NCBI GenBank assembly: GCA_963932905.1
Contig: CAWVRN010000033.1
Span: forward strand, 1-43,296
Source: an uncultured Bdellovibrio sp.
Lineage (GTDB): Bacteria; Bdellovibrionota; Bdellovibrionia; Bdellovibrionales; Bdellovibrionaceae
Direction of reading: 5' to 3'
DNA: 43,296 nucleotides
Positions 1 to 43,296 of this stretch are shown here, piece by piece. Each line of letters opens with the position of its first letter. The stretch's first letter is position 1. The notes beneath the pieces were generated by a model that saw only the letters and a list, made by a program, of their open reading frames with translations, had not been told where the DNA came from and made no database searches. Position numbers and translations under genes: made by a program.

Positions 1-1345
1 TTGCTCTGAGCGTGGAATAACCAATGCCTAGAGCTTCCGACGCAATCTTTAAATTGTTTTGAGATCTTTTGATTCCATCTGAAATTAAGTTCTTTTCTAA
101 ATTTTTAACGAAAATATTCAAATCAGAAAAATCTTTGATTTGCGGAGTTGAGCTAACTTGATTTTCTTCAGCGAAAAATTTTGAATCCAAATGAATTGGT
201 TCAATCTTGTTTACAGGTAGAGTCAGCATAATACGCTCGACTTCATTTTCAAGCTCGCGGATATTGCCACTCCATTTATAGAGTTCCATCAATTTTATTG
301 TCTTCATTAGAAATACCTTGTCACTACCCCGGTATTTTTTTTGAAAATACAAAACAAGCGGACGGAGATCTTCTGGACGTTCTCGAAGCGGGTAAGTCTT
401 TATTTTTAAAACGTTAAGACGGTAGTATAGGTCCTCGCGGAATGTTCCATCTTTAACGGCTTTCTCAAGCTCTTTGTTAGAGGCGGCAATGACTCGAACG
501 TCCACTTTTTCCGGTTTATTGCTTCCAAGTGGGAAGAAGTCACCGTCTTGAAGAACTCGCAGAAGGCGGGCTTGAAGGTCCAATCGTAGTTCGGCAATTT
601 CATCTAAAAATATAGTTCCGCTATGGGCAAGTTTAAATTTTCCAACTTTGTCGGCAATAGCTCCGGTGAACGAGCCTTTAGTGTGACCAAACATTTCACT
701 TTCAAAAAGTTCTGGCGAGAGCGTTGCAACATTGAGCTGAACAAACGGGCGATTTTTTCTATCAGACAAATTATGCAGGGCACGAGCTACTAATTCTTTT
801 CCAGTGCCGGTTTCACCGTAGATGACGACATTGCAATCGCTGCTAGCGGCTGCTTTAATTGTTTTTGCTACTTCTGCTAATTTGGGTGATCGTCCAATCA
901 TTCCAACAGATTTAATAATCTCTTCGCAGTGACTTGGAGTGTCTTCTGGCTGAAGAGTCTGAAACGTATCTTCAAATTTTTTGCAAAACGATTTTAGGTT
1001 TTTTAGGAGTTCGTGGCTTGATATGCCTTTATCTAAAAACTCAACCGCGCCAGCAGCATAACTTGTTTTGATTGCCTCTCTCGTTTGATCACCAGAGTAA
1101 ACGGCAATAAGTAAATCGGGATTAACTTCCAGAAGCTTTTTCGTTGTTTCGGCCCCACTTAAAACTGGCATTAAGTAATCCATAATTATAACTGAAAACA
1201 GGCGTGGATTCTTTTCAACTAAGCGAATCGCATCCTGGCCTGAGCTAACCCAGTGTATATCCAAGGTAGGCTCAGCAGCTGTCGATCGCTTAAAGTCTTC
1301 AGCAATTAGCGGGTCGTCGTCGACCAATAGAACTTTGTGAATCAT
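1..1345 (-). CDS. Sigma54-dependent response regulator (NtrC family: receiver, AAA+, Fis-type HTH); 3' end runs off the window
   Basis: Not in the ORF track because there is no stop in the window. Hand translation from ATG 1345 (RBS GGGGG): MIHKVLLVDDD...IIMDYLMP (receiver), GETGTGKE (Walker A), ESEMFGHTKGSFTGA (GAFTGA loop), TIFLDEI (Walker B), FREDLYYRLNV, WSGNIRELEN, and ASEALGIGYSTLR (HTH) at the edge. Confidence 0.95.
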   Translation of the reverse strand, partial: MIHKVLLVDDDPLIAEDFKRSTAAEPTLDIHWVSSGQDAIRLVEKNPRLFSVIIMDYLMPVLSGAETTKKLLEVNPDLLIAVYSGDQTREAIKTSYAAGAVEFLDKGISSHELLKNLKSFCKKFEDTFQTLQPEDTPSHCEEIIKSVGMIGRSPKLAEVAKTIKAAASSDCNVVIYGETGTGKELVARALHNLSDRKNRPFVQLNVATLSPELFESEMFGHTKGSFTGAIADKVGKFKLAHSGTIFLDEIAELRLDLQARLLRVLQDGDFFPLGSNKPEKVDVRVIAASNKELEKAVKDGTFREDLYYRLNVLKIKTYPLRERPEDLRPLVLYFQKKYRGSDKVFLMKTIKLMELYKWSGNIRELENEVERIMLTLPVNKIEPIHLDSKFFAEENQVSSTPQIKDFSDLNIFVKNLEKNLISDGIKRSQNNLKIASEALGIGYSTLRA

Positions 1346-1391
1346 ATTTCCCCCTGACTGATCACGAAATGATCAAGTCGCTATGATACAA

Positions 1392-1407
1392 AGCAACCAA
1401 GGGGCCA
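1392..1407 (-). promoter_or_regulatory. Sigma54 (-24/-12) promoter upstream of the NtrC-family gene
   Basis: Minus strand reads TGGCCCCTTGGTTGCT, matching TGGCAC-N5-TTGCW with exact GG-N10-GC spacing, about 47 nt before the ATG. Confidence 0.65.
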
Positions 1408-1804
1408 CGTTGGGAAGTTGGAACCGAAAATCGGATATGTAATTGAATCCACGATGTATTCCCGGGTTTTATAGAAGTATCGATTTTTCGTTGAAAAAAA
1501 TAAGTGCTAGATTTTCAGCGCATAGAAAACTGATGTTTTTAATTCACAGTATTGATTTTACTAAAGAAAGTAGGCTTTTGACCCTAGAACGACGGTTTTG
1601 TAAAAATTACGGAGGTGAAAGCTAAATTTTCAAAAGCTAATTTCACCGCGATATCGAATGGCATGAATGGATTTAGTAGGGAATTGGCTCTGCCATTACT
1701 GTTCCGCCTTGGATTTCTTATTGCTATTTTATCCACAGTCTCAGCTCAAATCTAAAACAGAGCATCGTTTTACAGTTCGATTTGAGCCGCAACCATGGCT
1801 TTAA

Positions 1805-2434
1805 CTATACAACTTGTCGAAGGTTTACTTTTTCCAATTGGGAATGGCAGTGTTTAATCATAGACGAATAAAGAAAGTGGCTTACTTCCAAATTTTCAAT
1901 TATTGCCGTGTGCCGGTGTTGGGCGAAGTTCTCGATCATTTTCATCGTGTTTGGAAAATGAACTCTATCTGCTTCGTCATGAACACTGAGATATTCGGAG
2001 TCTACACCAAAAGACTTTTTGATTCGCGTCCCTACTTTCGAGCATTGCTTTGTGCTTAACCCTTCTAGTAACAGCGAAATACCAAACAATGCATCGGCTC
2101 CCTTGGTCTCTAATTCATAGTATATAAATGCCACCAAAGATTTTGTCGGAGGTGAAATAGGTAATAATTCAGAGAATCCTAACTTATTCAAATCGTCGAT
2201 AATTAGGTCATCGTGATTGAATTCCCCAGTTAAGTGCTGAATTCTTTCTTGAAATTCTTCTTTTCTTTCAAATGGTAGTAGCGATGCGCCAATGGCTTCA
2301 TATCGTGTGGAATTTTGTATTAGGTAATACTGTTGAGAAAAAAACAAATGACATGCTTGTTTGTTTTCAAAAGGATATTTGTCCAACATTGCCGAGATAT
2401 CTTCAATTTTCGCTTCAAATAGGGATCGAATCAC
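1805..2434 (-). CDS. Heme-oxygenase-like diiron oxidase (HDO / iron-containing redox enzyme)
   Basis: All-helical 209 aa with the HDO ligand set: HLTGEFNHD (E-x2-H), LLEG (E), HDEADRVH (H-x3-D-x2-H). Overlaps the upstream gene by 4 nt. Confidence 0.8.
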   Translation of the reverse strand: MIRSLFEAKIEDISAMLDKYPFENKQACHLFFSQQYYLIQNSTRYEAIGASLLPFERKEEFQERIQHLTGEFNHDDLIIDDLNKLGFSELLPISPPTKSLVAFIYYELETKGADALFGISLLLEGLSTKQCSKVGTRIKKSFGVDSEYLSVHDEADRVHFPNTMKMIENFAQHRHTAIIENLEVSHFLYSSMIKHCHSQLEKVNLRQVV

Positions 2435-3114
2435 GCTACCTCCTGGATATTCTTACCGCCGATTTCGACCTTGGAGCCCCATAAATCGTCAGTAATTTGT
2501 TTAACTTCTTTTTTGGGATAAATTTTAGCATCAAAAGAAACCTGATAGCTGACGGGTGTATTGTTATAGTTTCCGTCTGGTATGCAGGAGGCAAAATTCA
2601 TTTTTGCTAATGAATTAGAAACGCCTAAGTCTTTTCTCCCCACCGACACCACGGCATCAACATTTTCAATTTTTTGCTGAAGGACCGATAGCGAAGCCAT
2701 AACCGCAGGCATATAAATAAATGGTGTTTCTTTGCGTTTTTGCCAAGTAGGGCTAAATGCCAAATACTGTAAGGCTAATATGCGATTTACATTATTTTTT
2801 TTAAAAAAATCTCCAAACTGGGGCGTGAATCTACTAAAATACCTTTGCCCTGATTGCAGATTGGTGTTGGCAATTCCCAACAAATGCATAGTAACGATTT
2901 CATTTTTATATACGATAACTGTAATTTTCTGTTGGTCGAAAAAATCGTTATCATCCACCCTAGAGCTAATATGCAACCTATCTAAAATATCGTTCCAGTA
3001 CTGACGCCAAAAGTTAAAAAAAAGGGTTTGCATTTCCTTTTCTGAGTTTGAAAGTACTCCTCGTTGATCTAAAACTATATGAGAGTAATCGCTGCTTCTG
3101 AACGTGCCTTCCAT
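2431..3114 (-). CDS. GNAT-fold acyltransferase-like protein (remote LuxI/FeeM-like)
   Basis: Strong RBS AAGGAGG. DDNDFFD followed by beta strands, then YLAFSPTWQK (motif-A-like) and AVVSVGRKDLGVSNSLAKMNF (motif-B-like). The fold call is by pattern only. Confidence 0.55.
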   Translation of the reverse strand: MEGTFRSSDYSHIVLDQRGVLSNSEKEMQTLFFNFWRQYWNDILDRLHISSRVDDNDFFDQQKITVIVYKNEIVTMHLLGIANTNLQSGQRYFSRFTPQFGDFFKKNNVNRILALQYLAFSPTWQKRKETPFIYMPAVMASLSVLQQKIENVDAVVSVGRKDLGVSNSLAKMNFASCIPDGNYNNTPVSYQVSFDAKIYPKKEVKQITDDLWGSKVEIGGKNIQEVA

Positions 3115-3231
3115 GGCACCTCCTTTGGAAATAGGCTATTTGGATTTCACAGATTAGGCAAATTTACTTGATTTAGTTGAATTAATTCTAGATGTTTGTC
3201 AGGAGTGAAAACTGGGAACAGAGGTGATTTT

Positions 3232-3747
3232 TTGAATTCAAAAAAAAGTGAAAATTCATTATTTATTGGTGATCGCGTCAACGCTCTACTTTTGGAGAGG
3301 AAGATTTCAGTTGAGTGGCTGTCCAAAGAAATTAAAGTTCGGAAATCCATTCTCCTTCTATATCTATCTGGAAAACGAAAACCAGACGTTAATACAATTG
3401 AAAAAATAGCTAAGGCTTTGGGGATATCTAAAACTGAACTTTTAAATTCTACTTCCTCAAGTAACCAGTTTTCGAAGTACGACTTGGTCGAAATTTTTAT
3501 CGACTCTTTAAATGAATTTCAACGTCGCAACTCGTTTTCAAATATCGGTACAAATGAGTTTGCAGCTCTTTTGGAAATGACGAGTAAACTAGGTGGATGG
3601 AAAAAAGTTATGAAAATATTAGATCGTGAGATATTTGAGATGGACTTTAGAGAATCAAATTTCCAAAAAAACAAGAAGCACCTTCTTGCCGAATCTACTT
3701 CCCGCCGTAGTCCGCCTCTAAAGCCTACAAAAAAGAAGGCGGTTTAG
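3232..3747 (+). CDS. XRE-family HTH transcriptional regulator
   Basis: IGDRVNALLLERKISVEWLSKEIKVRKSILLLYLSGKRKPDVNTIEKIAKALG is an HTH_3 pattern. TTG 3232 follows GAGGTG; the ORF is open from 3196. Confidence 0.88.
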   Translation: MNSKKSENSLFIGDRVNALLLERKISVEWLSKEIKVRKSILLLYLSGKRKPDVNTIEKIAKALGISKTELLNSTSSSNQFSKYDLVEIFIDSLNEFQRRNSFSNIGTNEFAALLEMTSKLGGWKKVMKILDREIFEMDFRESNFQKNKKHLLAESTSRRSPPLKPTKKKAV

Positions 3748-3748
3748 T

Positions 3749-4135
3749 GTGCTAAAGCGTTCCTTCACTAGCAAGTTTATTTTGGAACTTAGAATGCGCA
3801 GAGGCTATTCAATAGCCTATATTGCGCATTTGATGGATTGCTCAATAGTGAAATATATTCAACTTGAAGAATATCCACTGAAAAATTCAGCAAAAATGCT
3901 TAAAAATTTTTTTAAATGCATTGAAATAACACAGGAAGAGAAAAGGGCTTTTTTAGATATATACTTCTATGATTCCATTGAAAAATTAAATGAAATGCAT
4001 TCTGTGCCGAATTTAGTAAATAATAATGACTTAGAAAAAGACACTAATGATTTTCCATTCAATGTTATATCTTTAGCTGGCCGTAGATCAATTGAACTTC
4101 AGAAAGATAAGGAAATGAAAAAAGATGCTGATTAG
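3749..4135 (+). CDS. XRE-like HTH protein
   Basis: FILELRMRRGYSIAYIAHLMDCSIVKYIQLE resembles an XRE HTH. Tightly coupled to both neighbours. Confidence 0.65.
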   Translation: MLKRSFTSKFILELRMRRGYSIAYIAHLMDCSIVKYIQLEEYPLKNSAKMLKNFFKCIEITQEEKRAFLDIYFYDSIEKLNEMHSVPNLVNNNDLEKDTNDFPFNVISLAGRRSIELQKDKEMKKDAD

Positions 4136-4865
4136 CTCCGATCAAACCCGTATCAAATTTGACAATTCGAGCGATCGTTTTGAATTTCTTTACGATTTGA
4201 CTCAAAACCTGAGTATTTATTTAAAATCTTCAGAAAATATAAATATCAATGTTCCGGACGAAGCCTCATTGAAAGAATATGAGGACAAATTTCTTGCTCT
4301 TCCTGAGGCCCTTAAGAAAGCCAAAATTCAGAATTTCATTCAATACTATGACCATTGTTGCGAAATGGTTTTGAGTGGTGCTACTTTAAAGGATAAACTC
4401 CAAAGCTTAAAAGCATACTGTCACACCTATGGATTGGTTATTCCATCTAAGGATGAAATTTATTCTTTGATTGATAAAGACACTTTCGTTGAAATCTATG
4501 ACAGTAATTTATTGCAACGATATAGAAGTCCGGAATGGTTAGAGACAATCTCTTATAGCATTTTAGATGTTGAATTAACTGATTGGAGAGAGCTTTTCTT
4601 CAGAGCCGAACAGTTTGTATCTGCTCAAATTGAAATTGTTTCCGCTTTGTATTCAGGTAAAATCACTCAGCCTGTTTATAAACCCATAGCGATTCATACG
4701 GTAAAGGAAACGAAATCGAAAAAACCGTATTGTGTTGAACTAGAATCTTTGGCTTATTCCCCAATCTATAGTCTTCAAGGTGATTTTGTTGGAGGAATAC
4801 ATATATTAAAACTCTATAATCTAAGGCGCCTTGATTTTGGTTTGATCAAAGAAGTAAGCATTTAA
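4125..4865 (+). CDS. Stand-alone PAS-like domain protein
   Basis: VEIYDSNLLQRYRSPEWLETISYSILDVELTDWRELF matches the PAS core pattern and VELESLAYSPIYSLQGDFVGGIHIL matches the PAC motif. No kinase or HTH output domain. Confidence 0.55.
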   Translation: MLISSDQTRIKFDNSSDRFEFLYDLTQNLSIYLKSSENININVPDEASLKEYEDKFLALPEALKKAKIQNFIQYYDHCCEMVLSGATLKDKLQSLKAYCHTYGLVIPSKDEIYSLIDKDTFVEIYDSNLLQRYRSPEWLETISYSILDVELTDWRELFFRAEQFVSAQIEIVSALYSGKITQPVYKPIAIHTVKETKSKKPYCVELESLAYSPIYSLQGDFVGGIHILKLYNLRRLDFGLIKEVSI

Positions 4866-5137
4866 TTCTGCTTACCGTAAATCTTGTTTTTTAAACTGAT
4901 TCGCTGATTATCAAGTATTGCATCGATCCACAAAATAACAAATTTATCTGGATCTTCTCTTAAAAGGTCCGCGAGAAACAAAACCTTATTTAGAGGAAAA
5001 CGTGTATAGTCACCAGATTCGGCGTGAGACAACGTTGAAATTGCGACATTTAACTTTCTAGCCAATTGAGTTTGATTTAAGCCTAATGCAATTCTTTTCT
5101 TTTTAAGATAGTTATAGAACTTTTCTTCTCTGATCAT
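4862..5137 (-). CDS. XRE-family HTH transcriptional regulator
   Basis: YLKKKRIALGLNQTQLARKLNVAISTLSHAESG. Likely start is ATG 5137 (ORF open from 5221). Confidence 0.88.
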   Translation of the reverse strand: MIREEKFYNYLKKKRIALGLNQTQLARKLNVAISTLSHAESGDYTRFPLNKVLFLADLLREDPDKFVILWIDAILDNQRISLKNKIYGKQN

Positions 5138-5277
5138 AGTTTCACTAATTTGTAAAAAGATATACCTGAGAAAAAAAGGTGTCAACTTATTTGCTATAAG
5201 AATACTCAAGCCGAATTTCACAAATTAGGAAAAATATATTTCGGTAAGATGTATTACCTACTAAACTAATGGATTGA

Positions 5278-5667
5278 ATGATTCATCCATTAGTTAGAAA
5301 AAAAATTCTTTTAGTAGAAGCAAATAAAGATTCAGAAGCGTTAACAAAGAGTCTATTAGAAACACAATTTGCAAACGAATTGCAAATTTGTAGTGCTAAC
5401 GCCATCCAAGAGGCTATTGATTTTTTAAAATCTAGCAAAATCGATTTCGTAGTAAGCGCATTCGTATTTTCCGATGGAAACGGCATAGAAATTTATAATT
5501 ACATATGCGAAAGCAAACAGTCGATTAAACTCGTTTTTTATACAGGACACTTAGTTTTTGAATTTCCGACGCAGGAGAAGTTCTTCTATGGATTTCTTCA
5601 AAAGCCGGACACGCAAAGCCTGATTGATTTCATTGAGCAAGTTTGGTTAGCAAAGAGTGAGCGATAG
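5278..5667 (+). CDS. Single-domain receiver protein, atypical (pseudo-receiver)
   Basis: CheY-like pattern KILLVEAN...DFVVSAFVFSDGNG...FYTG...LQKP. The phosphoacceptor Asp position holds Ala. Confidence 0.8.
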   Translation: MIHPLVRKKILLVEANKDSEALTKSLLETQFANELQICSANAIQEAIDFLKSSKIDFVVSAFVFSDGNGIEIYNYICESKQSIKLVFYTGHLVFEFPTQEKFFYGFLQKPDTQSLIDFIEQVWLAKSER

Positions 5668-5847
5668 ACTCGTAGTTTGCACAAAGATGAATTTCTCCCG
5701 CCAACTTCATTGACTCAATTTGATAACCTCCTGATCACTTCAGCATGGAGCAAGATGTCTATTTTGTTTATTATAGCATTTAAGTTGAATTAATCCTGTC
5801 GGAGAAAGGCGGTATCATATTTATACACAATAAAAAATTGTTTAGAC

Positions 5848-5875
5848 TAAAGTTATTTAATTTAGAGGCCGAGAC
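5848..5875 (+). promoter_or_regulatory. Possible sigma28 (FliA)-type promoter of the Rhs gene
   Basis: TAAAGTT...GCCGAGAC with a 16-nt spacer (consensus TAAA-N15-GCCGATAA). Imperfect match. Confidence 0.3.
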
Positions 5876-5908
5876 TTTTAGCGAACCAATTTTAAGGGGA
5901 GCCATCTC

Positions 5909-8900
5909 ATGTATCGCTTAACGGCTATCGCAATTCTATTGTATGCTCAATTCGTGCTTGCTCAAAACACCGCCGATCAGGTCAGCGTCTTTCCAGATAA
6001 GACCTACCGTGGCTCCTTCAAATCGGTCAATCAAGCTACCGAGACTGTTAGTGTCACTTCAGACGCAATCAAAAATGATTTCATAATTAAGCTAAAAAAC
6101 GCCGATGGCCAAAATCATGAAAATGTCGTCTGCACGGGCGGACTATTTCAAAAACTATCATGCGGCCTTAAGAATCTTGCCAACCTTCTTTATAGAGAGT
6201 TGGTTCGTGTAGAATACGCAGAAATTACTTGGAACGGCAAAAAAGTTGTCGATGCTAGCACCTTTAATAGAAACGTAGCCGCTGTTTCGATCTCTGTGAA
6301 ACCCGAGCTAAGCAATTCCCTAGTTATCAAATATAAAGGACTTCCTACTTCGTCTTTGACCCTTGGAATATATCGCACTTCTTCACCGAAGGACACTACA
6401 GCGCCGACGATACTGACGCAGCTCCGTAGTAGCACATTCACAAATCAAAAATCGGTGGCCGTGGAAATTCAGGATATTTCCAATGTCACATCCACAGTTT
6501 CCATCAATGGGGCCGTAGTTAAATCGTCAACGGCAAAAAGTTTTACCTTCGATCTTGTGAATGGAAACAATAATATTGAAATCAAATCTCAAGACCAGTT
6601 TAACAACACGGCTTCGCCAGTACTGATTTCAAATGTGGTTTTAGATCAAACAAACCCAAGTATCGCATTGTCTTCGAATGCTTCTATTTATGTTAACTCG
6701 CTACCAAAAACTTTAGCTGTCCAACTTATCTCAAACGAGTCTTTGAAATCGCTTCTTGTGAATTCAAATCAGGTTTCGCTTGATGAGAGTGGAAAAATTG
6801 GCCTCTATAATTTAAGCATTTTGCAATCTGGCGCCAATAGTGTCGCCGTTCAAGCGACAGATCTAGCTGGAAATGTATCAAATCAAAATCTATCGCTTTC
6901 GGTAATTCTCGACAACACCGCCCCTGCAATTTCTTTTGGAATAGCTGAAGGAACACTAACTAATCAAAGCTTGATCGTAATCCCTGTCAAAATCACAGAG
7001 GCCAATGATGTTCACTCGATAATAAAAGTTAACGGCGTGGATGTACTCAGAACCGGCGCCAAGGAATTTGATTTCGAAGCTAGTCTTTTATTAGAAGGTG
7101 AAAATCAAGTTCAGGTTGAAAGTACGGATATTGCGGGGAATACAACTAACTCTGCTGTCTTAAAAGTTTACAAAGATACGGTAGCGCCTATACTTTCGCT
7201 CACATCACCAAGTTCCGGTCAGATTTTACAGGACATTCAGTTTGTAGTTGCTGGTTCATTCAATGAACCAGTTTCTAGCTTTAAAATAAATGGGAAAGAT
7301 GTTCTTTTGTCTGCTGATAAGAAATCATTTTCAATTTACTATTTAACTCAATTCGAAGGAGTTCAGGAAATCGCCTTTTCCGCTGAGGACCTCGTTGGCA
7401 ACAAATCTGAGAAGACAGTATCTATTGAAATTCACTCTCCTCTTTTGGTTCCCGAGCTTATTTCTCTGACTCAATTAGACAACAAGGTGATAATTCATGG
7501 AGCACAGCAAGCATCTCGCCCTGGCTTAACTATTAAAGCGAGCGAGGGATTTTTGAGTTTCAATACGGACGAGTCTGTTGTCAACGCTGATGGCAGTTTC
7601 ACGCTTTCGCTTACTCCATTTCAAACAGCGACAGTTTCAGTTGAAGATCCTCGTGTAAATCAAAAGTCAGCGACAGCTGTTCACTTTTCGGGAACAACAC
7701 GCTTGTCCGGAATTATCCGCGATATCAATGACGTTGCGATTCCAAATGTTACCGTTTCATTATCTGGAACCTCATTTCAGACAGTAACTAATGGCCAAGG
7801 TGCTTTTAGTTTCGAACTTGATATTTCAGGAGACCAGACATTAAATTTTGATGGATCAACGGTTCCGGCTTCGTTCACAGGTCCAAATCGATATTTCTCT
7901 AAATCATCTATGTCTATAAATCTCGGCTATGCTCAGCAAAATACTCTTGAGCGGCCCGTGTATCTTACACCTGTGTTGCTTGATGGTACTCAAACGCAAA
8001 TCACATCAAATCAACCCGCGACTGTTTCAAGCTCTCACGCACCTGGCGTTCAAATTTCCATTCCTGCAAGCAGCACAGTATTTCCATCCGGAGGTGGTCA
8101 AGGAAGTATCAATGTAATGACTATTCCATCTGAAAAAGTCACTGTGCCTGTTCCAGAAAGCGCAGTGCCGAAAGAAGTCGTGTCTCTTGAACCCTCTGGG
8201 CTCAAATTTAATAAAAGAGTTGATTTGACCCTTCCTAACGCTTACGACCTGAAAGCAAATACCGATGTCGTTATTTTTAGTATGAACTCGGCAAAAGGTG
8301 CCTGGGAAATCGATGGGATCGCCAAGGTTTCAAGTGATGGGCAGTCAATTAAAACAATTCCAAATCAGGGTATTTCACATTTTAGTATCGTTTACGCCGT
8401 TCCCCTAATGCCGACTCTTACTAGCGTAGTAGACAGCAACTTAAGAGCAATAGATAGCAGCAAAGATTCGTTTGAAACTAGCATCCAGTTACCTAGTTTT
8501 AAAATCGGCGACGATTCAGTTTCTCCAAGTTTAGTTTACAAATCGAATTGGGCAAATCCGACCGCGTTTGTTTCTAACTATATTGAACTTCCTGAAAAGC
8601 ATGTGTCTTACTCGATTAAGGGATCTACGCAATCAAACACTTACACATCAGTCTATGTGGGAGAAACATGTTCTTTGTTTAAATGTTGGGACCGTTACGC
8701 TGACTTTTATCTGAATACATTTTACAGTAACAGTACAAATTTATTCTCGGCTTATGTTCCTACCGGAATCAAATCTCAGTTTTTTATTAGTTCCCTAAAA
8801 TCGAGTGACGCCATAACTGGTAATATTTCTAGTGACTACTCATTGGTAACTTCTGAACTCTTCAGCGATGGCGAGCGCCAAGGAATAATGTCCAAGCCAT

Positions 8901-11900
8901 CAAACTTTGGCCAAATCTCAACCCCTGATCCGACACAAGGTATTCCACTTCGAAATGTGGTTTCTTATGCAGTTGAATTAAAAGACCCGATTACAAACAA
9001 ATATATAGAATCAGGTCTTTACCCATCTCTTGCTCGGTACGAAATTCAATTGAAAAACATTTCAGTCAAGACCGTTCAAAACATTTCATCAGTATCTGGT
9101 AGATATGATTCATCGTATATCCCAGTTAATAAAAGGGAATTTAGCCAATATATCAATGATCAAAAAACAACGCTTGAAACTCAAGTCTTAGCTGATTTTT
9201 TAGAGAAAGACGTTTCCGCCAACGTGATCGTACAAAACAAGGTCGAGTCAGCTTCGGGACGCGGATGGAAAATCGGAGGCTATCAGCAAATTTTAAATCC
9301 TTCAGCGCGAAGTATAGTAATAGAAGAGGCAAATGGTTCTGTATCATCCTATGAAATGAGTAATATCATATCCACAGTTTACAAATCTAATAATCCTTCA
9401 ATTAAAATGGATCAGTCATTAGATTTTTCTCAATGGCCAAAGATCACAACAAGTTATGTTGCTAGTGATGGCAAATACTATTTGGGGGAATTAGACCTAG
9501 CTCAGCCTTCACCGAGCCTGGCTGGCCTTTTTGAAATACCAACTTTAACCGGACAGCTAGGCAATCAAGGAACATACAAATGTATGGAGTCTCTTTATGC
9601 TGGAGTATTTTCAACAACAAATCACGCCTACCGCTTTCAGCCAAAAATTTTCGGTTTAAAAAAGTCAGGATCAGGAAAATGGATAGCATCAGATAGTCGA
9701 TCACATAGAGTTATCGAAATTAGTTCTTCCACTAGAGATATCGCTGGCTACAGGTCCGACATTGAAAGTGTTTTAAATCTAAATTACAGCATCGAACGGA
9801 TAGACGCCAATTTAGACGGCGTAAATCAAACGTGCCAAAGCATTTTTGGCGGCAATTGCGGCGATCCAGTTGTAGCGCAGTCAAACTTATCTTGCTCATG
9901 GGCGCAACCACCTATATGTCAACCCGGTCAAATTTGTAAACCAACTCCTGCTCCAAAATTTATTTCTAGCACGGGGGATGGGTACTTAGCTTTATATGAA
10001 GGAGATGGCGTAGCCAACGTGGCCGCTAATTCGATTGGATTAAACTCTCCGCAGGGAGTTATAGTTGATACGTCTCAGAATGTTTATATCGCTGACTTTG
10101 GAAACAATAGAGTTCGCAAAATTGACTCTCAAACGGGAAGTATTTCAACAATCGCAGGTAATGGAGGAAATTTAAACTTTCCAGAAAATCCTGGTTCACC
10201 TTTAGATGTTTCAATTTATCATCCAAAACAACTGCTATTGAGCTCCACTAATGATCTGTTTATCTCATCAGAAAAAGGTTTTATTTTAAAGTTATCCTCT
10301 TCAGGTGTGATTCAAAAAATCGCGGGATTGCCTGTTGATCTTGGCGGTGTTTATGCGAATCAATCTAACTCGCTAGTCATGGCGATGAATAATCCTAGCG
10401 GAATGGCTCTCGACGAATCTAAAAATTATCTTTATATCGCAGATACTGGATACCACCGAGTAATAAGAGTCGATTTAAATAATCAGCAAGCCGATGTCAT
10501 TGGTGGCACAGGTTCATGTAACTTACAGGTAAGTGGTGATGGGTTCGCGGCAATGAATGCATCGATTTGCGGTCCAACCCAACTCTATTTAGATAGTGAT
10601 AAAAATCTAATTGTTCAAGAATCTGGACGCGGAGCAATTAGGAAAATTCAGTTTTCTGAAGGCAATGCAAATCAAGAGCTAGGTTTTATTGCAAATAACA
10701 AAGACTCCTCAACTCTTGTTAAAAAAGTTGATGGAACTTGGGTGAGAAACAATCGAGATGGCTCGAAAATATATTTTAATATAAACGGTCTTCAGACATC
10801 ACAAGTAGATATGATCGGTCGTGCCAATAACTACCTCTACGACTCTAATAGTCGGTTAGAAAAAATCGAATTCTTTACCGGACAATATTTAAACTATAGT
10901 TACTCTGGAAGTCTTTTATCCTCGATTTCAGATTCTTCAAATAGAACAACGTCTTTTTTCTATTTAGATGGAAAATTGAGCCGAGTACATTTACCTGATG
11001 GGTCAGAGAAAAGCTATAGCTACAACGACAAAGGTATGATGCTTTCAGAGCAGAATCAGTTAGGTCAAAACTTAAAAATCGAATATCTGGAAAACAACCG
11101 TATTTCAAAAATAAAACTACCTGACAATACAGAAGTTCAATTTGGTGATGCTGTCTCTAAATCCACGGTAACTGGCAATGATAATTCTCTTTTGAATGGC
11201 ATCGGTGTTGACCCGAGCCAAAATAATTCCAGTATTGTCGATGCAAAAGGTGGAAAAACGGTTTTAGTTTCAGACATCAATGGATTCACTTCTTTAGTTT
11301 CAAATGCAATGGGAGCGCAAACGACTATTAATCGCGACTTTGAAGGTAATCCCCTGGCCATTTTCAAACCGTCAGGATATGCGATGCATTTCACTTACGA
11401 TTCCCAAACAAGAGACGTTCTGTCGACAAGCGAATTCTATCATCTGGACGCATTTCCGATAATAACAAAGTATAAATATAACAGTAGGGGACAGGTCTTA
11501 ACAGAAACGCAATCAGTTCAATCTACACCTGATCAGGTAGTTTCTAAGGAATACAGCCCCGAAGGGCTGCTTCAAAAAGTGATGTCCCCAAACGGAAGCC
11601 GAGTTGAAATGACTTACGACTCCGGCGGCTTTTTGAAATCGAAAACGGTTTTTCCATCTAGTTCCGGGACTGGTTTGACCACCACTTATATTCGCAATCA
11701 AAAAGGATGGGTCACTCGACTTGTTGGTCCGGACTCAAAAGAGGTTAATTTTACCCATGATCTTTCTGGGAATGTAATTGAAAAAATTGAAAATGTCGCC
11801 TTAGGAGTAACTGCCATTACGAAATACAATTATGATTTAAATAATCGATTGATTCAAATCACGACTCCGAAAAGTGAGGTAACAAAATACAATTATGACG

Positions 11901-14080
11901 AACTTGGCAATCTGGTTTCCATTTTAGATCCAAAAAATAGAATGACTAGTTTTGAATATAACTCAAGAAACTGGCCATTGAAGAAGACCGATGCCTTCGG
12001 CGCCATAACGGAAATGAACTATGATAGCAACGGAAATATGGTCTATGTTAAAGATCCAAATGGACATGTCCAATCTATGGAATACAATTTAGTTAATGAT
12101 ATAACAAAGGTTTATCTTCCAGACGATACAATTAACTATGCATATGACATTCCTGGAGATAAGCCAGTTTCAATTAGCAATAAGAATTCAAAAATTTCCT
12201 ACTTTAGGAACTTGAAAGGCCAAAATTTATACGAATCTATTACCGGCGCTGGAGAGTTAAGTAACTACCCAGAGTTTTCGATTTCTTCGGATTATAATCC
12301 GAGAGGCTTACTGTCAGAGCAACAAACAACAATAGGTAACTTTCAATATAATTATGACGAACTTAATCGCCTAACTAGCATGAACGCGAATTCTAAAAAT
12401 TTTAATTTTAGGTATGACGATGCCTCTAGGCTATCAGAGTTTTCTAGTGGCCCAATCAGAACAGTTCTGAGCTACCAAGATCAGAAGTTGAATAAAATTC
12501 TTTATTTAAAATCAGACGTTACTATAGCCGAACATGAGTATAGTTATAATTTGCGTAATTACCCTTCGCAAAAGAGAAACTTAGCAAGTGTCACTGATTA
12601 CTCGTACGATTCAAATGGGCAGTTGACTCAAGCAAGTGGCGCTACAAATGAAGCCTTTACTTACGACAATATCGGAAATCGGTTAAGCGATAATTCTAGA
12701 TCTTATGAATACGACATTACAGGACAAAGACTAAACCAAGACACGTTTTTCACTTACCAATATGACAATAATGGTAATCTTATAAATAAAATTTCTAGAG
12801 ATGGATTAAAAGAATCCCATCACTATGAATACTCTAGTATGAACCAGTTGATAAAAGTTCAAGTTATGAGTGGTTCAATTGGATCGCTCTCTACGATTAA
12901 GGAGGTCCAGTACGCATATGATGTGTTGGGTAGGCGAATGCAAAAAGAAGTTAAGGACTTCATTAACTCAAAAGCCTATACAAGAAAATTTGCTTACAAT
13001 GGATCTAGTATTATAGCAGAATTTGATAGCGGCAATGCCTTACTGGCAAAATATACTCATTCGCCACTTTCTGCCGATGATCTACTTTCAGTAGATATTA
13101 CTACTCAGGGTGTCGCTGCCAATTTAGGTAGTTTTGTAGGAACATATTATTATTTAAAAGATAATTTAAACTCTGTTTCTGAAATTACGGATTCGAATGG
13201 CAATATTGTTCAGAAATTTGAATATTCGAGTTACGGCGAGATTAGTAAAATTAAAGACTCCGGCGAGAATTTATTAACTTTTAATCAAGCGCCCATTAGA
13301 ACAAGTTTTACATTTACAGGAAGAGAATTTGACTCCGAAACAGGGTTATATTTTTACCGCGCACGCTACTATGATGCGAGCTCTGGTAGATTTTTACAAC
13401 AAGACCCTAATGCTGGATATTTGTCTCACTCCTTAACCATTGTAAATAAATATCTCTATGCAGTTAACAACCCGATCTCATTTTCTGATCCAAGCGGCAG
13501 AGACATATGGGATGAACTAGGTAAAGGTCTTTCAATTGCTGCAGGGGTTGCCGTTGCGTTCTACGCCGGTGCTTACATTGCTGCATACCTCGGAATTTCA
13601 GGTGTAACCGGCGCAATCGTAGGGGCTTTTACCGGAGCTTTGGTTGGTGGTACGACTACAGCAATTGGTTATTCATTGTCACACGCTAATCCTAATGAAG
13701 GATTCAGGATTGGAGCGTCTGCAGGCCTTTTTTCTGGCGGCGCTGGTGGTTTCCTGGGCAGCAGTGTTGTAAGTGCGGGTAAAGCTTATTCAATCACATC
13801 AGACCAAGTTTACTCATTTGTAAAAAGTCAGGCATCCAGTGCGGCTTCAGGATTTCAGGGAGGATCGGAATTGGTAAACGCAGGAGCTAAGTACTATGCA
13901 CTTGATGGTTGGCCAATTTGGTCGACTATGGCAAGCTATGCAAATGCAGTGTTGCCTTACGCGGTGGCGACTGGTGAAGCCGCAGCGATTGGATATTTGG
14001 ATAAATGTACGGGAGCTCGTGATTGTTCAGAGCTAAATGCGCTAATACCTAACTCCCGCTCTCAAACTTGGAAATGGTAA
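5909..14080 (+). CDS. Secreted teneurin-like Rhs/YD-repeat polymorphic toxin
   Basis: Sec signal peptide; Ig-like repeats (DTTAPTI, DNTAPAI, ATDLAGN, ~6390-7440); carboxypeptidase-regulatory-like domain (~7700-7980); ZU5-like domain ending in HFS (8378-8386); NHL repeats (LNSPQGVIVD..VYIADFGNNRVRKID, ~10040-10655); YD repeats; Rhs core FTGREFDSETGLYFYRARYYD...NPISFSDPSG (ends 13498); Gly/Ala-rich hydrophobic C-terminal tip. Confidence 0.93.
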   Translation: MYRLTAIAILLYAQFVLAQNTADQVSVFPDKTYRGSFKSVNQATETVSVTSDAIKNDFIIKLKNADGQNHENVVCTGGLFQKLSCGLKNLANLLYRELVRVEYAEITWNGKKVVDASTFNRNVAAVSISVKPELSNSLVIKYKGLPTSSLTLGIYRTSSPKDTTAPTILTQLRSSTFTNQKSVAVEIQDISNVTSTVSINGAVVKSSTAKSFTFDLVNGNNNIEIKSQDQFNNTASPVLISNVVLDQTNPSIALSSNASIYVNSLPKTLAVQLISNESLKSLLVNSNQVSLDESGKIGLYNLSILQSGANSVAVQATDLAGNVSNQNLSLSVILDNTAPAISFGIAEGTLTNQSLIVIPVKITEANDVHSIIKVNGVDVLRTGAKEFDFEASLLLEGENQVQVESTDIAGNTTNSAVLKVYKDTVAPILSLTSPSSGQILQDIQFVVAGSFNEPVSSFKINGKDVLLSADKKSFSIYYLTQFEGVQEIAFSAEDLVGNKSEKTVSIEIHSPLLVPELISLTQLDNKVIIHGAQQASRPGLTIKASEGFLSFNTDESVVNADGSFTLSLTPFQTATVSVEDPRVNQKSATAVHFSGTTRLSGIIRDINDVAIPNVTVSLSGTSFQTVTNGQGAFSFELDISGDQTLNFDGSTVPASFTGPNRYFSKSSMSINLGYAQQNTLERPVYLTPVLLDGTQTQITSNQPATVSSSHAPGVQISIPASSTVFPSGGGQGSINVMTIPSEKVTVPVPESAVPKEVVSLEPSGLKFNKRVDLTLPNAYDLKANTDVVIFSMNSAKGAWEIDGIAKVSSDGQSIKTIPNQGISHFSIVYAVPLMPTLTSVVDSNLRAIDSSKDSFETSIQLPSFKIGDDSVSPSLVYKSNWANPTAFVSNYIELPEKHVSYSIKGSTQSNTYTSVYVGETCSLFKCWDRYADFYLNTFYSNSTNLFSAYVPTGIKSQFFISSLKSSDAITGNISSDYSLVTSELFSDGERQGIMSKPSNFGQISTPDPTQGIPLRNVVSYAVELKDPITNKYIESGLYPSLARYEIQLKNISVKTVQNISSVSGRYDSSYIPVNKREFSQYINDQKTTLETQVLADFLEKDVSANVIVQNKVESASGRGWKIGGYQQILNPSARSIVIEEANGSVSSYEMSNIISTVYKSNNPSIKMDQSLDFSQWPKITTSYVASDGKYYLGELDLAQPSPSLAGLFEIPTLTGQLGNQGTYKCMESLYAGVFSTTNHAYRFQPKIFGLKKSGSGKWIASDSRSHRVIEISSSTRDIAGYRSDIESVLNLNYSIERIDANLDGVNQTCQSIFGGNCGDPVVAQSNLSCSWAQPPICQPGQICKPTPAPKFISSTGDGYLALYEGDGVANVAANSIGLNSPQGVIVDTSQNVYIADFGNNRVRKIDSQTGSISTIAGNGGNLNFPENPGSPLDVSIYHPKQLLLSSTNDLFISSEKGFILKLSSSGVIQKIAGLPVDLGGVYANQSNSLVMAMNNPSGMALDESKNYLYIADTGYHRVIRVDLNNQQADVIGGTGSCNLQVSGDGFAAMNASICGPTQLYLDSDKNLIVQESGRGAIRKIQFSEGNANQELGFIANNKDSSTLVKKVDGTWVRNNRDGSKIYFNINGLQTSQVDMIGRANNYLYDSNSRLEKIEFFTGQYLNYSYSGSLLSSISDSSNRTTSFFYLDGKLSRVHLPDGSEKSYSYNDKGMMLSEQNQLGQNLKIEYLENNRISKIKLPDNTEVQFGDAVSKSTVTGNDNSLLNGIGVDPSQNNSSIVDAKGGKTVLVSDINGFTSLVSNAMGAQTTINRDFEGNPLAIFKPSGYAMHFTYDSQTRDVLSTSEFYHLDAFPIITKYKYNSRGQVLTETQSVQSTPDQVVSKEYSPEGLLQKVMSPNGSRVEMTYDSGGFLKSKTVFPSSSGTGLTTTYIRNQKGWVTRLVGPDSKEVNFTHDLSGNVIEKIENVALGVTAITKYNYDLNNRLIQITTPKSEVTKYNYDELGNLVSILDPKNRMTSFEYNSRNWPLKKTDAFGAITEMNYDSNGNMVYVKDPNGHVQSMEYNLVNDITKVYLPDDTINYAYDIPGDKPVSISNKNSKISYFRNLKGQNLYESITGAGELSNYPEFSISSDYNPRGLLSEQQTTIGNFQYNYDELNRLTSMNANSKNFNFRYDDASRLSEFSSGPIRTVLSYQDQKLNKILYLKSDVTIAEHEYSYNLRNYPSQKRNLASVTDYSYDSNGQLTQASGATNEAFTYDNIGNRLSDNSRSYEYDITGQRLNQDTFFTYQYDNNGNLINKISRDGLKESHHYEYSSMNQLIKVQVMSGSIGSLSTIKEVQYAYDVLGRRMQKEVKDFINSKAYTRKFAYNGSSIIAEFDSGNALLAKYTHSPLSADDLLSVDITTQGVAANLGSFVGTYYYLKDNLNSVSEITDSNGNIVQKFEYSSYGEISKIKDSGENLLTFNQAPIRTSFTFTGREFDSETGLYFYRARYYDASSGRFLQQDPNAGYLSHSLTIVNKYLYAVNNPISFSDPSGRDIWDELGKGLSIAAGVAVAFYAGAYIAAYLGISGVTGAIVGAFTGALVGGTTTAIGYSLSHANPNEGFRIGASAGLFSGGAGGFLGSSVVSAGKAYSITSDQVYSFVKSQASSAASGFQGGSELVNAGAKYYALDGWPIWSTMASYANAVLPYAVATGEAAAIGYLDKCTGARDCSELNALIPNSRSQTWKW

Positions 14081-14409
14081 TGAATAAAATATTTGCGCTG
14101 ATCTTGTCGATGCTGCTGGCCGGTTGCGGAACAACCAGTCACCTTAAAATCCTCCGAAGTAGCGGAGCATTTAGGGAGGAGCCTTCAACTGAAATCGGCT
14201 ATGATTTTAAAATGTTCATAAAAAACACCACCGATATTGGCTGGAACGGTGATAATCGGGAAGACAGAGAAAAAGTGGTAAATTTTGTATTTGAAAATCG
14301 ATGTAAAAAAAGTGAAATACTAGAAGACTTACCCTTACAAACCGGCACTTATGCGTTGAACAGGCCTGCCATTACCTGGATTATGAAAATAAAATGCATA
14401 AAAGATTAG
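14080..14409 (+). CDS. Lipoprotein, putative cognate immunity protein
   Basis: TAATG stop/start overlap with the toxin gene; lipobox LAGC. Immunity role inferred from position. Confidence 0.75.
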   Translation: MNKIFALILSMLLAGCGTTSHLKILRSSGAFREEPSTEIGYDFKMFIKNTTDIGWNGDNREDREKVVNFVFENRCKKSEILEDLPLQTGTYALNRPAITWIMKIKCIKD

Positions 14410-14738
14410 TGTGGATAAAATATGTAGTTGCGATTGTGATTTTAATACTAAGTGGGTGTGCAAGTGTTCGCTTGCGAATTCTTGAAAATAGTGGGGCCAT
14501 AAGAACTGATTTCTCAAAAGATTCTGATTATGACTATGTAGTGATTATGGAAGGCATTACTCACTTGGGCTGGGATGGAAACAATCGAGACGATCGCCGT
14601 GACGCTTTAATTGTGATGTTCGGTGATCGTTGCAAACAGCTGAAAATCGGAGATGAGGTATCAGCGCAGATTGGTTCTGAAAAAAATGGACAACCTATAG
14701 ATACTTGGGCAATGAAAGTAAAATGTGTTAACCCTTAA
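14409..14738 (+). CDS. Lipoprotein, paralog of the preceding putative immunity protein
   Basis: TAGTG overlap; lipobox LSGC. Shares GW.G.NR.DR, RCK and W.MK.KC with the previous gene. ORF open from 14394. Confidence 0.75.
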   Translation: MWIKYVVAIVILILSGCASVRLRILENSGAIRTDFSKDSDYDYVVIMEGITHLGWDGNNRDDRRDALIVMFGDRCKQLKIGDEVSAQIGSEKNGQPIDTWAMKVKCVNP

Positions 14739-15827
14739 GTGTACCACTACGAGTATTCAAGTCTTAATCAACTAGTAAAGGTGCAAGTGATGAGTGGCTC
14801 AATCGGAGCACTTGCCACCCTACGTGAGATTAGCTACGCTTATGATGTGTTAGGACGTCGAATGCAGAAAAGCGTAAAGGATTTCGTGAACTCTAAAGCT
14901 TACACCAGAAAATTTGCTTACAATGGAAGTAATATCATTGCAGAGTACGATGGCAATAATGCCCTACTGGCAAAGTACACGCACTCTCCATTGTCCGCTG
15001 ATGACCTGCTTGCAGCCGAAATTTCTAGCCAGGGCGTGAGCGCTGGAGTTAGCAATCAAAGCGGAGTTTTGTATTACTTAAAGGATCATCAGAACTCGGT
15101 CACTGAAATAGCTAATGAAGCGGGGAACGTAATTCAAAAATTTGAATATTCTAGCTTTGGAGAGATTCAAAAGATTAAAGATGGCAGTGATAATGTCGTC
15201 TCATTCAATCAAGCTCCGGTAAAAACAAGTTTTACCTATTCGGCTAGGGAGTTTGAACCTGAGACTGGGCTTTATTTTTATCGTGCGCGATATTATGACT
15301 CTAGCAATGGTAGATTCTTGCAGCAAGACCTTGATCCGGGAAATCTGGAAACCCAAAACTCAATAGTTAACAAGTATACTTACGTGGGAAATATCCCGAC
15401 AATGTATTCCGACCCATCTGGAAAGGTCGCTCAGTTTCTTGTTTATGCATTCATAGCAGCGGTTATTTCCACTGCTATTCAGGTAACATTCAGTGAAGAC
15501 AAAAGAAAAAATCCGTTTGAAACCTTTGTCTCTAATTTTGCGATGGCACTTATTTTTGCTGGTGCCGGAGACCTTTTATTTGGGGCTGAGTATATTATGA
15601 CTGTCGAGTCATATAGCTTTTCATATGCAATGAGATCGGCAGTTCAAAGTGGAGCAAATAATGCAGCAACAGCTCTTGCCTTTGAAACTATTCATAATAG
15701 TACAGGAGTTCCGGTTCAAGAGATGTCGTTTATTTTTGGTTTTCTGTACGCTCCAGATTTCGCAAAAACGGACAATGGCAATGGACTTTACAACTTTTTT
15801 AGTCCTCCTAAAGAAGTCTATTTTTAA
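14739..15827 (+). CDS. Orphan Rhs core plus alternative C-terminal tip (5'-truncated)
   Basis: 14742-15422 is colinear with 12818-13498 of the main gene (YHYEYSSLNQLVKVQVMSGSIG ... DPSG), followed by an unrelated hydrophobic tip. The GTG directly abuts the previous stop with no RBS. Confidence 0.88.
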   Translation: MYHYEYSSLNQLVKVQVMSGSIGALATLREISYAYDVLGRRMQKSVKDFVNSKAYTRKFAYNGSNIIAEYDGNNALLAKYTHSPLSADDLLAAEISSQGVSAGVSNQSGVLYYLKDHQNSVTEIANEAGNVIQKFEYSSFGEIQKIKDGSDNVVSFNQAPVKTSFTYSAREFEPETGLYFYRARYYDSSNGRFLQQDLDPGNLETQNSIVNKYTYVGNIPTMYSDPSGKVAQFLVYAFIAAVISTAIQVTFSEDKRKNPFETFVSNFAMALIFAGAGDLLFGAEYIMTVESYSFSYAMRSAVQSGANNAATALAFETIHNSTGVPVQEMSFIFGFLYAPDFAKTDNGNGLYNFFSPPKEVYF

Positions 15828-15842
15828 AATTTGGAGATTTTA

Positions 15843-16265
15843 GTGAAATTAAAATTATTTCTTCTTTTTTCATATGTAAGCATCAGTACCATTAGTTGCA
15901 CCTATGGTATTGGAAATTTAATTTCCAACTCTGCTACTGATAAGAAAATTGTTGTCGTCGAACAAATCGACACGTGTATGTTTTTAACTAAAATTAAAAC
16001 GCAATTCGCTCCATTTTCAAAAAAATATAACGATGCGCCAATTGCGGCAGTTTCTCAACTTAAGGGACTATTTAGCCCAAATAATATAAAAGGAAACGCC
16101 CTTTTCAACATTCGAATGACCGAACAAGATTTTCCGCTTGCTGAAGCAGAAGTATATAAATGTCCTGATGAGATTTTTCAAAAATATAAACCTCTTCAAA
16201 TGGATAAGGAATATATTTTATCTCAAATTAAATTCGACCTCAAAGAAGATGAGAAATCAAAGTGA
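15843..16265 (+). CDS. Lipoprotein (DUF4156-like), putative immunity for the orphan tip
   Basis: GGAG RBS plus GTG; lipobox-like TISC; DTCMFLTKI...AEVYKCP pattern; directly downstream of the orphan tip. Confidence 0.6.
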   Translation: MKLKLFLLFSYVSISTISCTYGIGNLISNSATDKKIVVVEQIDTCMFLTKIKTQFAPFSKKYNDAPIAAVSQLKGLFSPNNIKGNALFNIRMTEQDFPLAEAEVYKCPDEIFQKYKPLQMDKEYILSQIKFDLKEDEKSK

Positions 16266-16364
16266 ATTCACCACTCTAGGATGTCGCTTAGCAAAAGGAT
16301 CGGAATATCTGTTTAGCGGGTCTTTATTGGTTAACAGCTTAACGAAGCCTACTGTCGAGGAAAA

Positions 16365-16988
16365 ATGATTAATACCCTTATATTTATACTAATTGTCACA
16401 TCGTTCTTAAGCGGCTGTGTCGTAATAGCAAAAAAAAGTTTTGACGAAATTATTCAGAAGCCGTTAGCCACGCAATCTTGCCGGCCAACAGCCGCTAAGC
16501 TGACATTCTACGAAGAGTTTAGACATGGATACACAACGAAATTGTATATACACCCAAGAGAGAGAAGACCGCAGGACATCGTTTGGGCGTCTGATTTCAT
16601 AAATGATGAAATCATCAGAACTGGCTATTTTACCACTGGTTTGGAATCGCCGAACTATTTAATTGAGTTTCAAACATACTACTCGGCACAGGCAAACTTC
16701 ATAGAGCAAACTTGGTTTTGGTCAACAATTGTAACTCTCGGAATTATACCAAGTTGGGGGCACGGAAGTATCCAAATAAAAGCAATCGTAAAAGATCCTT
16801 TTGGAAAAATTCTTGAAGAGTTCAAATCGCATGAAGCTGAATTTCATACAATCAACTGGTTGATATTAGCTCCGTTCAATATTGGAAATAAAAATACAAA
16901 CAAAGAAATGGTACAAAAAATTTCTCCAAAGTTGACAGATGAAATCTTGAAAAAAATGATTGCGGCGCATATAATTTGCGACCGCTAA
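16365..16988 (+). CDS. Lipoprotein, TLGIIP-motif family
   Basis: Lipobox LSGC; WSTIVTLGIIPSWG and INWLILAPF hydrophobic motifs. Confidence 0.8.
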   Translation: MINTLIFILIVTSFLSGCVVIAKKSFDEIIQKPLATQSCRPTAAKLTFYEEFRHGYTTKLYIHPRERRPQDIVWASDFINDEIIRTGYFTTGLESPNYLIEFQTYYSAQANFIEQTWFWSTIVTLGIIPSWGHGSIQIKAIVKDPFGKILEEFKSHEAEFHTINWLILAPFNIGNKNTNKEMVQKISPKLTDEILKKMIAAHIICDR

Positions 16989-17023
16989 AGCCATATACAA
17001 GAAATTTAGTATCGAGTAATTAA

Positions 17024-17650
17024 ATGAAGAAATGGACATTAACATCAATAATTGCGACTATCTTTATTCAAGGATGCGTGGTCATTCCTAAGCACGATAA
17101 TGTTATAAAAGAAAATATAGAAACGTCTTCAGAACGTTGTGAAAAAGTGGGAATAAAGGCAACATTTAATAAACATGTATATTCAGATTTTACAGCAGAA
17201 GTACCTATAGATGTAAATGAAAGATGGAGAGGCTCTAGAAATCCTTCACTTTACATTATAGATGAATTGAAAAAAAGTGCCTTTATAGATTACCCTCCAT
17301 CTGAGACTAATTCTCAAAAGTATTTTATTATCTTTAAAATTGTAAGTAGACATTATAAAAATATTTTCCAAAGAACAACCCTCTGGGTTTCTGATTTAAC
17401 ATTGGGTATTCTTCCTGGTTGGGGCGATGGAGAATACTATTTAATTGCCGAAATGCAGGATAACTATGGGAATAAAATCACCGAGTATACTTCAACTATT
17501 GCAAATTTCGACTACTACCATGGTCTATTGTTTCTTCCGATTAACTACTATGAACATACAGGCGCCTACATCGACGAGAAATATCTTCCCCAATTCACAC
17601 GCGAAATAATTGGAAAAATGATAAAAGCCAAATTAATAAAATGTAAATGA
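17024..17650 (+). CDS. Lipoprotein, TLGIIP-motif family
   Basis: Lipobox IQGC; WVSDLTLGILPGWG and YHGLLFLPI. Clear paralog of the previous gene. Confidence 0.8.
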   Translation: MKKWTLTSIIATIFIQGCVVIPKHDNVIKENIETSSERCEKVGIKATFNKHVYSDFTAEVPIDVNERWRGSRNPSLYIIDELKKSAFIDYPPSETNSQKYFIIFKIVSRHYKNIFQRTTLWVSDLTLGILPGWGDGEYYLIAEMQDNYGNKITEYTSTIANFDYYHGLLFLPINYYEHTGAYIDEKYLPQFTREIIGKMIKAKLIKCK

Positions 17651-17738
17651 ATATTATTGAATATGCTTTCAGATCTCGACAACAACGTATATGCTTAAAA
17701 ATATTTGATCGATATTTGTATCATTTCTCGAGGTGTAA

Positions 17739-18206
17739 ATGGACATTAGATTGCTCACCAAAGCCCTACTACATCTATTTTGTTTTGGCTTTATTCAAAG
17801 CGGGTGCACCTCTTTTGCACATAGTCCCTATGCATGTGATTCCGGCAGTGAGAGGGCCGGTTTCCACCAATGGACTTATATATTTTTTGGAAATATCACT
17901 CAGGTGGGTGACTGTGCCATCTCTAAAACGCTCAAGGTAGAAATGGGTGAATACTACTACTACAACAAAGAAAAGATCGATCATGAGGTTGAAATGAAAT
18001 TTAGCGATAAAGAAGGTTATGAATTGAATCATTTGGCAAGGGCGTTCAATTGTAGTTCCGAGTCCTTTCCCCGTTTTCACAGCGAAATTATAAAAAATAA
18101 GGATGGAATTTTTGGAAAAAATTTCGACGCCTCAGCGAGGGCAGTAACTAAAGCCGTTCAACAGCTAATTGAAACTGACGAGATATTGTCAAAACTTTGT
18201 CGATAG
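17739..18206 (+). CDS. Hypothetical lipoprotein
   Basis: GAGGTG RBS; lipobox QSGC. Confidence 0.7.
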   Translation: MDIRLLTKALLHLFCFGFIQSGCTSFAHSPYACDSGSERAGFHQWTYIFFGNITQVGDCAISKTLKVEMGEYYYYNKEKIDHEVEMKFSDKEGYELNHLARAFNCSSESFPRFHSEIIKNKDGIFGKNFDASARAVTKAVQQLIETDEILSKLCR

Positions 18207-18246
18207 ACTGAATCCCGCAAGACATAAAATACGCCTGGTTCGCCAA

Positions 18247-18900
18247 TTAAAAATTTCCTGCTTCAATCGCTTGACTAAGGACATCATCTAACATTAACCC
18301 GTTTTCTACGAGCTCAACAGATGAGACTTCTTTTTTTCGTTCTGAAAACATCATAGGTACAATCAGGAAAATTCCGCCATATACATCATATTGAAACTTT
18401 CTCGAAGTGTAGTCCCCAATAAGTTTACCAGAGGAATCAAATACTTTAAGACGCAAATATTTTTCAGCATCAAGCTTTGTGGGTAAGATTCCAAAAGACA
18501 GGGCAGAAATCCAAAGCCAACCATAGTTTTTCGTATTTTGAACCTCTGAAAATATAAGCGTAAACTCAGCCACCGAAAGTTTTGATTGTATCGTCACGGG
18601 AAGTCGCTTCAGAAGACTATCCTTAAAAATCAGCGTTTTACTGCTATAATTTTTATTTGGCTTTCCAAGAGATGCAAACGGCAAGAAGTCAAAATCTGAA
18701 TTTTCAAAGTTAGTATAGGCCACATGAGCATCGAACGGTTTTGTTCCTCGAGAAAAAGGTACGGTAATTTGAGGCGGTCTTTCTTTTGCGAGCGATAAAA
18801 CTACACATCCGGTCTGGCATAACAATAAAACGATTAAAATGGAGAGTGCCCGTAGATCACTCAATGAAGATGTTCTAAAAATTTCCAACCTCAACATCAT
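18247..18900 (-). CDS. Lipoprotein, TLGIIP-motif family
   Basis: Lipobox QTGC; WISALSFGILP and YGGIFLIVP. Start codon uncertain. Confidence 0.75.
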   Translation of the reverse strand: MMLRLEIFRTSSLSDLRALSILIVLLLCQTGCVVLSLAKERPPQITVPFSRGTKPFDAHVAYTNFENSDFDFLPFASLGKPNKNYSSKTLIFKDSLLKRLPVTIQSKLSVAEFTLIFSEVQNTKNYGWLWISALSFGILPTKLDAEKYLRLKVFDSSGKLIGDYTSRKFQYDVYGGIFLIVPMMFSERKKEVSSVELVENGLMLDDVLSQAIEAGNF

Positions 18901-19450
18901 TTTTCATTTTTTTCAGTATATCCTGAATTAAAATGTTCTCGGCAAAATATTTTTCTTTAGTTATGGACTGATATATTCCTGCTGGAAACAAAAGAAAGAA
19001 TCTCCATACCTCGTAATTTATTGAGGACTCATATTGTTTTCTCAATCTATTCTTGTCGTAGACTTTCCAGATTAAACTTTTGGTGTGACGTTCTGGAATG
19101 GGAAGAAATATTCCGTACCGAGGATCACCAAACGTCAATTTAGAACTAAAAACCACTTCAATGACCACATCTGATGGCGATTCATAGGATTCGATTTCTC
19201 TACTGATGGATTTGAAAAGATTCAGATCCTCAAGTTCCTTTGCTATTTTATCAGCTAGATAACTTTGATCAATTCTTATCTCCGACCGGTTTAATTTTCC
19301 CAAGGGCTCTTCAATAACACTAAGGCTAACATTAAAACTCGATGAGTTTTTTGACGGCGCAGCTTTTTCTTCGCTATTGCGAGAATAGGTTGCGCAGCCA
19401 AAAATCGAAAACATGGCGAAAAAAATAATAAACTGACTTAGATTATTCAT
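18875..19450 (-). CDS. Lipoprotein, divergent member of the same family
   Basis: Lipobox IFGC; YGIFLPIP and VWRFFLLFP in the equivalent positions. Confidence 0.72.
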   Translation of the reverse strand: MNNLSQFIIFFAMFSIFGCATYSRNSEEKAAPSKNSSSFNVSLSVIEEPLGKLNRSEIRIDQSYLADKIAKELEDLNLFKSISREIESYESPSDVVIEVVFSSKLTFGDPRYGIFLPIPERHTKSLIWKVYDKNRLRKQYESSINYEVWRFFLLFPAGIYQSITKEKYFAENILIQDILKKMKNDVEVGNF

Positions 19451-19509
19451 CTTAATAAAGATTTACAAAAAACTATTGATTTGGCCAGTCCTAATTTGCA
19501 TAATTGCGT

Positions 19510-20598
19510 ATGCATCGAATTCTATCAGTGATTTTGATTCCTTGTCTTTTTGGCTGCGTCCTGATTCCAAAGAAAAAAACTTCGGACTATATTACGTCTT
19601 CGTCCTCTTGCACTGAAATCATCGCAATGGCTCGCGAAAGCAGAATAGAAATGCGCCTGAACTATCTTCTGCCTTTACATAAAAAAAATTGTTATCAGGA
19701 AGTTATCGCTCTTGGATCTGAAATTCGCCAAAGCAACCGAGACAAGTATATCAGTATTTCCCAAGAGTTGGCTGAAGCTGTTGCCTATGAAGGCTATTCA
19801 AAAGAATATGTTTTAGAGGCTTACGAAAGAATTTTCCTAAGTATATTGATATCTATATCTTACCAGAATTTGAATCAATTCCCAGAGGCTCAAATTGAGC
19901 TGAATAAAGCATACGACGAATCCGTAGCCAAAATTTACAACTCCGGAGAAGATGAGATAAATACATTTCTTCAAGCGTTATTATGGAATCGACTATCCGG
20001 TTACGAAAAGGCTGCTCCATTTTTTCGAAAAATTGATGAAACTAAGGAATGGCACACGCATTTGAAAAAGTTCGCAAAAAAAATTGCGACCGAAATTACT
20101 AGACAGAAACGTTCTAAAACTATTGATGTCTACACTTTTAATACCCTGCCTAAAATTCATTTTGATTGGTTCGAAAATTATTCGGAAATTTTCAGCCCGC
20201 GATTGAGCGTAAAAGATTGCATATCATCTGACGGAATTATTTTAACGACAGCAGATTGGGTTAAGCAGATAGAAAGCCGAGACAAGGACGGCAAAGATCC
20301 ACTTCTTATTTATAAGCGTGCTGCCAGATTACCCGTGGCGTCTTTGCTTTCGGCTTTAGTCATCGGCGTCGGGGTTTCCGTAAGTGCAAATGCTGGGGGC
20401 CACTCTGGGGAGGCTTTGGCCGTGACCGCGATTCTAGCTTACGAAACGTTTGTGGGAGCAATGGCTCCGGATATGAGATACTGGTACGAACTTCCGCAGG
20501 CGTTTTACTTTGGAACCGATGAGACTCTTAAAACCGATCCGTGCCTACGACGCTATCGAGATAACAATAATACAATTACAAAATTTATTAGCTTTTAG
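19510..20598 (+). CDS. Helical-repeat lipoprotein, COG3014-like
   Basis: Lipobox LFGC; YVLEAYERIFLSILISISY...AQIELNKA and PDMRYWYELP resemble COG3014 proteins. Confidence 0.6.
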   Translation: MHRILSVILIPCLFGCVLIPKKKTSDYITSSSSCTEIIAMARESRIEMRLNYLLPLHKKNCYQEVIALGSEIRQSNRDKYISISQELAEAVAYEGYSKEYVLEAYERIFLSILISISYQNLNQFPEAQIELNKAYDESVAKIYNSGEDEINTFLQALLWNRLSGYEKAAPFFRKIDETKEWHTHLKKFAKKIATEITRQKRSKTIDVYTFNTLPKIHFDWFENYSEIFSPRLSVKDCISSDGIILTTADWVKQIESRDKDGKDPLLIYKRAARLPVASLLSALVIGVGVSVSANAGGHSGEALAVTAILAYETFVGAMAPDMRYWYELPQAFYFGTDETLKTDPCLRRYRDNNNTITKFISF

Positions 20599-20632
20599 AA
20601 TTTAGAGTGCGCGAACCACGAAAAGGAGTAAA

Positions 20633-21187
20633 ATGAAGACGATGTATTTCTGGCTTTGTGGGGGCCTCGTAGTTTGCTTGATGCAGGTTTCTTGTGTTTC
20701 TTTACCATTTGATCCGGGAGCTCCAAACTTAACAGCTAAAACGGACTCTTGGAAAATTCACCTCGAACCGATTGTAAGGGACAAAGATGGAGATCCATAC
20801 ATGAGCCTTTCAGAAGATATTATTGCGCACGCCAATATGACCTTTGGAAATAGTAATTCTGATATAGGTTTTAAAAAAGGTACGATAGAAATAGAAATAT
20901 CTGCCGATTCCAATTCTAGAAATTCTAAACTATTTGAGGTTTGGAAATGGGCAGGGTTCTTAACTCTAGGTATAATTCCTGTTGTAGAAAAAACTACATA
21001 TAAAGCAAGAGCCAGATTAAAGAACAATGGAATGGTCACCGAGATCGTAAAAGAAGTGGACGGGTATATTGTGTTTAACATTTTACTTCTTCCCTTCAAC
21101 ATTTTTAGAGATTGGCGCAAAGATAGCTCGAATGCTAAAAAAAGAGTTATCAACGAATTATCAGATGAATTGGCACAAATGAAATAG
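20633..21187 (+). CDS. Lipoprotein, TLGIIP-motif family
   Basis: AAGGAG RBS; lipobox QVSC; WAGFLTLGIIP and VFNILLLPF. Confidence 0.8.
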   Translation: MKTMYFWLCGGLVVCLMQVSCVSLPFDPGAPNLTAKTDSWKIHLEPIVRDKDGDPYMSLSEDIIAHANMTFGNSNSDIGFKKGTIEIEISADSNSRNSKLFEVWKWAGFLTLGIIPVVEKTTYKARARLKNNGMVTEIVKEVDGYIVFNILLLPFNIFRDWRKDSSNAKKRVINELSDELAQMK

Positions 21188-21659
21188 AAATGGATAAATG
21201 ATTTATACGTGTTCGGCTTAAACAGGCCCAAATCTTACTGAAGAAATTGGTTTAAAAGCAATAAACCATGAAATGCGCCGAGACAGAAGGCATATTTTGC
21301 ACATAAGAGGATTTGGAGTGCGAAGCTAAGTGTACCAAAAAGAGTCGGGGAAAATCGTAAACTTTGTCACCACGATTACAATAATTTCACCGCTATTCAG
21401 TCATATTCCGACTTGGATAACTCACATATTGCCATTAAAAAATCCGAAAAACAGGATGTCGTAACGCCAAGCATATGCTAAGGTTTCGGTGCCTGTTGAG
21501 ATTAACAAATTAATCGAGATACCGTTATGGAATCTCAATAGTTTAGCGCTTCTCGATTTCGAATGTTAGAGCTTTGAATGTGCATTTAAGGTAAAGTCTT
21601 TTAGCTATGAGAGACTTTGGTCTGGCGCGACAGGTATTAAAGTGGTTGTAACTCTCAGC

Positions 21660-21686
21660 TAAATTTAATTAATAAAATTCCGAATA
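21660..21686 (+). promoter_or_regulatory. Possible sigma28-type promoter
   Basis: TAAA-N15-TCCGAATA, 28 nt upstream of the nuclease ATG. Confidence 0.3.
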
Positions 21687-21714
21687 GTTTTCAAAAACAT
21701 CAAGGCAAAGCTAC

Positions 21715-22734
21715 ATGATTATTTTCAACCCAAAAGATAAGATTATTTATCAGCAATATGAGCATTCTTCTGAAGAATCTTTTGAAAAGATAGTAGTGGC
21801 ATTGTCCCTGGAAATTTTCGGTCGCGAATCCATTTACGTAGATATCAAAAAGAGAGTAAAAGGCGGCGATATAATTACTATTCCAGATGGGTACTTAATT
21901 GATTTAGCAGATCCTGAAAATCCAAATTTATATGTTATTGAAAACGAAATTGTATCTCATGACCCATTCAAACATATAGGTATTCAGTTATTGAAATTTG
22001 CAACTTCTTTCGACGAAGGAAAAGTTACCATAAGAAATTTTCTAATGGAAGAAATCAGCAAAAATGAGGCGAGTCTTAAGAAATTAGAAAAAGCATGCTC
22101 GAACTCTTCATATCGCAATATTGATAACTATCTAGATTCTGCAGTTTATAGAGAATTTAAAGCAATTGTTGTAATTGATGAAGCTAGAGAAGAACTTTAC
22201 AATGTTCTAGAAAAAATTAGGGCAAGTATTTCTGTTATTGAGCTAAAAACTTTTCAAAATGACTCAGGGGATTTCTTCTATCAGTTTAATTCTCTTTATG
22301 AAGAGCTGGGCGAAGACGTTGTTACTGAGAAAAGGCCATCTAATAGTTCTGCCGACGCAATGGAAAGAAAACGAAATCGTAGAGCAAAGTGCGACACGGT
22401 TGTTGTTCCAGCGAGAGAAGAAGGTTTTAAGAAAGTATTTTTGGGTGAGAATCGATGGTATGCGATTCGTATTGGCGCTGCGATGAAAGATAAGATTAAG
22501 TATATTGCTTCATATGAAAAGTCACCAATTAGTGCGATCACATACGTTGCAAAGGTAAAAGAAATACGACCTTACAAGGACACTGGAAAATATGAAGTGA
22601 TCTTCGAAGCACCAGCTGAAAAAATCGAGCCTATTAAGCTTCAGGATTCTAATATGTCACCACAGGGACCAGTTTACATTGAATATGAAAAGATTAAGAA
22701 TTCCAAAAATCTAGATGAGTTGCTGAAATACTAA
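21715..22734 (+). CDS. PD-(D/E)XK-like endonuclease fused to a putative PUA/EVE-like C-terminal domain
   Basis: N-terminal E(SEESFE)...IPDGYLID...LYVIENE nuclease motif; linker; C-terminal VVVPAREEGF...WYAIRI...KYIASY..SPISAITYVAKV domain. Confidence 0.65.
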   Translation: MIIFNPKDKIIYQQYEHSSEESFEKIVVALSLEIFGRESIYVDIKKRVKGGDIITIPDGYLIDLADPENPNLYVIENEIVSHDPFKHIGIQLLKFATSFDEGKVTIRNFLMEEISKNEASLKKLEKACSNSSYRNIDNYLDSAVYREFKAIVVIDEAREELYNVLEKIRASISVIELKTFQNDSGDFFYQFNSLYEELGEDVVTEKRPSNSSADAMERKRNRRAKCDTVVVPAREEGFKKVFLGENRWYAIRIGAAMKDKIKYIASYEKSPISAITYVAKVKEIRPYKDTGKYEVIFEAPAEKIEPIKLQDSNMSPQGPVYIEYEKIKNSKNLDELLKY

Positions 22735-22921
22735 TTTTTAATAGTAATATATCGAAAAAATTAGAGTTTACATAGTAACAAAGCCTACATGGCAGCTGAC
22801 TTCAAAAAAATAAAAAATTGAGGCGATTTGAATTACGAAAATGTAAAAAAGTCAGGACCTAAGTTTAGATTCCATTGGTTGAATATTATAAATCAATTAA
22901 CTTTAGTGTTAATATTTAATT

Positions 22922-23215
22922 ATGAATACGGTAAAAAAACAAATTGCGGAAATTATTAGAAAAAGACGGATCGAATTGAACATGACCCAAGCACAAGTGT
23001 CAGAACTTTTAGGGTATAATAGCTGCCAGTTTTTTAGTATGGTTGAAAGAGGACTGGCTAAATGCCCAATTCAGACTCTAGGGTCACTATCCGTTATATT
23101 GAATATTCCAAAAGAACGCTTTATTTCAATTTTAGTAACTGATTATAAAGATCACCTCTGGGACAGTCTAAATGCTGGATCGAAGATGGTCAAAGTCCCT
23201 AGTAAAGCCGGGTAG
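22922..23215 (+). CDS. XRE-family HTH transcriptional regulator
   Basis: IRKRRIELNMTQAQVSELLGYNSCQFFSMVERG. Confidence 0.9.
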   Translation: MNTVKKQIAEIIRKRRIELNMTQAQVSELLGYNSCQFFSMVERGLAKCPIQTLGSLSVILNIPKERFISILVTDYKDHLWDSLNAGSKMVKVPSKAG

Positions 23216-23244
23216 ACGGTGAAGGCATCTCTGATGTGACCAAG

Positions 23245-23272
23245 AAAGCGGAGAAAACGTCTTCCGTTTTTT
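23245..23272 (+). terminator. Probable intrinsic terminator between convergent genes
   Basis: AAAGCGGA...TTCCG stem followed by TTTTTT. Confidence 0.45.
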
Positions 23273-23280
23273 GAATCTAT

Positions 23281-24042
23281 TTAATATAAAACTATCCAGG
23301 ACGCTGACAAAATATAGCCGTTTATTCTATGGAAATTAGCCGGTTCGTAATGGGCGTTGTGGTAACTCAAATCAACGTCGTTGCTGACTCCGATACTTAA
23401 ATCCAAAGCCGTATTTTTATTGCCCAAGAGTTCGCCTATCTTATAGGACCTGACTCCGACTATAAAAAGATCGTTTATCAGACTATACTCAAGCGTGTTA
23501 TGAAGCCTAAATGCGTCTTCGTCTCTGAAAGCAAATTGAAAGTATCGAGAACTTTTTATTCGCTCAGCGCTAAAATAGTAGATAGAGTTGTTTTTTGCCA
23601 TGGAAAGGAGCGCTTTGCCTCCATAGCGCTCTCCTGGAAAAAGTACTCCTCCATACATCGCCACCACTGCTACTAGGAAGGATTCATTTTTGTAAAGGTC
23701 GTATTGTAAATTGAAATTTAAAGAAAAGTTTAAAAAAATAATTCGCGTTGGTCCAAACTGTATGCCACCCCTTAAGTCTTTAAACAGCCCGGCTCCCACG
23801 CTAATAGCATATGTTGGCAGTTCTTTTACGGTGACCTCTGTTCCATCTATAGAGCTATTCACTTTTTCCTCAATACCAGAAGTCTCAAAATCTATTTGAA
23901 CAGATTTTCTAGGTTCGAATTCAGGCCAAAACATAATTTTGACTTGGTTGTCATCTAACCTATAGGCCAAAGAAGACCAACTAGTGCTTAAAAATAGAAC
24001 TGATATAAGAAAAACGGCTATTCTAACATAGTTGCTAAACAT
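23281..24042 (-). CDS. Hypothetical secreted protein (possible outer-membrane beta-barrel)
   Basis: Signal peptide; alternating beta-strand pattern; aromatic C-terminus. Confidence 0.6.
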   Translation of the reverse strand: MFSNYVRIAVFLISVLFLSTSWSSLAYRLDDNQVKIMFWPEFEPRKSVQIDFETSGIEEKVNSSIDGTEVTVKELPTYAISVGAGLFKDLRGGIQFGPTRIIFLNFSLNFNLQYDLYKNESFLVAVVAMYGGVLFPGERYGGKALLSMAKNNSIYYFSAERIKSSRYFQFAFRDEDAFRLHNTLEYSLINDLFIVGVRSYKIGELLGNKNTALDLSIGVSNDVDLSYHNAHYEPANFHRINGYILSASWIVLY

Positions 24043-24188
24043 ACTTGAACTATATTACTTTAGAGATAAAGACCTCAATCATTTTGTTGCAAAAACGTAG
24101 ATCTCAAGAATGGTCCAAGATCAATAACTCTTTGGGGTCTTGGAATGCTATATGGTGGAATGATAATGATCTTTTAATTGGAGAAGAC

Positions 24189-24752
24189 TTGGAAAAAATA
24201 TTTTCAATTGTTTTGGCTTTGTCCGTTAGTGGATGTGTAATAACTGGTCCAACGAGATCGGAAAGAATTGCCGTGGCCGATCTTGAATATATGGATGGGA
24301 TTTCAGCTGTTATCGAAGTTGAAGACAAAACAGCGATTGCAAGTCACGACTTCGATTATATAGATATTAAAAAGACTATAGAAAAAGAAGTAATGAGGCA
24401 AAATGAGAGTAGAAAAGAATTGCCGCAGAAACCAAAGTTGAAGTTTACTTATTTAAAATGTGAAACCACCGGACACTTTCCATCAGATTCAAATGGATTA
24501 AATATGATAATTCGAATTTTTACTTTTGGTATAGTGGCTACTGGAGATATTAAAAAATGCCCTTCTTTATTGGAGATACAAGATCCAACAACGGGTGTAA
24601 CGAATTCCAAGTACGAAACTTCTGTTGAAAATAGGCAAGGAGGAAGTATTTTTGAGTATCTTGGGAATCATTCCGAAGTTCGCAAAGCGAATAGAATTCT
24701 TATTCCGATGAAAAAGCTACTTTTGGAATATCAGGGCGTAACCAAAAAGTAA
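24189..24752 (+). CDS. Lipoprotein, TLGIIP-like family
   Basis: GGAG RBS plus TTG 24189; MEKIFSIVLALSVSGC lipobox; RIFTFGIVATG motif. Confidence 0.72.
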   Translation: MEKIFSIVLALSVSGCVITGPTRSERIAVADLEYMDGISAVIEVEDKTAIASHDFDYIDIKKTIEKEVMRQNESRKELPQKPKLKFTYLKCETTGHFPSDSNGLNMIIRIFTFGIVATGDIKKCPSLLEIQDPTTGVTNSKYETSVENRQGGSIFEYLGNHSEVRKANRILIPMKKLLLEYQGVTKK

Positions 24753-24929
24753 TTATCAAGAATTTTTGGAAATCAATGTGTGAAAATAATATCTTTAGTT
24801 TCACACAGCGAACATACGATTGGGAGTTTTTTTGCAAATGGCTTTTGTTTTTATTAGAACCGAACTGGGAAGTGGAGGCGATTTTAAGCTCAGTTTGGAA
24901 AGAATGCGCCGTTGATGGGCGTATTGGCA

Positions 24930-25322
24930 TTAGCTTCCATATTTTTCTTTTAAATCTTGCGATTTTTCAATAGCCTCCGAAATACAATAGAAAAGCTTTT
25001 CACTATTAAATTTCTCAACTACGCCTAGAAACGATGGATCAGTATTCTCGGGCACATCAACAAATAATTGGGACGTGTAAAGAATAAAATTTCCGGGATA
25101 GCCGAAAGCTGTTTTGAATTTCAGTAAATCGACCCCGTTGCCGTTAGGCATGTTAAAGTCTGAAATGATAAAGTCAAATTTTTGTCCACTCGTAAGAAGG
25201 CTAATGCCTTCATTTCCCGAAGATGCGTTAGTAATGTTTATATTTTTGTATTGAGTAGTTAGATGTACGAAAGTTATCTGTTGCAATTCTTCTTCATCGT
25301 CAAGCAGTAGAATTTCAATCAT
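24930..25322 (-). CDS. Single-domain response regulator (CheY-like)
   Basis: ILLLDDE, FIISDFNMPNGNG, LYTS and EK motifs. Likely start is ATG 25322. Confidence 0.9.
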   Translation of the reverse strand: MIEILLLDDEEELQQITFVHLTTQYKNINITNASSGNEGISLLTSGQKFDFIISDFNMPNGNGVDLLKFKTAFGYPGNFILYTSQLFVDVPENTDPSFLGVVEKFNSEKLFYCISEAIEKSQDLKEKYGS

Positions 25323-25818
25323 GTCTAGGTCCCTTTTTCTTTTTTTGTTTGTCAATTAGGATAGAAAGTCCGTTTTTGCCAAGCATGCCAAGTAGAAGTG
25401 AGAGGGCCATTATGTGGCTCGATCTTTTGGAAGGCTCAAACGCAGCAAGAATTTTCAATTCTCTATTCATTCTTTCTTCTGGTGATTCGCCTTGTAAAAT
25501 TGGTGCGTAGATAATTGTCGTTTTCTCGCCGATTGCATTTTCCGTTCTGAGGCTGTCAATATTTTCAAACTTCACCCGATGGGTAACGCTGACGAAACCA
25601 AAAAGATTCGGTTCTTCTTGGCTGCTCTGATTGTAATAGCGATAGAATTCATGAATAAGAGCGTCGAATCCTTGAGCCATGTCCTCAAAATTTTTGAATT
25701 TTAGGTCTGTTAGCGAAGGTTCGAGGATTGAAGGATTAATTTCTGGTCCGCGTACTGAATCAGGTTTTAGATGCGCCTTTGACTTTTTAGGAGATGCTTT
25801 CTTTTTTAGATGTCTCAT
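25315..25818 (-). CDS. Hypothetical protein
   Basis: GAGG RBS; coupled to the receiver gene. Confidence 0.65.
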   Translation of the reverse strand: MRHLKKKASPKKSKAHLKPDSVRGPEINPSILEPSLTDLKFKNFEDMAQGFDALIHEFYRYYNQSSQEEPNLFGFVSVTHRVKFENIDSLRTENAIGEKTTIIYAPILQGESPEERMNRELKILAAFEPSKRSSHIMALSLLLGMLGKNGLSILIDKQKKKKGPRHD

Positions 25819-25978
25819 TTAATTCCTCATATTCTTTAATATTAAATATAACATATCGTAATTAATATTTAACTACAAAGTGAATTTGTGATAAAATTCG
25901 GTCAATTGGATACGCTTTAGGTAAGTCGAGAGGGTCATAATATTAGACAGAAGGCGGGATATTGGCTATTTTAAGAAA

Positions 25979-26368
25979 ATGGCAAAGACTTCAAAAAAAT
26001 TAAGCGATAAAACTTCGAAAACGGCAGCCCCTGTCAGGGACTTCTTAAAGAAAATTCTTAAAAAGCATATCAATACCCTTGAAGACAGAAGGGCGCTTGC
26101 TGAGTTTCTGGGACATTCCCAATCATCTGTGGGTAATCTTTTGCGAGGAGAGGGTAGTTTAGATACTTGGATAGCTGTCGTTTGCTACTACTATAAGATA
26201 GATGGTGAAAAACTATTGGAGATTGTTCAAAATTTTGATTCGCTGATGAAAAAATACCAACCAACAGAATCAGATAAAATCGCCGCCCAGATCAAATTAG
26301 AAGAAAATAAACGAAAGGCACTATTTAGTGCCCTATTGACTGCCGTTAGAATTATTGAAGAAGAGTAA
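25979..26368 (+). CDS. Putative HTH DNA-binding protein
   Basis: RRALAEFLGHSQSSVGNLLRGE is HTH-like. Divergent from the previous operon. Confidence 0.65.
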   Translation: MAKTSKKLSDKTSKTAAPVRDFLKKILKKHINTLEDRRALAEFLGHSQSSVGNLLRGEGSLDTWIAVVCYYYKIDGEKLLEIVQNFDSLMKKYQPTESDKIAAQIKLEENKRKALFSALLTAVRIIEEE

Positions 26369-26396
26369 TATAAGCAGTTGTTCTAATTAATACAAA

Positions 26397-27362
26397 CTAG
26401 TATTTAAAACTGATTTCTAAGATATAGTCTGGGAAAGACATTTGCTGCTCATTGCCATTTTTATTTGTTGAGCTAATTTTCCAAAATTCAAATTTATCAC
26501 TTTCCAATTTCCCACTAGAATAACAGTTTTCAATTTCAAGGAAATTTTCGCCGGAACTATCTTGCTCCTCAATTTCGATTTTCGAGATATCGTAGTCTAT
26601 TTCGCTAATTGGAGAAATCTCCTCTAGTTTCATGAATTTAAGGTAATCTTCATAAAATATTTCGAAACTTGATTTGGGGAAAAAAAATCCGCTATTGTTA
26701 TCCGGTAAAGGTATAAATCCAAATCTATAATCTTTTGTTGTTGGAAACCTAATATATTTATGTATTTTACTTTCATATATTTTAAAATTTCTTTCTTGTT
26801 CATATTCTAAAAACCGTTCTGATTTTACCATGCCAATTGACTTATTTTTTTTTACTTTTCGATGGAAATATCTGTAGAGCAAAATCAGCGGCGTAGCCTT
26901 AAACGTTCTTGAAAAGTTCAATTGTTTAAAAATTTGCCCCTCTTTCTTGCCTGACGGATTTTTATTGAATTTATCAATAAGGAGAATTGTTGTAGGTGAA
27001 TTGAGAAATTTCTTCCCGTCAATTCTGCCAGCAATCGTAAAATGTTTATGAAGTCGAAAATAAGGTTGAGCTTCATCCCAATGTAATTTCTTAGATTGAA
27101 ATAAAACTTTAAAAACCATATTTTCTTCGTTTTTATAAGTTCCTTTGAAAATAAACAGAATGTCGCTTCCTGTCGAAGCTTCTTTAAAACATTTGTCGAA
27201 ATATTTGATATCAACGTGGTTAATTTCTTTCATCGAGTTGATGATAGCAATCGTTGTCGCAGTTTCAGGTTGAGTTATTTTAGGATTTTTGTAGGGTTTT
27301 AAAAACTCATACACTGAATTGTTTATGAGTTTTATGAAATTGGAAAATGAGGGGTTAATCAT
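26397..27362 (-). CDS. PD-(D/E)XK-superfamily nuclease-like protein (DUF6615-like)
   Basis: ETATT...EASTGSDILFIF...VLFQSKKL (E...G-x-D...Q-x-K). Very AT-rich. Confidence 0.6.
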   Translation of the reverse strand: MINPSFSNFIKLINNSVYEFLKPYKNPKITQPETATTIAIINSMKEINHVDIKYFDKCFKEASTGSDILFIFKGTYKNEENMVFKVLFQSKKLHWDEAQPYFRLHKHFTIAGRIDGKKFLNSPTTILLIDKFNKNPSGKKEGQIFKQLNFSRTFKATPLILLYRYFHRKVKKNKSIGMVKSERFLEYEQERNFKIYESKIHKYIRFPTTKDYRFGFIPLPDNNSGFFFPKSSFEIFYEDYLKFMKLEEISPISEIDYDISKIEIEEQDSSGENFLEIENCYSSGKLESDKFEFWKISSTNKNGNEQQMSFPDYILEISFKY

Positions 27363-27774
27363 TTTTAAAGACTATCAATTAATAACTAAATTTAAATAAC
27401 TATTAAAAAAACTAGACTTTGAAATCCTATTGCTCGATAGTAGTTCGGTCTTATAAATCGCTTTCTATGATATTAAGACTCAAAACATAAAGTAACTTGA
27501 TTTGATTATTTGCCCCAGGGTCAATTCTCAATTGCTCTAGCCCTTGCTTCTTTTAAAAACACATTCATTCTTAGTTTTAAAAATAACTCTTAGCTTTTTA
27601 TAGACTATTTTCGCTATCAACATTATTTATGCAGATGATAAATGAATGTTGTGGTATGTCTCATTACAGCATTTCTTGGGCCGAACTCATTATCTCTGTT
27701 ATTCTTCTAGGGTTTCGAGGTATACTAGTCCTAACGTCAACAAAGATGTGAACATTTATTCCACAGGAGGAATC

Positions 27775-28245
27775 ATGGGAGCAACAGGGTCAATAGTAGC
27801 AACAATTTCTGCAGTGAAGCACACCGTCGATTTAGTAAATATAATTCGTGAAAGTGCCAAGTCACTTAAAGATGCAGAAAACGATTTGAAACTAGCAGAG
27901 TTACTCGGCTCACTCGCCAAAGTTAAAACTAACGTTGCAGAAATTGAAAATCAATTAACTGAGAAAGATAGAGAGATTCGTGGGCTTAAGGCAAAGTTAA
28001 AACTTCAATCCGAAGTAGACTGGCAAGATCCTTTTTATTTTAAAAAGCTTGAAAATGGAAACCTTGATGGACCATTCTGTCAGCAATGCCATGATAACGA
28101 TCACAAATTGATTAGAGTTCCCAAAGCGGATTCACCTTGGCTTACTTGCAACACTTGTAAGTCTAACTTTGAAAACAAGAGTTACGTTCCTGTAGATTAT
28201 TCTGGTGGCTATTCTGCTGGTGGGCCAAACGACTGGATGGGCTAA
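27775..28245 (+). CDS. Coiled-coil plus zinc-ribbon protein
   Basis: AGGAGG RBS; heptad region; GPFCQQCHD...LTCNTC. Confidence 0.8.
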   Translation: MGATGSIVATISAVKHTVDLVNIIRESAKSLKDAENDLKLAELLGSLAKVKTNVAEIENQLTEKDREIRGLKAKLKLQSEVDWQDPFYFKKLENGNLDGPFCQQCHDNDHKLIRVPKADSPWLTCNTCKSNFENKSYVPVDYSGGYSAGGPNDWMG

Positions 28246-28259
28246 GTACCTATTAAGTC

Positions 28260-28703
28260 TCATAGGTGTTCTAACAGCTCTTCTATTTCGGATGTTAAAT
28301 AGTAAGTAGATCCGTTATCCATCGAAATTAAATTACCCTCAGATTCCTCGAAATTTTCATAGTCAGATTTGGCAATTTCCCACGAAACGGGATCTAATTC
28401 TTTCATAATGGTAACGGCATCGAAACTCATCCATCCTATAGTTACAGTTTCGTTTTCAAGAGTCGACCTTACTGATTCCTCAAATGCCTCTTCAGTATTC
28501 ACGGGAGTGAGTTTTTCGTTTAAAATTTCTTCTATTACCCAGTCTAGACCATATTCGCAGCCGTTCGGAGTCGATCTCATCAAGTCATCGCTACCACACG
28601 ACTGGCATCGTCCATTTGGACAAACATGATAGCAAGAGTAGCAAAATGGGTTGGAATAATTCGAAGCTAAAATTTCAAGTTTAGATTTAAGATCAGAGTT
28701 CAT
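28260..28703 (-). CDS. Acidic protein with an N-terminal Cys4 zinc finger
   Basis: AGGAG RBS plus ATG 28703; CYSC...CQSC; Glu/Asp-rich C-terminal two thirds. Confidence 0.8.
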   Translation of the reverse strand: MNSDLKSKLEILASNYSNPFCYSCYHVCPNGRCQSCGSDDLMRSTPNGCEYGLDWVIEEILNEKLTPVNTEEAFEESVRSTLENETVTIGWMSFDAVTIMKELDPVSWEIAKSDYENFEESEGNLISMDNGSTYYLTSEIEELLEHL

Positions 28704-28731
28704 AAGATTTCTCCTGTTTTTGTTTGTGAGC

Positions 28732-28907
28732 CGCTCTTGTTTGAGCGACCTCTTCAAAATCATTGAGAGGTCCGAGGAGTCGGTGAAAACCCACACCCTA
28801 AGAATCTCCAGCCCCGAACGAGCTACTGCGGCAGGAGGTGTGAAAATTTAGAATAAATTGGCGCATCCTCCGTGCTGAGGGGGTGAAATAGAGATTTTTA
28901 GGGTGTG
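28732..28907 (-). other. Highly structured non-coding leader (nested inverted repeats)
   Basis: 17-bp stem CACACCCTAAGAATCTC (28792-28808) / GAGATTTTTAGGGTGTG (28891-28907); hairpins at 28732-28747 and 28747-28772; inner hairpins. Confidence 0.7.
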
Positions 28908-28918
28908 AGGGCCAACCA

Positions 28919-28969
28919 TTAAAAACAGGTGAGTTGAACTTCTATTTTTTCTTGGTATCTAAAAATATA
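28919..28969. repeat. Direct repeat copy 1 (51 bp)
   Basis: TTAAAAACAGGTGAGTTGAAC...TATCTAAAAATATA; 48/51 identical to 32875-32925. Confidence 0.92.
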
Positions 28970-29142
28970 GAAAGATGCCTGCGAGGCATTAGGAGCGACA
29001 TTATTTTCAAACCTTGACCTACAACATGACCACTCATTACTCAAAAATGAACACTGAAAAGTAAAGTTTCGAGCTATTTTGATTTTTTAAATCTAATACT
29101 CTGGGCCAGTGTCCAGAAGGCGAAAAATTTAACCAACACGAT

Positions 29143-29171
29143 TCGACAAGTATTGACGTGACGTGTAGAAT
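29143..29171 (+). promoter_or_regulatory. Putative sigma70 promoter of ietAS
   Basis: TCGACA-N17-TAGAAT upstream of the ATPase. Confidence 0.4.
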
Positions 29172-29202
29172 ATAACAAGTTGTGAAGTAGGATAAAGTAC
29201 AT

Positions 29203-30189
29203 ATGGCTACGTCAGACCAAATTAAAGCACTTATAAAGAGTCACTCTGAGGGCGACGATAGTCGGTTCTATTCCATTGCAATGCAAGTAGCTGCGCAAGC
29301 GGCGAAGCAAGGGCATTCCAAATTAGCCGACGAACTAAAGAGTTTAATTGATGATGCAAAAGAAAAGGGTCACCTTTTAAAAGTTAGGGACACTCCAAAC
29401 ACGGTTTTTATCAGTCAACCAAGAGGTGAGCTAAGTTCAATTCTTTCTGTAAGCTATCCAGATGATGGTTTGAATTCGTTAATATTGCCCTCTGGAACGT
29501 TAGAGAGATTAGACAGAGTAATACGAGAACATAAAATGCAAGATAAGCTTCGTTCTAAAGGTTTGCAGCCTCGTAGAAAATTGCTACTAGTGGGTCCACC
29601 GGGATCTGGTAAGACTTTGACTGCGTCGGCGTTAGCTGGGGAGATGGATCTTCCTTTGTACACAATTCAGTTGGATGGATTGATTACTCGATACATGGGT
29701 GAGACCGCCGCAAAATTAAGGTTGGTATTTGAGAATATTCAAAAAATTCGTGGTGTGTATTTGTTTGATGAATTCGACGCAATTGGTGGTCAGAGATCGT
29801 TTACGAATGATGTCGGGGAAATTAGAAGAGTGTTGAATTCTTTTTTACAGTTTTTAGAGCAAAGCAGTGCAGAGAGTCTTATCATAGCAGCTACAAATCA
29901 TCCGGAGCTTTTAGATGTGGCTTTGTTTCGTAGATTTGATGATGTGCTTGAGTATAATTTGCCTAGTAACGGTCTAGCTTTAAAGTTATTTAAGGATCGT
30001 TTGTCTCTTATGGATACAAAAAAAGTTGATTGGAAAAAAATTGTATCTGAATCACAGGATTTAAGTTTCGCTGAAATAACTAGAGTGTGTGAAGAAACTG
30101 TTAAAGAAAGTGTTTTATCAGATGTTGAGAGTGTATCAACAGAAAATTTAGTTGCACATATTAGAGATCGAAAGTTATCTAAAAAATAA
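29203..30189 (+). CDS. ietA: AAA+ ATPase of an IetAS system
   Basis: MATSDQIKALIKSH N-terminus, GPPGSGKT, YLFDEFDAIG, AATNHPELLDVALFRRFD; directly upstream of an S8 protease. Confidence 0.9.
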   Translation: MATSDQIKALIKSHSEGDDSRFYSIAMQVAAQAAKQGHSKLADELKSLIDDAKEKGHLLKVRDTPNTVFISQPRGELSSILSVSYPDDGLNSLILPSGTLERLDRVIREHKMQDKLRSKGLQPRRKLLLVGPPGSGKTLTASALAGEMDLPLYTIQLDGLITRYMGETAAKLRLVFENIQKIRGVYLFDEFDAIGGQRSFTNDVGEIRRVLNSFLQFLEQSSAESLIIAATNHPELLDVALFRRFDDVLEYNLPSNGLALKLFKDRLSLMDTKKVDWKKIVSESQDLSFAEITRVCEETVKESVLSDVESVSTENLVAHIRDRKLSKK

Positions 30190-30194
30190 CTTTT

Positions 30195-32630
30195 ATGGCT
30201 CAAAATTATAAAAACAATTTACCGCATCTTATTTTAAATAACTCTGGACACTCTGAAAGTTACTCATCTCCAAGCTCTGCTTTTACTGGCAAGAAATATC
30301 CGAGTAGACCTAATCGCAAAAATCACGCGAAGAAATTATTAACAGCACTTTATCAGGTTAATAAAGTGCTGCGAGAAGAAATGACGAATCAGCCTCAAAA
30401 GGGTGGGAGTTACATAGAAATTATCGGCCTACCTGGATTTGATTTGAAAACAGAAAGCCTGGAAAATAAACGAAAAGGTATAACCTTACTAAACGTAAGG
30501 GAGTTACCCGACAAGGAAAAAGCGGCTACTGTTTTTATTCCTCACAAAGATTTAAATTATTTTGTAAATAAAATTGAAGATTACAAAGAGGGACCGGGAC
30601 CTAACAAAAAGAACGCTCCCAACAATGATCTCGCCCGAAGTATTGAAAAAATCCAAACAGTTACCTTTCTCTCATTTTATACAGACGATATTTCGTTACT
30701 TCCCAATGATTCTCATACGAAAATTTGGTGGGAAATTTGGATCAAAAAAAGTGAAGAAAATAGAAATCAATACTTTTCATTTTTACGTAAAAATCAAATT
30801 AAGCACGGCACTTCTTATTTAGACTTTACAGATTTAACTATTGTTCCAGTTGAGTCATCGATAGATTTGTTGGTTCAACAAATTCAAAGTTTTGGTTTTA
30901 TTGCTGAAATAAGAATCGCTAAAGATGTAGCAGTTGAGTTTGTAGATATGAATAATATTGATCAACGAGATTGGGCAGATGAGCTTCTTAGAAATGTTCG
31001 TGTGCCATCTGCTGACTCGCCATTTGTTTGTTTGCTGGATACCGGTGTGAATGATGCACATAGTTTGTTGCGGCCAGCGCTCGCAGCTACAGATGTGCAC
31101 AGTGTGGTTGTTGGTCAGAACGGGATTGATTCTCATGGGCATGGGACTACGATGGCTGGTCTTGCTGTGTGGGGCCAGTTAGATCGGGCGCTACTAGCCC
31201 GTGGTACGGCCGAAATGCCTATTAGATTAGAATCCGTAAAGGTGCGAACGAATGTTCCTAATAATTTACCTTTGTATGGCAATCTTACTCAAGAGGCAGT
31301 GGCAAGAGCTGCAGTTACAAATCCAAATGTAAATCGCGTAGTATGTTTGCCGATTTCATTTCCACCATACGCGCACAGAGGAAGTCCTTCTTCATGGTCA
31401 GCTGCGATTGATGATATATGTTTCGGTAAAGTTACTGGCGATAAAATGTTGCTGATAGTTGCTGCGGGCAACATTGTAAATGATCCTACAGACTATCCAA
31501 ATGAAGCATTAACGAGTTCTATTCATGATCCTGGTCAGTCTTGGAATGCTCTTACGGTAGGGTACTTTGCAAATAAAGATCAAATTACGGATACTGCCTT
31601 TGCTGGATGGACCCCACTTGCTCCATTAGGTTCTTTAGGTCCATCTTCAAGCACTTCGTTAACTTGGCAAAGAAACAAGTGGCCTGTAAAGCCAGATGTG
31701 GTATTTGAAGGTGGTAATTTTGGATTTAATCCTGCAAATAATACTAGTGATACTCCTCCAAGTTTGCAGATGTTAACCTTGCATCATAGGTTTCCGCACG
31801 AGTATTTTAATTTAACAATGGAGACGAGCGCTGCAACTGCCCTTTTAAGTAGATTTGCAGCGATTATTTTTAAAACATATTCTTTTCTATGGCCAGAAAT
31901 GGTTAGAGCACTTATCGTTCATTCGGCATCATGGACCGATGAAATGTTGAAACTTATGAATTTGACGACCAAGGGCGGTCGCGAAAGTTTATTGAGAACG
32001 GTCGGCTACGGAATTCCCGATTTGAATAAGGCTTTAAAGAGTGCAACAAATGATTTAAATTTGTTAATCCAAGATGAAATTTCTCCCTTCACTGAGAAGG
32101 GAAAAATGAATGAACTTCGAATGCATAAACTACCTTGGCCTAAGCAAGCACTTGAGAGCTTGGGTACATTAGATATTCAGATGCGTGTAACTCTTTCATA
32201 TTTTATTGAACCCGATCCAAGTTCTAGAGGTTGGGACTATAAGTATCAGTATTCGTCGTATGGGCTAAGATTTGAAGTGCAAAAGAGCGATGAGCCAATA
32301 GGCGATTTTAGAGCTCGAGTGAATGCCGCCAGCCGAGACGAAGATGATGATGGTGTTCATGAAGGTGACACAGATTGGTATTTCGGAAAAAAGATTAGAT
32401 CAAAAGGATCGGTTCATTCAGATTACTGGGAAGGAACTGCAGAAGATTTGGCAACTCGCGACCATATCGCAGTTTATCCAACCTCTGGATGGTGGAAAAT
32501 TAAAGATTTTAAAAACAATGTCAATCGGTCTACCAGGTATGCATTGATAGTAAGTATAAGTACGCCAGATCAAGAAACTGACATTTACAATATCGTAAAA
32601 AATGAAATTGTAATACCAATTGAAGTTTAG
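30195..32630 (+). CDS. ietS: S8 (subtilisin-like) serine protease of an IetAS system
   Basis: Triad LLDTG / HGHGTTMAG / ETSAA; VAAGN oxyanion motif; no signal peptide; C-terminal IAVYPTSGWWK...RYALIVSI. Confidence 0.9.
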   Translation: MAQNYKNNLPHLILNNSGHSESYSSPSSAFTGKKYPSRPNRKNHAKKLLTALYQVNKVLREEMTNQPQKGGSYIEIIGLPGFDLKTESLENKRKGITLLNVRELPDKEKAATVFIPHKDLNYFVNKIEDYKEGPGPNKKNAPNNDLARSIEKIQTVTFLSFYTDDISLLPNDSHTKIWWEIWIKKSEENRNQYFSFLRKNQIKHGTSYLDFTDLTIVPVESSIDLLVQQIQSFGFIAEIRIAKDVAVEFVDMNNIDQRDWADELLRNVRVPSADSPFVCLLDTGVNDAHSLLRPALAATDVHSVVVGQNGIDSHGHGTTMAGLAVWGQLDRALLARGTAEMPIRLESVKVRTNVPNNLPLYGNLTQEAVARAAVTNPNVNRVVCLPISFPPYAHRGSPSSWSAAIDDICFGKVTGDKMLLIVAAGNIVNDPTDYPNEALTSSIHDPGQSWNALTVGYFANKDQITDTAFAGWTPLAPLGSLGPSSSTSLTWQRNKWPVKPDVVFEGGNFGFNPANNTSDTPPSLQMLTLHHRFPHEYFNLTMETSAATALLSRFAAIIFKTYSFLWPEMVRALIVHSASWTDEMLKLMNLTTKGGRESLLRTVGYGIPDLNKALKSATNDLNLLIQDEISPFTEKGKMNELRMHKLPWPKQALESLGTLDIQMRVTLSYFIEPDPSSRGWDYKYQYSSYGLRFEVQKSDEPIGDFRARVNAASRDEDDDGVHEGDTDWYFGKKIRSKGSVHSDYWEGTAEDLATRDHIAVYPTSGWWKIKDFKNNVNRSTRYALIVSISTPDQETDIYNIVKNEIVIPIEV

Positions 32631-32874
32631 CATTGTAACTGCTTTTCATCTGGACATTGATTTCAAGTTAACAGTGAGTCGTATTAGTATTCAGATGGCC
32701 ATAGGTTATCTCCAATCTTAATTGAATGCGTGGCGGTGTTGTGACGACATGTATGCGGGTTGGTTCGCAATATCTTCATCTGAGCTCGCGACTTAAAATT
32801 TTGATGAAGTGGAGGGCTTCGAAGCAACTCAACGTCAAATTCTTCTGGTCTACGTTTACAAAGCACTCCAAACT

Positions 32875-33150
32875 TTAAAAACAGGTGAGTTGAACGTCTA
32901 CTTTTTCTTTGTATCTAAAAATATATTCGGACTTCCCCAATTAGAGGCTCTAGATTGGTATAAAAGTTGAGCCTGTGATTTCCAAACCCATCTTTGTAAA
33001 ACGTCTATTTTTCCAATTGCCGCCGCGCCAATTACTATAGTCATAATGAATGGAATTAGTTTATCGAAGTTCAAGTTGGCCTCCTTTAGAGTACAATAGT
33101 TTTGTTTTCAAATCGTTGTAAAATGTTAAGAATGGTCGTTCGTTTCCATT
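32875..33150. repeat. Direct repeat copy 2 (junction, 58-aa ORF, recombinase 3' end)
   Basis: First 51 bp match 28919-28969; the whole stretch aligns with 37595-37870. Confidence 0.9.
32898..33074 (-). CDS. 58-aa small membrane protein (not in the ORF track)
   Basis: AAGGAGG RBS plus TTG; MNFDKLIPFIMTIVIGAAAIGKIDVLQRWVWKSQAQLLYQSRASNWGSPNIFLDTKKK. The second copy differs mostly at synonymous sites. Confidence 0.8.
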   Translation of the reverse strand: MNFDKLIPFIMTIVIGAAAIGKIDVLQRWVWKSQAQLLYQSRASNWGSPNIFLDTKKK

Positions 33151-33466
33151 CGCGATGTTTGCGAGTCCTAATTTTCTTGTCGTTCAGATAGTGAGTAATG
33201 CTCGTTGCGGACTGTCCAATCTGCCATTGGTTCCAAATTATTTGCAGAACTGGAAATTCTTTTTGGTCCTTTTGTAGCTTACCTTCGAGGTATACGTAAC
33301 CAAAGGGTGGTGCCGCTGAGCTTTTATATTTCTGACGCGAAATTTTTCTAGAATTGGCGGAATTCTTTGGCCGCAGTGTCGCTCCGCCTTTAACAAGGTG
33401 GTCTCGGGCGGTTGTGCAAGCAAATCCGGTTAAGTTTGAAACCTCTGATAAAGAGTAGCCCTGCAA
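33086..33466 (-). CDS. Serine-recombinase DNA-binding (Recombinase) domain protein with an N-terminal HTH and no catalytic domain
   Basis: GYSLSEVSNLTG HTH; PPFGY...ITHYLNDKKIRTRKHREWKRTTILNIL is the typical Recombinase-domain signature. The frame stays open upstream toward the IS junction, so the start is uncertain. Confidence 0.8.
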   Translation of the reverse strand: MQGYSLSEVSNLTGFACTTARDHLVKGGATLRPKNSANSRKISRQKYKSSAAPPFGYVYLEGKLQKDQKEFPVLQIIWNQWQIGQSATSITHYLNDKKIRTRKHREWKRTTILNILQRFENKTIVL

Positions 33467-33639
33467 GTAAAGAGGGCTGCAAACATTGAAAATTCGGGAA
33501 ATGTCTTTTTGAAATAGTTCAACAAAATCATGCTGTTGGTAATAGTTGCAGGTTCTCAGGGGTTGGCTACCAAATTTTCCTATAAGCGAACCGGAGATCG
33601 ACAGATTCTGGTTCGAACCATCTGCCGCTAAACGAGAGC

Positions 33640-34549
33640 GGCGCCTCGGGAAACTTTTAAGCCCGGTAAGAAAACGTCAAGCCGTAGAAATGCTAAAACA
33701 AAAACACTGTGTATCTGAAAGACGAGCTTGTCGGGCCATTAATCAGCCACGTTCCACACAAAGACATAAATTTGCGGACGAATCATCGGATTCAATTTTA
33801 ATTCGCCAGCGAGTTATTGCTTTGGCGAAAAAATATGGTCGCTATGGCTATCGCCGAATCTGTGCTTTGCTAAGGACGGAAGGGTTTCATGTAAATGTAA
33901 AACGCATTTACAGAATTTGGCGACAAGAAGGATTAAAAGTCCCGTCTAAGCAACCCAAAAAAGCAAGGCTGTGGCTAAATGATGGCTCGTGCATAAGACT
34001 TCGCCCCGAGTATCGAAACCATGTTTGGAGCTATGACTTTGTGGAAGACAAAACTCATGATGGCAGAAAATTTAGAATGCTAAATATTGTTGATGAGTAC
34101 ACGCGTGAATGTTTGGCAATCCGAGTGCGCAGGAAGCTAAACTCGCGTGATGTGTTGATGGCGCTATCAAAATTGTTTATCCAGCGTGGAGTTCCTGATT
34201 ACGTTAGATCAGATAATGGAGCTGAGTTTGTGGCAAAGATTGTTCGAAAATGGTTTGCAGATACCGAAGTAAAAACGCTTTACATTGCGCCAGGAAGTCC
34301 GTGGGAAAATGGTTACTGCGAGTCATTCAACGGAAAGCTTCAGGATGAATTACTAAAAGGAGAAATATTTTATACACTCAAAGAAGCACAAATTTTAATT
34401 GAGCGCTGGAGAGTTGAATACAACACGATCAGGCCGCATAGCAGTCTTGGTTATAGACCGCCAGCACCTGAAACTTTAACAAACAATCAAACACAAGTTG
34501 ATTTTAAATATGTCTCTTAGTATTTGGATCAACATCTGGGAGCAGGTCA
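33640..34549 (+). mobile_element. IS3-family element, left end and orfA missing
   Basis: Begins at the orfA/orfB frameshift window GGGAAACTTTTAA. Right end ...GGGAGCAGGTCA (CA-3') at 34549. No orfA or left inverted repeat upstream. Confidence 0.85.
33648..34520 (+). CDS. IS3-family transposase OrfB (DDE integrase core)
   Basis: YGRYGYRRI, WSYDF, SDNGAEF, PGSPWENGYCESFNG, YNTIRPHSSLGY. The track ORF from 33546 includes non-IS sequence. Confidence 0.93.
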   Translation, partial: GKLLSPVRKRQAVEMLKQKHCVSERRACRAINQPRSTQRHKFADESSDSILIRQRVIALAKKYGRYGYRRICALLRTEGFHVNVKRIYRIWRQEGLKVPSKQPKKARLWLNDGSCIRLRPEYRNHVWSYDFVEDKTHDGRKFRMLNIVDEYTRECLAIRVRRKLNSRDVLMALSKLFIQRGVPDYVRSDNGAEFVAKIVRKWFADTEVKTLYIAPGSPWENGYCESFNGKLQDELLKGEIFYTLKEAQILIERWRVEYNTIRPHSSLGYRPPAPETLTNNQTQVDFKYVS

Positions 34550-35745
34550 GTTCTTCGGTCAAAAATTACAGCGGCTTGTTTGGTGGACCAAAAGGGGTTT
34601 TAGAAATTAAGAACTCGGTCGTAACGAACGGCTCATTTATTTCCGGAAATATTACAGTCGATAATTCAACAATCTCTTCGGCGCAAATAGAAGGAATGGA
34701 GTCAGATTCGGGCTGGTCACCTTTAGATAAAAAAACCACGATCAACTATGCCGATATTAGCAATATAGTTAATGAAGTGATTGATAACAACTACGAGCCG
34801 CCAATAAAAATATACGGAAATGTGAATGTAGTTGGAACAGAAAATAAGCGTGTAAAAGTAATTAAAGAGTTTTCACCGACTAGTGTAGTAGGAAGTGATT
34901 TTATAAGTGAAGTACCGATAGACAATCCTTACATTTTCGGTCTCCTACAAGAAGTCAATTTAACAGAAGGTGTTGTTGTGAAAGATTCCATCATTGGCGC
35001 TATGGACTCGTCGATAAGCAATTACAGGCCAATTAGAATTCTGGAAGAATCAAATATCAATGGTTCAATTCTATACGGTTCCCTAGATATTCTTGGTGGC
35101 AGTATAATTGAAAAAAGCTTTTTAAGTAAACGCGGAGGCTCATCCACCATTGTAAAAGCTTCTACAGTTAGCCATAGCAACGTAAATGGTTATGGTAAAG
35201 TACTTAGTTCAACGATAAAAAATGGCAGCGCAGTCGGAACTGTGGTAAACGGGATCACCGCTGAAGAAACACCATTTGAAATCAGTGCCTCTAGTTCAAT
35301 TGATGGCTCAAGCGTATTTGGCAGTAGTGTGCTTAGCAGTAAGATTGAGAAAAATTCTTCGGTGTTGCAAAGTGCAGTAATAAATAAGAGTTTAGTTTCA
35401 AAATCCTACATTAGTGAAAGTACGATTGACGCATCAAAAGCCATAGAATCTAGTACTGTATATAGTTCGCAGATAACCACTGGTTCTGAAATTATTCAGT
35501 CGTTTATAAATAGTTCTGTGGTTAATAACTCAAAAGTGATGGGTGAAAGTACTGTGGGCAGCTCGACAGTAGTCAACTCAACCCTAAACACTATTTATGC
35601 TTCTTATTCGGCTAACATTTTAAATTCGATACTTATGGGTCCTTTGGATTTCAGCGGTAAGTCTGTTAGCAGTAAGAAATGCTATTTAAATTTGGAAACA
35701 CCGGATCAGTATGATTCAGTTTGTGAACCTTTGAGTCTTCCCTAG
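34550..35745 (+). pseudogene. Ser-rich beta-solenoid (LbH-like) protein, 5' end cut by the IS
   Basis: Short S-x-I/V repeats. The first ~17 codons of track ORF 34498 lie inside the IS right end. Confidence 0.65.
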
Positions 35746-35756
35746 TAAGGAGTTTT

Positions 35757-36281
35757 ATGAAGTTTGGTAGAGTATTTTTAGTGATATGTTTAATGAGTTT
35801 AACATCCTTAAGTCATGCCAATCCTTGTTATAGGTCAAAAGGCCACCTGCACAAAAATGGTGGAGGCTTTGTGGCTGATAGTGCTAAAGTCGACGAGACG
35901 GCGTTTATCGACCGGGCAGCTCAGGTTTGTGGAAATGCTCAAGTTAAAAATTCGGCGAAAATATTAAATGCGGCGATTGTCGATGAACAAGCTATTGTTT
36001 CTGAAAATGCCGTTATCAGTGTCATGGCAAAAATATCGGGTAAGTCTAGTATTTCTGGAAATGCAGTGGTGACTGGTGGCGCCAAGGTGTTCGGTGATGC
36101 TAAAGTATTTGAAAATGCGAAGGTCAGCGGTATGGCGCAAGTCTACCAGCAAGCGAGTGTGTCGGGACTTGCTAGTGTAACCGGAAGCGCTAAAGTATTT
36201 GGCCAAGCGCAAGTTAAAGGTAATTCAAAGATTAATAAAGACACACAAGTAGATGGCGATAGAATAATAAATGAAAAATAA
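35757..36281 (+). CDS. Secreted hexapeptide-repeat left-handed beta-helix protein
   Basis: AAGGAG RBS; signal peptide; HKNGGGFVADSAKV followed by (G/N)-x-A-x-V repeats. Confidence 0.85.
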   Translation: MKFGRVFLVICLMSLTSLSHANPCYRSKGHLHKNGGGFVADSAKVDETAFIDRAAQVCGNAQVKNSAKILNAAIVDEQAIVSENAVISVMAKISGKSSISGNAVVTGGAKVFGDAKVFENAKVSGMAQVYQQASVSGLASVTGSAKVFGQAQVKGNSKINKDTQVDGDRIINEK

Positions 36282-36305
36282 TCGAACTTTAGCAGAGGAG
36301 ATTTC

Positions 36306-37382
36306 TTGAGAGCTAACTTAGCATGTAATAAATTTCTATTCTCATATCTATTCGTGATCGCATATGCCACTAATTTGTTTGCGGGAAGAATAGAGGTAAC
36401 AGACGACAATTCACCTTATCTAACATATAAATATCTCGAAAGCATGTCCCATAATACTCCACCAAATGTAAAATTCTACCCGAACAAAGATTTTACAGGA
36501 AAACCGACGATAGTTATTGATTCGAAAGGCTTAACTATAGAAGATAAACTAGTGTGTGAGTGGCGAGATACATATAAAGAGAACTATGACAAAAGACTTC
36601 TACTCAGCACAGAGTCAGATAATAAATTGGGCGAAAGTTGTTCCAGAACAGGGCCAATTATATCACAGTATGAATTGTTTCGAATCGAAGTAAAAAATAA
36701 TCTGTCAAAAGATTTCTACGAAGTAACGTTTAATGACAAGACTCTATACTTAGATAAAAAACAAATGAACGATTTTGATTTTCACGAGTCAGTCTTAACT
36801 CAAGAGAAAGAAAACCTAAAATCAAATGCAGACGCATACAAAAACCTTAAAGAGCAAGATAAAAGTTTAAGAGTTTTTTTGGAAAATTTTAAAAAGTGCA
36901 TTAGTAAAAAAGACAAGTCTTGCTTGCCGCAAGGAGATCAATATGAAGCTCTAGATGAAGGGTGGCAAGACTATGTATGTGCATACCATAACTATTCAAT
37001 CGTGACAGAATCATCCTATTGCGAAAAATGGCTGGCGCATCGATGTCCAGTCTCAAAAGGACTCGAAAATAATGGTGATTGCGATGAAATATTAAAGTCA
37101 CCACGCCAGCAACGCCCAAAACGAAGTAAGAAAACTGAGAAGCAGCTTACTAATTTTTTGTGGAAAAATTTAGAAGGTTGTTTCTTTAGAGAAAAGGAAG
37201 TTAAAGTCTATAAAACTGAAACCTTAACTATAGTAACTATAAAAACTAATGAGCAATACGACTTTGAGTGCGATATATCAACTTATAATAGTAATCAAGC
37301 GAAAGACCGATGGTCACTTTCGAGCATACGCGCAAATCCAAGACGGCTGCCTGACACAAACTTTAAGATTTTTGGCCCTTAA
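36306..37382 (+). CDS. Hypothetical secreted Cys-containing protein
   Basis: GAGGAG RBS; signal-like N-terminus; multiple Cys residues. Confidence 0.7.
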   Translation: MRANLACNKFLFSYLFVIAYATNLFAGRIEVTDDNSPYLTYKYLESMSHNTPPNVKFYPNKDFTGKPTIVIDSKGLTIEDKLVCEWRDTYKENYDKRLLLSTESDNKLGESCSRTGPIISQYELFRIEVKNNLSKDFYEVTFNDKTLYLDKKQMNDFDFHESVLTQEKENLKSNADAYKNLKEQDKSLRVFLENFKKCISKKDKSCLPQGDQYEALDEGWQDYVCAYHNYSIVTESSYCEKWLAHRCPVSKGLENNGDCDEILKSPRQQRPKRSKKTEKQLTNFLWKNLEGCFFREKEVKVYKTETLTIVTIKTNEQYDFECDISTYNSNQAKDRWSLSSIRANPRRLPDTNFKIFGP

Positions 37383-37594
37383 ATATTGGATGTCGCGTCC
37401 TAGTGGCGTAGTCTTTCTTTAATCGGTTTTATTAAGATTGATACGAATCTAGACAAGATAACTCGTCACCCAAAACTTTTTTCTGCTATCTTACCATATC
37501 TGCCTTCGCTTTAGCCGCCATTTCGTTTAACTCTGTGGATATCTTTGTGTTATTTCGCAATCGCCACGACGTTTCAGTTTGATTTACCTAATCT

Positions 37595-37870
37595 TTAAAA
37601 ATCGGTGAAGTGAATTTCTACCTTTTCTTCGAATCTAAAAATATATTCGGACTTCCCCAGTTAGAAGCTCTAGATTGGTATAGAAGCTGAGCCTGTGATT
37701 TCCAAACCCATCTTTGTAAGGTGTCTAGTTTTCCAATTGCCGCCGCACCAATTACTATGGTCATAATGAATGGAATAAGTTTATCGAAGTTCAAGTTGGC
37801 TTCCTTTAGAGACGATGGTTTTATTATCAAATCGGGTAAAAATATTAATAACTGAGTTTCGGCTCCAAAG
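37595..37870. repeat. Direct repeat copy 3 (diverged)
   Basis: Aligns to 32875-33150. Minus strand encodes WSRNSVINIFTRFDNKTIV versus WKRTTILNILQRFENKTIV in copy 2. Confidence 0.9.
37618..37794 (-). CDS. 58-aa small membrane protein, second copy
   Basis: TTG 37794 after AAGGAAG; near-identical protein to 32898-33074. Confidence 0.8.
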   Translation of the reverse strand: MNFDKLIPFIMTIVIGAAAIGKLDTLQRWVWKSQAQLLYQSRASNWGSPNIFLDSKKR

Positions 37871-38201
37871 CTTTGGAACGACTCAGCGAAATATCGTTCG
37901 TTATAATACTGACGGAGCAGTAGATACGTCGTTTGCGGCCGGTCGTGGTATTGAAGCTATTGTTACAAATTATGATCCTTCTGTTGCTAGCATGCTGGAA
38001 CTAGCTTCCGGAAAAATTCTTTTACTTAACGATGTAGCTTCTAGTTACAAGTACGATGGCCATGCCATGGGCCATCGCGTGAATCGCATCAATAGTGATG
38101 GTAGCTACGATTCATCCTACGTGTTTTATGATCAAAAGCTAAATTGCCATACTACGGTGCTCGCACCCGACGGTGGATTCTATGGCTTTTTTAATCCTTA
38201 G
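37870..38201 (+). pseudogene. Delta-60 repeat (beta-propeller) gene fragment
   Basis: IVRYNTDGAVDTSF, SGKILL and RINSDGSYDSSY repeats. No signal peptide; the N-terminus is fused to repeat copy 3. Confidence 0.65.
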
Positions 38202-38240
38202 GTGAATCTTGGTAAAAACTCGACTATACAAGCAACGTGA

Positions 38241-38316
38241 GCCTATCTAGTCAGGGAATATCAAGTCCAATAATAGTCACCCCCGCAAACGTGCAGCGGT
38301 GACTATCTGGATAGGC
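38241..38316. terminator. Nested stem-loop between convergent genes
   Basis: GCCTATCTAG/CTGGATAGGC outer stem and ATAGTCACC/GGTGACTAT inner stem. Confidence 0.45.
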
Positions 38317-38317
38317 A

Positions 38318-38689
38318 TTAGCCGCAAGAACCATTGTAAATAGTTTGACGAAGAATTGTATCCATTTCAGACACAGCCGTGTCATAGTCATCAGAATATG
38401 CTTTCGACGCCCGTGTGTTATTGATTTTTATAAAATATCCTTTCTTATCCGAATCCAGAGAAATTTGCTCTAGTACAACTCGACAGGAGCCTACGCCAGC
38501 AAGAGCTTCAGCAAACACAAGTTTCTTATCGATATTTATATATCTCACTCGATCAACCGCAATAGGTGCGCCTCCGCAAGAAACAGGAACTCCGTTGAGA
38601 GTTATTGAATCTCCCACTTTTAACTCAATTTGTGCACTAGAACTTAGGCTCATTAACAGAAACAGCGGAACAATTGTTTTTTTTAACAT
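38318..38689 (-). CDS. Hypothetical secreted protein
   Basis: AAGGAG RBS; signal peptide. Confidence 0.75.
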   Translation of the reverse strand: MLKKTIVPLFLLMSLSSSAQIELKVGDSITLNGVPVSCGGAPIAVDRVRYINIDKKLVFAEALAGVGSCRVVLEQISLDSDKKGYFIKINNTRASKAYSDDYDTAVSEMDTILRQTIYNGSCG

Positions 38690-38862
38690 AGGTTCTCCTT
38701 AGGTTTTTTGGATGTAGTGGGATTAATCTCCCAGTTTTCTGCATAATTTTTTCCACAATCTTAAAAAAAGTAAAACTCACCTCAGACTCTACACAACGTC
38801 TACGTTAAGAAGACTGTTGTGTTTTAACTTCAGGTGAAAATGGAGTTAGGCGAAAGCTAAAA

Positions 38863-40044
38863 TCATGATCCAAGCTCGGCAAGCATCCATTGAATACCTT
38901 CGCGAATCCCAATTATAATTTGTTCTCGGTCGTTGACTCCCTGAGATTCCATGGTCTCTTTAAAAAAATAATTTATCATGTTTATGGGGTCCACCATGGC
39001 TCTATCTGCCGTCATATAAATTAAATCATCACTTAATTGAGACAGGCGAATAAGTTCAGTTTTTAAATCGTGCTCAGTCATCCTCAATGATCGTTCATGA
39101 TAAATGAAAAACCAAATTGAATTTACAGCACTTGTAAGGCGTGAATTAGACTTCGCTTCTAGTGAAGCAAAAATCCTGTTTCGCAACTCAATATTTTTAG
39201 GGGTCCAAAAAACAATATCTTTCTTTTGATCTCTTGTTAATTCAAAGGCCGGAAACCTTTGAAAGGTGTAGTCCTCATTGAAGCCTAAGTGTGAATATCC
39301 GCGGAGAATACTGTCTCCAAACAAATTTAACGAAGCGAGTGCATGATTCATGTCGTGAATATAGAAATTCATCGGCTTCATTCGCGTTAAATCAACGTAC
39401 ATTTTTTGGTTGGTTAGACCGATATAAAAAATAGGCTCCCCAGAATTGTTATTGAATTCGCGAACACCAAGTATTCGTGGAGTAAAAATATAAATTAGGT
39501 GAGGGTAATTAGAAGCCAAGATGTCAGCTATTTTTTTTGCTATCTTTCTAGAGCGTTCAAAATTAATAGACATTTTGGTAACGATATCATCGGTTATTAA
39601 CATATATAAGGAACTAAGCTCAACATACTCGTGATAGGTAATGCCGTTCCTATTAGCAAGAGCTTCCTCTTGAAGAGCTTTCCAAGCTAAAAGTGCATTG
39701 CGATGAATTATAGATTTTTCAGAATAAATACTTTCCCGGTAGATTTTGTCGAGGTCTTCAATCAATCTAGAGAACGGATTTTGAGAAGAATCCTCCAAGT
39801 TTAAATCTCGATCAATTATACGGGAGATTTTTTTTTCTACATTTTCACTTTTGAAAGTGACAGATCCCGCATGTGAGTAAAAAGAAAGACACACAGATTG
39901 TTCTGAGGCAGACGCCAATAAAGGAAAGCCAAACGCAAGTATAAAAAGAACCCCAAATTTTAAGTTACCACGAACGAAATTACTTTTTTGGGGAATAGAG
40001 AAAACAAATTTTTTTGTTTTGTCGCCTTTTTGCATTTGTATCAA
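38863..40044 (-). CDS. Hypothetical secreted protein
   Basis: Long ORF; signal-like segment; HDMNH motif of unknown role. Start uncertain. Confidence 0.7.
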   Translation of the reverse strand: MIQMQKGDKTKKFVFSIPQKSNFVRGNLKFGVLFILAFGFPLLASASEQSVCLSFYSHAGSVTFKSENVEKKISRIIDRDLNLEDSSQNPFSRLIEDLDKIYRESIYSEKSIIHRNALLAWKALQEEALANRNGITYHEYVELSSLYMLITDDIVTKMSINFERSRKIAKKIADILASNYPHLIYIFTPRILGVREFNNNSGEPIFYIGLTNQKMYVDLTRMKPMNFYIHDMNHALASLNLFGDSILRGYSHLGFNEDYTFQRFPAFELTRDQKKDIVFWTPKNIELRNRIFASLEAKSNSRLTSAVNSIWFFIYHERSLRMTEHDLKTELIRLSQLSDDLIYMTADRAMVDPINMINYFFKETMESQGVNDREQIIIGIREGIQWMLAELGS

Positions 40045-40255
40045 TTCCGTTGGGATGAAGATTATATCTTTGATTCGTTAAAACGGTCCTTTTGAATTTA
40101 AAGACTGCGATAATCACACCAAGGCGTAATACGTATTACCTTTATTTGAAGTCAAACTCGATGTCAGGAATGTATACAAGTTGCCCAAAAATAGAATAGA
40201 AACCTAGCTCTGTATGTTGTTAGTTACCAAAAGGTTTTGAGTTCAACTTGTTTCC

Positions 40256-40293
40256 ATCCCTAAGCTACGGCGTAGCTTAGGGATTCTTGTTTT
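40256..40293. terminator. Intrinsic terminator-like hairpin
   Basis: Perfect 13-bp stem ATCCCTAAGCTAC/GTAGCTTAGGGAT with a T-rich flank, next to the glycoside hydrolase stop codon. Confidence 0.7.
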
Positions 40294-42926
40294 TACTGTT
40301 TAATTTCGATGATCAAAGGCTTGGCCCCAATTCTAAACTTATATTTGTTTACATTGGCTAAACTGTGAGCCTCTTTATCCGAATCGACCGGACTAAAAAC
40401 CTTTAGAGTTTTAGCTATCTTGCCCAGATCCAGGGTGATTTCCTTTTCAATGTTAAGATCCTGCCGACCGTCCCAAACTTTTTCTTCATTCCAGATAACA
40501 AGATAATAATTACCGTTGGTTTTTTGCAGCAACATTGAATAGATTTTATCCGGCAACTTACCCAAACTGTATCTCAAAGATCTGGGCTGAAATGTAGACT
40601 GCACGCCAGTATCTTTTAAAATCGTTGTTAAGTTATGAATGGCAACAGCAGCGGGTTTAGCCGTATCATCTTTTCTGTATAGACCAAAACTTTCATGGTC
40701 ATCGCTCATCGTATACAGGAACGTTTTGTGAATTCCCGCTTGAAAGGCATCAAAAAAGATATTTAAATTCATAATCGCCTGTGCCGTTTCACTCACCCCA
40801 TTTTTATTGGACAAATCCGTGGTGTAACCCGTTTCTGTAATAACCGTTTTACTGGGAGTCGCACTGAAATAGGCCCCCGATAGATTTCCTAACATTTCGG
40901 CTCGAGGTTGATTTCCAGACGTTGGATACGGATGAATATTGGCATAGTCCGCCTGACCTTTTAAAGTCAGCAACCCATATTTAGCGGCATTTACAGCCAT
41001 ATAGCCACTTGTTAAATGAAATACCGGTAAATGTTTTAAAATAGAACTATTTTTGACTCCCTGATACATTTGAGTCATCAGACATTGGGCCGCGGGTCCC
41101 CCATTAAAAGTCGGAAGTCTGATTTTTATAGGCTGTCCACTCGAGTCTACCAACAGATCGCCTTTCGCATCTTTTTGAAAAACAAAATTGCCTTCCGTGT
41201 CTTTTTGAAAAATGTCATAAGAAAGACCGTCACAAGATACTGGAAAATTATTGATTTCATTCGGTCCTTCGATAGCAACCACTCCGCCTGGTTTTAACTT
41301 TACAATAGTTTCCAAATTTTTGACTATGGCGGCAGCGCTCGCATTGTTATGGATCAGGCTTATTTTAATTCCCGCATCCATTACGGTTTTGAGCTGACTT
41401 GAATAAAGTGGATCTGCATGTTCACGAATTGTTGATATACCTAAATAATTAAGCTGTCCAAGAAGAATGGTTGTATTACGATCGGTTCCCTGATCGATAT
41501 GTGTCCCGATACCCATAGTATTTATAAATGATTGTGTTGACGAGGCTTGAGCCTGATTTACTTTAGCAAGTCCATCCATCAACATGGTCGGTGTCGGCGT
41601 ACCTCCTGTTTCAAAACTGACTTTATAATATCTGTCTCGTATTGTTATGTAGGATTCTTTCGGTGACAGCGTTAATGCTGATCCGTTTCTACCACCTGTA
41701 TTACTGAACCAAACAGGTTTTCCATTTGATCCATATAGAATTAAATGACCATCACCTTGAAACAATAAATAACATTTTGTAGGCGTACACGTCGTGTCGT
41801 CTGTATTTGTGTGCCAAAGCACGACTTTATCTTGAGTTCTGAAAACTTGAAGGTCACCTGCGTGAGTTACCCTCAATGCGACACCAATGGATCCATCGGT
41901 GGCTTCCCCCGCCCGAATAGTTAACGAACCAGCCGGAAAAACTTGAACAGTCTCTGGCCCCGGAAGTGGACGAGTTGAAGCAAAATGTCGATTGTTCCTC
42001 CATATAAAACGTCGGCGGTACTCTGTGTTTTCGCCATATAAAAAACTACTTAAGAGCGAAAACCGAGTTTTCCTTCCTGAGTCAATTTCACGTGTCCATG
42101 CTTCTATGCTGCCTGGATCTGGGGAGCGATTATAAATATCTTCATACAAGGATTTTACGAATCCTTGAGTCGTACTCACGTCTGGTCTTTTTCTTCTGTA
42201 TTCGTCACTATTTATGGCATCAAAGGCAACTTGAGCGTGCTTTTGCCAGCGACAAAGAAAGAGTTTTTTACCACTGGTACCTTTGCACGTGTTTGCCACA
42301 TGCACGTCGATGGCCGCTATTTTCGGGTTAACGCCAATCACATCTTGGCTCGGGTTTCTTTTAAAAAGGTCTCGGTAGAGTTGCTCGACAAAAAAACGAG
42401 AACCATCAATAGCCGAATTACCTTCCGTACATGAAAAACGATTGCGATAGTGTTCGCCGCTTAAGAAACCGTAAATAAAATCCGCTCTTGAAAGACCAGT
42501 GTTAAGTCGATGAGTCCAAAAGTCATGGCCCTCAGAATCCGGATCACGTCGAAAAAGTTTACGGTAAACGACTAAAACAAAATCTCTGTTTGATGCTAGA
42601 TTAAGCTTTGATTGCCTGCTAATAAATTCAGGGCTTTTCATAAACCCTTCGACTGTGCTGGCATAGATATGTAAACGGCACGTTTCTAAGGCGTCACCAC
42701 CGAGGTTTCTACATTGTGAAGCAATTTGATCCTTAAGGTTTTTTAGGTTCGTATCAACTCCGCTGTCGCCATCCAATGTTGCGCGATCTAAAACATCCGT
42801 ATACAGCTGATATATGAATCTTTCCGGCTGATCAATTTCACTCTGTCCTGAACAGACCGTAGCGGCGTAGCCAAAACTCGTTCCTAATAAAATAGTCGCA
42901 AGTGATACATACTGAAACAACCTCAT
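40293..42926 (-). CDS. Secreted DUF4214-repeat / bulb-type lectin / clan GH-A glycoside hydrolase
   Basis: Signal peptide from ATG 42926; four FV..LY...F.R.PD..G...W-type repeats; FQGDGHLILY...PVWFSNT (B-lectin); EGPNE acid/base and ITETG nucleophile motifs. Confidence 0.85.
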   Translation of the reverse strand: MRLFQYVSLATILLGTSFGYAATVCSGQSEIDQPERFIYQLYTDVLDRATLDGDSGVDTNLKNLKDQIASQCRNLGGDALETCRLHIYASTVEGFMKSPEFISRQSKLNLASNRDFVLVVYRKLFRRDPDSEGHDFWTHRLNTGLSRADFIYGFLSGEHYRNRFSCTEGNSAIDGSRFFVEQLYRDLFKRNPSQDVIGVNPKIAAIDVHVANTCKGTSGKKLFLCRWQKHAQVAFDAINSDEYRRKRPDVSTTQGFVKSLYEDIYNRSPDPGSIEAWTREIDSGRKTRFSLLSSFLYGENTEYRRRFIWRNNRHFASTRPLPGPETVQVFPAGSLTIRAGEATDGSIGVALRVTHAGDLQVFRTQDKVVLWHTNTDDTTCTPTKCYLLFQGDGHLILYGSNGKPVWFSNTGGRNGSALTLSPKESYITIRDRYYKVSFETGGTPTPTMLMDGLAKVNQAQASSTQSFINTMGIGTHIDQGTDRNTTILLGQLNYLGISTIREHADPLYSSQLKTVMDAGIKISLIHNNASAAAIVKNLETIVKLKPGGVVAIEGPNEINNFPVSCDGLSYDIFQKDTEGNFVFQKDAKGDLLVDSSGQPIKIRLPTFNGGPAAQCLMTQMYQGVKNSSILKHLPVFHLTSGYMAVNAAKYGLLTLKGQADYANIHPYPTSGNQPRAEMLGNLSGAYFSATPSKTVITETGYTTDLSNKNGVSETAQAIMNLNIFFDAFQAGIHKTFLYTMSDDHESFGLYRKDDTAKPAAVAIHNLTTILKDTGVQSTFQPRSLRYSLGKLPDKIYSMLLQKTNGNYYLVIWNEEKVWDGRQDLNIEKEITLDLGKIAKTLKVFSPVDSDKEAHSLANVNKYKFRIGAKPLIIEIKQ

Positions 42927-43178
42927 ATATTTCCCCCCGGAAACCCTGAACAAAAGACTTACATGCAAAGTGGGTGCTGGATAAAAAATTTAGGCAACAC
43001 CCTAGAATACCTAGGCGTGAGCATTTATGAGACTGTCGAACTTTTTGAATTTGTATCTTTCCTGCGCGATAGTCAAATTGATCGACGCTATGGTTTTGGG
43101 ACATTTTTTAAAATGCCGAAACACATTTTATCCATTTTTCGATGGGAAAGATTCACAGTTGTGAGCTTTTTATAGGCG

Positions 43179-43296
43179 TTAAATTACCGGTCCCTTTGCT
43201 GTTGGATTGTCAATCGCTGCCCGTGTGGAATGATCGTCACTGGTTCTATTGCAATTTAGTGCAAGTGTTTGAACTCTGGTGAGGGAATGAACCGGG
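43179..43296 (-). CDS. Possible 3' end of a gene entering from the right edge
   Basis: Open minus-strand frame ...TRAAIDNPTAKGPVI* with no recognisable motif. Confidence 0.3.
   Translation of the reverse strand, partial: PVHSLTRVQTLALNCNRTSDDHSTRAAIDNPTAKGPVI

Follow-up and report, generated by a model that had tools for sequence, protein, structure and literature searches.

The question raised by a small gene cluster near the start of a 43,296-nucleotide stretch of DNA from an uncultured Bdellovibrio sp. (the window, i.e., the whole stretch that was analyzed) is whether its genes jointly make and sense a small molecule. Predatory Bdellovibrio-type bacteria are studied as living antibiotics, and the Bdellovibrionota have been called obligate predators; our literature search found neither a described self-made chemical signal in these bacteria nor a description of this cassette. 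We give roughly even chances to the reading that the window carries a diverged copy of a Bdellovibrionota-wide cassette, which would make an acylated, oxidatively tailored small molecule and sense it through a PAS protein and an XRE-type regulator. Gene calls were the longest open reading frames returned by a script, used without a gene finder. All genes that an initial annotation had listed were found in place, as follows:

2-1345, minus strand: NtrC-type sigma-54 activator (REC-AAA+-Fis HTH; Sigma54_activat, 227.5 bits)
1805-2434, minus strand: heme-oxygenase-like diiron oxidase (HDO), 209 aa (PF14518, 35.9 bits, E 8.8e-9; gathering cut-off 28.9 bits)
2431-3114, minus strand: predicted GNAT-fold acyltransferase of LuxI/FeeM-like topology, 227 aa (AlphaFold2 model, Foldseek and VIA-align)
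3115-3195 (extending to 3231 with the TTG at 3232 as the start of XRE1), no strand: intergenic region from which the enzyme pair and the regulator operon diverge, read from the sequence
3196-3747, plus strand: XRE1, an XRE-family HTH protein with an uncharacterized C-terminal half (HTH_19, 37.9 bits, gathering score 30.2; HTH_3, 31.1 bits)
3749-4135, plus strand: 128-aa protein, possibly a degenerate HTH (no Pfam match)
4125-4865, plus strand: stand-alone PAS-like, sensor-like protein, 246 aa (AlphaFold2 model, PAS/LOV structural matches)
4862-5221, minus strand: XRE2, an XRE-family HTH protein (HTH_3, 39 bits, gathering score 23)
5278-5667, plus strand: pseudo-receiver with a REC fold in which Ala takes the place of the acceptor Asp (Response_reg, 33.1 bits)

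The start of the HDO gene overlaps the stop of the GNAT gene by 4 nt and the PAS gene overlaps that for the 128-aa protein by 11 nt; both pairs are translationally coupled.

With regard to the first enzyme, 25 HDO sequences, including that of the window, all retain E71, H74, E124, H152, D156 and H159; we take these residues to be the metal ligands, based on the E/ExxH/E/HxxxDxxH pattern, and on this basis the metal site of the 1805-2434 HDO has its complete set of six ligands (three His and three carboxylates). The nearest solved relative of the HDO profile was 3dde (E 1.6e-20), an uncharacterized structural-genomics protein, while matches to MboA (E 1.5e-6), pABA synthase (1e-3), UndA (0.03) and BesC (0.09) were weaker.

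The second enzyme, 2431-3114, has no detectable sequence signature in common with LuxI or FeeM. Profile searches found no match for it in Pfam or NCBIfam (in Pfam nothing at E≤1, PF00765 (Autoind_synth) included); none of 11 family members matched a Pfam model for GNATs or for autoinducer synthases at E≤10, neither these members nor the window protein matched the FeeM model PF21926, and the family profile matched no PDB sequence at E≤1. LuxI-type synthases (LuxI/EsaI) carry conserved N-terminal SAM-binding and catalytic residues. By fold, an AlphaFold2 model (pLDDT 88.5) with a mixed alpha/beta core places the protein in the GNAT superfamily: its best PDB matches in Foldseek were FeeM (2g0b, E 6e-7), SbzI and BjaI, all at E ~6e-7, and 192 PDB matches were found at E≤0.001, with all of those listed being GNATs. 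In VIA-align, the highest Z found was to RpaI (15.4, 194 residues aligned), and Z was 14.1 to FeeM 2g0b (169 aligned) and ~14 to BjaI; 831 of the 999 re-aligned chains reached Z≥8. Generic GNATs reach the same Z as AHL synthases, and the FeeM match is no better than matches to generic GNATs. Whole-chain alignments to RpaI, BjaI and MesI span residues 10-225 of the model.

For the third protein, 4125-4865, no Pfam PAS profile matched the window sequence, and only one of 24 family members gave a faint PAS_9 match (E 0.18). Its AlphaFold2 model (pLDDT 90.8) consists of an N-terminal four-helix domain followed, at residues ~105-236, by a predicted PAS fold, i.e., a five-stranded antiparallel sheet with flanking helices. 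Target-normalized TM against LOV/PAS structures was ~0.6 in Foldseek, and the best 50 matches in a wide VIA search were all PAS/LOV proteins (Z 6.4-9.5, ~100-115 residues aligned, ~3 Å). The initial annotation had assigned a full ligand set, a GNAT/LuxI-like fold and a PAS domain to these three proteins, respectively, and all three assignments agree with the profile and structural data.

The same families co-occur in other genomes, and the gene arrangement is therefore far beyond chance. The GNAT profile matched 976 representative clusters; at the genome level, it had matches in 184 of 301 genomes from the order and in 110 of 301 from the phylum Bdellovibrionota. Linkage was counted for 42 GNAT genes from 41 sources. 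An HDO gene lies within 300 nt of the GNAT gene in 36 of the 42 and an HDO or fatty-acid desaturase gene within 1.5 kb in 40; two GNAT-HDO fusion proteins were also found (G175, 455 aa, and G536, from outside the order, 469 aa). Adjacency and fusion thus support functional coupling of the two enzymes, as the initial annotation had proposed. The window's genome contains exactly two GNAT, two HDO and one PAS copies, all within two cassettes, and in five complete genomes the sole high-scoring HDO gene is always beside a GNAT gene. That PAS and XRE genes accompany the enzyme pair is likewise supported across the whole phylum, which bears out the neighborhood conservation expected by the initial annotation: of the 42 loci, 34 have the PAS gene and 20 the XRE partner at no more than 3 kb from the GNAT gene (Bdellovibrio proper mostly has no XRE partner), and outside the order the GNAT and HDO genes were kept in all six loci examined, with the PAS gene in five. 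The cassette is chromosomal and its neighborhoods vary across the phylum; in Bdellovibrio it adjoins cell-wall and thioredoxin genes.

The regulators in the window are less uniform than the enzymes. The PAS gene is co-transcribed with XRE1 and the 128-aa protein, both lineage-specific: relatives of XRE1 were found by jackhmmer only in the window and in the sister genome G006, which also has the only ortholog of the 128-aa protein. XRE2, which is convergent with the PAS gene and not co-transcribed with it, is a diverged member of the PAS-partner XRE family and aligns with 17 partner XREs of other loci. Of the two HTH proteins that the initial annotation placed in this operon, XRE1 is supported by its profile matches; for the 128-aa protein, alignment to the XRE partner profile by hhalign was in the correct register with a probability of 1.3% and an E of 0.04, which leaves its HTH without statistical support. 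The further XRE, the pseudo-receiver and the sigma-54 activator that had been placed around the cassette all have profile matches. The receiver has Ala in the acceptor column where two true receivers have Asp, and its acidic pair is cut to one Glu; because of the Ala, 5278-5667 is a pseudo-receiver. It is retained only in G006 and its membership in the module is uncertain. The sigma-54 activator adjoins the cassette only in the window and G006 and is a neighbor, with at most a putative link to the module. The intergenic region is near-identical in the G006 ortholog, and its analysis yielded no conserved operator or promoter.

An RHS gene adjoins the cassette in the window. The initial annotation had suggested that the module may control this toxin or its island; the RHS neighborhood is confined to the window and G006 and is absent from the other 39 loci compared, and that suggestion is thus not supported. 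The RHS gene also bears on a quite different explanation, i.e., that the locus is a toxin-antitoxin, defense or mobile-island cassette in which a GNAT toxin and XRE antitoxins sit beside an RHS toxin and no small molecule is synthesized. Along with the RHS neighbor, weak matches of the XRE proteins to toxin-antitoxin antitoxin and defense HTH models, as well as a G+C dip to 0.335-0.347 across 3-6 kb (~0.40 on both flanks), are consistent with this explanation. We nevertheless regard it as highly improbable, since the GNAT, HDO, PAS and 128-aa proteins gave no PADLOC matches and the XREs only generic HTH matches, since the cassette is chromosomal with neighborhoods that differ across the phylum and has an RHS neighbor only in the window and G006, and since toxin-antitoxin systems have nothing that corresponds to the obligatory HDO partner or to the fusions.

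Under the synthase-sensor reading, the GNAT, given its LuxI/FeeM-like fold, would acylate an amine acceptor, with acyl-ACP or acyl-CoA as the donor. The HDO would then oxidatively desaturate, hydroxylate or decarboxylate this product or its acyl chain, as suggested by HDO family chemistry and by the replacement of the HDO with a fatty-acid desaturase in some loci. The resulting lipid-like product may be bound by the PAS domain of 4125-4865 in a conserved polar pocket; E123, L157, R160, H191 and E195 are invariant in the PAS-protein family, and the polar ones (E123, R160, H191 and E195) are those counted for the pocket. As the PAS protein has no DNA-binding domain, it would need to act through the small XRE-type HTH partner encoded alongside to control transcription, and the divergently transcribed enzyme genes would probably be among the targets. 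A membrane histidine kinase would stand in for the sensor in sister cassettes. Several of the observations above weigh against this reading, namely the GNAT without a LuxI or FeeM sequence signature, the equal Z of generic GNATs and AHL synthases, the XRE partner near only 20 of 42 GNAT genes, the convergent orientation of XRE2 and the lineage-specific nature of XRE1 and the 128-aa protein.

Exchange of individual parts fits this synthase/receptor logic. Fatty-acid desaturases replace or accompany the HDO in five of 42 loci, occupying its place in L045 and L069, and six of the eight loci without a PAS protein, from three lineages, have a histidine kinase beside the enzyme pair. The second cassette of the window's own genome (G000:C43) is one of these PAS-less, kinase-bearing loci. 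Two such kinases align over 458 aa at 33% identity, and the aligned part takes in a long hydrophobic N-terminal region, the membrane spans of which were counted by eye from the sequence. Some loci also include genes for methyltransferases, AMP-binding and radical-SAM enzymes, an acyl-ACP thioesterase or an MFS transporter, kinds of accessory genes that are typical of small-molecule pathways.

These accessory genes are equally relevant to the possibility that the GNAT and HDO make a specialized metabolite, i.e., a secreted, lipid-like product directed against prey or competitors or serving as a surfactant, with the PAS/XRE proteins or the kinase sensing some other cue and only switching the pathway on. 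The enzyme evidence is the same for both readings, and the tailoring and export genes (methyltransferase, AMP-binding, radical SAM, MFS) would suit such a product, as would the effector-like neighbors, namely a Tle1-like phospholipase effector gene adjoining the pair in L043 and the RHS protein beside that of the window. The PAS family is, in addition, found away from the enzymes: only seven of its 17 matches in five complete genomes are GNAT-adjacent, and this family, which is commoner than the synthase, may therefore be a general regulator, a point against the synthase-sensor reading. Linkage of the sensor is, however, tight over great evolutionary distance (the 34 of 42 loci and five of six outside the order given above), and the sensor is swapped for a kinase rather than merely lost; both patterns are those of cognate synthase-receptor pairs. 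The computed data accommodate either reading, of which we consider the specialized metabolite unlikely.

Desaturases and kinases can also be read in terms of membrane aminolipid remodeling, in which an OlsB/FeeM-like N-acyltransferase would make an amino-acid lipid, the HDO or desaturase would modify its acyl chain, and PAS-XRE or the kinase would sense membrane state, much as DesK-DesR senses membrane state for the des desaturase. Consistent with this are the five loci in which desaturases replace or join the HDO, the long hydrophobic N-terminal region of the adjoining kinases, the presence of FeeM and Acetyltransf_5 clusters among those ESM Atlas clusters nearest to the GNAT that have a Pfam family (score 0.93, a lead only), and L086, one of six stand-alone PAS copies examined, where an XRE and PAS pair lies beside a fatty-acid desaturase gene and the GNAT is absent, an arrangement that also fits control of lipid homeostasis. 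Membrane-forming aminolipids, by contrast, require a second (O-)acyltransferase, and none was seen among the neighbors scanned; the distribution of the GNAT over order and phylum is too patchy for a housekeeping lipid, and the up to five highly divergent GNAT copies per genome, with paralogs ~20% identical on long branches, also argue against it. Overall, aminolipid remodeling seems improbable.

Among the known systems closest to the cassette are LuxI/LuxR AHL systems, including the CoA-dependent BjaI, RpaI and MesI, the synthases of which resemble the cassette GNAT in fold, length and topology. As in these systems, the synthase gene lies beside ligand-sensor and HTH functions, and in L058 (one genome) the gene just before that of the synthase encodes an AMP-binding enzyme, an arrangement to be expected if the acid is unusual and has to be activated first. 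The cassette differs in the missing Autoind_synth sequence match, in the obligatory diiron oxidase partner and in its putative receptor, which would be split between a PAS and an XRE protein rather than combined in one chain as in LuxR. Synthases beside membrane sensor kinases are found in CqsA/CqsS, LqsA/LqsS and LuxM/LuxN, and the PAS-less cassettes, including G000:C43, resemble these in having a kinase with a hydrophobic N-terminal region beside the pair, although the enzyme families differ.

On the enzymatic side, we know of no characterized HDO that has a GNAT or a sensor as its partner. UndA, BesC, MboA and the CADD/pABA synthases have PF14518 membership and the six-residue metal site in common with the cassette HDO, which is closest to the uncharacterized 3dde and not to any of these. 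Fatty acids are the reported substrates of UndA, and for MboA the desaturation of a side chain in a peptide is reported (PMC13185094; PMC13108848); the terms GNAT, acyltransferase, signal and Bdellovibrio gave no matches in a 2026 HDO review. The Fee cluster and the tyz cluster of M. tuberculosis are reported to combine an N-acyltransferase with an oxidative tailoring enzyme to yield a modified lipid-like amide (PMC10404671). While FeeM is the best Foldseek match to the GNAT model, the oxidase described there belongs to the nitroreductase family rather than to the HDOs, and the cassette has a linked dedicated sensor and a GNAT without a FeeM Pfam match.

A broader reading, which we hold tentatively and at somewhat less than even chances, is that the Bdellovibrionota have a phylum-wide autoinducer-like family, in which LuxI-shaped GNATs and diiron oxidases, sometimes fused, would make diverse oxidized acyl signals for split PAS-XRE or membrane kinase receptors; orphan "solo" receptors would be encoded at other genomic sites, an ssrA-like -AA tail would limit the lifetime of the synthases, and the window would carry a fast-evolving variant. 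The GNAT of the window ends in -EVA. The cassette would add GNAT and HDO as a new enzyme pairing to natural-product chemistry, along with a receptor in which PAS and XRE functions reside in separate proteins. As a signal candidate it is concrete and testable, and its three parts, namely the enzyme with the shape of a signal synthase, the diiron oxidase and the dedicated sensor, all lack an informative public name. Proteins identical to the three cassette members of genome G089 are recorded (CAE80272-CAE80274) under Bdellovibrio bacteriovorus, a genetically tractable species.

Two enzyme genes that overlap by 4 nt are separated by a short divergent gap from a group of three (+)-strand genes at 3196-4865, and the surrounding features are as follows:

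2-1345 (-), NtrC-type sigma-54 activator
1805-2434 (-), heme-oxygenase-like diiron oxidase (HDO), overlapping the GNAT gene by 4 nt
2431-3114 (-), GNAT, overlapping the HDO gene by 4 nt
3196-3747 (+), XRE-type HTH protein, first of three co-directional genes and divergent from the enzyme pair
3749-4135 (+), protein without family, after a 1-nt gap
4125-4865 (+), PAS protein, with an 11-nt overlap with 3749-4135
4862-5221 (-), XRE-type HTH protein, convergent with the PAS gene
5278-5667 (+), pseudo-receiver
5909-14080 (+), RHS/YD-repeat ORF of 2723 aa, directly downstream of the cassette

G+C content is 0.335-0.347 across 3-6 kb of the window, compared to about 0.40 on both flanks. The receiver at 5278-5667 is classified as a pseudo-receiver from its sequence because it carries Ala where two true receivers carry the acceptor Asp. 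The RHS ORF has a signal-like segment at its N-terminus and a hydrophobic, Gly/Ala-rich C-terminal region.

With regard to the GNAT, 2431-3114 had no match in Pfam or NCBIfam, none of 11 relatives matched any GNAT-type model, even at E values up to 10, and a search of PDB sequences with the family profile gave no match at E<=1. The confident AlphaFold2 model (pLDDT 88.5, pTM 0.86) had FeeM, SbzI, and the AHL synthase BjaI as its top Foldseek matches (E about 6e-7). Re-alignment to RpaI gave a Z score of 15.4, with 194 of 212 residues aligned over model residues 10-224, and re-alignment to BjaI and FeeM gave Z scores of about 14; generic small GNATs equalled that Z yet ended at model residue 195, and the modelled fold is thus a GNAT fold with LuxI/FeeM-like extent. 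The GNAT/LuxI-like designation in the initial annotation therefore holds for the fold, which structure searches recovered, but not for sequence, as no sequence-based membership in the LuxI or FeeM family was found. The companion HDO call, with a complete E/H/E/H/D/H ligand set, was confirmed: 1805-2434 matched PF14518 (Haem_oxygenas_2, "iron-containing redox enzyme") in Pfam with 35.9 bits (cut-off 28.9), and E71, H74, E124, H152, D156, and H159 were invariant in an alignment of 25 relatives. We take this set of three His and three carboxylates to be the HDO metal site. The nearest match to the HDO family profile was 3dde, an uncharacterised structural-genomics protein (E 1.6e-20), followed by MboA (1.5e-6), pABA synthase (1e-3), UndA (0.03), and BesC (0.09); the MboA paper (PMC13185094) describes an HDO in a different context.

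The likely substrate of the oxidase is suggested by gene replacement. A membrane fatty-acid desaturase (PF00487) occupies the exact HDO position in two loci (L045, L069) and a fatty-acid desaturase lies nearby in three more (L065, L075, L076), which argues that the cassette oxidase works on an acyl chain. An acyltransferase and an oxidase of this kind might alternatively remodel membrane aminolipids, which we consider improbable.

The PAS protein (4125-4865) had no Pfam match. In its confident model (pLDDT 90.8), residues 15-101 form four N-terminal helices and residues from about 105 to 236 a PAS fold; Foldseek matches were LOV/PAS domains, and the best 50 rows of a Foldseek-independent structure search were all PAS/LOV (Z 6.4-9.5), including the lipid-binding PAS domains of HIF-3alpha and RpfR. 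E123, R160, H191, and E195 are the invariant polar residues of the family. A metagenome scan with this protein yielded no more than one identical contig and two weak partial matches. The operon of two HTH proteins and a PAS protein that had been described earlier was thus retained for the PAS protein and for one HTH protein: 3196-3747, like 4862-5221, is an XRE-type HTH protein above the Pfam cut-off, while no family was found for 3749-4135, which aligned in the right register to the profile of the XRE partner (the small XRE HTH family found beside PAS genes elsewhere), though not at a significant level (E 0.04, probability 1.3%).

The analysis shows folds, metal site, and gene linkage, whereas each chemical or regulatory step of the mechanism that we consider most likely is inferred. 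The GNAT would act as an acyl-ACP- or acyl-CoA-dependent N-acyltransferase and, with the coupled diiron oxidase, would yield an acyl amide in oxidised form or a similar lipid-like molecule; this product would bind in the PAS pocket, where the invariant polar residues lie, and the PAS protein would then act on transcription via a small XRE protein. We rate the chances of this complete chain as even, and regard as quite probable the more general statement that the cassette encodes a small-molecule pathway together with a sensor dedicated to it.

Word-based searches of 5.8 billion sequences found few close relatives (4 for the GNAT and 5 for the PAS protein). The GNAT profile matched 976 representative clusters among 1.84 billion proteins; at the genome level, it matched 184/301 in the order Bdellovibrionales and 110/301 in the phylum Bdellovibrionota. 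Identical proteins in public databases identify genus g9 as Bdellovibrio and are named "iron-containing redox enzyme family protein" for the HDO and "hypothetical protein" for the other two; the homologues of the enzyme pair in Bdellovibrio bacteriovorus are identical to CAE80273 and CAE80272. The nearest clusters listed in the ESM Atlas are Bdellovibrionota hypotheticals without a Pfam family. For neighbourhood comparisons, 40 loci of about 15 kb were taken from the best-scoring GNAT matches and from complete genomes and are thus not a random sample; all ORFs of at least 70 aa were scored with family HMMs, giving 42 GNAT genes from 41 sources. In these non-randomly chosen loci, an HDO lay within 300 nt of the GNAT in 36/42 cases, an HDO or fatty-acid desaturase within 1.5 kb in 40/42, a PAS protein within 3 kb in 34/42, and an XRE partner within 3 kb in 20/42. 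Loci outside the order had GNAT and HDO together in 6/6, the PAS protein in 5/6, and an XRE gene within 1.5 kb in 4/6. GNAT and HDO form a single polypeptide in G175 (455 aa) and in G536 (469 aa, outside the order). In the window's own genome (G000), the two cassettes account for every family member: two GNATs, two HDOs, and a single PAS protein. On the GNAT tree, the window and its sister genome G006 stand alone on a very long branch (3.2 changes per site).

Some loci include accessory genes for methyltransferases, AMP-binding enzymes, B12/radical-SAM enzymes, an acyl-ACP thioesterase, hydrolases, and an MFS transporter. A secreted metabolite that is not a signal, made under a cluster regulator, is a rival explanation that we judge unlikely, though less so than aminolipid remodelling. 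One locus (L058, G033:C11:25000-44000) carries two complete tandem cassettes with an MFS transporter between them, and an AMP-binding-type enzyme (about 435 aa) precedes each cassette; the same genome has two more GNAT copies, one on the same and one on another contig. In another locus (L043, G208:C1), a GNAT-HDO pair without a sensor adjoins genes for a T6SS Tle1-like phospholipase and an FMN reductase.

The PAS protein is missing from 8 GNAT loci, and in 6 of these a histidine kinase lies beside the pair; four of the six are syntenic Bdellovibrio loci, and three lineages are thus represented. Kinase-linked genes require three label changes on the GNAT tree. The second cassette of G000 (L071, G000:C43:12490-13848) is of this type: its GNAT-HDO pair lacks a PAS protein and adjoins a 159-aa receiver and a histidine kinase of 486 aa whose N-terminal half is hydrophobic. 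This kinase and the pair-adjacent kinase of G103 share 33% identity across 458 aa, a match that takes in a long hydrophobic N-terminal region. An hmmsearch found no homology between the kinase sensor regions and the PAS family.

Several observations speak against a simple signal-and-receptor account. Five complete genomes contain 17 PAS family matches, 7 beside a GNAT and 10 elsewhere; 4 of these 10 carry an in-frame stop. Such solos (L083-L088; G089, G085, G204, G171) have an adjacent XRE partner in 3 of 6 examined, and one XRE-paired solo also has a fatty-acid desaturase without a GNAT. They resemble LuxR solos, but fit a lipid-sensing regulator family equally well. In addition, the XRE partner is mostly absent from Bdellovibrio proper, and in the window the family-type XRE gene and the PAS gene point towards each other; the two small proteins co-transcribed with the PAS gene (3196-3747 and 3749-4135) are found only in the window and G006. 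Only these two also share the RHS, pseudo-receiver, and sigma-54 genes as neighbours, and the earlier idea that the module controls the adjacent toxin lacks comparative support. In G006 the same RHS neighbour is cut by the contig end. A toxin-antitoxin or defence island, which this RHS neighbour might suggest, is very improbable in our estimation; GNAT, HDO, and PAS protein matched no defence-system model.

Cassettes that join a synthase to a sensor are of a known kind; this one combines GNAT and PAS families for which Pfam has no model with an HDO subfamily that is uncharacterised. Searches of the open-access literature on Bdellovibrio with HDO, acyltransferase, or quorum sensing, on FeeM with HDO, and on six accessions or locus tags of B. 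bacteriovorus cassette proteins returned no description, and a term search of a 2026 HDO review (PMC13108848) gave no mention of GNAT, acyltransferase, signal, or Bdellovibrio.

Both enzyme families tend toward an ssrA-like C-terminal tail, as judged from a family-wide count (L039-L078 and P0035-P0183). Full-length GNAT representatives end in Ala in 102/141 cases and in AA or VA in 82/141, and HDOs in 27/36 and 24/36, respectively, compared to 26/454 and 8/454 for other ORFs of the same loci; the tail is retained regardless of gene order. In the window, the GNAT ends in -EVA (2431-2436) and the HDO in -QVV (1805-1810). The tail may represent a putative degradation tag that gives short-lived enzymes.

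Finally, a sigma-54-like TGGCAC-N5-TTGGA at 3114-3129 was rejected as a promoter because it is at chance level (2 one-mismatch matches versus a mean of 1.12 in shuffles), overlaps the GNAT ribosome-binding site, and is not conserved in the ortholog of G006. Intergenic scans for sigma-70 promoters and repeats gave none above chance (11 sites versus 14.5 expected). A perfect 11-nt inverted repeat, AACTAATGGAT-N10-ATCCATTAGTT, at 5264-5295 straddles the pseudo-receiver start codon in the gap common to this gene and the divergent XRE gene, and may serve as an operator or form a hairpin that blocks translation.
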